A stretch of 64,000 nt of DNA, taken from NCBI GenBank assembly GCA_000320545.1, contig ADNK01002609.1, forward strand, positions 1,645 through 65,644. Direction: 5' to 3'. Below are positions 1 to 64,000 of the stretch, piece by piece. Position 1 is the first letter of the stretch; each line of letters starts with the position of its first letter. Below the pieces are notes generated by a model. That model saw nothing but the letters and a program-made list of their open reading frames with translations. It did no database searches and was not told the origin of the DNA. Origin of the DNA: Bigelowiella natans CCMP2755 (lineage: Eukaryota > Protista > Cercozoa). Position numbers and translations under genes: made by a program.

Positions 1-693
1 CTGTGCTGCACGTCTGTGCAATTAAGGTAATCACGTCCGGATGAGATCGATAAATGTAAAATCATCATACTAGCTGAGAAAATTTGTTCCTTGCGGATTC
101 ATCATAAATGCCATGCATGATACTACATACTAGCAGGATTTCGATTCTAAAGTTGAGTTACTGCAGTTTATCATGTAGGTTTGCTCTTATAGAACTGTCC
201 TCCAACGGGTGGCAAAGCTTCACACACATACGACTCATCGCTGTATGCTTTTCTAATGTGCCCTTCTTGCCTTTACAGTATCATTCTATTATAATAACGT
301 TGGGGAGGGACGTTCGGGACGACTGCGCTTATGGATTTATATCTCTTAATGTAAGTATTGAGAAGATGGATAACGCGAGGTTCAACTTCGAAGACTATGT
401 TTAGACAACGCTACCACGTCGAAAATTAGAGGCATTTACGAACCCCTCTTGCAATGTAGGGTTTTGTGCTTCGTTGTACTGTCGAAACTCCTTAATTTTT
501 TTAAAGACTTTAGTGAAGCGCACAAAGACTGATGACGTGACTTGGTTTTAGCTACTTGCCGGTGGCAGCTTTGGAAGAATGGAGAATGTACAATAGACTA
601 GTGTGTCAAGGGAGAAAGAACCCCTAACTCGATAGCCCACATAATCATCAGTTAATATTAAATCTGTGGTGGTTGATTACTGCACGTGATGAT

Positions 694-1517
694 TCACGAT
701 AACTTCAGGATGTCGATTTCGTCTATAGCTATCGCCTCAGAACGACACTGCTCGGAGCAAAACACTTGGTCAAGATACATGAACATGCCTTTATAAGTGG
801 ACGCCCTTTTGCACATCACGCATAAGTGGTTGCCATTCTCGTCAAAAGCGCGCTCAACACGTAGCTTCTTCATCTTGTTCGGAGGCGCAAACACCATTTT
901 GCCATCCCAAGAACTGCTGCCTAGGATACGGTCAAAGCTGTGACTCTGCTGGAGGGATCGATGGTCGGTGGAGCTAGCGCTGGCTGCTGCCTGGCATTTT
1001 TGCCGCCTTTTTCTCTTCGTAGACTGGAACATCGAGGCGGAGAGATTTCGCGATCTCTGAGAGCGTTTGAGGGCTATCGGTGCACTACTTTGCAAGCCAC
1101 CGCTTCTATTCTGTACCGGAGAACCGGATGATCTTCTAGTGGTTCCTAAATCTCCCTCTTGATTTAGAATGGTAGGGGTTGGAGGTGATGAAGTAATGTC
1201 AAAGTGGCCAACAATGCCGCTGCTAAAGCTGCAAAAGCTGCTTTGACTCAAACACTGGCTATTGACGCTACTCCCTCCCCTCTGCTTGCAAGGGCGGGGG
1301 GACGATGGTGGAGAGGATGCTATAGTTCCAATTCTCTGGGATTGAAGCATGTTTGTTGGAGGAGCCCCTGTCTGGGCCTTTGGGGTGTCAATGATCGGAA
1401 TGACCAAGAACTAAGAAATACATAAAGGATCGTTAGATTTTCTCTCATCATCATAGCATCTACTTTACTCTCTTGAAATGTGTAGAGAAACTGTCGCATG
1501 TTCTCAATGTCATGCAT
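694..1517 (-). CDS. FCS-like zinc finger (FLZ/DUF581) protein; two exons (1517-1464, 1410-694)
   Basis: C-terminal CVMC-x17-FCSEQC-RSEAIAIDE with FMY matches the FLZ consensus CX2CX17-19FCSX2C. N-terminus is Ser-rich and low complexity. A 53-nt GT..CTAAC..AG intron (1463-1411) joins MHDIENMRQFLYTFQESK in frame to the 694..1407 ORF. Confidence 0.75.
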
Positions 1518-2279
1518 GGATCCTTATGAAATCCTTCATGAAGCTCGTTTCACAGGTGAGAAATGAGACTTCCATCTAAAGAAACATCGGTAACGGAATG
1601 AAATATTTTTAACAGAATGCAAGAAGGAGGGCTCTATCTCACAAACGATCGGCTCAGGAAAGGCGAGGGAGGAGGGACCTTTAAATCATTCGGTTTAAAA
1701 GGCCGGAAGTAATTTGGTGTGGGTCTGAGGTGATAGAGGTCCCTCTCGAGAATTCCCCGACAAATTGAGTTCGCACACATCGCACCACGAGAAATTAAAA
1801 TGTCGAAATTTCCATATTATTTGTAAGATCCATATATTCGTTTTTCCAAGGCTTCAAGCATGAATATGTTCTCAAAAAATGGCTTGTTTCCCTGATAAAT
1901 ATAAAATTTCCCTAATTTTATTGATAAAGCCTTAAACGGTTTGCTAATAATATAAATCTGCAGACGAATAATTAATCTTCGTGATTTCATCTCGTGTGGA
2001 TTTATCAGCCCGAAAAGCGGAGCTTTTTCCCAGTAATAAAACAAACGGGAAACAAACACATGACTACCCCATCTAGAGATGGAGTGATATAGGTAATTTT
2101 ATTTCAGTTGCGTGAACACCCCTTTTTAGCACCCAAATATGCGTTTCAAAGAGAAATCATCAGGAAATCTGGAGAGGTTTTGCCTGCGTTAATAATCTAA
2201 TGAACCCTTTATCAATCTTCTAGTACATGTACATGTATCACATTTACTATTTCACCCTCCCTTTACCTTCGAGTATTAA

Positions 2280-3350
2280 TAGGGTATGCGCCACCGATGA
2301 CTGTAGGTGCTTCAGTGCTTCTGGCTGGTCGCGTGATCGTTTGCATCGCTTGGGGAGAAAATAGAAGTGGGAAGAAGAGTCAAAATGCTACTTGGCAATG
2401 CCGCACATGCATTTGCTAAAACGAACATTTAGAATTCTGCAGTTCTTTCGATTTGGATCGATTTGGTTCTTACGGCAGGCTTTTATGGATGTCACAGCAA
2501 TGAAAGGTAGTTATTTTTTGTTTTCGTGAACAGCGTATCCTTTTTGGATAGTGTCTCGACACATTTCGGGCAAAAATGCATGCGGTATTCGAGCTTGCGA
2601 CAACCTCAAGCCTTGTCCTCGCGTCGCTCAACTCCACCCAGCCTGTAACGGCAAAAAATGGCGGAAGGCCTGGGCCAACGCTATGAGCCGGCAATGCCAC
2701 CATAAATCATAATTTAGATACAGGTGGCGGTGAATTTCGATCGTGACTTAAGGTATTGATGATTCTTTCTCATTTGGAAGCCTAACGATAACTAGCTACA
2801 GCTAAATGTTGCCGATTTTGGTTCGAGTTTGTTTCGAAGCGAAAATAAAACCACTCTGAAATTCCTTGGTTCCTGCCTTATCGTTGCCAAAAGAGAACGG
2901 TTTGCAGATTTGCATGTTACTCAGTTAAAATCTTAAAGCAAAAACAAATGTAATGAATGTTAATGACTGAATGCCCCACCTACATCGATTCAGAGAGTTC
3001 ATCGACGGAGGCTTTCATCTGGACATTGCCAGGCGAAGAGTTGCTCTTCATCGAGACAAAATGGATCTATCTCAAAGCCTTTCTCAACTGAGGGTCAAAA
3101 CTAAATTCTGATCTTGCACCGCCATTTTGGCCATTTCGGTTAATGCGCCAAGCTTTTACCTCATGATCCTTCTGTTTTTTATAGCGCGATGTCAGTAGCC
3201 AAGATGGGGAAAGGAAGAGTGGAGCTGATACTAAGCATGGAGGAACTCCGGGAAGGAAAAATAACATTTCTTTTAGCCGTTTCCCGACGGTGCTCAGGGT
3301 TGGGAATAACTTAATCAGTTGCATGACGTACCTCTTTTGTAGTGAAGCGT
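2280..3350 (+). other. Possible small spliced hypothetical gene (unresolved)
   Basis: Several AG/GT-bounded segments with coding-like composition (e.g. ~2995-3095, ~3185-3290). No recognisable domain and no certain frame. Confidence 0.2.
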
Positions 3351-3726
3351 GACATCTCTTAAGTTCTCTTCGTGTATTATTCAGAACTCCACCGTCATGT
3401 TGGAAGCCCAGCAATGTACACACGTATACTTTTTCATTAAAAGAGAAAAGCATAAACTTTGCGTTGTTTAATCCAAACTATTTAGCCGGAATATTCCAGC
3501 GACCGGACCCTGGAGCTGCGCGGGTGCCTGAACCAGGGTCTGTGTCTCTCCCCCCCTCTCCCCTGCGCCGCATTTTCTTTTCTTATTCTTCATAGTCTTC
3601 ACGCCCTCCCTATACCCCCCACTCAACCACCCATCCACCCCAATTCCATTGGGGGGTTCCATTGGGGGGTTGGTCTCTCTCGCTGGAAAGCAAGATGAGG
3701 ATCTTCGTTTGGATGTTTGTTTTCAG

Positions 3727-4654
3727 GGAAGTCTGGAACTTGACGGTCATGATCAAGGAGGCAAAGGGTCTAGCCCCAATGGACTCCAACGGTTAACCAC
3801 TTTAGTAGGAGGGTTTCGTCGATGTTCATCGGGCGTTGTTGGTCGACTAACAAAAGCGTTGTGTCGCTATTGTAGGGAAATCGGATCCATACATAGAGTT
3901 TGATGTCATCGATTCACATGGACGCGCTGGTAATGTCGGCGTTGGAATACAGTTCTACTTACAATAGGAAATGCATATCTATGTGCTATAAATACATTGC
4001 ACAACACAACATTATTACAAGTGTAGCTCGCAATATGGTATCAATCTGCCACATCCTACCCACCGGGGGGGCATCTGGGAAAAAATCGATCATTTCCACA
4101 TACACAGTCCAGGCGAATGAAATTCTTTCGTTGTTCCTTCGTGCTTTTGTGTGCTATTAGCCTTCCGTCGTAAGACGCCAGTAGTGAAAAAAAACCTCAA
4201 CCCAACGTGGAACATGCTCTACAACAAAATACCGCAGAAGGTCGTTTGCTATGATTCAGCGAGAAAATGCGTGCGTTTTCTGGAACATTGTATTGAGAGC
4301 TAAAAGGACGCTCAACCGTGAATTATCCGCACTTGCGAGGGGTGGCAGCTGAAGATGATTTGTTTTGCGTAGGTTATTGACGATTTCTACAGCCTAAAGT
4401 TCGTTTGTAAGGATCATGACCTCTTTGGAAACGATGACTTCATGGGTATTATTACAGTGGCAAACACGAGGGAAGGAGAAAGGGGAGAGATGGTTTGCCA
4501 GGGCTGTGTTTTTTGAGATCATCATTTGCAAGAGGATTCTCTGGAACGTAGAAAGACAAGTGGAGTGTGCATTCGACCCATCACTGTCCGTGTGTGTGTC
4601 AGGTGTTGCGACGATAAAACGGAAGGAAATTGTTGAAAGGATCTATCCTTCTGG

Positions 4655-4685
<31 letters not shown>

Positions 4686-5287
4686 CATGCTCTTCTGTGT
4701 AACAACTATCACACTATTACTCAGCTATCTCGTTATCAATGTGGTACTAATGATTCCACGTCTTCCACATTTTGTTTGCTTTATAATTTGTCAGATATAA
4801 TCCTGTGAATGGAGGTACATCGAAGTATTCTACTGTGCGTCTCCCTCTCTCTCTCTCCCCCCCTCTCTCTTTCTACATTTATGGATTACTTCGACGATGA
4901 TGATGATAATGATGTGATGATGCGTATGTTCCAACAGGGGTGCCAACGTTAACGAGAAGAAGGCCTGGAAAAGTAAGAATAGATTGTAAACAACAACTTG
5001 TTTACTTCATCATTTATGAGTACCTATTTTCCCACTGTCAAGTCCATGTATCTATCCCTCAGACGTTGGCCGTTCGTCGTGCACGTGTGATTTGTTCTAG
5101 AAATCTATGTGATGGTGATATATACCCCCCCCCCCCCCCTCAGGTGTTGAGATAATCGTCGTCAGAGCAAAGAACTTGCTGGCTGCAGATTCAGGAGGTA
5201 GAAAATATGTGGATATACCATGTGCACTAATGGTTCCAGCTATCAATGTTGAAAACCTCGCGTCTGGTCTTGATGCAATGTTCTATT

Positions 5288-5330
<43 letters not shown>

Positions 5331-5710
5331 TTTGTATACATGCTCTCGTGTGTCTGCGCGTGTTTTTGTGTGTTAATGGCTTGACTCAAAACATTCATTC
5401 GTTAGGAACTTCTGATCCCTACGTCGATGCATACATCATCGACGACAGAGTCAACAAAGGTTGTCGTGCATCATCGTCGTCATCATCATCCATCATCATC
5501 ATCGTCTTTGTTGTTGTCACCATCGCTGTGGTAAAGCTGTGTGCTGAGCCGTCTGTCTTGGCAGTTGTGAAGCAGAGTACGAACACCATTACAAAGACCC
5601 TCAACCCTGAGTGGAACTTCATGCTCAAGATGGTTCATTCAAAGGTAGTCGTGACAGTGAGTATTCATTCATTTCACATGCGCGTGCCTGTGTAAGTGTG
5701 GATTTCTTCC

Positions 5711-5755
<45 letters not shown>

Positions 5756-6212
5756 TCCCCCCCAATTTGCCTACTTCATCTCGTCGGTTCCTTGATGACG
5801 CATTCCTCCTTCCTCCTCGCCCTCGTCCCCCTCCCGGTCCTCCTCCTCCTCTTGTCGTCGTTTGGCAGGATCTGATAGGGTTTCGAGAGATTCGCTTTGA
5901 CGTGTTTGACCGAGATATTATAGGCTCGAATGACTTCCTAGGTGGGTTGCTAGCCCTCCATTCTACATCTGAAGCATTTTTGTGCATGTGGGAAGATTTA
6001 CCAATCGGGCCAACGGGTGAGAGAGGGGGGGGTGCGGGCGGGATGTTGTCGTGAAATGGGTAGATTTTTTAATGCGAATGTTAATGATCCCCGCTGCATA
6101 CCTGCTCAGGCCAATGTGTGGTCTCTGCCCACCAGCTCATGACGGCAAAGCCGGTTTGTGAAGAAAGAATATGTGTATATTAACAAAGGATTTACATGTT
6201 GTGTGCGTGCAC

Positions 6213-6246
<34 letters not shown>

Positions 6247-6484
6247 TATTAATAATTCACGCAGCGTAGCGAACGGAAAACATCCTATGATCCCGTTTGA
6301 TCATGTCGTGTTTCGTGCAATAGGAAAGCAAAGACGAGGAGGGGTTCATAGACTTAACTTTGAAGTTGGAAAAGCGAGAAGAGAGCAAAGACGACGGAAA
6401 GGTACCGCCTTTCAACAGCAGAAGCGACATCTCCCTATAGATTCGTTATAATATTCTATGAATCCATAATATATTTATATAGAA

Positions 6485-6524
<40 letters not shown>

Positions 6525-6869
6525 CCGCGGTACCCTCGAAGTTAGAATACGAGCAGTGCAGGCCGAGCTCCCTTGCAACCCGAATCTGCCTTCCCTCTCC
6601 GGTAAGTAAAGCTGCCCTGCCACCTGATGACTCTGCGACCTACCAATCAATCAACATGTGATCATCCGCATGCCCGATGGCCTTTTCGTTGTTCGCAGCT
6701 CTCACGACTGGAAGAACTACCGGGAGGGGGACTGGACGAACTAACCCATCTTCGTAAGATGATTCATATGATGATGATTCATATGATGATGATGATGATG
6801 ATGACGACGACGACGGCAGATGTGCCGGTTGCTGCTTTCTTCTCGATGCTACGTGTATACAACATATGT

Positions 6870-6913
<44 letters not shown>

Positions 6914-7529
6914 ACATATATATGTGTGTGTATATACTGCTGCTGCTGCTGACACTACTAGCAAGAATACGGTTATAAACGAGTTGGTGCTGAACGTGAG
7001 CGCTGTTGTTTGCGGCGTCGTCTATACAGGACATTTCGAGGGAAAAGTGTATCTTTGTCCATCCTCGTAAAATCCGCTACAAACCTTCTAGGTGAAGATG
7101 ACTTAGAGCTCCCTTCTTTTCTGGGGGGAGGGCGAGGGGAGGGGGGGGGGGTTGGGGAGTCAGGACAACATTCTTCAACGATTTTAATCACAGGCCACTT
7201 TCCGGAGAAAATCCGCTAATATCAAATCGACGCTCGTCATAATTTCTTCCTCTCACCCAATATGTGCTTGGAAGATTGGCCCCTTTTGTGTGTGCCCTAT
7301 TGAATCTGACTCTCAATTCTCACTCAACTGCCCCGCTCCTGCTCTGTTTCTAACCCTTGCAGCGATGGATTCTGGAGGCACCTCTGACCCTTACGCGACG
7401 GTGGCGCTCATTGACCACAACGGCAAACAACGTGAGGAAGATATCGTCTTCTCTGTCGCATCATAATTTTCTGCATGTACGCGAAATTGCAATGCACGGT
7501 TTATCGGCGCTAGTTCAATATTTGAAGAA

Positions 7530-7579
<50 letters not shown>

Positions 7580-7738
7580 AGTTGTCCCCCTCCTCCGCAC
7601 CACTTATGTTCTTCCCGTGCTTGCCTTCCTATTTCCCCCATAAATCCCAACAGTTGTGAAGAGAAGCAGCAATACAATAAAGAAGACTCTCAACCCGGTA
7701 ATTGACGTTTCTGAGCTGGTTTATGTCGTTGGTTCTAC

Positions 7739-7779
<41 letters not shown>

Positions 7780-8705
7780 TATATTGACCGACGACGAGGT
7801 CAACAGGCCGTCTCTCTTTGCTGCCAATAACCACACATTCCCTTAACCCTACCACTTCCCTTCCCCCCTCCCTCCCTCCACCACGCAAACGACAGGTCTG
7901 GGACTGGGATGTGCCCAGGATACCGAGATCGGTATAGAAACACCTTCATCATGCCAAATCGAAGGGCGGCGCTTGCTGCGAAGGCGGCAAAACTACCATC
8001 TTTGGCACGCACGCTGCTCCGTTGGCATTCAACGCACTTCTTCTTAAGCATAGCCTTTTCTGTATTCCACAGGCAATGAACGAATTTGAGCATATACAGC
8101 TGGAAATATTCGACCATGACGTTATAGGCACCGATGATTTTATCGGTCACAACATACATATTCACGTGCATTTAATCTGAGAAGAATTGTCTCTCTGGTT
8201 CTCCCCCCCCCCGTTTCTCTCTCTCTCTCTCGTTCTCTTACTGTGTAACACAAGTTCGTGTTTGACTTTTGATAACATGCTGCTGCTGCTGCTGCTGCTG
8301 CTGCATGCTATACACAACAATGACAGGCCAAGCCGTGCTTCATAGGGCAACTTTAGCAGAGAAAATTATAAAAAGAGGAGAGGTAAATAATTACCACTTT
8401 CTTCGATTCTCTCTTCCCCCCTCCCTCTTTCTCTTCCCTTATTTCTTCCTTCAATGTATTCATTTATAGAAGAATCAGGGTGCTAGCGATATTATTGCGT
8501 GTCCTATCACTGCGTGTAGTCAATACTACCTTGAAATCCCCCCCCCCCCCCCCTCCACAACCTGATTGTACAACAACAATCTCCTAGGAGACCGGGATCT
8601 TAGAGAGTGAGCCTGTAATCTTGGAGGTAATTAGCACGAAAATACACGATGTAACACCTATGGCGAGAGATGAACATTTTATACAAGCATATTAACTATA
8701 TATAC

Positions 8706-8749
<44 letters not shown>

Positions 8750-9580
8750 ACATTGATTGATTGATATATATATATACCAACGTCGTTTTGATGCTACACA
8801 TCAATGCGCGTGATGTTCAGATTCCGCTGCGACAGAGAGTGGGGAAGGTCTCGAAATTCGTTCCTACCGGGAAAGTCAAAGTAAGAGCAGCCGACGATGC
8901 GACTTATTGCCCGCTGCATTATTGCCCTGCATTTCGGATGGCGACGAGACTTTCAATAAAAACTATTTGGCCTTGTTTCTTCCCCGTGTTTTGCTTGCTG
9001 TTCAGATTGAGGTCGTTCTGAAAGATGGCGCTACTTCTCGAGCGTCATCTAGATCTGGGATAAGGTAGATGTACACTATCGTTCTCTCGCCATCGTATTC
9101 TTCTCACACAGCGGGCTCTTTCTCCTTCCTTGCTTCCTTTTAGCCAAAGATCAATGGTGGCTTTAGACTGGGAACTTGGTGTTTGTGTAGTGTCGGCAGA
9201 GAACCTGCCCGCTGCTGACAGGTGTGTTCCTATCTATTCATCTTCTTCTTCCCTATTATTACTTCTTCGAGTTCTGTTTATTTTCTTTCCGCTTCTCTCC
9301 CTCGCTCTGGTTGGCTACCGTGCGCGTGTTGCGGCTTATATTGTTGATTATGCTTTGCCATGGCAGCGGAGGCACTTCGGACCCTTTCGTCCAAATAATC
9401 TATCTCGACGCAGCCGACAAGCCGAGTACAAACAAGCATACAACGGCATTCACTTTTCCCCCCAAAAAATTACCACAATGCTGCTCTTCTTTGTAGATGC
9501 TATGCAATTTAACGTGTGTATTCATTTTCCCGTTTGTTATTTTTCACCACTATCTTCACCATCATCATCATCGTCATCAC

Positions 9581-9614
<34 letters not shown>

Positions 9615-10320
9615 GTTGTATTAGCTGCGACCGACAAAACTCATAATTTTGTCAGTTTTGACGAAGAAAAGCGGTGTGGTGAAGAAGAACCTGAACCCTC
9701 GCTGGAACTTTATGGTTCAAAATTTGGATAAAAACGTAACTGTTCCCTTAAATAGATTCCCCTTAGTTTTCTCGCTAAGAATGAGGTTTCGACAATTTGT
9801 AAAAACACATGCAAATATACACAAAATATCTAATATCAAAACTACAAATTATTTAAATTGTTAAATATTGTATATAATATAAATAAATAAATATATATAT
9901 ATATATATTAATATATGAGAGTTCTTATTATTATTATCACTTTCCTCTCCCTCTACACTTTCGATATGGACACGCAGTGATAAAAAATTTCAAGGCGTTA
10001 CGGTGAGTGTAATACACAAATTAATACGCATATAAACAGGAGAATGTTATTTGTAGGACGGGGGAAGGGGGGGGGGGGGGGGGGGATTTGGGTTCTTGGC
10101 GCCCAACGAAATGAATATAATCATCATCATCGTCATCATCGTCATTATCGTCATCATCTTACCTCTCCAGGTTTGAAGTCTTCGATCACGACGTATTTGG
10201 ATCAAACGACTTTCTAGGATGGACAACAATCACTCGGGCCGAGCTCCTGAAGAGCTGCACAAAAAATGTCAGTCCGATGTTCCACACACTTCCTCCTCAC
10301 CATTCTCATACTTCTAACCG

Positions 10321-10370
<50 letters not shown>

Positions 10371-10579
10371 CTCTATCTCCCTCCCGCCCCATCTATAGGT
10401 GTATGGATGTAGCTTGTTTAACCAAAAGCTGAAAGAGAAATCTGAAGAAAAAGGTTCGCAGTCCAATGATGCTCTCCCTAGGAGAATTATCACAAATGTC
10501 CGTATTTTCTTCCAACTTGGGAGCAAAAGTTGGAATCCTGCTGTCTACAAATAAACACGCATACTTCCTCTCTCTCTTC

Positions 10580-10623
<44 letters not shown>

Positions 10624-11059
10624 TTTATCTCTGTTTGTGTGTTCTCATAAACATTGATGTTCCAGATGTAGGTTCTCTCCAGCTGAAGATCAGATTTATG
10701 GTACGTACGTCGCAAAGACAAGGAGGAGAGTCAATAAGCAGTCAATGATCAATCAGCAGATGCCCCCTACTTCACCATTTTCATTTGATTTGATGATGAT
10801 GAGAATGATGATGATGATGACGATCCGCGCTCTCTGTGGAAGAAAAATGTGGTGATGGAGACGATGATGATTTTGAGAGAATACTTCCTCAGAGAAATCC
10901 TTAACATCTGTAATTTTTCTACTTCATCTTCTTCCTCGCTCTCCCTCCTTCAATTTCTGCATTGCCTTATGAACCGTCACAAAAGGATAAGGCGAATGCC
11001 GAGAGAACAAGAGAAAGGTACGATCTTTTACCTATAGCGTATTTGGAGGAGTAGATGAT

Positions 11060-11133
<74 letters not shown>

Positions 11134-11327
11134 AATAATCATATTTTTTCCAAAACGGAAAATATATTTCGTGTTAAAAACGCGCATGTACACGAAGGCA
11201 GCCAAACACCTCTTTTCCCCTCTTATATTGACCTCCTTCGGTGAGCAGATTGTTCATATTTAATCACAATTCAGGCAGCCAAGACAAATCTCAATTGAAA
11301 TCCATTCTGCGGAGGTGTGTTGTATGC

Positions 11328-11368
<41 letters not shown>

Positions 11369-12953
11369 CATTTGTATTGTATCTAGCATTGATGCGTATA
11401 AATTCGGTAGTTAGTTGTTGGTTGCTACTGAGATGGCCGTGCTCTTGAATATCTTCACTCACTCTGTCATTCACCTTTCTATTGACTGCACACAGAATTT
11501 GGCCCCTCTTGATGGTGACACGTCTGACCCTTACGTAACGGTCTGGAATAACCATAAGAGCATTTATCAACCGCCCCCCGCCCCCCCCTCCACACAAAAA
11601 CAATAAAACGGAACTAAAACTCCGCTTCATTCTGTCTTCTGCTAGCATTCCTATACTCAATCTATGGATGGTTTGTGCGTGCTAGGTTGAGTTTCTGGAT
11701 CCGTTTGGGACAACACGTATGTTACGATAGATGTTGGTGATGATGATAATGATGATGGCGATGATGGTATGCTTTGTTCTCTCTCGATTATCAATGATTT
11801 TCGAGAGATATCCACCATCGAATGCGAGAATCCGATGGAACGATTGCAATACGTGCATTCATACTACACAAAAAACAAACAAAATCAAATAGTAACTCGT
11901 ATCCCCCTCGCCCCCCTCCTCCCACCCACCCACCCACCCCGTCTCCCTCCTCCTTCTACTGATCTATTCTCCCCTCCGACGATGGCGGAATGGGAAAATG
12001 GCGAGCAGTCTTCAAGACTCGGACCGAGGTGATGAAAAAGTCGCTCAACCCAACTTGGAGGCACGAAATCCTGGGCGTTCCCCAGAGCATTCTGAATCGT
12101 TTCAGCTGCCTCCGCTTCGAGGTGTGGGATCACGATGTGCTGTCGGCTGATGACTGTATGGGCCATGCTCTGCTCACAGCGTCGTCCATCGAGAGAGCCA
12201 CGACCGTGGATGAAATAGAGGATAGCAGGGCCGAGGCCATCTGCGCCCCGTTCCCACCGAAGACCTCGTCGATACGGCTCGAGGACGCAAAGAGCACAGA
12301 GTTTGACGAGATTGAGAAGAGCATGTTTAAGATGACCCTAAAGCCCCGGCCAGGGATTAAGGACGTCGTGAGCGGCACTCTGCTCGTTAATGTGACCTGT
12401 AACGACCCTTACGCTATACAACTTGCCAAGGAGGTGTTACTACTAGTAATAATTGTAGCAGTTGCAGTTGTAGTAATAAAACAGGATAAGTAGTCGAGGA
12501 AGTATGTTGGATCGGTCATTTTCATACGTGCGTGCGTCTTTGCTGCGGGGGGGGGGGGGGGCGTGGTTGGCCATCATAGGGTCGGGGCTGATGGCAAAGT
12601 AGCCTCCAGCGACACTCGGTGAAAGGGAAAATGATTCTTTCAAAACGCACAGCATCTTTATTTGTGTACACCGTTGTTTTCTCCCCCGTGTATCACCATT
12701 AGGTAAGAGCCAATGAGGAGAAGAAGCTAAGAGCGGATATGATAAAGCTAGAAGCGAAGTCCAAGCTCCGAAAGGCGATGTCATTGGCCAAGAACTTTGG
12801 AAAGCAGTGGAAGGGCAAGGCAAGGATGGCGGCAATGCGGCGACAGCACGAAGAACAGCACAAGAAGGCGAAAAAGGCTCGGCGAAGAATCCGCAGACTC
12901 TCTGCTCCTAGCACCGAGTAATGAATCTAGATTATTTGGCACATTATATAAAT

Positions 12954-12997
<44 letters not shown>

Positions 12998-13066
12998 GCA
13001 CAACAGTTTGGTAAGCAGTTGAGTAAGAACAATATGGTTGAGTGGATATCTTGAGTAATGTGTGGG

Positions 13067-13101
<35 letters not shown>

Positions 13102-13127
13102 TTGAGTAAATATTGAGTAATGTGTAG

Positions 13128-13165
<38 letters not shown>

Positions 13166-13505
13166 TAATTTCATATATATTATTCACGCCATCACTATAC
13201 AAAAATGAAACGATAGGTTGCGCCAGCTGTTGCGCAAGGAGCACACCAAGATAGTCCGACCCTCCGGCGACGACTTCAAGGAATTCAAAAAGCGTTCGAA
13301 GAGAGATAGGGTGCTGTACCGCATGGTAGAGCGGCAGTGGGAGGCCAGAAGTCCTCTTAGCGTCCACGTTGGCGAGAGGAAACGCTCACGTTCACCGGGG
13401 TATTTCACAGAAGCTCCGCCAAGACGTTGGGATGGAAGGACACTATGGCGACAGCAGGTAGTTGCATCATGACAGCATTCGTGCAGATGAACCGCAGTAC
13501 ACATG

Positions 13506-13556
<51 letters not shown>

Positions 13557-14285
13557 CTGTATATCCTATACGACAGCCGGGAGTCTGCAGATTTACGAGG
13601 AGAGGAATGCTGTTATTCTGGGAGCCCCTGAGACCCATAAATGCGACAGAGAAACCCATAGTTGTGGATTTGACTGAGAAGAAGAAGAAGGACAGGAAGA
13701 AGCCGAGACGCATTAAAGGCCTTACGATAAAGAAAGGCCCTTTCACCTTCTCCGAGGGATCGCTAGTCTCTATAGAGCCCGTAGTACAGGTATTTAGTGA
13801 TTAACAACACGTTGATTATGCATTGCTCATTTGGCTTACTGCTCTAGTCGCTTTGCCTCGATGCTGATTGCCTTCTCCGCCTCTCCGTTCGCTGTTTGTT
13901 GTTTCTTCAGGAGAAGATAGACGCTTCGGGCAACTTTATTTGCAAAATCGCTCCTGGGGTCTTCGATTGGTTAGGCCAACACTTGAAGTTCCTTGACTTG
14001 CATGGAAATAAGATCTTAGAGTTGCCTCCGGGATGCTTTGACGAATTGGTGAATCTCGAGACGCTCTATCTTCACCGCAATGTGATTGAGGAGCTTCCTG
14101 AAGGAATCTTTGACAAGCTTGTAAATTTGAAGCACCTATGGTTGCAAAGATGCCACATCAAACATCTAGACCAACTCGTATTCCGGAATCTCATTAACCT
14201 CACGCACCTCAACTTGCAGGTGTTTAGATGTTATTGTTGTTGCTGCTGCTACGCGCGCTCACTTTTCTCTCTCTCTCTATCTCCC

Positions 14286-14366
<81 letters not shown>

Positions 14367-14736
14367 AAGTTTCGCCGTACTTATCGTTACCTTCTTTCTT
14401 GAACAACAGCGTAACAGGATCAAGAAATTCAGAATGGGCATCTTTGACTCGTTAACAAATCTGATGAATTTGTTTGTCTTCGGCAATCGCAATAAGTAAG
14501 AAAGAGAGCGCTCATAATGAAATTGCGTTAGATCAGTGCGGGACGCTTCATTGCCTTGGTCTTACTTTCTGTCTGTCTACGTTTCTCTCTTCCCTACATA
14601 TCTCCACAGGTATCTTACAGATGGGGTTCTTGATGAGCTTCGAGTCTGTAAATGCTACGTTAGTCCCAGACATCAAATGGTTCGCGTGCATCCTACGTGC
14701 AAAGTGATACCCTTTCCTGACGAAAAGGTAGAATAG
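3727..14736 (+). CDS. Multi-exon protein with five tandem C2 domains, a basic/helical linker and C-terminal leucine-rich repeats (5' start uncertain)
   Basis: Spliced exons give five C2 motif sets: APMDSNGKSDPY..KKNLNPTWN..DHDLFGNDDFMG; AADSGGTSDPY..TKTLNPEWN..DRDIIGSNDFLG; MDSGGTSDPY..KKTLNPVW..DHDVIGTDDFIG; AADSGGTSDPF..KKNLNPRWN..DHDVFGSNDFLG; APLDGDTSDPY..KKSLNPTW..DHDVLSADDCMG. LRRs at 13911-14495 (LKFLDLHGNKILELPPGCFDELVNLETLYLHRNVIEELPEGIFDKLVNL). Stop at 14736. Confidence 0.8.
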
Positions 14737-14861
14737 TAGACCATTGGTGACGATGTGTGCATTTCGAGGTGCAGCGAGGAGCCGCCCTCTCCCTAACCTC
14801 GTGCTTCTCCCTCACATCTTCGGTTTCCACTCGTATCTGAATTTTTATTTTTTCCCGAAAA

Positions 14862-15263
14862 TTGGCAGCTCTCGCAACTTCCGCGAAGCATAAAGGAAAA
14901 GATATGGCCACGAAAAACGAAATACGGCGCGGATCGATTCGGTCCCGGAGGGCTCATCAACCGCTCTCATTCTTTAATAGGAGGGCTAGGGTGATGTTTG
15001 AACTGTTCAGCACAGAAAAAATGAACACAAACGTGATGCAGATCAGAACAAATTTGTGTGGAATTGTGTGGTTTGTTAGGTATTCGACAGGGTCCCCGAA
15101 GCACAGTGAGGAAAACCCCAATGCAACAAATGCAATGGGTTCGGGTTATGCCTCGGCAGGAAGTGGAGATGAAAAAAGGGGAGCAAATTCGAAAGGGAAC
15201 AAGACCAGCAAGGGGAAAAAGGGAAGCAAAAAGGGGAAGAAGAAGAAAAAATCTCGCAAGTAG
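14862..15263 (+). other. Lys/Gly-rich coding segment of an unresolved, possibly disrupted gene
   Basis: ORF ends ..KGNKTSKGKKGSKKGKKKKKSRK-TAG and the frame stays open beyond the stop into the TpA-depleted island. No domain recognised. Confidence 0.25.
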
Positions 15264-16743
15264 CAGTGCACTTCAATCTCCAAGACGTCAGCCGAAGGAG
15301 ATGCAACAAAGATTGAAGATGAAACTTCGACGTGTGGGAAGAAAGTCATGCAGCCATTGTCACCTTGCACCCCACACACAAAGATTTCTCGTTGGCACTG
15401 CAAATGGGACGCATCGTCCAAACCATGAACACCTGGACACGCACTTGAACCTGCCAGCATGTCAAAGTGTCACTGCTGGCCAGCGCGCGCGCCATGCAGG
15501 TGGTCACGCTGTCGCGCTCACCCTGGGGTGCACGTCGCCCTCGTCAGCGGCGTGTGCCAATCTAGAAATGGGGACGTGTCGAGCGCGCACTTGCTCTCAG
15601 CCGGCAAGTTCGTTGCAGAGAGACGCACGTGGCCCTGCCGACGGGGGACTCCCGTGCCTGCACTGACTTTGTGCGGGGCCCGCGTGTGCATCGCTGCTGA
15701 AAACACCACTGTGTTCACACCGACCGTGGTGATGCCCTGGCTCACTGCTGTGCGTTTGGGTGTTGCCACCTGCCTCGCTAGCTCGCTGTGGTGAGCACGA
15801 CATCAAGCAGTCGTTGCAAAAGCGTGCGTGCCACTGCGTTTGCACCGACCCTGGTGACACGCTCGCTCACAGCTGTTGGTGCTAAAACGACTTGACGGCT
15901 GTGCTTTGCGCCAATCGCGGTGCCAATTTGAAGCCAAAGTTTCGAACGAGAAACATCGCAAAGTCCTCCAGGTGTGGGAACGAGTGCCAGAGTGCACACA
16001 AGCAACCGTTTCCTGTGATGCACTTTGTTCTATGTTGTCGTTCTCAAAAATGTCAATGTGTTGAGGTGAGGACGCAAACTTTTGCCTCCAGCCCGTGACA
16101 ACGCAATGCTGGAATGGCGTGGCCCAAAGTCGAGGTCAATTGAAACCCTGTCAAACCAGTCTGACTTCGGTTTGCACGCACGCACTCCACTGCCACGATT
16201 GCCGAGAGCGATTCCCCACTGACATCCCCCGGAGGGCCATCGACCTGGTGCAGGGACACACATGTCCACATGCGTGTACGCGCAAGGAACACATGTGCCC
16301 ATGCACACCACATCTAGCACATGCACCCAAAAAGCACACATGCTCTGTTCACATCCCAACATGCACCAAACAAGCCACTGCACATGTGCCTTGCAAGCAA
16401 CACATGGTGCACATGGATGCATGTGTGCACATGTGAGCGCTGTCATTTGGCACATGTGCAGCTATGGGCACATGTGAAGCATGCGATGTGCACATGTCGT
16501 AGACGGCTACACGGACAGGGACATGCATGTCCATGTGCTGGGGTGGACTGCGGAGCTTGGGACCTGCTAGCCTGGTTGTCGTGATTGGGGGAAGTGACTG
16601 GATCGCGCAGTTGTTGTCGCATGTGCGCACTCCTGAAATGGCGACAGCCAATTGTCCCAGTGTCCGTGCTTTTGTGCATCGGGGAAACTTGAGAAAAAAC
16701 TGACTTCCAGACTTCGTTCTCTCACGTGCGCCTGCGTGCACGG

Positions 16744-18010
16744 CAAGGGTTTCTCACTCCCCGGGAATCCCGGCAGGGATGCGCGGACTTTCAAGGTGTG
16801 CCTTGTTTCGGCGGCAGCCGAAATTTTTTTTAGGATTTGAACTAAAAACGAAGATTTCCTTGCAAAAAATCGAATTTCATGTGTGAACATCCACATGGAT
16901 TTCCATGGATTTCTTTGGCCGAAATTGACGTGAAATCTCTGGCAACGCTCGCAACTTTTTTTCACACGAGCTCATTGGGGCCAACCCCAGCACACCACAC
17001 CAACCTTCCTTGCCCTCTTACCCTCATGTCAAGTTCAGAGAAGTGTGTGTTGAAGAACGGGAGTCATGTGAGGGTGCATCATGAACACAACGGGGTCGTA
17101 GTTGCACACGACAGTGTGATTTCTCTGCCAAAGTGCGGTTGGGGTCATGTGACGAGGAGGCAATTGCGAGGAGGCTGGACGGGAAGACACATCCTTGGGG
17201 AGAACTTGAGGCAATGTTCTCGGTTGCTGAGGACGAATGGCGTCACATCAGGAGAAGCTGCAAGGAGGATGGTTTGAAGGATGTGTGCCAGTCATGCCTG
17301 TGTGCTGACCACACAAGATGCATGTGCAGATCCGGAACACACAACCCTCCAGAGCTGGCATCGCAGTGTTTGATTGCATGTTCACACACAACACACACAC
17401 ACACATGCATTATATGCACACATGCACACATGCACACACACAAGCACACACACACACACACACACACATGCACACACACACATGCACACATACACGCACA
17501 CACCATGCACGTGTGCATCGTGGCTTGCCTTTTCTTCGTTCATCACTCGCTGTTGAATTTGAACACGTCATTTTGAAATTGTGAATCATTTCAGAAGAAA
17601 TGTGCCAATTTTGACCAGTGAAAAATGAACTGGCATGAGCCCGCTGCGCCGCGCTGCGTGCACACTGCGCCTCGCTGCGCCTGCCACAAACTGCAAAAAA
17701 TCATGCTTGCGCGCGCATTTTTGCTCCGGAAACGTTCAATTTTGTGTTTTGAGTTGTGAAAATTTGAGAGAAGAAAGATCTTTTTGCACCTGTCACTTTG
17801 GCATGGTTTTTGTGGAAGGAGGCGAAGTCAGGGGCGTTTCCGGAGCACTCAAAGTTTGTGCCCTACCCATTTTCGATTTTCCAAAAAACAATTTTTTTTG
17901 CTTCCCTGAGGGTCCTAGGGCCCTCACATGGTCCACAGGGGTCATGTGTGAAAGTTTGGAGTGGAATCCGCGCATGCCTGCCGGGATTCCAGGGGAGTGA
18001 GAAACCCTTG
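16744..18010. mobile_element. Non-autonomous hAT-superfamily DNA transposon (MITE-like, 1267 bp)
   Basis: ~44-bp terminal inverted repeats: CAAGGGTTTCTCACTCCCCGGGAATCCCGGCAGGGATGCGCGGA from 16744 versus its reverse complement ending at 18010, with 2 mismatches. Perfect 8-bp target-site duplication GTGCACGG at 16736-16743 and 18011-18018. No transposase ORF. An 8-bp TSD is typical of hAT. Confidence 0.85.
17385..17510. repeat. Degenerate (CA/TG) microsatellite, probably a converted (TA)n tract
   Basis: CACACATGCATTATATGCACACATGCACACATGCAC..: a mosaic of CA and TG units with residual TATAT. Confidence 0.55.
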
Positions 18011-19379
18011 GTGCACGGCGTGCACGTCCAACTCACGTCACCTCAGTGATCACAGTGGGGTGAATGCGTGGCGTGCACGAACGTTGTCGTGCCACGTGCA
18101 GAGCTCCACGAGAGTCTCAATTGACTTGGTGGTTTCTTCCAACAACGTTCCAACGCTGCCCTTCAATCCCTTGGCCTCCATCAGTGCGGGCCAGCGGGTT
18201 CAGAGTTGACCATCGAATCCTTGACCACCTCACACCACACGCCACCAGATTTGCAATTTTCTGTGTTTGTGCTTGTTGTTTCAGCGACGTTCCGTGGGTC
18301 TTCAAGCACTTTGACATGAAACATGAAACATGAAAGAAGCATTGATCAAAATCACACACGCCAGAACCACACGGGAGACCAGCGTTGACACAGCGTCCAG
18401 CAAATCCGGGAACCCGTGAAAACATGAACCCACCTCAGCGATGCTGGCAACAGCCTTCACTGCGCCTGCCGCACAGTTCTTGAGGACTGGCATCATCGAC
18501 TCCGACGAAGATGCTGCTGCACTAGTCTCAACGGTGCCGCGGGGGTCAGTCATTTCGGCCATGGTTTCCTGAGTTCTTGCAAGTTTGACGCGATCAGCTT
18601 GCAGTTCCTTTTCACGTGAACGACAATCAAAACCCATTGCTTATGTGACGGAATCGCCCTGCGATCTGCACATGCGAGGCTCCATTCAGCTTGTCGCAGC
18701 ATCCGACCGGACCGATTCATGCACAGATTCGAGGCACGAACTGGCGTCTTCCGGGTGAACGAGCTTCCGGCGGCTGATGGCTGCTTCGCTACTTCTGTCG
18801 GCGACGTCTGACGTGCTTGTCAACTCGGTGATGGTCGCTGCATGAATGAAAATAGTTGCGTGCGAATTGAGACAAACACCCTCTGATGGTGCTCTCAAAC
18901 ACAACAAGAAGATGACTCTCCAGCTGCACACTTCAAATCGTCGCAGTCCACTCGCACCATCAAATGACCACTGCTCACTGCATCGCATTTTTCTCGTCAG
19001 ATTCTCTACACCTACGTCATTCATTCACAGCCGGGCACATTCAGCTTCGAAGAAAGCGTTGTGGATTTGCTGTAATGATGACAATCTGTCACATGAAGAT
19101 TCACCTTCATGATGAATCTCAGAGTCTTGAAGTCCACCACCTTCACCTTTGCACAGTTTTCTTCGATATGAAACAGTCTTGCAGAGTATCATCCTCGTCT
19201 TATTGAGAAAAATAAACGATGTGTCAGGGTGCTAAGTTTTTTCCGAACCACAGTCTGTTTCTGCCTTCTGGTAATAAATGTCCAATAACGTTGTCTTGAT
19301 CTGAACTAATTGACAAGCCATTATCGTTATATTATATCGTCCATGAAGCCTATTCTCATCAAAACACTGATGACTTCCA

Positions 19380-21258
19380 GGCCTACCTCTACCGAAATGC
19401 TACGAGCGTTGTCATCAAAGCTAGATGCTTCGGGCTGGTAGTATCTTCGACTAGGATTTGCATATTTTTAAGTCCTAAATTTGAATCTGGGGAATCTATG
19501 CTGAATGGCAGCTGTTATGTTTCTCTTTTTTTCATTGCTGCTGTTACAGAGCGCCGTATCGTTGAGTTTTCTGTACGTCATTGTGAAGTCCTCTATATGC
19601 GTGCGGAGTCTGAGGAACTTGAGGTAGTAATAGTCTCAATAGTAGTGCCTCTAATGTGAGGGAGGGGGCTCAAATAGCAGGGAGGTGGCTTTGCGACAAG
19701 TCAATTCATATAAATATGCATACATAAATATCTTAAAATGTTTAAAATATGCGTAAATATATTATTATATATAATTTTATGTACATGCATACATGCATAT
19801 ATTTACAAACTTACTGTTTGCTACTGTAACTCTTATACACACACATATTATACATATATACATCAATAGCTATTTCGTCGGTCTTTAAACCATAGTGATT
19901 TTCCGCAAGCATTTCCTGCATGGCCCCTCATGAGAATGCTTCTCCCATACCTACACCCCAGCTTCGGAATGTTCGCCTGTGCGTACACTTGCAGCTTGGT
20001 CGAGTTGTTCTGCATCGCATCGTTAGAGATAATTGATGTTCCTGACGCAACAGCGGCTAAGTGCAGCTGGTGTGTTTCGCTCACAAGCCTCTGCTGCTGC
20101 TGCTACTGCTGCTGCCGTAAGTCGAGATCTAGCAGCTTAGAGCGGTGGGAAGATGGGGATGGACTTCCCACGAGCTACAGCGTAAATCACCAGCAGCACC
20201 AGCATCAACACCAGCAGCAATATAGCAGGATGCTTCAGGAAGTAGAGGCAGACGAAGGCAATGCGTAACACCCACAACGGCGAAGATTTCTTGAAAAAAA
20301 AAAGGGAAAAGGAGAATCATGAGGGAGGGGAATCAGACAAACACCGATGATTGATTGTTGCTGAAAAAGAAGAAGAAGAAGAAAAAGAAGAAGAAGGCGG
20401 GGGTGATGTTTTCCCATGGAAATCATACATCTATCGTCGATGTTGCTAGCTCCTGTATGAGGGTTTGATTTTTCTTGAAGAAAGGCTTCGTTCATGCCAT
20501 CTTGGAAAGAGAAGTAGTAGGGTCAGGAGGGGGAGGAGGAGTAGGAGGAAACTTATCAAAGCCCGTCAATGACAAACAGAGAGAGTTTGCAGCTTGTCCG
20601 CATACAATTTCCTCCATTTCGCATCCTCCTCATAGCATTAGATGTAGTAGGCACAGCGTCCTTCTTATCTTATTATTCGTCGTCATCCTCAGGTCAATTT
20701 GGCCACACTCATCTGAGATTTACTATCCTGTACGCGGCGCTCATTCTCTGCATTGGTACCTCCCCGATTTGGCTGTCGTTGGTACTTACCACTCCTCAGC
20801 AATGATACCTACAATCAAATAGAGAGCGACCAGCCCTGACCAACTGTCTAGAAAAAACGGCAATTAGCTGCGAATGAGATAGTGATGATGATGACGATAA
20901 TGATGACGATGACGACGATGATGATGACGGTGACGATTTCACGGGTCTAATTCCTAGCCATTGTTTATATGAAGATAATTCCGGATAAGATCATGCTGGT
21001 GAATGCCGTCGTTATGGCCCTCTTCAGGTTGGTCTACACACATAAGCACACGGAGCACAATTTCGAAATGTTCATTATCTTACGTCGCCGTTGGCGTTGC
21101 CTCCCCCCCCCCCTCCCCCCCCCCCCTTCCCCCGACAGCTTCCTTTGGCTTTGGGTTGCAATGAACGCTATTTGGAATTTTAGCTGCATGCTGACAAGGC
21201 CCGTGCTGAGCCTCAATGCACTTGAAGCGAGTCGAAAGTAGTTGCAGCAGCTCTTCTC

Positions 21259-21290
<32 letters not shown>

Positions 21291-21544
21291 CGCTCTTGCT
21301 GTTGTTGTTTTTGTTGTGTTGTGGTTGCAGGGATGGTAGTGGGTGGCTCTAAATCCTTGCTTCAATAACTAGCCATTACGATTCATATCTCCAACTACTA
21401 GCAATTACGATTCATATCTTCCCCCTCATCCTCATCATCATTATCATCATCATGCTGCCGTGTGTTGATCTGCTAGGAGAGACTTTCGCCATATCGTGAT
21501 CGTCCCTTGCTACCTAGACCCTGTGGAGGTGCTCTACATATAAG

Positions 21545-21580
<36 letters not shown>

Positions 21581-21926
21581 CTATATGAATAATATGCAAT
21601 ATTGATATGGTGTTTTTACCATCCGATCTACTATTAATACCCATTTATACAACCCATTCTCATGTTATAAGCATCTTAGATATGTTGATCCATCAAATCT
21701 CTTCTTGTTGTAGGTGTTGTTTGACTGCATGGGCTCGCTGATACTGCAAGGAGAAGAGGTGTCTATGCACTTAAGACACTCCGCCACATCTCCACACACC
21801 TCGCTCATTTTTATTTTTATCATTATCATTATCATTACCATTCTTATCATTATTGACCGTTACTCAACTCAACCTGCTCCTTGCCATCGTATGGTTTCTT
21901 CGTATCTTCAAACTCCCCCCCCCACA

Positions 21927-21966
<40 letters not shown>

Positions 21967-22366
21967 AAAGGTGTGCAAGCGACTGGTTGTCGTCGTTACA
22001 TTTGAGGCGCGTACACCTGGTACACACACACACACACATACACACAAACACACATATATTATTATCTAGTATCTCCTTCTCCACCTTTTCCCCCTGTTAT
22101 ACGTTCTTGTTTCTATATCTTGGAGATTCTTCGTTTCAGAGTACTAGCAGTAGTTTGTTTAGTGTCCTTTCATTCAGTGTTGCTGGTCTTCTTCCCCCCC
22201 CCCCCCCCCCCCCCCACTCCTGATTGATTCACAGATGTGGACTCGAAGGTGCAGGCAGTGCGGGCTGCTTTTACAGACAAATTCGGTGACTTGCTAGTTG
22301 TCCGGCACACACTCATACCCTCTAGAGAAATTCCAGGAGGTAATTTGCATGCTGCAGGATACTACT

Positions 22367-22406
<40 letters not shown>

Positions 22407-23002
22407 TGAGTATTTGATTACCAGATAATACCCAAATCATAGCCATTTCCCCTTCCTCCTCCTCCTCCTCCTCTTCTTCTTCTTCTTCTTCTTCTTCTTC
22501 TTCTTCTCGGTCGCGTTCATGCTCGTTGTCCTATCACCAATAATTGCCTCTACTCGTCACCCACCGCCACGCTCAGGCTGCTCAAACAAGAACTTCGCTC
22601 TCCGGACAGCCCATGCATTTGTGAAGCGAAAGTACTACCTCGGGGGGCAGGAGGAGCAGAAGGAAGGGGGGGGGGGGGGGAGAAAAAAAAAAAAACCAGT
22701 TGCTTCGTGACCCTCGTTTGTCTGCAGCGGGAGGAGAAAGGGGCCACGAGATTGGAGGAGGAATAGGAGGAGGAGGAGGAGAAGGAGGAGGTGGTGGTGG
22801 TGACGGGGATGATCAGCAGCAAAAGGACCGAAAACACTATGCAGTCACGGTTACCACGTGCGACACTGACTCCCTCTTCTACCCAGAGTACTTCACTACG
22901 TTAGAGGCGTGTTACAATGAGGCAAATCCGAAGCTTGGCCAACCACCCCAAATGCTTGTTTGGCAGCCCCCTCTCTTCTATAACTGGTAGTGGTAGTGCG
23001 GC

Positions 23003-23033
<31 letters not shown>

Positions 23034-23339
23034 ATAGTCAGTAGAAGTAGTATGGTGCGTCGATCTCTGATGATGTGCCGATTGATCACCGCATGAGATT
23101 ATGTTCTGTTCTAGCAGTTTTACTCATTGGCGTGCATTTCTGTGTGTGCTGTTTGTGCGGGAAGGAACCTTGACGAAAGGCCATTCTTCAACCGAATTAC
23201 AGGGATCATGCGTTCTATGATGATGCTGGGAGGTAGCGCGTATACTCTCTCACACACACACACACACACACATTGCATATCTCAAGATGATATATGGGTG
23301 TGTGTGTGTGTGTGTGTGTGTGTGAGTGTGGACGTGAGA

Positions 23340-23381
<42 letters not shown>

Positions 23382-25021
23382 CCTAAAGTATTTGTTCTAC
23401 ATGTTCATTATTATCGTTGGTCGTGGTGGTCGCCATTCTCACGGTCATCACTCCCTATGATCAACTGCAGGCTTAATCGCTCTGAATCTGAATCCTATGA
23501 GCGTCTTCTCCTACCCCTTAGAGCTTGGGTAGTACTTATTTCGTGATCTAATGCGTACGATGGTGAATTGACAGGCAACAACAACGACTACGATAATCAC
23601 CGCCATAGAGCCGAATCCTATCATCTTCATTCATGCATGCATCGTCATCTGCCCCCTCCTTCCCCCCCCCCCCTGCGTAGGGCCAAAGCTGGCTTCATCA
23701 ACCCTCGTTATGGCGTAGACGACATCATCGCGAAGGTGCGGTGGATGTGTGCAACTTCTGAGAAAGTTCCCGTGGAACTGCTGCCGGTGCCTGTGATCTC
23801 CGGCCCGACGATAGGAGCGACGTTCAGCGAGGAGTACAATGAGTGGGCGAGGCAGATCCGACGCTGGATTGTAGGGTCGTCGGAGTCGTTTCACTACTTC
23901 CTCATCCACTTTCGGGGCACACCGTTGATCTCTGGCCTGGTGTGGTTCTTCCTCTTCTTCCTCTACTACGCCGTTCTGCTCTGCTGCGGCGGCGTATTCC
24001 AGCTGCTCGCCAGCTTCCCCCTGCCATACGTCGAGCCGTACGTGTTCCATTATAGGCTTTCTCTCCTTCGAGGTGTAATAGTAGTAATAGTAGGAGGAGG
24101 AGGAGGAGGAGGAGGAGGAGGAGAGATTGATCAGAAACAACTCTCTGCTGCTGCTGTGGTCATCGTTGTTCGTAGGCTGCTGCTTTTGCTTGGCATCGTC
24201 GTTTTTGTCAGCGTTGCGCACAGATCGCAGCTGCGGTTTCGCCCAGGCGATTCTACATTCTCTATCTATCCCCTCTCCCCCCCCCCCCCCCCCCCCTCCT
24301 CCTCTTTGTTTCGATAAGACGTTGTGTTTGCCGTTTATTTTCCAGGAAGTAGCAGCGAAGAGGAGCACGAGTTCTCTTTGGCGTATGCGGGCCTCGTAGC
24401 TCTCGGCGTGCAATACGTGGCCTTTGCTGTGGCGTTTATAATCGATAGAATGGCCGTCCGTTACATGAAAATTAAGGAGCAGATCAGCATCACGCGCAAC
24501 ATCATGCACTGGGTTTTGGCCCCCGCCGTCCTTCTGGTGTACTCCCTGGTGGCATTTGCGAGCATCCTCAAATTCGTCTTTGTCGGAAAGAAGATGGCAG
24601 GGCACGATATGGCTGCGAAGGAGGTCTGATTAAGCAATCGGCCTAGTTGTTGTTGTCGTCGTTTCTTGGGTTGGTTATTGTTGTTGTTATTTTTGTTTAT
24701 TTTTTTATGCGATGAAGGGCTCGGATGTGGCTCGCTTATTTCTCTCCCTCTTCCTCCTCTTCTTTCTTCCTCCTCTTCTTTCTCCCTCCCCGAACCTGAA
24801 TTCTGTGAGCATAGGGACTTCAGACGGATTCCGTACTCAACGACGCAGTGGATGCTGCGCTCATCAATAACCAGATTGTGAACGAGGCAGGAAGTATTGA
24901 GCACAAGAGCAAAGCGCCAGCTGAAAGCAAGGAGTCAGCAGATGCCTACAGCAATGAGCTGCTGTACAAGCTTGGGTCACACGTCCACTTCGGGGGATAT
25001 TCAGAAAGAACTCATCGATGA
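19380..25021 (+). CDS. Membrane-bound processive family-2 glycosyltransferase, multi-exon; 5' end uncertain and may extend to ~18.4 kb
   Basis: Spliced exons read HIVIVPCYLDPVEVLFDCMGSL..VVVVTFEARTP..REIPGGCSNKNFALR..VTTCDTDSLF (DxD)..WQPPLFYNW..YGVDD..WARQIRRWIVG (QxRRW), flanked by hydrophobic TM segments. Last exon 24815-25021 ends in TGA. Confidence 0.75.
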
Positions 25022-26092
25022 TTTGAAAAGTCTCGATGCGATGTGGGTTTATTGCTAAACAGCATGCGCACTGCGACCGCGTGCGTGCATGTAGACCGCT
25101 AGATCGGTCAGGGTTTAGATTTGTTCTTTCATGTCATTCGAAACACAATCACAATCCTTGCAGCAGAAAAGCCAAATCATGCTGTGCATGTGCGTGAAGC
25201 GCAGCTATTGCATGTGAGGCCGTAGTGTAAAGGTTGTAGCAAATGAACATACCTGTAGATACGTGTGCAATGAGATAGCTAGCTAGCAAGGCGGATAAAT
25301 GATTCGATCATTCTGGAACATAAACCATTTGTTGCACATCGAGATCTAAAAGTCTAAAATTGCGCGCGTTGTTCATGCCGTTATTAGCAGTATTATTAAT
25401 TGTTGTTTTATTCATGCATGCACACGTGCAGCTAATCTAGCAACAAAGCTAGAAAGGCTTCACATGTAGACATTCAGACGAAATGCACAGAAGCTTGCTG
25501 CATCTAGTGCCAATGATCGTAGCTGCTGTTGCATGGTTTCCAATCGAATGAGTCCTCATCCTGTGTAGCTAGCTAGCTGTGCTAGTGTGTAATGTTGTGC
25601 ACAGTTCTGTGACAGCTACGCTTGCTTGCCGCACAAGGTCCACTAGCCATGGATGCAGCGGTAGACCGTGTCTAGATGTAGCGCCCATTGCACACATGCC
25701 GTAGTATACACACACACACGTACAGAAACACACACGTAAAATATTCAACATGCACATCGTGCATACATATAATGTAACATCACTACTTTATTAAGAGTTC
25801 AGGACGTGGTGCGAAAACAGTAACAATGTCTGGCTGGTGATGCATGGCCTGAATTTCTGTCAGGTATACAATGTTATCCGCTGTTTATGTGCGGTAATAG
25901 ATTTTTAATAGCTACGAATTGCAAGGCGTGTAGATCAACTTCATTCCCCTCAGAGTCCAACGGCGGTCAGCGGTGTTTCAGGCCATCAAGACTGCATCGT
26001 TTTCTTCACACGTGGCTGCCTAATGCAGCAAGGTGGAAGCGACGTCTGAGTAGCACGAACCCCTCCCCTCTCCTCCTCCTTCTCCTCCTCCC

Positions 26093-27844
26093 TTAAGAGT
26101 CGTCGAGCTTAATGTCCAAGAACACATCCGAGTTCTTAGAAACACCGAGTACATCGTTCATGAAGGACGTGGAGTTGTGAATACAGCTGCCTCCTAGAAT
26201 GATCTTCGGGCCTGAAGGCCCCGACGCTTTATTCATTTCTGAGACCAGAGCTGCCTCGGAGTATGTTGTCCCCCCGATAACGTACACGAACACCTTGTCC
26301 ATGTTTCTCCCCTGGCCGACCGCATCCATGAAGGGATAATCATTCATTCCCAGCTTGTTCTTGAGCAAGCTGTCTAAGACGGATGAGAGCAGTGGCTTGT
26401 ACCGGGTGTACACGTTTTCGATCTCGCTCAGGCCAGAGAAGGCGTTCTTCACCATGGAAAGGAACCCTCTGTTCCTGTAGAGGTCCCCCCCCCTTACCGA
26501 GGCGCCCGCGTACTTCACTATCTCATCGCTGAATCTAGCCATTCGCTTCTCCTCGATGGTTTTGGCTTGCTCCTTTAGAACAGAGCGGACAGTTGACATC
26601 TCGTTCCTGTGCTTCTCATATCTCAAATGATAGAGAGACGCCATGCAGACCTTCCTCACGAATGTGACGCTGGAATCCCCCAGCAATCTCATGATCTCCG
26701 TGATAGCCTTCGAGTGATCATGGTCACACGCGAGATTTTGCTCAGCCTCTGATACGGCCATAAGCTTTTCCTCCTTCACTTTGCGGTTCATCTCCACCAT
26801 CACAGCAACGTGCTTCGACACGTTGCCTTGGAATGTCTTCAGCTCTGGATATTGCTCCACGAATTTTTGCATATCCTGGATAGTCTCGATTTTTTGGTTC
26901 CCTTTTTTCGCTTTATATTGAGATACCAAGTCCTTGATCGCTTTGCCAAGGTCCCCGAAGTTGTAAGTGTACGTCTTGGCGAAGAATTCGTCCTGCGTAG
27001 TTGACATTACGACCTGCTTCATATCCGGCTTAATGTCTGGCACATTGCTCATATCAACTCGGTTGCTGTCAATGGTCAGTAGCTCGTGGACCATCGCTTG
27101 ATAAGTCCATTGCATAAGAAGAGGCGTGATGGGGTCCTCTCGTCGATCTAGGATAAGCAGCACCGGTTGATTTGAGTCTCGGAAATCAAACACTTCATTT
27201 TCTTCCTTCATCTTGCTCACAATTTCGATTGCCACGGCCTTACTCAGGGCTGATGCTTTCTGATAGCGCACAAGTGGCCTCTTTTTTTGGGATAAGAGCA
27301 TTGATATGAGTCCTTCTACATTCCTTTCTAGAACAGCATTGTCAGCTTTCGTCCAGTTCGATCGTCTCGTATACAAAGACCGGGTTGAAGATAGATTGCA
27401 GTGCCATGACTCAGGAGTGACCGCAAAAAAATCAGCATAGTATTCTTGAACTTGCTTCACGAGCTCGTAATCATCTGCAGCAGCAATTGTCTTCAACTGT
27501 GCATCCCCGACAAAATTTGTGAAAAAGAGGTGATACTCTTTGAACTTGGGCTTTTGGAGAGCTTGCTGCAGAGCAGATAAGCTGGAAGAAGATGGTCGCA
27601 GGAGGCAAACAGCCTTAAGGTGGTTCATTGGAGTCTTGGAAGGTTTGGAAGGTGAGTCAATCTGCTCCACGATGAATACCTGCTTGGCGATGATCTCTGT
27701 CTGTGATATCACAAGGGAAACCATCTTCATGGTGTCCTTATCCACCAAGAGTGCCTTCATTCCACTCAACCCAACAATCTTCTCAACATAGCGCTTGAAC
27801 GCATCAATGGCAGAGAAGGAGCTCTTGCCTTTGTGATCGCTCAT
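26093..27844 (-). CDS. VPS45: Sec1/Munc18 family vacuolar protein sorting 45 (intronless, 583 aa)
   Basis: GMKALLVD, HLKAVCLLRP, VKQVQEYYADF, LLILDRREDPITPLLMQWTYQAMVHELL, NFGDLG, GNVSKHV, ENVYTRYKPLL, VIGGTTYSEA, ILGGSCIHNS are typical Vps45 motifs. Confidence 0.93.
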   Translation of the reverse strand: MSDHKGKSSFSAIDAFKRYVEKIVGLSGMKALLVDKDTMKMVSLVISQTEIIAKQVFIVEQIDSPSKPSKTPMNHLKAVCLLRPSSSSLSALQQALQKPKFKEYHLFFTNFVGDAQLKTIAAADDYELVKQVQEYYADFFAVTPESWHCNLSSTRSLYTRRSNWTKADNAVLERNVEGLISMLLSQKKRPLVRYQKASALSKAVAIEIVSKMKEENEVFDFRDSNQPVLLILDRREDPITPLLMQWTYQAMVHELLTIDSNRVDMSNVPDIKPDMKQVVMSTTQDEFFAKTYTYNFGDLGKAIKDLVSQYKAKKGNQKIETIQDMQKFVEQYPELKTFQGNVSKHVAVMVEMNRKVKEEKLMAVSEAEQNLACDHDHSKAITEIMRLLGDSSVTFVRKVCMASLYHLRYEKHRNEMSTVRSVLKEQAKTIEEKRMARFSDEIVKYAGASVRGGDLYRNRGFLSMVKNAFSGLSEIENVYTRYKPLLSSVLDSLLKNKLGMNDYPFMDAVGQGRNMDKVFVYVIGGTTYSEAALVSEMNKASGPSGPKIILGGSCIHNSTSFMNDVLGVSKNSDVFLDIKLDDS

Positions 27845-28259
27845 TGCAGATGGTGAAGCGGAGCCCTCTTCGTTCTCTGTTGGCCTGTGTTTGGAAGTGA
27901 ATACCGGGTAGTGACAGTGAGGAGTTCGTTGTCGTCATCACTTTTTCAATGGGCGTAGTGAAGTTGAAGAATGCCAAAGAATTTAGGCTTTCTGCATTGC
28001 TTTGTTCGAAACAACTGCGCAAAATCCTGGAAATGTCATGAGCAAGCTCGCGCTTGATGTACTGTGGATGATCGAAGCTTGACAGCACTTGACTGGGTGT
28101 TTTTACCTTGAATGCGCCAGAGAGACTTTGTTCATTGTTCATTGAGACAGCGGTGCTTTTAAGCTGCAGCTTCCTTCGATTGACCTGAAAATTGTGATTT
28201 TTGTGTGTGAGCTTTTCAGTGCGTTTTCTAGTAAAAACAGATTTTTCATCAACAAATGT

Positions 28260-29800
28260 TCCAGATATACCTGGTTTTCCATGATTTCTTTTCGACATGA
28301 CGATGAGCGACTGAGAAGCTCCGACCAAAAGAACCAGTGGATTTTCTTCGGGTTTCCGGGGTACAAAGCACAGAAGTAAAGCTTCTCCTTCTTAAAGTAA
28401 CTTCTAAAGAAGGCAAAATCGCATCATCTTTCATGTGCTTTGCTATTTTACCCTAAAAAAAGTCGCAATCGCAAAGGAAAAAGAGTTGCTGTGAGAAAGG
28501 GAGGGAAAGTGCAAAGGCAGAAGCCATCATTTGATGCACCAGGTGTCGTGAGAAAACACGACCAGGTGAAGTTGCTACCCACCTGTCAGGGTCGCATAGT
28601 GTCGAGACCCCGCTTTCAGGGTCTTCACAGAAGAGGTGTGTGAAATAAAAGCTCTCTCTGAATTTCTGTTGGGTATCAAGATCTTGGAACTCGTGGGTGT
28701 CAAATCTTTGCTGTCGTTTTTCCAATAGGGGGTACGATAAGCACCAGCCATCCCTCCCCGCCAAGAGCACTGTTCTGGTCACTTTGATTGAGCCTTTGGG
28801 CAAAACAGGCTTACTGTTCAGAATCAAAACATGCGAAACATGGACGCTTCCTTGTTCTCGCCTCATTGTTGTGAATCGCCCTTTCAACTTGGGGACCCAT
28901 TCTCCAATTGGAGGGACAGTTCTCGAATGGAGGTTGAGAAGGAGGAAAAGATGAGCAACATGGATGCAAGCAGCATGATTGCAGATCTAAGTGTTAAGTT
29001 CCAAGCGAGAGTTGTTAAAGTCAAGAGCCGTTCAAGGTCGTCATCGGAAGGCTCCAAGCCCACAGTAGTTTTCAAAGACATCGTGCGCACTAGCAACAAC
29101 AAAACTATTGTAGTACTCGCTGGTGACGACGAAGAAGACGAGACTGCTTGGGTTAAGGGAAAACATATTGATGCCTATCCTCGGAAGTTTCAAGAATGGT
29201 TCAAGGTATAACCACAACTATTCCCTTTTGAAGTCAATCTAAAACTTTTTCCCTTTCGCAGAAATTCGTCCCGACTATTCGGCACAATTGCCGACCTCGC
29301 CAAATCAAAAAGTTCCGTCGGTTGTCGAAATGGTGCCGCAGTATGGTGAAGACTGGAAGCTGCTCTTTTGGTCAACTAACCTCCTTATTCTAATTTCTGA
29401 ACAGATACCTTACTTTTGATTCTTGGTTTCAGGCGTGAAATGCAACTTCTGCCACCACTTTACAGAATTTTCTCCAATGCGATGCGAAAATGACGGAAAA
29501 TGTGAAGACCCAGAGTGTTGGTATATGCATTCAGTCGAGGTCTGTCAGTAGCAAGCCGGAAATTTTATGCAGGTGAGCTTTCTCTTCCTTGCTTTTCTAA
29601 GAGCGATTGTACCCAATTAGTACTGTTCAGGTTCAACTTCGCCAATTATATGCGATTACGAACGAGCCTTCCACCCCACCTCTCAATGGAGCACCCATGA
29701 AATCGGAAGGCAAGTCTAAGGGTACTCCAACTAAAATCCGAAACCAACTCATGGACTACAGACTTCCGGATAGATCCTTTTCGCCGACGCGCTTGAGATA
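28260..29800 (+). CDS. Hypothetical spliced protein (boundaries uncertain)
   Basis: Consecutive plus-strand coding-like segments (28440-28643, 28697-28954, 28831-29211) with GT donors. Divergent from VPS45. No domain recognised. Confidence 0.3.
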
Positions 29801-31151
29801 TTGATTGAAATTAATTGCCGATTTTTAACTAGAATCAGCGAGTGTCATGTGCAACGGTGACTACTCTAGCCAGTGTATGCCCTCTTTCTTATCTTGCAGC
29901 AATGAGATAAGATGAAGAATTTGCCCGTAACATATCGGCCGCTGGATAATTTTCCTTGTTGCATTTCAAAGTGTCATCATGAAATGAGGTTCATGTTCGG
30001 AATTTGTTGGAAATCAGGAAAGATGCTTTGTTAATCATTTATTGTAATCCTTAATACGTACATTCTATGTCGTGTGCATGTAATTTATAATGCTTTACCC
30101 ATCGTCCTTCGTCACGAAGAAAAGAAAGAAATCTGGTTATATAACTTCGATATTATCTCAAGAATGTAGCCGTTCTTTTTTTATTAAATGTTTTAGTCTT
30201 TAATGTTAATGTTCGCCTTCGTGCTTGTCTAGAAACGCAGTACGCGTCCAATTGTTTAATCGATTTAGTTATGAGTACTGGTAGTTCGGATTTAATCAGA
30301 GCAATTTAAGATACATCGACATTCAGAAAGGTGTATGAAAAATCTTTTGGAGTAATGTATGATTAATAATATCAATAAGATAGTTAAGGTATCATTAAAC
30401 CCAATTTACTGGCGTGGCCTTTTTCACCTGGTGACTTGATGGCATGTAATTATGTCGGTCTTTATTTAAGTGCGCAAGATTGTGCCTGTACAGCAATATA
30501 TCATGATAGTAACATGCGATTTATTAAACAAGTAGACATACGTGATGCCACTGTTACTGAACTAGTGAACATGCCACCCATGCAGTCAAAAGCGCGAACG
30601 ATTGAGTATAGCATGACGCATAATGGATCCGAATAATTGATAGCAAAAAGCAACAACTCCAGAACTGTCCGTTATGACAGTTTTGACACTAAACCAATAA
30701 ATGCCAAGATCATCAAGCTAGCATGCAAGCTAGAAAGAACTAGAGAAACTCGATCATTGCATGCTAGCATGCTCTGCATTCATGCATTCGATGCTCTAGA
30801 TGCCGCTGGGCGGACTAATGCTGGCTGGAGGTCATCATGTTGCGACGTGAGTTCGTGCGATCATGCTAGCATGTGGATTCATGCGCTATATGCGAGCTAT
30901 CTAGTGCTGTCGTACAAAATTAAATAAACATAGATGGATGGGCGCGCGTGCTGTGCACCCGCATGTCTACATGTGCAGGCTGTCTAGCTGTCTAGCTGTG
31001 TGTTGGCATGGATGAACATGACAGTCGCATGGGGGGCTGTCAGCTACCACAATGAGCAATTGCGCTTCTATGAGCTTTTCACGTACAAGTCAGCCTTGAT
31101 TATGTCCAGATGTGTGTTAGGCAGCGCGATGTGCGTGTGTGCAAGATGCTA

Positions 31152-33303
31152 CTACGACAGGAAATCCTCCAGCGTGACCACATCCAAAACGTCTTCTGGA
31201 GCGATCTTATTGCCGGTTCCATCCTCACCGCCACTGCCCTGTGTGGTACCGCCGGTATTGCGACTGTTGATCATGACCTCGAATTTCTCCATCTCCGAGA
31301 CGACTCGCTCATCTATGCCTTTTGATGTATCAATCGTACCACCGTCAAAATCACCAACGAATCGTCGTTCGGAAAGAGAAGATATGGTAAAATGAGTGGG
31401 ATGGGGGGCGGGACAGAATAAAACCAGATATAAAAGACTATTTCCCGCAACCGTAATGGAGCAACGTTGGAATATTCACAGTATATTACATACGTTCACC
31501 TGAAGCTGTGAGTGCACGGCCTGCTTTCAACGCAGATACGCGTTTAGTTTTCTCATCAGTATAAAACAGCAGGGTAAGGCCATACCTGAAAACAGCAGCC
31601 GCACCACCACGAGCAGCATCATGATTATGATAATGATGATGATGATGATGATAATGATGATGATGGCGATGGTGATAAAAATGGGGGTGACATTGACAAT
31701 CACGATGACGACGATGAAGACAACTACGGCGTGTAGCAGCGAAATGGCATTTGCTGTATTTCCGTAGCGACAAAGAGAATGCATGTTCCTCTCATTCTCA
31801 CCATGGGGTCCTTTGGTTTTTCTTCGCCACCATGATCGCAGGACGCCCGAGGATGGTTCCTCCAGCGGTACTCATCACGTCCAAGTGCCGCAGGCAGTCG
31901 CACAAACGCGCCTAAGGTGATTGATTAGATCATTCAGTGATTTTGTAGCGGTGTCAGGAGAAATGAAGGAGAGAGAAAGGGGGGATGAGAGTGGGAGAAA
32001 CAACGAAGAAAAACGGTCAGGATGACATATTCATAATCATCATCATCATCATCATCATCATCATTGTTATTGTTATTGCTGTTAAGAAGGTATCGACGTT
32101 ACATAAAGAACAGCACCATGTCGCGTATTCTCTCCAAAGCCGGTGAGGTTTGGCGGCTGTCCCCCACATCAGGCACGAGCGGGTTGCTACCGAACGCACC
32201 GAGCGCTTGCTCGTATTGCGAAAACCGACCCATGACCTCAGTCTTTGTCAGCTGCAATCATGCGGTAGCGGCAGCAAGAACAGCAACAACATCAGCAGTA
32301 TCAGTACAACACAGAACGACCGGTAGAGCCTTCCATAAGACCCATCAAAAGGCTAGTGGATCAGTGGGGAGAGAGGAAGGAGGAGAAGACTTTAGCAAGC
32401 GCCAATCATCATCATCATCGTCATCACCGTCATCAACATCATCACCTTTGACCAGTCCGAGTGCATCCTCACCAACCCCTTCACCACAACGCGGGCAAAG
32501 ACACCCAAGCGATCGATGAGCCTGGAGAAGGTCACATCCGCTTCAAACGGGCTGCTGTCCTTCACAGAGAGGAATTCGCCTACTATCTCCAGCACGACGA
32601 AAGCGCCCATCGCCTCCCTCTTGTCTAGCACGCCGAGATCTCCCGCGCGCTTGCTCACTTGCTGTCGCATCCAATTGACGTCCTCGAATAGCGCCATGAG
32701 CACCTTACTGCTGCTGGGGTCATATTCATTACCGCCCCTCCCCGCGCCAGCGGTGGCACGAGAGTTGCCGCTGCCCCCCCCCCCCCGATCCTTGAGCAAG
32801 GAGAGAAATCCGGAGGTGACCGTCGTCATGATGTCGCTCTGCTGGAGCTTGGGAGACATGTAGGCGAGGTGCCGAGTATAAGCGTCGATGGACGAGTAGA
32901 TCAGCGCGGAGGACAAGTAGCCTATCCCACGCTCCCACGATATAGCCGTCTCGACGTCGGCAATGGCCTCCTGCCACCACCGCACGATCTGGCCGCATGG
33001 GTGCTGCTGTTGCTGCTGCTGGCCATCGTTTTCCTTGGCGTGTTGTTGCCACTTCTTGGTGAAGAGCGCACCGAAGCAATCCTGCTTGAGCTCTCTCACC
33101 CAGTAGTCAGCCAGGACGCCGCATGCTGCACGAGCGATAGCGTCAAACCCCGCGCTAAGCTTTTCTTGCATTCCGCGGAGATTCAGCGCCATCTCGCTGC
33201 GAAAGGGGGAGAAATGTCATTTACTGAACGCGCGCGCGCGCACACACACACACACACACACATACACACCTAAAAGATCGGCCATCATCACCATATTCAT
33301 CAT

Positions 33304-33335
<32 letters not shown>

Positions 33336-35955
33336 TATCATAATGTCGCTACCTTCTCTGGGACTCCTGATTCCTCAATAATCGCACTTTCATATCGTCA
33401 AAGAGCTGTTCCAGGCACTCCGTGTAATGGCGACAAGACGCAATAACCGCAATCACGTACTCTTCATTGAGCTCCGGCTTAGTACCAGCTTCTCCACCTT
33501 TTTTGCCTTCGGAGACGTGGTGAAGGCCGGCAACAGGAGAGCAAGCATCGTCTTTGACGAGACTGATGAATTTTATAAAGAGACGAAAGATAATGATGAT
33601 TGTATTGATGATGATGATACTGATGATGACGATAGTGATGATGATGATAATGATGATGATGATAATGATGATAAGGACGATAGCAATGATAACGATAATG
33701 ATAATGATGATGATGACGATGACGATGGTGATGATCGTGAAAAGAGAAGGATACGAATGGTGGTGGTTACATCTACTTGTAAACTCTTTCAATAAGACGA
33801 GTACATAGGGAAAACAACAGATTGTGACGGTTGGATGGCATGAATCATACAGGAAACGAGAACAACAAAAACAACAAGAACAGGGTGAGTACGATCAACA
33901 AGACCCCCAAACCCCCAAGTTTCATCATCCAAAAGGCAACACGAAGGGATCGCAACCACCACCACCACACCAAACCATAAGTAAACACGCGCTCTACGCC
34001 TCCCAACAAAGTGATAGCATGGGGAAGATGAAGGGGTGGAACGAACCTTATCCCGCCAACATCGTGAGGGCCGTGTGAGATCATGTGCGCGGAGAATCTA
34101 CGACTGCTCCAGAAAGCACGTGCCTTCATCTTCTTCTTCTTACCCCCACTGCTACCGTTGCCGCTGTCAAACTTGCTGTCCCCCCCCCTTCGCTCAACGG
34201 CGGAGTCGTGTTTGTTGAAGTGCACACACCTCAGTTTATGGCGGAAGAGCGACTGGAAGTAGGCGATGAGGCCTTGCTCGAATTGAGCAAGCTCAAGCAC
34301 AGCAACCCCCTCGATGTGAGGCAGCAGCCCTCCAACATGACTCCTGAAGAAGGCCGTTGTATAACGTCAACGAACACACTGAACAGCAGCAAGGAAAGAA
34401 GAAGCAAAGCGCGGCACCGTAAGACTGTGAATAAATCGCGCGGTCCGTTGGTTTCAAAACGGCCGTTTTCCCTGAGAATGGGCGCCTCGAGGGATATCTG
34501 GCAGAACACGCGCTCAATCACCAGACGGAGCGACTTCTCACAGTTTAAGCAGAAGTGCCTGGTTGGGTTGCAGCACCACCATCAAAGCAGGGGAGGAGGA
34601 AGGGGGGGGGGGGGAAGGAGGAGGATGCTGCGTGATGATGGCGATAACGAAGATGCTGATGATCTTGGCGAAGGAAGATAAAGGGAGAAGCCATAGCTCA
34701 GTAACCACCTAATAATCGGTAGCTTCATGACTGTTAACTCCTTAGCGACTTTGCCACCGTATTTGGGCCACAGGCGTATGAAGAGAGATAGAACACCTAA
34801 GACGAGTTTCTGAAGGGATCGAAAGAGCTCTTATTAGCCCGATTTTTGTCCGAATTGTAACTGTGCGTGAGTGTGTGCGTTTTCCGGATGCTAAGCATTG
34901 CTTTTGTTGTTGTCGTTGTAGCTACTGATGAAGCTACGTCTGGTGTTCTCTGTCCTCTCCCAAAATTCCCCCCCCCCCCCCCCCCCTCATCTTTCTCCCA
35001 GCTTCTAAGAAGATAATCACACTTACAAAGTCCTTCTGCTGCATGGATGTGAATGCCTCGAAGATACGCATGCAGCTGTTGACGATAACTGCATTTGCAG
35101 GACCTTCCACAAGCGCGCTAGTCTAAGAATCGAGGGTGGAAGAACAGAGAGGAGAAAAGTGAGAGGAGGAGGAGGAGGAGGAGGAGGTGGAGGAGAGGGA
35201 GGAGGAGAATCATGTTGAAGAGGCAATGATGAGTGTGATGGCTTATGTTTATGTTGGCTATTTTTCCTATGTTACAACATAATTAACGGTGTTGGTGATG
35301 ACGATGATTGCCACCAGGATCTCGTGGTGAGGATGACACGCTCCCTACACTACCAACGATGATGCACAGCTAAGAAAAGGACAAACTCAACATGGCCATA
35401 GCCAACACACCACACGACACCTTGTTTTTGAAGAACTTTGGATGGCTCTCGAATCGAGACTGCACGCCCTTCAAGAACTTCTCGATTTTCTTTAGCCGTC
35501 TACGAGCCCACGAGAGCTGCGAGTCGGCCGCACCGCCCTCCTTATCGACGCTTCCACCACCACCACCACCACCATTTTTATTCTTGTTCTCCTTTGCATC
35601 CTCTACCCTGATCTCCTCGACGAAATTCACGAAGTAGCGCCCAGCTTCTGCGAGAGCCCTCTCCAGCATTTTCCTAAGGAAAAAAATTTACATGTTTCAT
35701 TGAAGGCGGAGACATTAGCATTATGGTCCCTTTTGCTCGCTCCCCCCCCCCTCCCCCCCCCCCCCTCCAACCAATCTCTTTCACCGTCTGAGAATAGATT
35801 TGCTTTCGACCTTCTCTCTTCCGCACGGCGTTTACGTTCTTCCTCCTGCAGTCGTGCCAAGTGCTGCGGAGCAGAGAAGTAGTGGGTTTATCGTAACATG
35901 CACGTATGCGGATGCTATATTTAACACATTACATCTCAACTGAGCTGACAATCAC

Positions 35956-35990
<35 letters not shown>

Positions 35991-36114
35991 TGGGCAATTC
36001 CACGTTGCTTTGACTCGAATATAGCCTTCATGATCTCCCTCCAGATCGATGTTGAGGTTCTCTTGAAAAACGAAGGGAGAGGGGGAAAGACAGCAATATT
36101 AAAAATATATATTT

Positions 36115-36166
<52 letters not shown>

Positions 36167-37047
36167 TATTTTGCAGCAGCCATTAATGTATCGGCTTTTA
36201 TGACCCTTCCATAATCCCCCGCTCCCCCCACCCCTTCGTTTGCCAACATCGTTTCTCTATTGCTCCTACGTTCTATTCCAGCAGGATCCAGAATTTTGGT
36301 ATCTAGATGGCCTCCAGACTGACACATTATTTCATGATGAGGGTGAGGTACATAGGTAGGAAGGTGGAGGAGGAGGAGGAGAGGTAAAACCAAGAGGCAT
36401 CGATCAATCAACATCCTACCAGGTTCTTTGCTTTTCCAACCGATGTCTTCCTTACCACGAAGATATCGATCTGAGCGTGCAAGGTACGACACGTATCGGT
36501 ACATATAGTCTAATGAACAACAAGCTTGCAGGAGATGGCCCCGGTGACATTGCATTGACATCGAGCAGTTTTCGAGGATGTTAAAGCAACAGGCAAATTG
36601 TGCACGGTGACCCTATTCCCCCCTCTCCCATCCCTACCCGGCGCTTGAAATTGCACAACGAGGTTACATACTTTCGGCCGATGCGAGGTGATATGACTCA
36701 GTTCCAGCGTTTCGTTCCACAGAGCGACACCGGCATCAGAGGGGTCTACCTCATCTGTCCTCGCCTTTAGCCTCACATCGCCGTCCCATACAATCAACTA
36801 TTTGATATACCAAGGAAAGGGGGCGAAACAAGAATGAGAGATGAAACCAGGAGGAACTGATAGGAGAGCGGTGGACGGAAAGAAGGGCGGGGTAAGCACT
36901 AAAATAGACAATCAGCTCAGAAACAACAGGCACAACAACATCCGTCGGGGTAGTTCACATGTTTCGGATGAATGAAGCTGCCGCGAAAGCCTGTCGCTAC
37001 ACGTCTTTATCATCATCGTTAAAGGCAGAGCGGACATGTGTATGTGG

Positions 37048-37079
<32 letters not shown>

Positions 37080-37326
37080 AGAAGAAGAAGAAGAAGAAGC
37101 AGCAGCCGTGACCTTGACGTAGGCTCTCCTCACTGACTTCTTCTTTGATGACCTGGAAACCCCTCTTGCGGATATAACCTAATTTGTAGGCATACTCCTA
37201 ATCAGGCTTTGATACTTAAGGTGGTCTAGTACCAGTTTCTAATTTTCCCGGCGAAGCTACTTCCACGTCGGTGGGAGATGTTCTTACCTCAACTTTCAAC
37301 TTGTTCTTCGATTTGTTCCCGCTCAT
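31152..37326 (-). CDS. Exocyst Sec6/EXOC3-like protein with an N-terminal C2-like domain, multi-exon
   Basis: Start MSGNKSKNKLKVE|gtaag at 37326. C2-like exon VRLKARTDEV..ALWNETLEL (36510-36797). Sec6-like blocks: APILRENGRFETNGPRDLFTVL, EEYVIAVIASCRHYTECLEQL, AGFDAIARAACGVLADYWVRELKQDCFGALFTKKW, VVKGLVRMHSDWSK. Last exon ..VVTLEDFLS-TAG ends 31152. Confidence 0.55.
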
Positions 37327-37869
37327 GGTGCAAGCTCACCACGAGCTTTGAAAAGAGTTCAAGCAAATGAGGGGGGGGATCCCGAAGGGAATGGAACAAA
37401 CGCAAACGACTAAACGAGGGGGGGAACTTCCGAGTGAGACTCCCGCTTCCCAAGATGGTATTTTGTGCGGGGAATATCCTAAATCCCCACCAAAGGACTC
37501 TTTTAGTAACTGCGACTAAATTCATTCATTGTCGCATGCGAAAAAAAAAACATTCTGGGCGATGCTCACAGAAAAAAGAAGGGGAACTACGGAGTCCCGA
37601 TATGCTTTCGGTTCCTGTCGCAGCGACAGTGTGACCTGGTGCCAGAGCGCGAAGAATGCATAGGTTTCATTACGGGAAATATTTTAGGCCAGAAACATCT
37701 TACGCGTATGCTGCGATCTTCTAGATGGCAGAGCCAGTCGTCTGCTCATTCTCGAAAAAAAAAATTTAAATTATTTTGGATATTTTCGGTAGTATTGAAC
37801 GACCAATTCTGATAATTGACCGCAATTGGCAGAACGCTCAAGGACGTCGTCGCCAGAGTAGCCCTAACA

Positions 37870-39074
37870 ATGTCTACGAGTGTAGCATCCCTGCCTTCGA
37901 CGGGGGGGATGCGGCAGCGTAGACCCGCTGGGAAGGTCCTTCTCGTACTCACAATGCATCAACTCGCCTACCCACATACGCATGTGCAAGAGCGCTTGCC
38001 GAGGGAGGGAGGGAGACAGAGAAGCGGAGAAGACTGAGGAGGTTGATGTGGAAATAAACAATCCTTAATCTATTTTCAGTCCATGTCCCCGGTGATGTCG
38101 GGAATCGAGTGCGTGCGACAAAGATCGTCGGTCTCTCTTTATGGAGGTAGAGAACAGAGATGACGATGATGATAATGAAGATGATGTCATCAGAAGAGAG
38201 AAATACTTACGCGTTTTAAGGGCCACGTGCATGCTCGATATCACGCGGCTAGCACAATTGTACCTATATCCCAGAGGACTTTACTACATCCTAGCAGCCA
38301 TCCACATATTGACCTACTGCCTCTGTGATCAGGAATTGCCACCGGTCTAGCTCTTTGCGTGATCGCGTACCTGATAGTTTACGGTGACCCACCAGAATTC
38401 AAGATAGTGGTATTATCATCGATCTCTACTCCCCACAAACTTCGCAACATGCCGACATCACCATCGTAAGCGCGCACTCTCTTCCCCCTTTGTGTCTTGC
38501 GTCGCTGCGTTGTGTCGAACGCTCTGTTGATGATGTATTTACTCATGCAGCTGCCGATGGAAACTACTGTGAGAGTTGCGACGTGGAACATAGCAGCCAT
38601 AAACAACAACCCGTTCGAATTCTGGTGCGTCGCTATTGATAAAGGGATAATGATAATCATGCTGATGGCCATTATGATGACGACGATGATGATGATGAGG
38701 AGGAGCGATGATATATCACAACCACAGCCTTGCGTGTGTATGATGACCTGCTGCTTTGATCAGGATAACCAACAAAGACCCTCACTATGACATATTGATG
38801 TCTTCAGTACAGCGGTTCATCAACGATCCTGGTGGTTATCATTCTACAAAGAGAGAGAAACAGGGGGGGAGGGGGGGCATAGAGATACAGAGAGAAATAA
38901 CCAATATGAGCCATCTTGCGTTGAGGAGCGATTCTGTGTGGTGCGGAGCAATATTTCTCGATGATGTCCAATTTACCCCCGCCATAAAACAGGGGCGATG
39001 GACGTGGAAGTCGCAGAAGTGTTTACGCCGAAGGTAGTGGGAGCTCGGGACTGGAAGATAAGGAGAACGAAAAT

Positions 39075-39142
<68 letters not shown>

Positions 39143-39477
39143 AAAGAGAAAGTTTATCAGATCTATATACTACTGCTACACTACTTACACTACTGCAAGT
39201 GGCATTTGCTTCGCAGTCTTCTTTTCATCAAGACTCACACAAATGCATGTTCAGATGCTGAATGAGCTCCGTTTTGAGATGCAGAAAATGGGCTGGCAGG
39301 TTAGTTGTCGTTGTTGTAGTCATCGCTATTGTTGCTGAACATGTGTGCTTCTTACTCATACGCACTATCGTGTGTGCTCTTCTCTACTGGCGTGCAGGGA
39401 GTTGATGAAGCAATTACAACCTTTCATAAGGAATTCAAGGTTGTGGCCGGTTACACTTGATAGAAACTGACCACACT

Positions 39478-39519
<42 letters not shown>

Positions 39520-39950
39520 GATATAGATGTAAGCATTGTATTTATTATGTGCATGTGCTCTCCCAACATGATGCCCTCACCTGCACGCCGTGATCTCCCC
39601 ATATTGAACGACGCCTGACCGTTATCTCGTCGTTGTCGTCATCGTCTTCGTTGTCGTGTAAATACTACTCTATCTATCACGTAGCCCCGGAAGATAGTCA
39701 GCGACTTCCTCAAAGACCCCACGCTGGGCGCTAAGAGACTCGTAATATATGCTTCCGAACGCAACGAAAGCTGAACGTTTCGATGCTTTATGCATGCTAC
39801 ATACCCACAATCTCCAAAAGCACATTTTCTAGGAATAGAACCCTGCATGATTTCCTTCGGTGCCACAGCGCCTCCGCCTTACAATCTTCAACCGCTTTGC
39901 CTTGCCAAAAAGACGGAGTCTTTGTTCCAAGGGGCGATGATCGTGGAGGA

Positions 39951-39983
<33 letters not shown>

Positions 39984-40421
39984 AATGATGATAACAAGGA
40001 ACAGTAGCACAAGTTCCATGTTGCGGTTTTCTTTGATAGCTGATTGTTTTCTTCTTGTTGTTGTTTTGTTGTTTTGTTGTTGTGGTGGCATTAGATATCC
40101 ATGCCTGATAGAATTACAAACACTTTAAACCTACCGAACGGCCAAAAGGTAATTAAAGACAATATCACGATGGTGGTGGTGGTGGCGATAATGATGATGT
40201 TGTATGAAATATCCAGAACACGTTGTACAGTAATTCTGTATTGATTAATTAACAGCTACATCGTCCCACCGTCATCAACTGCTATGCGGGCTATTTCGAC
40301 TCCGTTGAATCGTAACTTTCTCTAATGATAACGAGTCTATACTCCCCTCCCCCCCCCCCCCCCCCCCCCTTTCCGCCACCCTAGCTCTTTGGGAATGCAT
40401 GATGCTGAGAATAATAAGGCG

Positions 40422-40465
<44 letters not shown>

Positions 40466-41864
40466 GTGTGTGTGATTATTGTGTGTGCGGGTAGATGGTG
40501 GAGGCAATGGAAGAAGTTCATGTTTGAGACAAATGTAAACGTTGGGTCTGGTAATGATAGCTAATGTTCCGGTGCTGTTTGATGTCTGTCTGTGCGTGCA
40601 TGCGCGCGCGTGTGTGTTGGTGCTTGTGGAAATCTATTCAAGCGCTATCAAAAGAGTGTTTGTGAACAAAATAGAAACGTATCCAGTTTTGGTGCCCAAT
40701 CGTATCAGTATCATTGATGCAACGAATTCAAATATCTCTGATATCATCTCCATATCCCATCATCCTCATCAATCGACGTCATCATCATCATCGTCGTCGT
40801 CGTCATCACCATCAACATCAACATCGTCGCCCAGAAGTTGTTGGTTGTGTTGTACAGAAGAACGGAAGGTCGCACAGTTGCTGACGAAGATCAATCACTT
40901 CAAGTAAGCAGCCGACACTTCAAATCGTCATCATCACCATCATCGTCATCGCCACCATGACACAAACGACGAGCTATTAGCGCGCTGCTTGATATGTGCT
41001 CTTGCTCGCTTGAGTCGCTGATGGCTACACACACACACACACACACACATTCTTATGCGGGTTTCTATTCTTCAACCAACCACTTATATAAAGGTATCCG
41101 GCGTTGTCTCAGGATGAAAGCAGGATAAGCCTACCCCTGCAGGTATTGTTTCACTAGCATAGAGCACGATCGCAACACCACACACGATCTCTGTCCTATG
41201 AACGGTTGATACCTCTTTGAGTTCTCCCTCCTCCTATTCCTCCTCCCCCCCCTCCCCCCCCTCCCCCCCTTCCTCTTGCAGACTATCGCAATTGCCATCT
41301 TCGACTCAATTCTAGTTCACATGGTAGTTGCAGTAAGTAGTAGTAATATGCCATTAAAAATGTATCTGCCTATGGCCACTACAATGGTGCTGTGTTCGCA
41401 GATGTCGGTGAGATTACTGCTCGATTGTGGAAAAAAGGAGGAGCTCTCCAGGATGTTGTAGATTTGTGGTTCGCAAGTGCGTGCGTGCGTGCGTCGTCGT
41501 TGTCGCTGCCGTTGTCGTGTTCTTCTTGCGTACTACTTTGAGAATATTACTAACATTGTTGGCCAGATGCAGCGGGTCTCGCCTGGCAAATGGCATGAGC
41601 TTCGAACGACGATGTGTCGGAGTTTGAACAAGAATAAGGTATCAGACAATGGGATGTGTGTTGTGATGCTGTCGTCGCCGTCGTCGTCAATGATGATGAT
41701 GATGATGCTGATGATGATGCTGATGATGATGCTGATGATAATGATGGTAATCATCTTGCGGTGATATTCGTTTCCCCAGAATCATATTAGGCATTGATTC
41801 GTCATTCTTTATTTTTCACCCCCCCCCCCCTCTCTCTTTCTCTCCTTCCTTCTCCATATTTATA

Positions 41865-41905
<41 letters not shown>

Positions 41906-42392
41906 CCCCTTTCATGTGATTCGTCCTTCTTTTTCTTTTTCGCCACATATATGTGTTCTATGCATCATCCCCATCATCATCACCATCACCATGCTTCTTT
42001 GTTTTGAATATGCAAATTGCAGACGCCGCGCACACTAGAGATTCTCCGAACAGAGTGAGAACGAACCGGCATCTTTCCTCCCCTTCACACACGCACATAT
42101 ACTACCCAAGAAAATTAAAATGTATCTTCCACGTAAGATTTGAAAGTAAGTGTGTGTGTGTGTGTGTGTGCTGCGGCGCAGATATGGCCAGAACGACATT
42201 ATCTTCATTCAAGAAGCGTCCTCCGCCTTCGTCTTAGCGGCCTCGGTAGATGGTTTGATGATGGATGGGTGATGCCGGTGAAACCGACAGGGAAGAGCAT
42301 CCCTGCGGCCACCTCTTCCTCTTTCCAACCACACCACCACCTCAACTTTGCATGCGGGGATTGGGGATGACACGGGCACTGGTTATGTTTGT

Positions 42393-42436
<44 letters not shown>

Positions 42437-43780
42437 CTTGTTTTCAAAACGATGTTAGCTATTACAACCAAAATATCTGCGGCACATTCGCAGCCCTTCT
42501 CACTTGCAAACCATCCATATACTGTCAGAGGGATGATCATATAAGCGCTGAGTATCACGTCGTTTCCCCCGCTCGAATGGTGAGTTTGCTGCGTCTGTCG
42601 GTCTTCGTGTATCGTTCGTAATCATCGTGCAAAATGAGGGAAAATAGGAGGAGGCTTTCGTATTCTACAACATTGTTTCATCGCTGCGATTTTTTACCCG
42701 CGGCATCAGTATCTTACCACCAGCATAATCATCATCATCATCACCGTCATCGTTATCATCATCATCGTTATCATCATCTTCATCGTCATCGTCATCATCG
42801 TCAGGATCCGAAAAGAGACCAAAACTCCCTCATCTTTCTGAGAAGGTAGTAGAAATTACCATGACTTGGCCAAATATGTATTATATATATTGTTTGTTTG
42901 TGTGTGTGTGTGTGTGTGTGTGCCTTTCCGTCGTTAACATCTTCATTGATAACAAACTACTCAAGACGCTCCTTCAAGTTTCACTCAATGCGAGAGATCA
43001 CTGAAATTGTAAAGGTAGTAGTGAAGAATCGCTCTCCTCCTCCTCCTCCTCCTCCTCCTCCTCCTCCTTCTCCTTCTCCTCACCTCCCTATTTCCCGCAT
43101 CATTATAGCTAGCATTCGCTCTCAAGCCCTGTCTTCTGAGACTGCAGTGTCATTTTATGTTGTAATTGGGCGATATGCTACTGCTGCTGCCGCTGATAAT
43201 AATAATAATTATTTAATTGATTGATTGATTGATTGATTGATTGATAGGAGGAGTTGTCCAAGAATGGGGAGAAAGTGCCGGTTTCCGATGGCGACATCTT
43301 TGCTATTAGGTTGTGTACTTTATATGCGTGAGAGGCGAGGGGGGGGAGAGGTGGGTTCTGGTGGAGAAGTGCGTTCGTTGTTGTGTGTGTGTGTGTGTGT
43401 GTTTGTCATTACTCCTCCTCCTCCTCCTCCTCCTCCTCCTCCTCCCATTCTTCTCCTGTTGTTCAACTCTTCTCTCCCCCCCCCCCCTTTCCTCCTTCTC
43501 TCCAGGGCGCTCGATAACTTTGGAAGGAAATATATCCTCGCGTAATACCTACTAACACAGCAATAGCACAGAGATGCCTGCACAGCGCACAAATGACGCC
43601 ACATATCTTACGGCGCGTATTGTCTCTCAACCTGCTGCTGTCTGTCTGTTGTGCTTCTTCTTCTTCTTCGAGAAAAGGTCGTTCCACGGGGATACAAACG
43701 GCTTGGCCACGATTCCAGTCGTATCCGCGGTTGATAAGGTCTGCACGCACGCACTAGGGAGAGATGGGATGTAGTATTCG

Positions 43781-43814
<34 letters not shown>

Positions 43815-43944
43815 CTGTGTTGTAGTTGCTGCGCTAGTAGGAGTAGTAGTAGTAAGAAGAAGAAGATACTGAGGCTGTAGCATATGTTTATATACTACAT
43901 ATCACCTATGTGATGGAAATTCCGAAGATGGCGATGATAATGAC

Positions 43945-43978
<34 letters not shown>

Positions 43979-44318
43979 GTGATTCTAGTGTGATTCTAGT
44001 GTGATTCTTGCCTCAGTAGCAACAACAAAAACAACAACAACAACAACAACAAAACTAACAATAACAGCTACAACTACTACATCTGCTGCCACTGCTCCTT
44101 CTTGTCACCATTCGCCATCATCAATCATGAGCCCATCGTCCCCTTCTACCATTTTTATGCATATGCAGAGTGTTATGAAGATGGAGGGCCGGCATCGACT
44201 AATCTTCGGGCTTGACGCAAATACGTGCTACAAACACCATCATATCGGATAGCAATAATACACATACTGAACATGCACACGGAATTCCCTCCCCCCTCCC
44301 TCCCTCCTCCTTCTACAC

Positions 44319-44354
<36 letters not shown>

Positions 44355-44602
44355 TAAAGGTATGAAAGGGGCAACCGGAAACGGCAGGATATGAACGAAT
44401 TTGTCCAGGTCTCGAAACAAATACGCAGCACAGACGCTTGTTGTTGTCGTGACTTTGCACCCTCTTTGGAAGATGTGAGCTTCCGTTCGGTTACTGCTTT
44501 GCTGAGCGCACACAGGCACACTCGTACAACAACACACATTAGATTCTCATTGCTTGTTGTGTTTTGTCGTGCTGTCGCTGCTGCTGCTGCTACTGCTATA
44601 TG

Positions 44603-44639
<37 letters not shown>

Positions 44640-45094
44640 GGCTGCAGCACTACCGCTCCCTCGGAATACGATCATGCTGGGGTATATCTTATTCAACGCT
44701 TTCGATGCGAAATCCATCCAAATCTGCCAGTCTTTGCCAAGAGAACTGATCTTAGACGAGACCATCGTTGTTTCCTTTTTGTGCTCCGCGTCACTGCCCG
44801 CCAGACCAAAATCGCCAGTGCTTTTCAGTACATCATTTCGCTTTCTACATTCGTTCTCCAGCAGCAGCATTATCATATCCGGGTGTGCTAATACTGCGGT
44901 GTTTGCTGCTTATGTGAAAGGCGGCCGGCCAAAGGCGAACAACTATACTACGTATAACGCCAGAACGTATCTGCAACCTCAGTAGAGGGGGAGGGGGAGG
45001 GGGAGAGAGTGCCAGAGAACATTGCCTGATTACGATCTCTTTGCAGCTGAATAAAGCATCCAAAAAGAGCGAATTTGTCGAAAAAGGTAGTAGT

Positions 45095-45125
<31 letters not shown>

Positions 45126-46152
45126 TTAAGTATTAGTGGTGGTGGTGGTGAGAAAGCAGTCATTGTAGTGGTCATCATCATCTTTCTCCCTCGGTCTCTT
45201 GGGAGTGCTATCATTTCCATTCTATTCTCTCAATGCGTACGCGCTTGTGCGGGAAATCTCATATTAGGCGACAGAAATCCAAAGGACTTCATCTTGTTTT
45301 ACAAGGGGGACTTTCAGGTAGAAACTCGCTCCCGAAACATCGACACGACATCTGCCATGTATTAGTTTTGTAGTAGGCGTTTCATGGAGAAGTATCGTCG
45401 ATGAATCTCGATAATGCTAACTGTGGTGTGAAATGTCTCAGGAGTTCGGAACGACGAAAGACAACACCGGGAATAAAAAGTAGTTGCGTGCAGCACAAAC
45501 AGAAGAAAGAACGTGGAGAAGAAGAAGAAGAAGAAGAAGAAGAAGAAGAAGAGTGCTGTATCAATAGGATGCATTGCCATAAAACGCGTATCGATAATAC
45601 TCGCCTCAAACTCGAGACGCTACAATATCATCCTCCTAAAACTTTTGTGCGCTTTTTGTACCGACGAATTTCCATTCTCGAGGCAATGCAGCACTACCCA
45701 TCATCATCATCATCATCATCACCGTGATCTGTCGCTCAATAGTGCATTTATATAACGTAGGTACATCGAAGACATGGTAATACAAAGCTATATCCTTTTT
45801 CGGGTGTCGGAGGAGCAGCTACCGATCCTTTTTCTTTCCAGTTTTTTGTGATGGGCATCCTGTTTCCTTTAATAGTGTAACGAGAACAAGCATGTATGGG
45901 GTGGCGAGGGGGGGGGGGGGGGGGTAGAAAGCAGCAAGGAAGCATGCAGATGAAAATGTGCCGACTTGCATGCACCATTTTCTGTTTCAATGTTCTTCGT
46001 TGTATCATCTAGGAAGTAATGTGTACATCTTCTGTCCTTTACAGGTGTTCCCCACCCTCGCCTTCCCGTCGGACCATGCGGTTCTCTCCACGACTCTGGC
46101 AATTTTGAAGGACGACGACCGCCAAGATGACGGCGACGACGATGATGAGTGA
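37870..46152 (+). CDS. Endonuclease/exonuclease/phosphatase (EEP, DNase I-like) superfamily protein with many small exons
   Basis: Spliced exons give RVATWNIAAINNNPFEFW, KRLISMPDRITNT, DIIFIQEAS, LASFHGDTNG, LIFGLDANT, YTTYNARTYLQPQLNKA, DRNPKDFILF, FPTLAFPSDHAVLSTTL, the canonical order of EEP catalytic motifs. Confidence 0.7.
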
Positions 46153-46591
46153 CATCTGTCGTGTGCGCGCACGCTGCGATCGGTGCATCTGTACTCTGCG
46201 CTGTTGCGAAACCATATGGGCAATGCGAGAGGGATTTGTTCAATTGTCATCCTGATGTAGCCATGTAAAGCCCCACATAAACAACTAAGTCAGCATACAC
46301 ACCGTCGCATGCATAGCACGCACCTCGATCTCATGCATGTGTATATGTGGTCAATTAGCACCAAAGCAGCTGCACGCAGCCGCTGACGACTACAGGCATG
46401 GGACAGCACGACAAACGCTATCGTTCGCGTCATTAGCATCATGCGTGTTGCAATACATCGAGTACGTAAGCCAGATGTGACTAGACATATCTACATATGG
46501 CACCATGCATGCCCATAATCGCCTACCCCATCGTCTAGACCATGTGAGACGGATGTAATGAAATGTTTAATTTTTTTCAATCGTCTAGACC

Positions 46592-46636
<45 letters not shown>

Positions 46637-46828
46637 TGCAACGTTTGCATCAGCTGCAGCATACATGCTACAAGCTTGGAGCACGCACACGGTCTACAGC
46701 TGCGTATTTAACTAATTTGAGGGGACAATGCTCGTCATCACTTTCTCACGAATTCACCTTGGGAGCAAGCGTCTTGCCAGCTGCGGGCGAGGTTGCAGCA
46801 CTCTGAGTGAATAAAATTATAGTCATCA

Positions 46829-46874
<46 letters not shown>

Positions 46875-46920
46875 CGCGTAAAGCGACGACGCGACGATAA
46901 AATCAAGGCAGGGATAAACC

Positions 46921-46958
<38 letters not shown>

Positions 46959-46959
46959 T

Positions 46960-47831
46960 AACTTTCTGCTTGTTAGCAGTCTCCTTATTCTTCTGCTGTT
47001 GTTCCTTCTTCTCCGCTCTCCTCGCTGCGTACTTCGCCCGTCTCCCCTCCCACTGAGAAACACCATTTGGAATACATCATCGTCGATCAACAATGCTGCT
47101 CTGATTTGAAAGCGCATCTAACAAGTGCAGTGGGATTTCGAGCAAACAAACCAACGAAGCACAACCCTCAATCGGCACGAACAGCTAGCTAGGTCATATT
47201 TTGTTGGCGTGCTGATGAACGATGGTGGGGTGGCATCTTTCAAGATATATCTCCCGTGGCGTTAGCTGCGGAGAAGACGCAAACGACCCATCGATGTGCT
47301 TTCTATCTCCATTTTAACGAATGTAGCGAACGGTGATGGATCGCATATAGCGGCAGCAGCAGCAGCAGCAGCAGCACCTCGTAGTTGAAGAGCATGTGTT
47401 TGAACCACATTCCTTCTGACCATAACGTGAGCGTCTCTCCGCGAATGCCCCAATCATCGTCGCCCTCCCCCTCCCTCTGTTGCTCCTCCGACGGCTTTTT
47501 TGGCTGTGATAAGAGGCGGGGCAGTAAATGTGCGTGCGTGTTTTGCGTGTGTTTGTTCGAATGTAAAGAGGAATACCGTGCGTGAAAGCTTCTTCTTCAC
47601 AGCCTTGACAGCCTTGACTTCTTCATTTGCAGGAGTAGTAGACACAGCGTTGTTGTTCTCACCAGTGTCCATTTTCATCATTGCATTAGCAGCTCCCACG
47701 GCAGCATTCTTCTTCTTTTCAGCGGACAATCTGCGACTGTTGCTGCTGCTGCTGCCTCCGGACTTGCGACGCTTCGGTTTCTTTTGCGATGATGACGTAT
47801 CTTTCTTGACCTGTGAAAAGAGCGTGCATGC

Positions 47832-47876
<45 letters not shown>

Positions 47877-49275
47877 AGTGCGCGACTTTTAGCCCCGGGT
47901 AAGCAAAGGTTGGCTGCTGAGGATATCGTTCATGGTTTCCGTTCGCAGCATATATAGCTTGCGGCTGCTGTTGTTACTACGGTTGCTGCTGCTCCTGCTG
48001 CTGGCTGATGGTGGCGGTGGTGGTGGTGGAGATGGTGTTTCTGCTGCAGCCATAAGATGTTCGGAATCTCGATATTTGAAAGGATGAAAGGCTGTGTGCA
48101 CGAAAAATTGGTTTAAAATTCAACATCGCCAGGCTCCTTCTTCTTCGTCTTCTTCTTTTTCATACTACTACTACTACTACTACTATAACTACTCCTACTG
48201 ACTTTCGTAGAAGTAGGCGTGCTAGCGCTGGTTCTCTCCCTTTTGGGGTCTCTCTGAGTGAAGATCGACACAGTCGATAGGGAGGAGGTAGAAGAAGAGG
48301 AAGAAGAGGGGAAAGAGGGGTGCAGCAGGTTAGCGTCAGTAACAACAAGCTGTGATTAAGCCGCCACCAAGATATTTTCTCGTGGGTAATAAATGCGTTT
48401 TGCTGATTGGGGACTCTCTCTCTGTCTCTCTCTCTCTCTGTGCGTGTGTTTGTATGCACACGTGTATTTAGTGAGCAAATGTACCTGTATATTATAGACT
48501 TGGTGTTTTTTGCGGTTACGTTTCCGAGTGGGCTGATGAGAGTTATGATTCCCCTGATGATAGAGCAAAGTACTAATAACGACGTGATGTATGGCGCAAA
48601 AAAACGAGGAGCCTTCTGCTCTCCTAATTATATACCTGGGGACGACGAATTTTATACCCGCACATTTCCGTACCAATCGATCCAACCAACTTGTAGTAAG
48701 GAACCTTCCTTTTCTGCTGCATTAAGAATGGGGGTTTCACACGCATGAGCGCCCAAGCGGTTTGACATGTCAGCGATTCGGTGTAGAAGTGCATGTGTCG
48801 TAGTAGTCATAGCGAACATTTGTCGTCCTCCCCTCCTCCTCCTCCCCATCATACCTTCAATTCATTGATCCGCACGATCGTGGCGAGTTCCCAGGCCTTT
48901 TGATACCACACCTCGCACAGCTCACCAACTTTCCAATCTATTGCTACAGCCATGGCCTCCTCTTGTTTCTCCTCCATTGGCGCAGCCTAGGTGGGTAATG
49001 GTTTATACACATTTCGTGATCGTATCCACAAGTAATTCTCCTGCGAGAATGTGCGCATGTGTGCACGTGCATGTGCGTCTGTGTTATCAAGCGTGTCCAT
49101 TTGTCTGAACGCGACAACAGATATATCTTGAGTAAATTGCCTTTTGAATGGAGATGTTCACGAAGCCCTCATCATTTTCAGTGGTTATTATGCTTTGGGA
49201 ATCTTGTCCCGAAGCGGCAACGACTGGCGGTGCCGCGACGGCATCCTGCTGCTTTGTCTGCTGCTTTGATGACAT
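46960..49275 (-). CDS. Hypothetical spliced protein with a Tudor/Agenet-like N-terminal segment and Lys-rich regions
   Basis: First exon MSSKQQ..ISIQK, then IDWKVGELCEVWYQKAWELATIVRINE and LQVGWIDW (Tudor-like). Later exons are K/S-rich. 3' end approximate. Confidence 0.4.
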
Positions 49276-50234
49276 TCAAACCGATTAGAGACGATGAGAT
49301 AGATGACGAGATCACATATTGCGTGAAGGAAGCTAGTTTACGACACTTAGGTCGATAAATTTGAAAAATGGTGATATGTGCGCACAGCATTGCTGGCGAA
49401 GATACGCCAGAAACAGAGAAATTCACGTGCATATGTCGGTAGCACTCCTCAGTTGTTCGGTTTCACCTCAGCGGTATCTTTCCCGTGTAGCTGCTGCAGT
49501 GAACGTGGTATCAATAGGACGTCACTCTGCGGCCCAGATCCTCCAGCTTTCTTCTTCTCAGTCTCGCCTCCGGGGAAACCCAAGCTCCCCATAACACGAA
49601 CTTTCGGATGAGGGACGAGGTCACGTCTGCCAGTCACTGATCCTAGCAAGGAAGTTTGGGTGGGATATAATCGGTTAATTGAAAAAATTATAAATTTTGT
49701 CAACGTGTGTTGATGGTCGTCAAGTGCCAGCAAGCCAGCCAGAATGATCTCAGAATAATGCTGAAAACATCTAAGAAAAAAAAATCGCACTGTCCAGTCT
49801 CAGATGAGTTGCAGCAGGGACTAGTTTTGTTGATCTTCCAGCGAGAAAGCGCGGGAGAAATTCGTGCTAGCCTTTTCTAGTTTTGACTTCATCTGCAAGT
49901 TGTCGTAGGTATTTGATCGAACCCATTTTTATTCTCAAAACTCTGTGGGCGTTTTTCCAATTAAATTCGTGCGACACGCCCAAACCCGAAGCCAAGGGGC
50001 GCGGAAAAAGGATGTCGTACGGTAGGCTTGAGGCGAGATTTGCAAAAAACTAGCAAAAGTATGGCTAATGTGGTTGTCGTATTTTCGAATTATAGATCTT
50101 TGACGTAATTATCCCCCTTTTTGTGTGATTTTTGTCACTTAATTGCAGAAAACACAGCTCGAAACCTTTGGGCGTTACTCGCTATCCCCCTTAGTGACTC
50201 CATACTCGCCTGGAGATCCACTAAGTAGTAGACC

Positions 50235-50951
50235 ATGGAGAAAAATGGTTCTGTCCCCAATCAACCACCCCCACCAACACTTGTCCAGTATCGGAGCCCC
50301 CTCCAGATCGAGTCTCCAAATGATGAGCCAAGACTGGCAGGAATGGAGGCACTGTTATCCAAGATTCTCCCCGACCGAATGTGGATGAATAAGGGGAATT
50401 TTCACGTACAATACGTTTCTAGTACTCCAGCAACAACTGCAGATGTTAGGAAACTGGAGGAACGCCTTGACAGGGAACTGAAAAAACAGGATGCACACAA
50501 TATAGGAGTATGTAACGTGCGGTCCCGCTTGCACGAACAAGCCTTCGATGAGATCATACGTCAGGTCACCATCACATGTGACGCACGCGGAACATTGTTG
50601 AAGAGGCTTCACGAGGAAATCAGGAAGCGGATACAGACTTATGAAACACTCTTCCAGAGTTCAAACTCTTACGGAGTCAGGTCAACCCTGAGGGGCAATA
50701 GCCACAAGGAAAAAATTAGAAATCGCATACAGGAGTTGGAGAGGGAAAATAAGCAGTTGGAATTAGATATTGAAAGACAAATGGCCAAAAGGGCGCAAAT
50801 TGAGGCGAAGAATAAAGAAGAGACTCTGAAAGTGAAACAGTCCCACGTCGAACAAGTACAGCAAGCCCGCGAAAAATATGATGCGCTTATGGTTGCTTAC
50901 ACAGATAAGGTTAGGGTGAGTTTCGAAGATAAAAGGAAAAAGAGGAGGTAG
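50235..50951 (+). CDS. DNALI1: Axonemal inner-arm dynein light intermediate chain p28 (Ax_dynein_light family), intronless
   Basis: ILPDRMW..QYVSSTPATTADVRKLEERLD..GVCNVRSRLHEQAFDEIIRQVTITCDARGTLLKRL..TYETLFQSSNSYGVR followed by coiled coil. Confidence 0.9.
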   Translation: MEKNGSVPNQPPPPTLVQYRSPLQIESPNDEPRLAGMEALLSKILPDRMWMNKGNFHVQYVSSTPATTADVRKLEERLDRELKKQDAHNIGVCNVRSRLHEQAFDEIIRQVTITCDARGTLLKRLHEEIRKRIQTYETLFQSSNSYGVRSTLRGNSHKEKIRNRIQELERENKQLELDIERQMAKRAQIEAKNKEETLKVKQSHVEQVQQAREKYDALMVAYTDKVRVSFEDKRKKRR

Positions 50952-51729
50952 TACCTCATTGGGCATCGTGTATGAAATTTAATACTCACAAGAACGAGGT
51001 AGCAAAAACTAATTCATAATGAAGCGAGTGAGGGGGGAAGTAGCAGGGTCATGCGACATGTACTTCCGTGTGTAGGTATATGTATATACACATCATCCGA
51101 AACCAATTAGCTGCCATTATGGATCGCAGTGACGACACCATTGATTAACACCAGCTGAAAGAGAAGCCCGCACCGCTGCGCGACGCATGTTTTCAATTGC
51201 ATTAAGCACATAATTTAGATAAGAATAGCTAAAACAAACAGATATAATGAAAGCGTTGTGCGTAGCCGCTCGCTGCTCTGCATAGCTACATTAGGATGGC
51301 CATAGGCTAGATTTAATTGCATCATAACATACGTTTCATGCACATATTTGTGTAGTGCGACACGATGCTATATAATGTCGTATGTCTAAATTGATGCACC
51401 GTTGCCATGCCACGCGCGCATGAGCGTAATTATTACGCATGCTATATATATGCTGCTACATTGCTGCAAGTCGCCGTGCATGCCTAACTAGCATAGCTTG
51501 AATGTATGTATCTTCCCTTGTTACATATCACATGAGAGCATCGCGTAGCATGGATGGCTAACTTTTATCATTTATAAGAGATCTTAATTTACTTCAAAAT
51601 AACAAGGTGAAACCGGGCACCATATCGTCTAGATACAGCGACAGTTGAAAATATTTACAGTTTAAAATTTGAACGGCAGCCATGAAAACTTTCTGGGGTA
51701 TACAACTACTGCTTATTCTCAACCCTCTG

Positions 51730-52754
51730 CTACCCTTCAAGCTCGTCGAAAACAGAGCGAATGTGCTTCATATCCTGCGCCGCGAATTTTATGTCAGAGA
51801 TCTTGCAAATTAATCTCACCCGTCGTTTCGACATCAGCTTCGCTCTGGTGACGGAAACAAGGCCGTTCTCTGACAGTCCTGTGATCAGGTCAATGAACTG
51901 GGGATGTGAGGGATTGCATGATTTTAAGGTTGGCAGGCGGCTCGCGATGCGGCCGTTGGAGAACCCCTTGAACCACTTGGTGAATCGCGCGATGGTCACG
52001 TCTTTGCTTTTGTATATTTGGTGGTAAAATGCGAAAAGAGTGAGGAGCATCTTCTCCTGGATCGGAAGGGCTTTGATGCGAGAGACGTACTCCGACCCCA
52101 TCGAGCCGCTCAGCACGCGAGCCATGATGGATATGGTCACTTTTCCGCCATCACTATTTTCGTCTTGTTCTTCAGCGATCACTTGGTCGAGGCATTGCCT
52201 GATGTGAAGGAGGCAGTATATACACGACTACTCAGCCATGCGAAAATGGGGGCGGGGGAGGGGGGCGACCAAGAACGAAAAGGGGTTGGCTTGTCATGCT
52301 TTCTCTCGCTTACTTACCGGCAGATATCCATGCACTTTCGCACATCGCCTGAAACAGCAGAAACCTAGTCGAAAAGGGAGAGGAGTAGGGGCAAACTATC
52401 AGTGGAAAATTCTTCAAAGCCTGCCATGCCTCTACGAGAAACTGAAGTAAGAGAATTAGACCTTTCGAGCGCAGAATTGTAGGGCTCTGTCGTCAAAGAA
52501 GCTCTCCTCCTCCTCATCCTTTTCGTCATCTTCATCGTCATCACTGTCATCATCTTCTGCTTTCTTATTTGTTGTAGCAGCTATGCGCCGAGGAAGAACG
52601 GATTCAAAGCGAGCTCGAACGATATCAGAGAGTTCGGTGTGTGTGTAGGGCCTAAACACGAGCAGCTTTGGCTCGCAGGAGCGCGCGCGCAAACGTGGGA
52701 GGAACCGGTCGGTCAAGTCGATGTTATTCGATATTCCTGAAAGTGCATAACACA

Positions 52755-52794
<40 letters not shown>

Positions 52795-54152
52795 GGGGAG
52801 AAGAGGGGATAAGTGCACAAGAAATTCACCTCTTGATCTTGATGTCGGTTAATTTTCGCGACGTCTTTCATTAAATCAATCATTACCAATGAGAACGACA
52901 CTGGAACCGTACTTCTTAGGCCAGTCAAACAATTGATAGAGAACCGTCTGACGACGAGGAACGATAAATGATGAGAGAAGAATATAACGAATTTCAATGT
53001 CCCTTCCACAAAATTCAGTGTGCAGTGTCGAGTAATTATGCATCACACAGGCGAATGTATTCACATCAGGTTGAGGATAATTGCATATGGTCTCACCTGC
53101 GATCGTGTCAGTAGCGCATCGATCTCATCTATCACACAGACTCTGCGAACATTGATAAAATAAGTATTCGTTATGTTTAGCCGCAAGAGGATGAAGAATT
53201 CTGAATTAAGATGTACGTGAAGCGCTTATGGTTTTCGAGGAATTCGGTACGCAGCTCCCTGGCAGCTTCTATCGCATTTGAGCATCGTATCGAAGGTTGG
53301 ATTTCCCTCAAAATTTCGCTGTAGATTTCTTGAGGTCTGGCGAGTGTCATTGCATTTATCTCCACAAGATTCACATTGAGGGATGAGTTGGCGGCAAGCA
53401 CTTCACGACATACTTTGCCTACACAAAGCGATTTCCCTGTTCCAGGGCTGCCGCAGATGTATAAGCTATCCCCATGCTTGTTCTCGAGAGAAGCGGCTGA
53501 GATTTATGTGCATATTTACACAACGGGAAGTTGTCTATCTACATATTCTGGTGCAGAATCTATGCTACTGTTACTTCAGCATGACATCTTTCCCCCCTTA
53601 AATTCACTAGTTATTTCAATCGTGAGTTTTTGTTTCAGTCATTTATGTGTCAGTATAAATACATAGATAATTAGATAATTGCAAATACAGAAGAATGACA
53701 CAATACAATCTGCTCCTTGTTACTAAGGCTGGCAATAAGGGGCACCTAAGAAGTTGCGAATCTGAGACTGTTCACTATTCCTACAGCAAACAGATTCTGG
53801 AGGTGTGCTTGTCCGAAGGACTTCCCTGAGCTTGGACACCACATCTCGGAGCTTTCCCTCTTCATTCTCTTTGTTGTTCTCCTGGTCACTTGCAACTAGA
53901 TTTTGTGGTTTGAGCTCCACCTTTCTGTCCGAAGGGTAGTGCACCTTCTTCACTTTCTTCGAGAGAGTGGTGGGGGCAGTTTTCGTTGCCTTCGCGCAAG
54001 TTGAGGTATCTCGTCGGCCTAAGAAAACCAGCGTCATCATCTCATGTAACACATCCAAATGTAGATCGATACAAATCCTCCATACGTTTCTCTTTTCTCC
54101 AAACGTTCATTCTGGTCTGCCTAGGGCGCCCAGCAGTCCGTCTCGTTGGCAT
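51730..54152 (-). CDS. CDC6: Cell division control protein 6 (Cdc6/Orc1-family AAA+ replication licensing ATPase), multi-exon
   Basis: Start MPTRRTAGRPRQTRMNVWRKEK|gt at 54152. CRNSEQSQIRNFL, Walker A LYICGSPGTGKS, VEINAMTL, Walker B CVIDEIDAL, LYQLFDWP, LIGISNNIDLTDRFLPRL, LVFRPYT, ALQFCARKV, SGDVRKCMDIC, C-terminal winged helix. Confidence 0.9.
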
Positions 54153-54628
54153 GGAGGCGAATATGTCGACTGATTCGCTTTCTGTAGATCTAGTCCTTCA
54201 GTCGCGTTTCGCGCGTGTTTGGGTTTTGCGCGCCAAACAATATCGGCGATGGTGCTCGATCCTACGACAATCAACATATCCTTGTCGCAGTACGATTTCG
54301 TCTTGAATATGCATGTACCTTGTAATCCTTCCAGATTCCCGGCAAACGCGGTGAGATATCACATGAAATTGCCGCCGACTTGCACTGCATTATCCTCCCA
54401 CTTTCAGCTAAAATATGCACTAAAACCTGCATGCGCGCTAATAAGTTGAAAGGAATGCCATGGTATTTTCCGCTGCGACATGTCTTCTTTAGCTTTTTTT
54501 TTTATCTTTTCTCATTGCGATGTTTGATGGGATTGACCACCAGCAGCTCTCCTTGCCAAAGGTGGTGTTTGAGCACGCTGGAGCACGAAGCAGCAAAGGC
54601 TAACCATCATCACAATGGCTGCCGACCA
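54153..54628. promoter_or_regulatory. Short divergent intergenic region between CDC6 and the Dicer-like gene (probable bidirectional promoter)
   Basis: ~480 bp between the inferred head-to-head start codons; positional inference only. Confidence 0.35.
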
Positions 54629-57201
54629 ATGAAGATTTGCCAGATTGAGTTGAACGAATTTTGCTCCACGTTGAACACGGTAGGACAGAGAAATGTGAGA
54701 GAGAGTAAGTGCAATCAGCCCGGAGATTTGCTCATCAAGCGAGTACGCGGATTCTTTGCGGCGAACCCCAAATTCGATGCTCTAGCTCTTAAGGTTGAGA
54801 GTGTTATTTCGAAATTCCATAAATGTTTACGATTTCAATAATTAATTGTTTTTATGGCAAGAGGAGAGAAGCACGTTATAGCTGCATGTCAATAAGCATG
54901 GCGATCAGAAAGAAGCATTTTTAGATGCATGACGATACTCAGAACAACCTCATTCTTTCGTTGACATGATTTGCTCTTCAGTTTCCTAGCCCCAAGATTT
55001 TTAAAGCCAAAACTAGTGTCACACTCGGCGAGCTTCGCACGAAAACTTCGCAACTTTTCGAGAAGAAGGGAAATATCCGTGTTATCCTGCGAGAGGCGTC
55101 ACGCGAGGTTGTGTTCCTAACTGAGCCAGCCAATGGCAACCAATTATCATCGGGCGAATGTAAAGAGACAGCGACATCTTCAACAATGGATCTATTTCTA
55201 CGCCCTACTCCGAGGTACTCTTTGGACCCAGGCCTTTTGGTGCTCAACGACACGGTAATCTCCGTCAAAACTTCGGAGATTTTGGATCATCAGGGTAGCA
55301 TGAGCAAGCTCTCGATGTTCTGCCAGAAGAAGAGATTAGCGCCCCCTCATTACAGTGTGCGGCAGTTTCTGAAGCCAAATTGGCTAAGCCCTGAGGCTGT
55401 GGCTACCTTCGTGGCAGAGGTGGAGATTAATGATCCTCGTCCCAAGATGAAACCAACAACCCTTCGTCGCTTCGAGGGCTACAATTCTGTCAGCAAGAAG
55501 GCAGCCAAGGCCTCCGCTGCGCTCCAGGCCTGCATTTGGTTGTTTGAGATAAAGTTTCTAGATCCGAACTTGGACGTCGTGATGGATACTGGGAACCTTC
55601 TCCCGGCTATGGAGATTTCGTACCAACGCTCGCACAAAATTAGCAATCTGTACAGATTCATAGCGCAATTTGCCACGCCTAATCCTGCAGGCAAACAACA
55701 GCCTCTTGTGGCCATCTCACACAACGACATTTCTGGAAGAGTGCAGCCGCTTGCTATACCAAACGAGCGCCTCGATGATTTCTACAGACTCATTGCTGAC
55801 TCGTGGCACGAACCACTGTTCTTCAGCGAGGAGGCCGCGCACAGCACATACATTCTATTCTTCGACATTGACCTTAAACTCAAGAAGAAACCTCCCCCTT
55901 CTCCCAGCTCTCCACCCGGTCCCAAATGGAAGGGGGGGCACACAACACGGGTGATGATGGCGGTGATTAACGCGGTAAGCTCCGTGTACCACCCTCGTCT
56001 GGCAGCTCTTCGAGCACTCGAGTATATTTTCCACCGTAGAATCTCCCAACTCCGCAGCGGGGCGTTGGACCTCTCGTCGGCCGCCAGCTCGTGTGCTAGC
56101 CTGGTGCTCTCTTACGCCGATAACTTGGAGGATGAGAGCAAGGACAGTGTAGCCAACCTGATGCTAGTGGTCTCGGAGTCGAAGATCGATTGGCTTCGAT
56201 CTTACGGTAAAAAGGGCCTTCACATGCACTTCCCGCGCCTCTTCGTCGATAGCCGCACACACGAAATACTCTACCGCCTGATCCTCATTGAGCTCAAAGC
56301 ATGCTGCCCCGCTCCTGGTCTCTACGTTCATTGCGATTACACAGCGGCGCCGTATAACAAGCGTGCTACCACGGCTGGGTCATGGCCGACCGGAAAGATG
56401 CAACCCCCTTCCCCGCCATCTCCGGGTTTTGAATTCTACAGCCTACAGGAGGGATGGGGAGGGGACCACGACCGACTTGCTGGAGAGAGGGGAGAGCAAG
56501 AGGGCGCGCTGGACGCCGCGTGTGTGCTGGACCCACGCATTCGGATGATAGGGATGCGGAAGGCAGAGAAGTGTCGTTGTCCCGAGCGACTTCGCGCAGA
56601 GCGTCAATGCCGGAAGAGAAATCATAAGATCGACGTGGGTCGCCGCTATACCGTCACGGCGATATATGTGGCAATGACGACGATGGAGCTGATAGAGGAG
56701 GAAGAGAAAAGATGGATGAGGAAGAGGGGGGGCAGGGGCAGGAGCAGCGGGAAGGCTGACAGTGTCAAGAAGAGACGGAAGAAGATCGCTGCTAGGGTCG
56801 CTCTCGCTATTCCTTCGTTCCGGTATGGATGGAGGCTGTGGCGCAAAGATGCTCAGGAGATGCAACGGTGCGTCACTGTTTATGTATGACTCTGCTCTCC
56901 AAATGCACTTACTTCTTGCCCTCCGCTCCCACCACCACCACCACCACCACCACATTCAATACTTCTTATATCAAGCAACACGAGATTCCTTCGCTACGCC
57001 ATCAGGTTCTCCATTGTAGACCAGCAGGAGAACACAGTGTCTTTCGAGCAGGCCCGTCACATACGAGAGACACGTGTAGAGCTACTCCACCTTCTCTCGC
57101 TCCGGAAATCCGCCCCCAGTAAGTAAGTAAGTAAGTAAGGACGGAAGGAAGGCGACAAAATGAATGAAGGAGGAGAAGGGGTTTGGAAATACAGATGGCA
57201 A

Positions 57202-57235
<34 letters not shown>

Positions 57236-57463
57236 CTGTATTATGTGGCCAATGCTATCACGTCTCTCTGTTTCGCAACATTAGGAACCCAAGCTTGGAT
57301 TCCAGAGTTCCACGAAGATGACGAAAACAATGACGGTGGTGGTAGCAGTACCTGTGACGACATCGACGACGATTACACAAACACCAGCAGGGAAAAGAGC
57401 AACGTGAAAGTAAGGGGAGCTGCTCATTCTACCGTTGCGGGCGTTGAGGATTATGGAGTTAGA

Positions 57464-57498
<35 letters not shown>

Positions 57499-58524
57499 CG
57501 ATTACAAAGGTGATGATGCCGATTTGCAAAGGAAAATAGTGGAGGAACATAGGGCTCATTGTGACAATGATAACATTGAGGAAGAAGGGAGGGAGGGGAA
57601 GGGGGGCGAGAAGAGGCGAAATGATGATAGGGCGATAGCGCATAGTAGTCACGCTATTGAGGAGGCACTCGCAGCTCTAGACGGAATCGAGAAATGCACG
57701 GATTTGATGTCGGCCCCCATGATCATGACGAATGAGGAACAGAACAATAGCGGGATTGCTTCTGGGAGTACGACTGAGCGCAAATCTATCAAGATGCGCG
57801 GCAAACAGACTGAAAAAGTATCATCAGCTAAGGTGAGGCCATTACAACGCGAATCATCATCAACGTTAGGAGATTTCCTTGAATCCCTCAAAAGACGCTG
57901 GAACGCAAAGGATGTTGTGAAGGGGAGGAGCAAGGAAGAGGAGGAGAATCAGGAGGAGGGAGGTGATGATGACATTGATAGGGAAGATGGATATCAGACT
58001 ATTGCTGGCAACATCGACGAGAAGAAGGCGAATGTGCTGAACGAGGGAAAGTGCGTACTACGGAAGCTTTCAGAGCGCGAATATGTGCTCTTAGTTCTGC
58101 GGGGAAAGACAACGGGATGTAGTAGGGGCGATGATGTTGTTAAGGCAAAAAATGGATTTAATGGCAGTGATGAAAAGCATCAAGATATGATCGGCAATAA
58201 TGGTAGTTTAGTGGATGATGTTGAGTGAACGACATTTCTCACCCTCACTCTCTCTCTATCTCTTTCTCTTACTTATCATTCACTTCGCTCAGTATTTGTT
58301 ATACACATGCAAACGTTGAAATCACCAGTAGATTGGTTCTTTCCGCGTGCTGTAGCGTTTATTATCATTGTCATCACCATCATCACCCTTTGAAGGCGGC
58401 AAAATGGGAGAGGCGGAGAAGGGGCACTACTCCGACAAGATCGATGGGAGGCTATATCTGGCTACTCTAACGATGAATCAAGCGGCTAAAAGAATCAATG
58501 AATGGATGACCTCCGTATTATTAC

Positions 58525-58561
<37 letters not shown>

Positions 58562-59093
58562 GTATACATGTATACATTATTCTATGTGCACGTGTCCCCG
58601 AAGGAGGGCCTCGTGCTTTTCTCACCCCCCCTCCCCTTCCCTCTGCATACTGCTATCATTACTACAGGTGGAGAGCTTCAAGTATGTTGAATTCGAGAAG
58701 GCTGGAGCGCTGCAAAATACTTCTCCCCTGATTTCTGACATTGCAGCAGAGACCAAGTTCAGATATAAGGTGCTATTATGTGCAATCTGCACTCCGCTCA
58801 ACCCCCCTCACCACCTCTCCTTTCCCTTCACCCTCATTTTCCTTTTTTCGCTTCGTTCATTTCCAGCAGTAATCAACAATGCATTCATCATCGAATCATC
58901 GTTGTCGTGAAAACGACAAATTAACTGTTTTTGGATAGGCGCGTGTGCCGTGGGTGGAAGCTGGTATTGAGGACATTCTCACAGGCCTTCCGATGCCGAA
59001 TGACAGGGTATTTGTTAGTTATCCAGTAATACGTTCATGTTTACTAAAAATAATGAATATCAAAAGTATGTGTACATATGTAGATATGAATAT

Positions 59094-59171
<78 letters not shown>

Positions 59172-62100
59172 TTTTGTGTGTTGATGTGGTGTTGCTTACT
59201 CGATGTAGCTTGCTCGGAGGGTTTGCTTTATGCAGGTCATACAGCATCTCCACAGACAGGTTACTACAAAAGAAGGAAGGAAAGGAGGGAAAGGAGGAAT
59301 TAGAGGAGGAGGAAGAGAGGCATAGAAACAGAGAGACACAGGGAAAGAAACATTTTAACCCAGTAGCACAGTTTTCTTCTTTATCTCCCTCTTCTTCTTC
59401 TTCCTTTCCTGTCGCTATTTTCGTCGATCATAGGGCCGAATTGATGATGAGCTTTTCCCTATTGGATGGAAGGAGAGGCAGCTACAGCAGCAGCAGCAGC
59501 AAGAGGAAACAGAGAGCAAAGAAGACGATGCTGATGATTACAGTGAAACCTTTGCATCCCCATGCCGCAACAGTAACACGGCAAACGAGAAAAAGAAGAA
59601 GAAGAATTACAACAAAAGAAGCTCTAAGACCACCGCAAGCACCCTTGCATCGCATCTCAAAACAACATCTGTGCGTCGGCACCTTCCGTCAGCGTTTATT
59701 CCTGAGAAGGGGAGGGGGTGCGAGGACGAGGGAGAGAAGAAGGAGAACGAATGGGAAGAGGGGAAGAAGAAGTTGGGAGAATCGAAAGAAGCGATAAAGA
59801 CGAAACCACAACAGCTGCAGCTGCTCTCCGAAAAGGCCTTCGTCGCGTATAGAATTGATCTTGGGGAGAAGATGTTTGGATGGTGCGTTATCTTGCCCAG
59901 GCATGCAGAGAACATCCTTGGCCGTCAGATGTGTGTTCCACTGCCTCATCGAGACCATGACTTAAAGAATGTGACAACGACAACGACGACCACGACGACG
60001 CCACAGCAGCAGCGCCCGCAGCAAAACAATGAAAACTGCATTAATAGCAGTATGCCAGAGTGCGTATGGCTTCGGAGGCTTGGGGGGGATAGCAGCCAGA
60101 AGCATTTGTTTCCTCCATCATCGTCGTTGTCGCTGCCGTCGTCTATGTTCTCCTCGGGAGAAAACGGAGGAGGGGGGGGAGAAGGGGGAGGAAGAGGAGT
60201 AAGTCTGATGAAACTTGCGCGTCATTTCCACCAGATGATCTTTACCATGTTACTAGCAAAGGAGGGGCGCATTACGGCCCTCCACCAACTCCTCGTTCAA
60301 ATCTCACAAGACAATCAACGAACCGGAAGCAGCAGTCCCAGAGGACTCTATCTTATTGCCCCTCTCCACAGAGTGAGGAGAACAACAACAGGCAGTTGCG
60401 ACAATAGCAGTAGCAACGGTAAGTGGGAAGTAGACTGGGAGACAATGCAGCATTTGGTTTGCCTTGTCAGGAATCCAGAGCAGTATCGTTACGCTAGCAG
60501 TAGTGGTAGTCGTACCAGCAGTGTTAATGCAGCGCGGGGCGACGGTAGCAGCAACAAAATGGCAAAGCACAACCGTTCCTGTCTTCATCTGCCTAAACGA
60601 TGGCTTCTCAATCAAGGAGAAGAAGAAGAAGAAGAACACGGAAAAGAAGAAGAGAATCCGTTAATAAGAGGAGGAGGAGATGGTAAGCACCGCGATAAAG
60701 CCAGAGGAAATGGTAGAGGGGGGAAGAGAGAAAAACGACAAAGGGGGGCGGGGAGAATCCTGATCCGAGAGATGTGCGTTATCAGCCTCTATAACCTGCT
60801 AGTCTACAAGCCGCTCGGAGCAGAATCCGACGTGACGATGGACGACCTCTTCCCCGATGGTAGTGGGAGGACATACAAGCGACACTTCCAGCTGCAGATG
60901 GGGAGGGTTCTCAAGGCAAAAGACCAGCTCCTCCTCAGGGTGCAGAACGACTTCTGGCGCATCAGCAACTCGATTCATACTGCTGCTGGCCAAAACACCA
61001 CCACCAAGACAAGAGGAGTAGGGTTCCCTATGACAGCTGCGGCTAACGCTGCTGCTGCTACTACCACTACCAGTAGCAATGATGACAACTCCTATGCCCT
61101 GATTCCTCAAGAGCTCACTTGGTGGTTCGGAGTAAACCTATCCTCGTTGGCGCGTCTTCCCTACTTTCTTTCCGAATGGCAAGCGTGCCTCTCCCTCCAC
61201 GACCTCGCGAAAAGCATTGCCTACCCCCTACCATGTTTCTCCCCGTCCCCCGCTGCTGCTGCTGCCACGGTTCCAGCGGTCATGTTCGGGGAGGGAAAGC
61301 GACGGTTCAGGCTGTTGCGTGCTTCCTTAACCAGCCCAAACGCACAACCGGGATTTGCACGGAACTGGGAGCAGCTCGAGTTCCTCGGTGATGCGGTGCT
61401 GGAGATGCTGATCGTCGAAAGCCTTTTCTACCTCTACCCTGATGACGAGGTCCGCCTCACACGTGACTCGCAGGCCGTTCTCCGCAATGCGAACCTCCGC
61501 GATTTGTACGTGAATGCTCGTCTCCCGCAGTACGCACACATCGATCCGTACGTGCAGGACCATTGGTATCCTCTCTGTGGCTTTTCGCGTCCCGTCGCTC
61601 ACTTTACTCACAACTCTGCCGCCGCGGGTGATAACAGGTTCAAACGACTACGTGCTGTTAGCGGGGGGGGCAGCAGGAGCAAAGTCAAAGGAGCCGAAAA
61701 TGCCGGTAGTAGCGGCCTGGGCAACGACCTGAACAAGATTACGCTGCAGCTTAAGCAGATGAGCGACTCCGCGGAGGCATTGGTTGGTGCTTTCTATGCA
61801 CTCGCATGCGACGTAAATCCGCGCGAGGGGCTAGAGAGCGCACGGCCCTTCGTGACCGACGTGCTCGGTGTGCGACTTCCTTCAAAGCGCGAGAGAGATG
61901 CTCGCTTTGAGCAATACATGCAGCGGATTCGCAGCCTGCGACTGGGAGGACATGGAGGGCAGATGGCCATGTTGGCGAGAGCAGAAGCATCTGTCTCCCG
62001 CTTTTACAAAGTCACAGGCTATCGCTTTCTCAACTCAAACCTCCTTATATCGGCTCTCACATCCAAGGCCGTCGATGCGCGTAACAACTATGAGGCGTTG

Positions 62101-62536
62101 GAGAAGCTGGGCGACGCGATCATCAAGACGATGGTGTCCACCCGGTTGTACGAGCGTGCGGATACATTCTGCATGACGCCGCACCACCTGCACAAGCTCA
62201 GGCTTCAGTTTGTGCACAACAACTTGTTCGGGTGAGAGCACATATGAACCGAATGCACACTAGTAAAGTGTCATATTATATGCTAAAAAAGGAGCGATGC
62301 TATTACTTATTTGCGTGCATCATATGTCTGCAGGTACGTCTTCTACTCGTCAGGGTTGTTCAATAATGCACGCCTCCCGCCGGACGGGCACGTGTATGAA
62401 AACTGCGCGAGGGAGCTCAAGAAATTCGAACAAGGAATGAGAGGAATCGAAGGTATGAGCAGCAGCAGCCACGATGTTCTTCACATTTGGGGCAAAGATA
62501 GCAGCAGTATCAATAGCAGCGCATCGCATCTCCTGC

Positions 62537-62567
<31 letters not shown>

Positions 62568-62772
62568 CGTGGCAAATAGAATTCCGTACGTGCACCAGCC
62601 TGATTTTCCAAAGGTTGTGGCGGATATGTTTGAGGCGTTCATCGGCGCTGTGTATCTCGACTCCGGACGCAATCTAAACGAGACATGGCGCGTGTTTGAA
62701 CGCTTCGTTCAATGGCGAGAAAACGTCCGCCACAAAATTGAAGTGTACTCAGCATTGTGGCAATCCAAGTGA
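54629..62772 (+). CDS. Dicer-like RNase III protein fused to an AEP primase-polymerase domain: DUF283 - AEP - acidic linker - DUF283 - platform - PAZ - RNase IIIa - RNase IIIb (~2200 aa)
   Basis: In-frame GT-AG model: 54629-54679, 54719-54793, 54982-56867, 57006-57118, 57285-58202, 58396-58514, 58668-58769, 58939-59007, 59209-59259, 59434-62231, 62334-62772. RNase III signatures NWEQLEFLGDAVL..MSDSAEALVGA and NYEALEKLGDAII..VADMFEAFIGAVYLDSG. PAZ-like FPDGSGRTYKRHF..DQLLLRV..LIPQEL. AEP motifs LFFDID, KGLHMHFP, ALD..RIRMIG. Confidence 0.85.
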
Positions 62773-63628
62773 TCGAATGTTTAGTGGAGATTGTAATTGC
62801 AAGAATGCACTCTAGCATTGGTGACAAAAGCAGGCCAGGATGACTAAGAATTAAAAGCGCCAGACTGCAAATGCGAGCTGAGCGACGCAGAAAGACTAGT
62901 ACATATGCATATTCATGCAAATTTGAATATTTCATTACATCCGTCTCATAATTTCATAATTGATATGCTATGTAGCTACATGCCATTTTGTGTACCATGC
63001 TAGCATTAGTCATGTGAGCTTATACGCATGCATGCGTGCACATTCATGACAGTGCAGCTAATTTCACACATCAAAACGTAGAATGTTGAGCTGCGTAAGC
63101 GTAACAATGGCTACTGCCTCACACATTGCAGTGTGGATGAAGTGTATGTGCCAACTAGTACAGTGCACATGCAGGCGCTATCTAGCTATGTGAATGCTGA
63201 TGCATACGCTACGCTCTAGCGCTGGCCAACAAAAGCTTTGCACATTCCTAAAGCTTTGTGCGACACACCGTGCAACAATGAAAAATATCATGCAATGTGC
63301 ATGTGTATCCGATCAGATCAAGTAATGACGAATAATAAGAAAATATGATGTTATTGTAATCTAAATTGTAACCGCTAAGTAACATGAGCTAGCACAGTTA
63401 GACATCATGCGGTTTCGATTTTTCAAACATTTCATCACACGATGTATGCCGCAACCCGTAGACGCGATGCATACTCTTGTTGCGCCGTCAATTCATGGCC
63501 GTTTTAATTAATGAGGCACACAAGTCCACATGATTGCAGCTCCGCAGGATATGCGTAAGAGGATCAGTGTGTAGAAAATGCTTGTTTGTCGGAATTTGAC
63601 GTGTGAGTATGGAAGGCGTAGCCAGACC

Positions 63629-64000
63629 TCATTCAACGGGCAATTCGGACGCTCTTGGCGTGCTACCGATCGGCACATTGTCCATGGGAGTATCTTCTGC
63701 GCCGAGCTGCGTGCAGATGACAATGGTGAGTGAGGAATTCAAAAAGATTAGGTTAACCGTGCTAATGAGTCGACCCATACAACACACACACACACACATG
63801 AAAGCGTTCCCTCTCTCTTTGTTCGCTTGACTTCTAACTCGTTATGCATGAAAGAGAGGCAAGGGGGGAGGGGGGGGGGGGGGGAGCACCATAGTGTTGT
63901 GATACCACACACCTTATCGACGGCATCCTTACTCTGTCGCTGCCCTTCCGATTCCTCACCTTTCTCTTTGGACTCCTGAAGATCGGTTCAATGGGCAGGG
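63629..64000 (-). CDS. Probable 3' end of a minus-strand gene extending beyond the window
   Basis: Exon-like QESKEKGEESEGQRQSKDAVDK|gt (~63913-64000) and terminal LGAEDTPMDNVPIGSTPRASELPVE-TGA, convergent with the Dicer gene. Confidence 0.3.

What the first reader, a model, noticed from the sequence alone, without database searches (positions are those of the whole stretch)
54629..62772. Dicer fused to a primase-polymerase (AEP): candidate synthesise-and-dice small-RNA enzyme
Seen in sequence: canonical GT-AG junctions join the 55111, 57164, 58368, 59671 and 62311 ORFs into one frame. The N-terminal half carries the three AEP catalytic motifs: I, YILFFDID (~55850-55872); II, KKGLHMHFP (~56209-56235); III, ALD..RIRMIGMRK (~56506-56562). 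The C-terminal half has platform, PAZ and two RNase III domains with all four acidic catalytic residues each (EFLGD/DSAE; EKLGD/DMFE). Established: canonical Dicers have an N-terminal DExD/H helicase here, and AEP enzymes synthesise RNA or DNA de novo on single-stranded templates. Inference: the protein could make its own double-stranded substrate or primers and cut them, an RdRP-independent silencing or antiviral route. I do not know of a described Dicer-AEP architecture.
Basis: partly seen in the sequence, partly recalled or inferred. Interest (0 to 1): 0.93.

Follow-up and report, generated by a model that had tools for sequence, protein, structure and literature searches.

The report
Dicer-like gene carrying a giant-virus primase-polymerase
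A marine alga (a chlorarachniophyte, probably Bigelowiella natans) has a helicase-less Dicer-like gene with an apparently active primase-polymerase domain of giant-virus type embedded in it, an unreported combination that could couple synthesis of a complementary strand to dicing, though no transcript yet shows that both halves sit on one mRNA.

Summary
The two domain identifications hold. One uninterrupted 592-codon ORF (55111-56889) encodes a Dicer DUF283 ("Dicer_dimer") domain followed by an AEP primase-polymerase core. The core keeps every residue that is invariant in its relatives. Its AlphaFold model matches ASFV C962R PrimPol, poxvirus D5/E5 and giant-virus primases. Those relatives are stand-alone genes on giant-virus-like metagenome contigs.

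Downstream on the same strand, 59434-62772 encodes a Dicer core. It has weak, collinear platform and PAZ matches, then RNase IIIa and IIIb with all eight acidic catalytic residues. There is no helicase and no C-terminal dsRBD.

A nine-exon GT-AG model of 2096 codons is frame-consistent. Such a path also appears in 100 of 100 shuffled linkers, so it proves nothing alone. Support for one gene is indirect:
- Homology backs the first and last junctions.
- Exons 3-5 score as coding.
- The Dicer core frame is coding for 145 codons before its first ATG, so it needs upstream exons.
- DUF283 and platform-PAZ-RNase III flank the AEP in normal Dicer order.

I put one-gene fusion at about 0.65. No close homolog, transcript or paper was found. 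"Synthesise-and-dice" is inference. The AEP sits after DUF283 and does not replace the helicase.

The parts
55186..56867 (+). Exon 1 (inside ORF 55111-56889): a 37-residue N-terminal lead, the DUF283 domain and the AEP catalytic core in one uninterrupted reading frame.
   Evidence: ORF list; Pfam Dicer_dimer and AEP_C962R, both above cut-off; donor GT at 56868.
55297..55572 (+). DUF283 / Dicer dimerisation domain (dsRBD-like fold).
   Evidence: Pfam Dicer_dimer 34.1 bits against a cut-off of 23.7, well ahead of generic dsrm at 15.5 bits. hhalign places it at the DUF283 columns of a Dicer profile, E 4e-4.
55720..56643 (+). AEP primase-polymerase core: motif I DxD 55864-55872, motif II K.G.H 56209-56223, motif III D/R/K 56512-56562, Cys/His knuckle and GR 56572-56643. 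It carries three lineage-specific low-complexity loops.
   Evidence: Alignment A1 invariant columns; representative search hits are AEP_C962R/PPL4 proteins; AF2 model pTM 0.66; Foldseek top matches are the ASFV PrimPol Prim/Pol domain, MPXV E5, VACV D5 and giant-virus primases.
57006..57118 (+). Exon 2: conserved helix of the AEP family that follows the core (the leucine-rich S-L-R motif). Strong donor (a GTAAGT repeat) at 57119.
   Evidence: hhalign to the family profile at the expected columns, 13 columns, 54% identity, E 7.8e-4; phases.
57285..58202 (+). Exon 3: 305-codon acidic, low-complexity linker (inside ORF 57164-58228), with no detectable homology.
   Evidence: ORF of 354 codons; codon score above 97.5% of null windows; no Pfam or AEP-family match.
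58396..58514 (+). Putative exon 4 (39 codons). It contains ATG 58404, the only candidate start in exons 4 and 5 for a separate downstream gene (exons 6 and 7 each hold a later one).
   Evidence: GT-AG and phase; codon score exceeded by 2% of null windows; no homology.
58668..58769 (+). Putative exon 5 (34 codons, no ATG).
   Evidence: GT-AG and phase; codon score exceeded by 0.6% of null windows; no homology.
58939..59007 (+). Putative exon 6 (23 codons); weakly supported.
   Evidence: GT-AG and phase; null fraction 0.086.
59209..59259 (+). Putative exon 7 (17 codons); not distinguishable from noise.
   Evidence: GT-AG and phase; null fraction 0.46.
59434..62231 (+). Exon 8 (932 codons): low-complexity lead with no ATG before 59869; platform remnant 60211-60453; PAZ C-terminal half 60826-60963 and connector; RNase IIIa 61369-61797; first part of RNase IIIb 62011-62231.
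   Evidence: Frame open from 59434; the 145 codons before the first ATG score above all null windows; hhalign to a Dicer profile, probability 99.2, E 8e-20; segment tests; Pfam Ribonuclease_3 65 bits; PDB hits DCL3, DCL1 and human Dicer; Foldseek top matches are DCL3 and mammalian Dicer.
62334..62772 (+). Exon 9: rest of RNase IIIb (62572-62667, catalytic D 62623 and E 62632), a short tail and the stop at 62770-62772. No dsRBD.
   Evidence: Pfam Ribonuclease_3, profile positions 72-102; sequence reading and phase.

Best explanation
This is a nuclear, intron-bearing gene of a chlorarachniophyte alga. It encodes a helicase-less Dicer-like protein of about 2100 residues. An AEP primase-polymerase module of giant-virus (Nucleocytoviricota) type, plus a long acidic linker, lies between the DUF283 domain and the platform-PAZ-RNase IIIa-RNase IIIb core.

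Shown:
- DUF283 and the AEP core share one ORF.
- The AEP keeps the catalytic DxD, H and D residues and has the AEP fold.
- The downstream part is a Dicer core with both catalytic centres intact.

Inferred:
- All nine exons are one mRNA.
- The module was captured from a giant virus or an endogenous viral element and has since taken on host codon usage.
- It works as a polymerase-coupled Dicer. The AEP makes a complementary strand, most plausibly RNA on single-stranded DNA or RNA of viruses, virophages or repeats. The tethered RNase III pair then cuts the resulting duplex into small RNAs. This would be analogous to the coupling of RdRP and Dicer in other eukaryotes.
For: - One ORF holds Pfam Dicer_dimer and AEP_C962R, both above cut-off.
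- The AEP core invariant columns of the 13 relatives (all but one, which is nearly invariant once the window is added) are kept in the window sequence.
- The AEP fold is supported: Foldseek probability 1.0 to ASFV PrimPol, MPXV E5/VACV D5, and Clandestinovirus, Pandoravirus and Medusavirus primases.
- The relatives are stand-alone 290-530 aa genes on dense, intron-less, ORFan-rich metagenome contigs. One carries Pox_VLTF3 and one a weak PCNA hit.
- Exon 2 continues the AEP family homology across the first intron.
- DUF283, platform, PAZ, connector, RNase IIIa and RNase IIIb match a Dicer profile in collinear order, on either side of the AEP.
- The Dicer core frame is coding for 145 codons upstream of its first ATG, so it needs upstream exons. 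Exons 3, 4 and 5 score as coding in the modelled frame while the introns do not.
- The only two-gene split that keeps exons 4 and 5 leaves 175 bases between stop and start.
- Intron sizes are 102-201 bases. They carry microsatellites like those interrupting the reading frame of the neighbouring multi-piece Cdc6 gene.
- Host setting: Cdc6, dynein light chain and Vps45 lie nearby. Vps45 is 78% identical to Chlorarachnion.
Against: - No transcript, predicted protein or ortholog covering either half was found in 1.8 billion representatives or in the length-limited searches. This holds even though other proteins of the window are in MMETSP and EukProt. Expression and splicing are therefore unproven.
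- A stop-free GT-AG path through the linker occurs in all shuffles.
- Donors of exons 3-7 are weak, and exons 6 and 7 are not distinguishable from noise.
- In-frame stops follow directly if the donors of exon 2 (57124) or exon 3 (58226) are not used, so shorter products are possible.
- PAZ is not found by Pfam.
- The C-terminal zinc-finger module of the AEP family is not detectable here.
- To my knowledge, no AEP is known to make the double-stranded RNA that Dicer cuts.
Confidence: 0.6

Rival explanations
1. These are two neighbouring genes on the same strand. Gene A encodes DUF283-AEP, with or without the acidic tail, and ends at the stop 58226-58228 (or at 57124-57126). Gene B is a separate Dicer-like gene that starts at ATG 58404 or at a small upstream exon. 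Any functional link would then act in trans.
For: In-frame stops lie just past the donors of exons 2 and 3. ATG 58404 sits in a good context at the start of exon 4. GT-AG paths are expected by chance. No spanning transcript or protein was found.
Against: The gap between the stop of gene A and ATG 58404 would be only 175 bases. The other gene spacings seen in the window are roughly 0.6-1.1 kb. The gap looks like the other introns, being pyrimidine-rich with a CT repeat. DUF283 would be separated from the rest of its Dicer. The Dicer frame has no ATG for 145 coding-like codons.
Confidence: 0.27
2. The AEP stretch is an evolutionary relic of an integrated giant-virus gene. It is either not expressed or retained without polymerase activity, for example as a structural or nucleic-acid-binding spacer. 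The locus then functions simply as a helicase-less Dicer.
For: No peptide matching the AEP ORF from this organism or its relatives is in the transcriptome-derived collections, while neighbouring genes are present. There are large low-complexity insertions in the AEP loops, and the family's C-terminal zinc-finger module is lost. Endogenous giant-virus and virophage DNA has been reported in Bigelowiella natans (PMC5294986 and PMC13196603, citing Blanc et al. 2015).
Against: The frame is open for 592 codons. At about 25% overall identity, every core residue invariant in the family is still present. Codon usage resembles host genes. Homology continues across a spliceosomal intron, which points to long residence under selection.
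Confidence: 0.1
3. An assembly chimera or mis-join places a viral AEP next to a Dicer gene.
For: No direct evidence. The window is a single assembly and cannot be checked against reads.
Against: DUF283 and the AEP are in one ORF. Composition and codon usage are continuous, and host-type introns and microsatellites run throughout.
Confidence: 0.03

Closest known systems
Helicase-less Dicer-like proteins of protists (DUF283 or PAZ plus two RNase III domains, for example Giardia Dicer and the roughly 800-residue Dicer_dimer + RNase III proteins P0023, P0033 and P0037)
   Same: Tandem RNase IIIa and IIIb with complete catalytic residues, a PAZ/connector-like segment, DUF283 at the N-terminus and no DExD/H helicase.
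   Different: About 1200 extra residues lie between DUF283 and the platform: an AEP polymerase core, an acidic linker and small exons. There is no C-terminal dsRBD. Identity to any Dicer is only 20-28%.
Nucleocytoviricota AEP primases (ASFV C962R PrimPol, poxvirus D5/E5, Pfam AEP_C962R / PPL4) and their stand-alone metagenomic relatives P0001-P0015
   Same: The AEP fold, the DxD, H and D motifs, an internal Cys/His knuckle and the conserved helix after the core.
   Different: There is no fused D5-type helicase and no C-terminal zinc-finger module. The gene sits in a host nuclear locus with spliceosomal introns, joined to DUF283 and probably to a Dicer core.
Physically coupled RdRP-Dicer systems (Tetrahymena RDRC-Dcr2, fission yeast RDRC-Dcr1) and Neurospora QDE-1, which makes RNA from single-stranded DNA (from my own knowledge, not tested here)
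   Same: The proposed logic is the same: a polymerase makes the second strand and hands it directly to a Dicer.
   Different: Those polymerases are double-psi-barrel RdRPs and act as separate polypeptides. Here the polymerase would be an AEP on the same chain, and its template and product are unknown.
Eukaryotic PrimPol (CCDC111)
   Same: It belongs to the same broad NCLDV-herpes branch of AEPs, from my own knowledge. It is a eukaryotic nuclear-encoded AEP used outside canonical priming.
   Different: No sequence match to any PDB chain, PrimPol included. PrimPol is absent from the top Foldseek matches. No UL52-type zinc finger was detected.

Membership tests
Dicer / Dicer-like (tandem RNase III) | Two RNase III domains in one polypeptide, each with its four acidic catalytic residues | tested here: met
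   Pfam Ribonuclease_3 at 65 and 26 bits. Catalytic E/D columns are invariant in A4. IIIb is completed in exon 9. PDB and Foldseek best matches are DCL3, DCL1 and mammalian Dicer.
Dicer / Dicer-like (tandem RNase III) | PAZ domain with platform and connector helix upstream of RNase IIIa | tested here: inconclusive
   No Pfam PAZ or platform hit. hhalign gives collinear matches to the platform (E 0.0064) and the PAZ C-terminal half (E 0.022), and these are included in a 99.2% probability alignment. The AF2 model of this part has pLDDT below 50.
Dicer / Dicer-like (tandem RNase III) | DUF283 (Dicer dimerisation) domain | tested here: met
   Pfam Dicer_dimer 34.1 bits against a cut-off of 23.7; hhalign at the DUF283 columns. 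Caveat: the same Pfam model also hits a non-Dicer phosphatase protein, P0007.
Dicer / Dicer-like (tandem RNase III) | N-terminal DExD/H helicase and C-terminal dsRBD (canonical metazoan and plant form) | tested here: not met
   No helicase or dsrm hit in any exon. The upstream neighbour is Cdc6 on the other strand. The protein ends about 35 residues after RNase IIIb.
Dicer / Dicer-like (tandem RNase III) | Measured cleavage of dsRNA into small RNAs | not testable with these tools
   Needs a biochemical assay.
AEP superfamily, NCLDV-type (Pfam AEP_C962R) | Catalytic motifs I (DxD), II (H) and III (D) | tested here: met
   Invariant columns D89, D91, K204, G206, H208, D305, R315 and K321 of A1.
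AEP superfamily, NCLDV-type (Pfam AEP_C962R) | Profile match above the curated threshold, and the AEP fold | tested here: met
   AEP_C962R 30.5 bits against a cut-off of 23. Foldseek probability 1.0 to the ASFV PrimPol Prim/Pol domain and to giant-virus primases. The model is of moderate quality: pLDDT 60, pTM 0.66.
AEP superfamily, NCLDV-type (Pfam AEP_C962R) | Accessory module used for priming (C-terminal zinc finger of the stand-alone relatives, or a fused D5-type helicase) | tested here: not met
   The relatives carry a conserved Cys/His module about 100-150 residues after the core. Exons 3-7 show no match to it.
AEP superfamily, NCLDV-type (Pfam AEP_C962R) | Template-dependent primer synthesis or extension | not testable with these tools
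   Needs a biochemical assay.

The most novel reading that the evidence does not exclude
One polypeptide both synthesises a complementary strand, using a polymerase domain captured from a giant virus, and dices the product. This would be an RdRP-independent route to small RNAs, possibly an antiviral or anti-virophage arm of a host known to carry endogenous giant-virus and virophage DNA.
Probability: 0.25. Interest if true: 0.92.

Novelty: new variant of a known kind. Interest (0 to 1): 0.78.

Why it matters
Every RNAi pathway described so far that amplifies or creates dsRNA does so with RdRPs of the double-psi-barrel type, or relies on convergent transcription. A Dicer that carries its own AEP polymerase would be a new way to generate Dicer substrates. 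It would also be a clear case of a host taking a giant-virus replication enzyme into a defence or silencing protein. It gives a directly testable question: can an AEP make RNA duplexes or hybrids that feed RNAi? The system is tractable, because Bigelowiella and relatives now have cultured giant viruses (PMC13196603). Even the minimal certain result is unreported as far as I could find: a DUF283-AEP fusion lying next to, or within, a Dicer gene.

Tried and rejected
- The search for homologous proteins with the 854-residue ORF was swamped by low-complexity words and gave nothing. Restricting it to the RNase III region found only distant Dicers, with no self hit or ortholog.
- The all-library search with the 592-residue ORF found only 16 distant hits, none with RNase III.
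- An exon 3/exon 4 junction pattern in metagenome and metatranscriptome contigs gave no match.
With five sequences it returned one 2.4 kb metagenome contig and nothing in IMG/VR.
- No RNase III lies next to the viral AEP genes in loci L001-L008, and there is no second AEP or Dicer copy in the window.
- Exons 3-7 against the AEP family profile, and exons 4 and 5 against the Dicer profile, gave no significant match. A "CF" match of exon 7 at the zinc-finger position has E 0.7 and was rejected.
- Pairwise DUF283 against the helicase-less Dicer P0023 gave no match.
- The AF2 model of exon 8 is confident only in the RNase III domains, so it cannot settle PAZ.
- The Vps45 protein is not on record in the contig index, so no genomic record name was obtained.
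- Rfam found nothing in the window.
Coordinates were derived from alignment column numbers instead.
Everything was done exon by exon, by reference.
- Considered and rejected: AEP replacing the helicase (it lies after DUF283), a close PrimPol relative and a recent viral insert (introns and host-like codon usage).
Full report
**Setting**

The window is eukaryotic nuclear DNA. It has GC of about 46%, spliceosomal introns and many microsatellites.
- Two of its proteins are exact entries in MMETSP and EukProt: an axonemal dynein light chain at 50235-50951 and a Vps45/Sec1 protein at 26096-27844 on the minus strand.
- The closest named relatives of the Vps45 are chlorarachniophytes: Chlorarachnion 78%, Norrisiella 74% and Amorphochlora 68%.
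- The source is therefore a chlorarachniophyte with a sequenced genome, very probably Bigelowiella natans. That species name is an inference.
- The gene directly upstream of the finding is a multi-exon Cdc6 homolog on the opposite strand, at about 51730-54058. No helicase exons of a Dicer can lie upstream.

**The N-terminal half**

ORF 55111-56889 is open for 592 codons. Pfam finds two families in it, both above their curated thresholds: Dicer_dimer (DUF283) and AEP_C962R.

An exhaustive HMMER search of 1.84 billion representatives gave only 16 hits, the best at 72 bits and 36% identity.
- Almost all are 290-530-residue proteins whose only Pfam matches are AEP_C962R and PPL4.
- One is a phosphatase protein with DUF283-like repeats.

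In the alignment with 13 of these hits, the window sequence keeps the family's AEP core invariants: the motif I aspartates, the Lys-Gly-His of motif II, the Asp/Arg/Lys of motif III and a Cys/His knuckle.

The AlphaFold model (pLDDT 60, pTM 0.66; the low-confidence parts are lineage-specific loops) matches AEP primases at Foldseek probability 1.0:
- the Prim/Pol domain of ASFV C962R;
- the AEP domains of MPXV E5 and vaccinia D5;
- in the viral library, primases of Clandestinovirus, Pandoravirus, Medusavirus and a phaeovirus.

**Origin of the AEP**

The relatives come only from metagenomes. They lie on densely packed, intron-less, ORFan-rich contigs. One contig carries the giant-virus core gene VLTF3 and another a weak PCNA hit. 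A giant-virus origin of the module is thus the best reading.

Endogenous giant-virus and virophage DNA has been reported in B. natans, and giant viruses of chlorarachniophytes are now in culture (PMC5294986, PMC13196603). The module itself is not a raw insert. Its codon usage resembles host genes, and its homology continues across an intron. The 37-codon exon at 57006-57118 matches the conserved helix that follows the core in the family.

The Cys/His module that ends the stand-alone relatives is not detectable downstream.

**The C-terminal half**

The frame of ORF 59671 is open from 59434.
- Against a profile of PAZ-bearing Dicers it aligns with 99.2% probability, from the C-terminal half of PAZ through the connector and RNase IIIa into RNase IIIb.
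- Tested alone, the platform and PAZ pieces give only weak hits at the right columns.
- Pfam sees no PAZ, and the structure model is poor there.
- RNase IIIa and IIIb are solid. This rests on Pfam, on PDB hits to DCL3, DCL1 and human Dicer, on Foldseek top matches DCL3 and mammalian Dicer, and on all eight acidic residues being present.
- The last intron (62232-62333) is confirmed because exon 9 completes RNase IIIb.
- There is no C-terminal dsRBD.

**Architecture**

DUF283 aligns to the DUF283 columns of the same Dicer profile. The Dicer parts therefore appear in their normal order, and the AEP lies between DUF283 and the platform. The AEP does not take the helicase's place. It looks like an insertion into a Dicer that lacks a helicase. 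Short Dicers of that kind exist elsewhere.

**One gene or two**

A nine-exon model starting at ATG 55186 has GT-AG at every intron and consistent phases. It has no internal stops, spans 6291 coding bases, and its introns are 102-201 bases.

That alone means little. After shuffling the 1.2 kb linker, a stop-free GT-AG path still exists in 100 of 100 trials. The evidence that counts is as follows.
- Homology supports the first and last junctions.
- Exon 2 ends at a strong GTAAGT-repeat donor.
- Exons 3, 4 and 5 score as coding in the modelled frame. Their scores are exceeded by 2.5%, 2% and 0.6% of stop-free null windows. The introns do not score as coding.
- The 145 codons of exon 8 that precede its first ATG score above every null window, so the Dicer core needs upstream exons.
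- The only way to keep exons 4 and 5 in a separate gene is to start at ATG 58404, which is 175 bases after the stop that would end the upstream gene.
- DUF283 would otherwise be cut off from its Dicer.

Against one gene:
- No transcript or predicted protein for either half was found.
- The donors of exons 3-7 are weak, and exons 6 and 7 are indistinguishable from noise.
- In-frame stops follow directly if the donors of exons 2 or 3 are skipped.

I put one mRNA at about 0.65.

**Mechanism**

Shown: an apparently catalytically competent AEP fused to a DUF283 domain, and a catalytically competent Dicer core on the same strand 2.3 kb downstream.

Inferred: the AEP makes a complementary strand and the Dicer part cuts the duplex. 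The nearest functional analogues are RdRP-Dicer complexes and QDE-1, but the polymerase fold is different. That comparison is from my own knowledge.

With the family's terminal zinc-finger module missing, the enzyme may extend or fill in rather than prime de novo. Alternatively, DUF283 and PAZ may supply the template grip. Its template and product are unknown.

**Novelty**

Four full-text searches combining Dicer, RNase III or RNAi with AEP, PrimPol or primase found nothing relevant. Two more, on Bigelowiella with Dicer and with Argonaute and RdRP, found no description of this gene. No protein in the searched libraries combines this AEP with RNase III. I rate it a new variant of a known kind: a Dicer-like protein with an unprecedented polymerase insertion.

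Noticed in passing
window 51730-54058 (minus strand): A multi-exon Cdc6 homolog, transcribed divergently from the Dicer-like gene. Its introns carry CT/GA microsatellites like those in the finding.
   Followed up: partly
window 26096-27844 (minus strand) and 50235-50951 (plus strand): Intron-less genes for Vps45 (Sec1 family, 583 aa) and the axonemal inner-arm dynein light chain (238 aa). Both are exact matches to MMETSP or EukProt entries, and they were used to place the organism among the chlorarachniophytes.
   Followed up: yes
window 694-1407 (minus strand), 11990-12493 and 13896-14402 (plus strand): ORFs with zf-FLZ, C2 and leucine-rich-repeat domains. These are probably exons of other host genes.
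   Followed up: no
P0007 (786 aa, ENA contig): A protein with an NIF/CTD-phosphatase domain, a dsRBD and three stretches matching Dicer_dimer at 116 bits. DUF283-like modules therefore also occur outside Dicers, which limits how diagnostic that domain is.
   Followed up: partly
L005 882-2213 and 10001-10885; L008 212-1318 and 4498-6081: Uncharacterised giant-virus-like metagenome contigs carrying the stand-alone AEP family together with VLTF3 or a weak PCNA hit. This AEP family has no named member.
   Followed up: partly
window 57186-57233, 57466-57500, 58530-58560, 59100-59170 and many other sites: ATG/GAT trinucleotide runs give poly-Met or poly-Asp in coding frames. Long TA and TG microsatellites sit in introns. 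Homopolymer amino-acid runs are frequent throughout the window.
   Followed up: no
ATG 55186 is sufficient as the start.
   Followed up: partly
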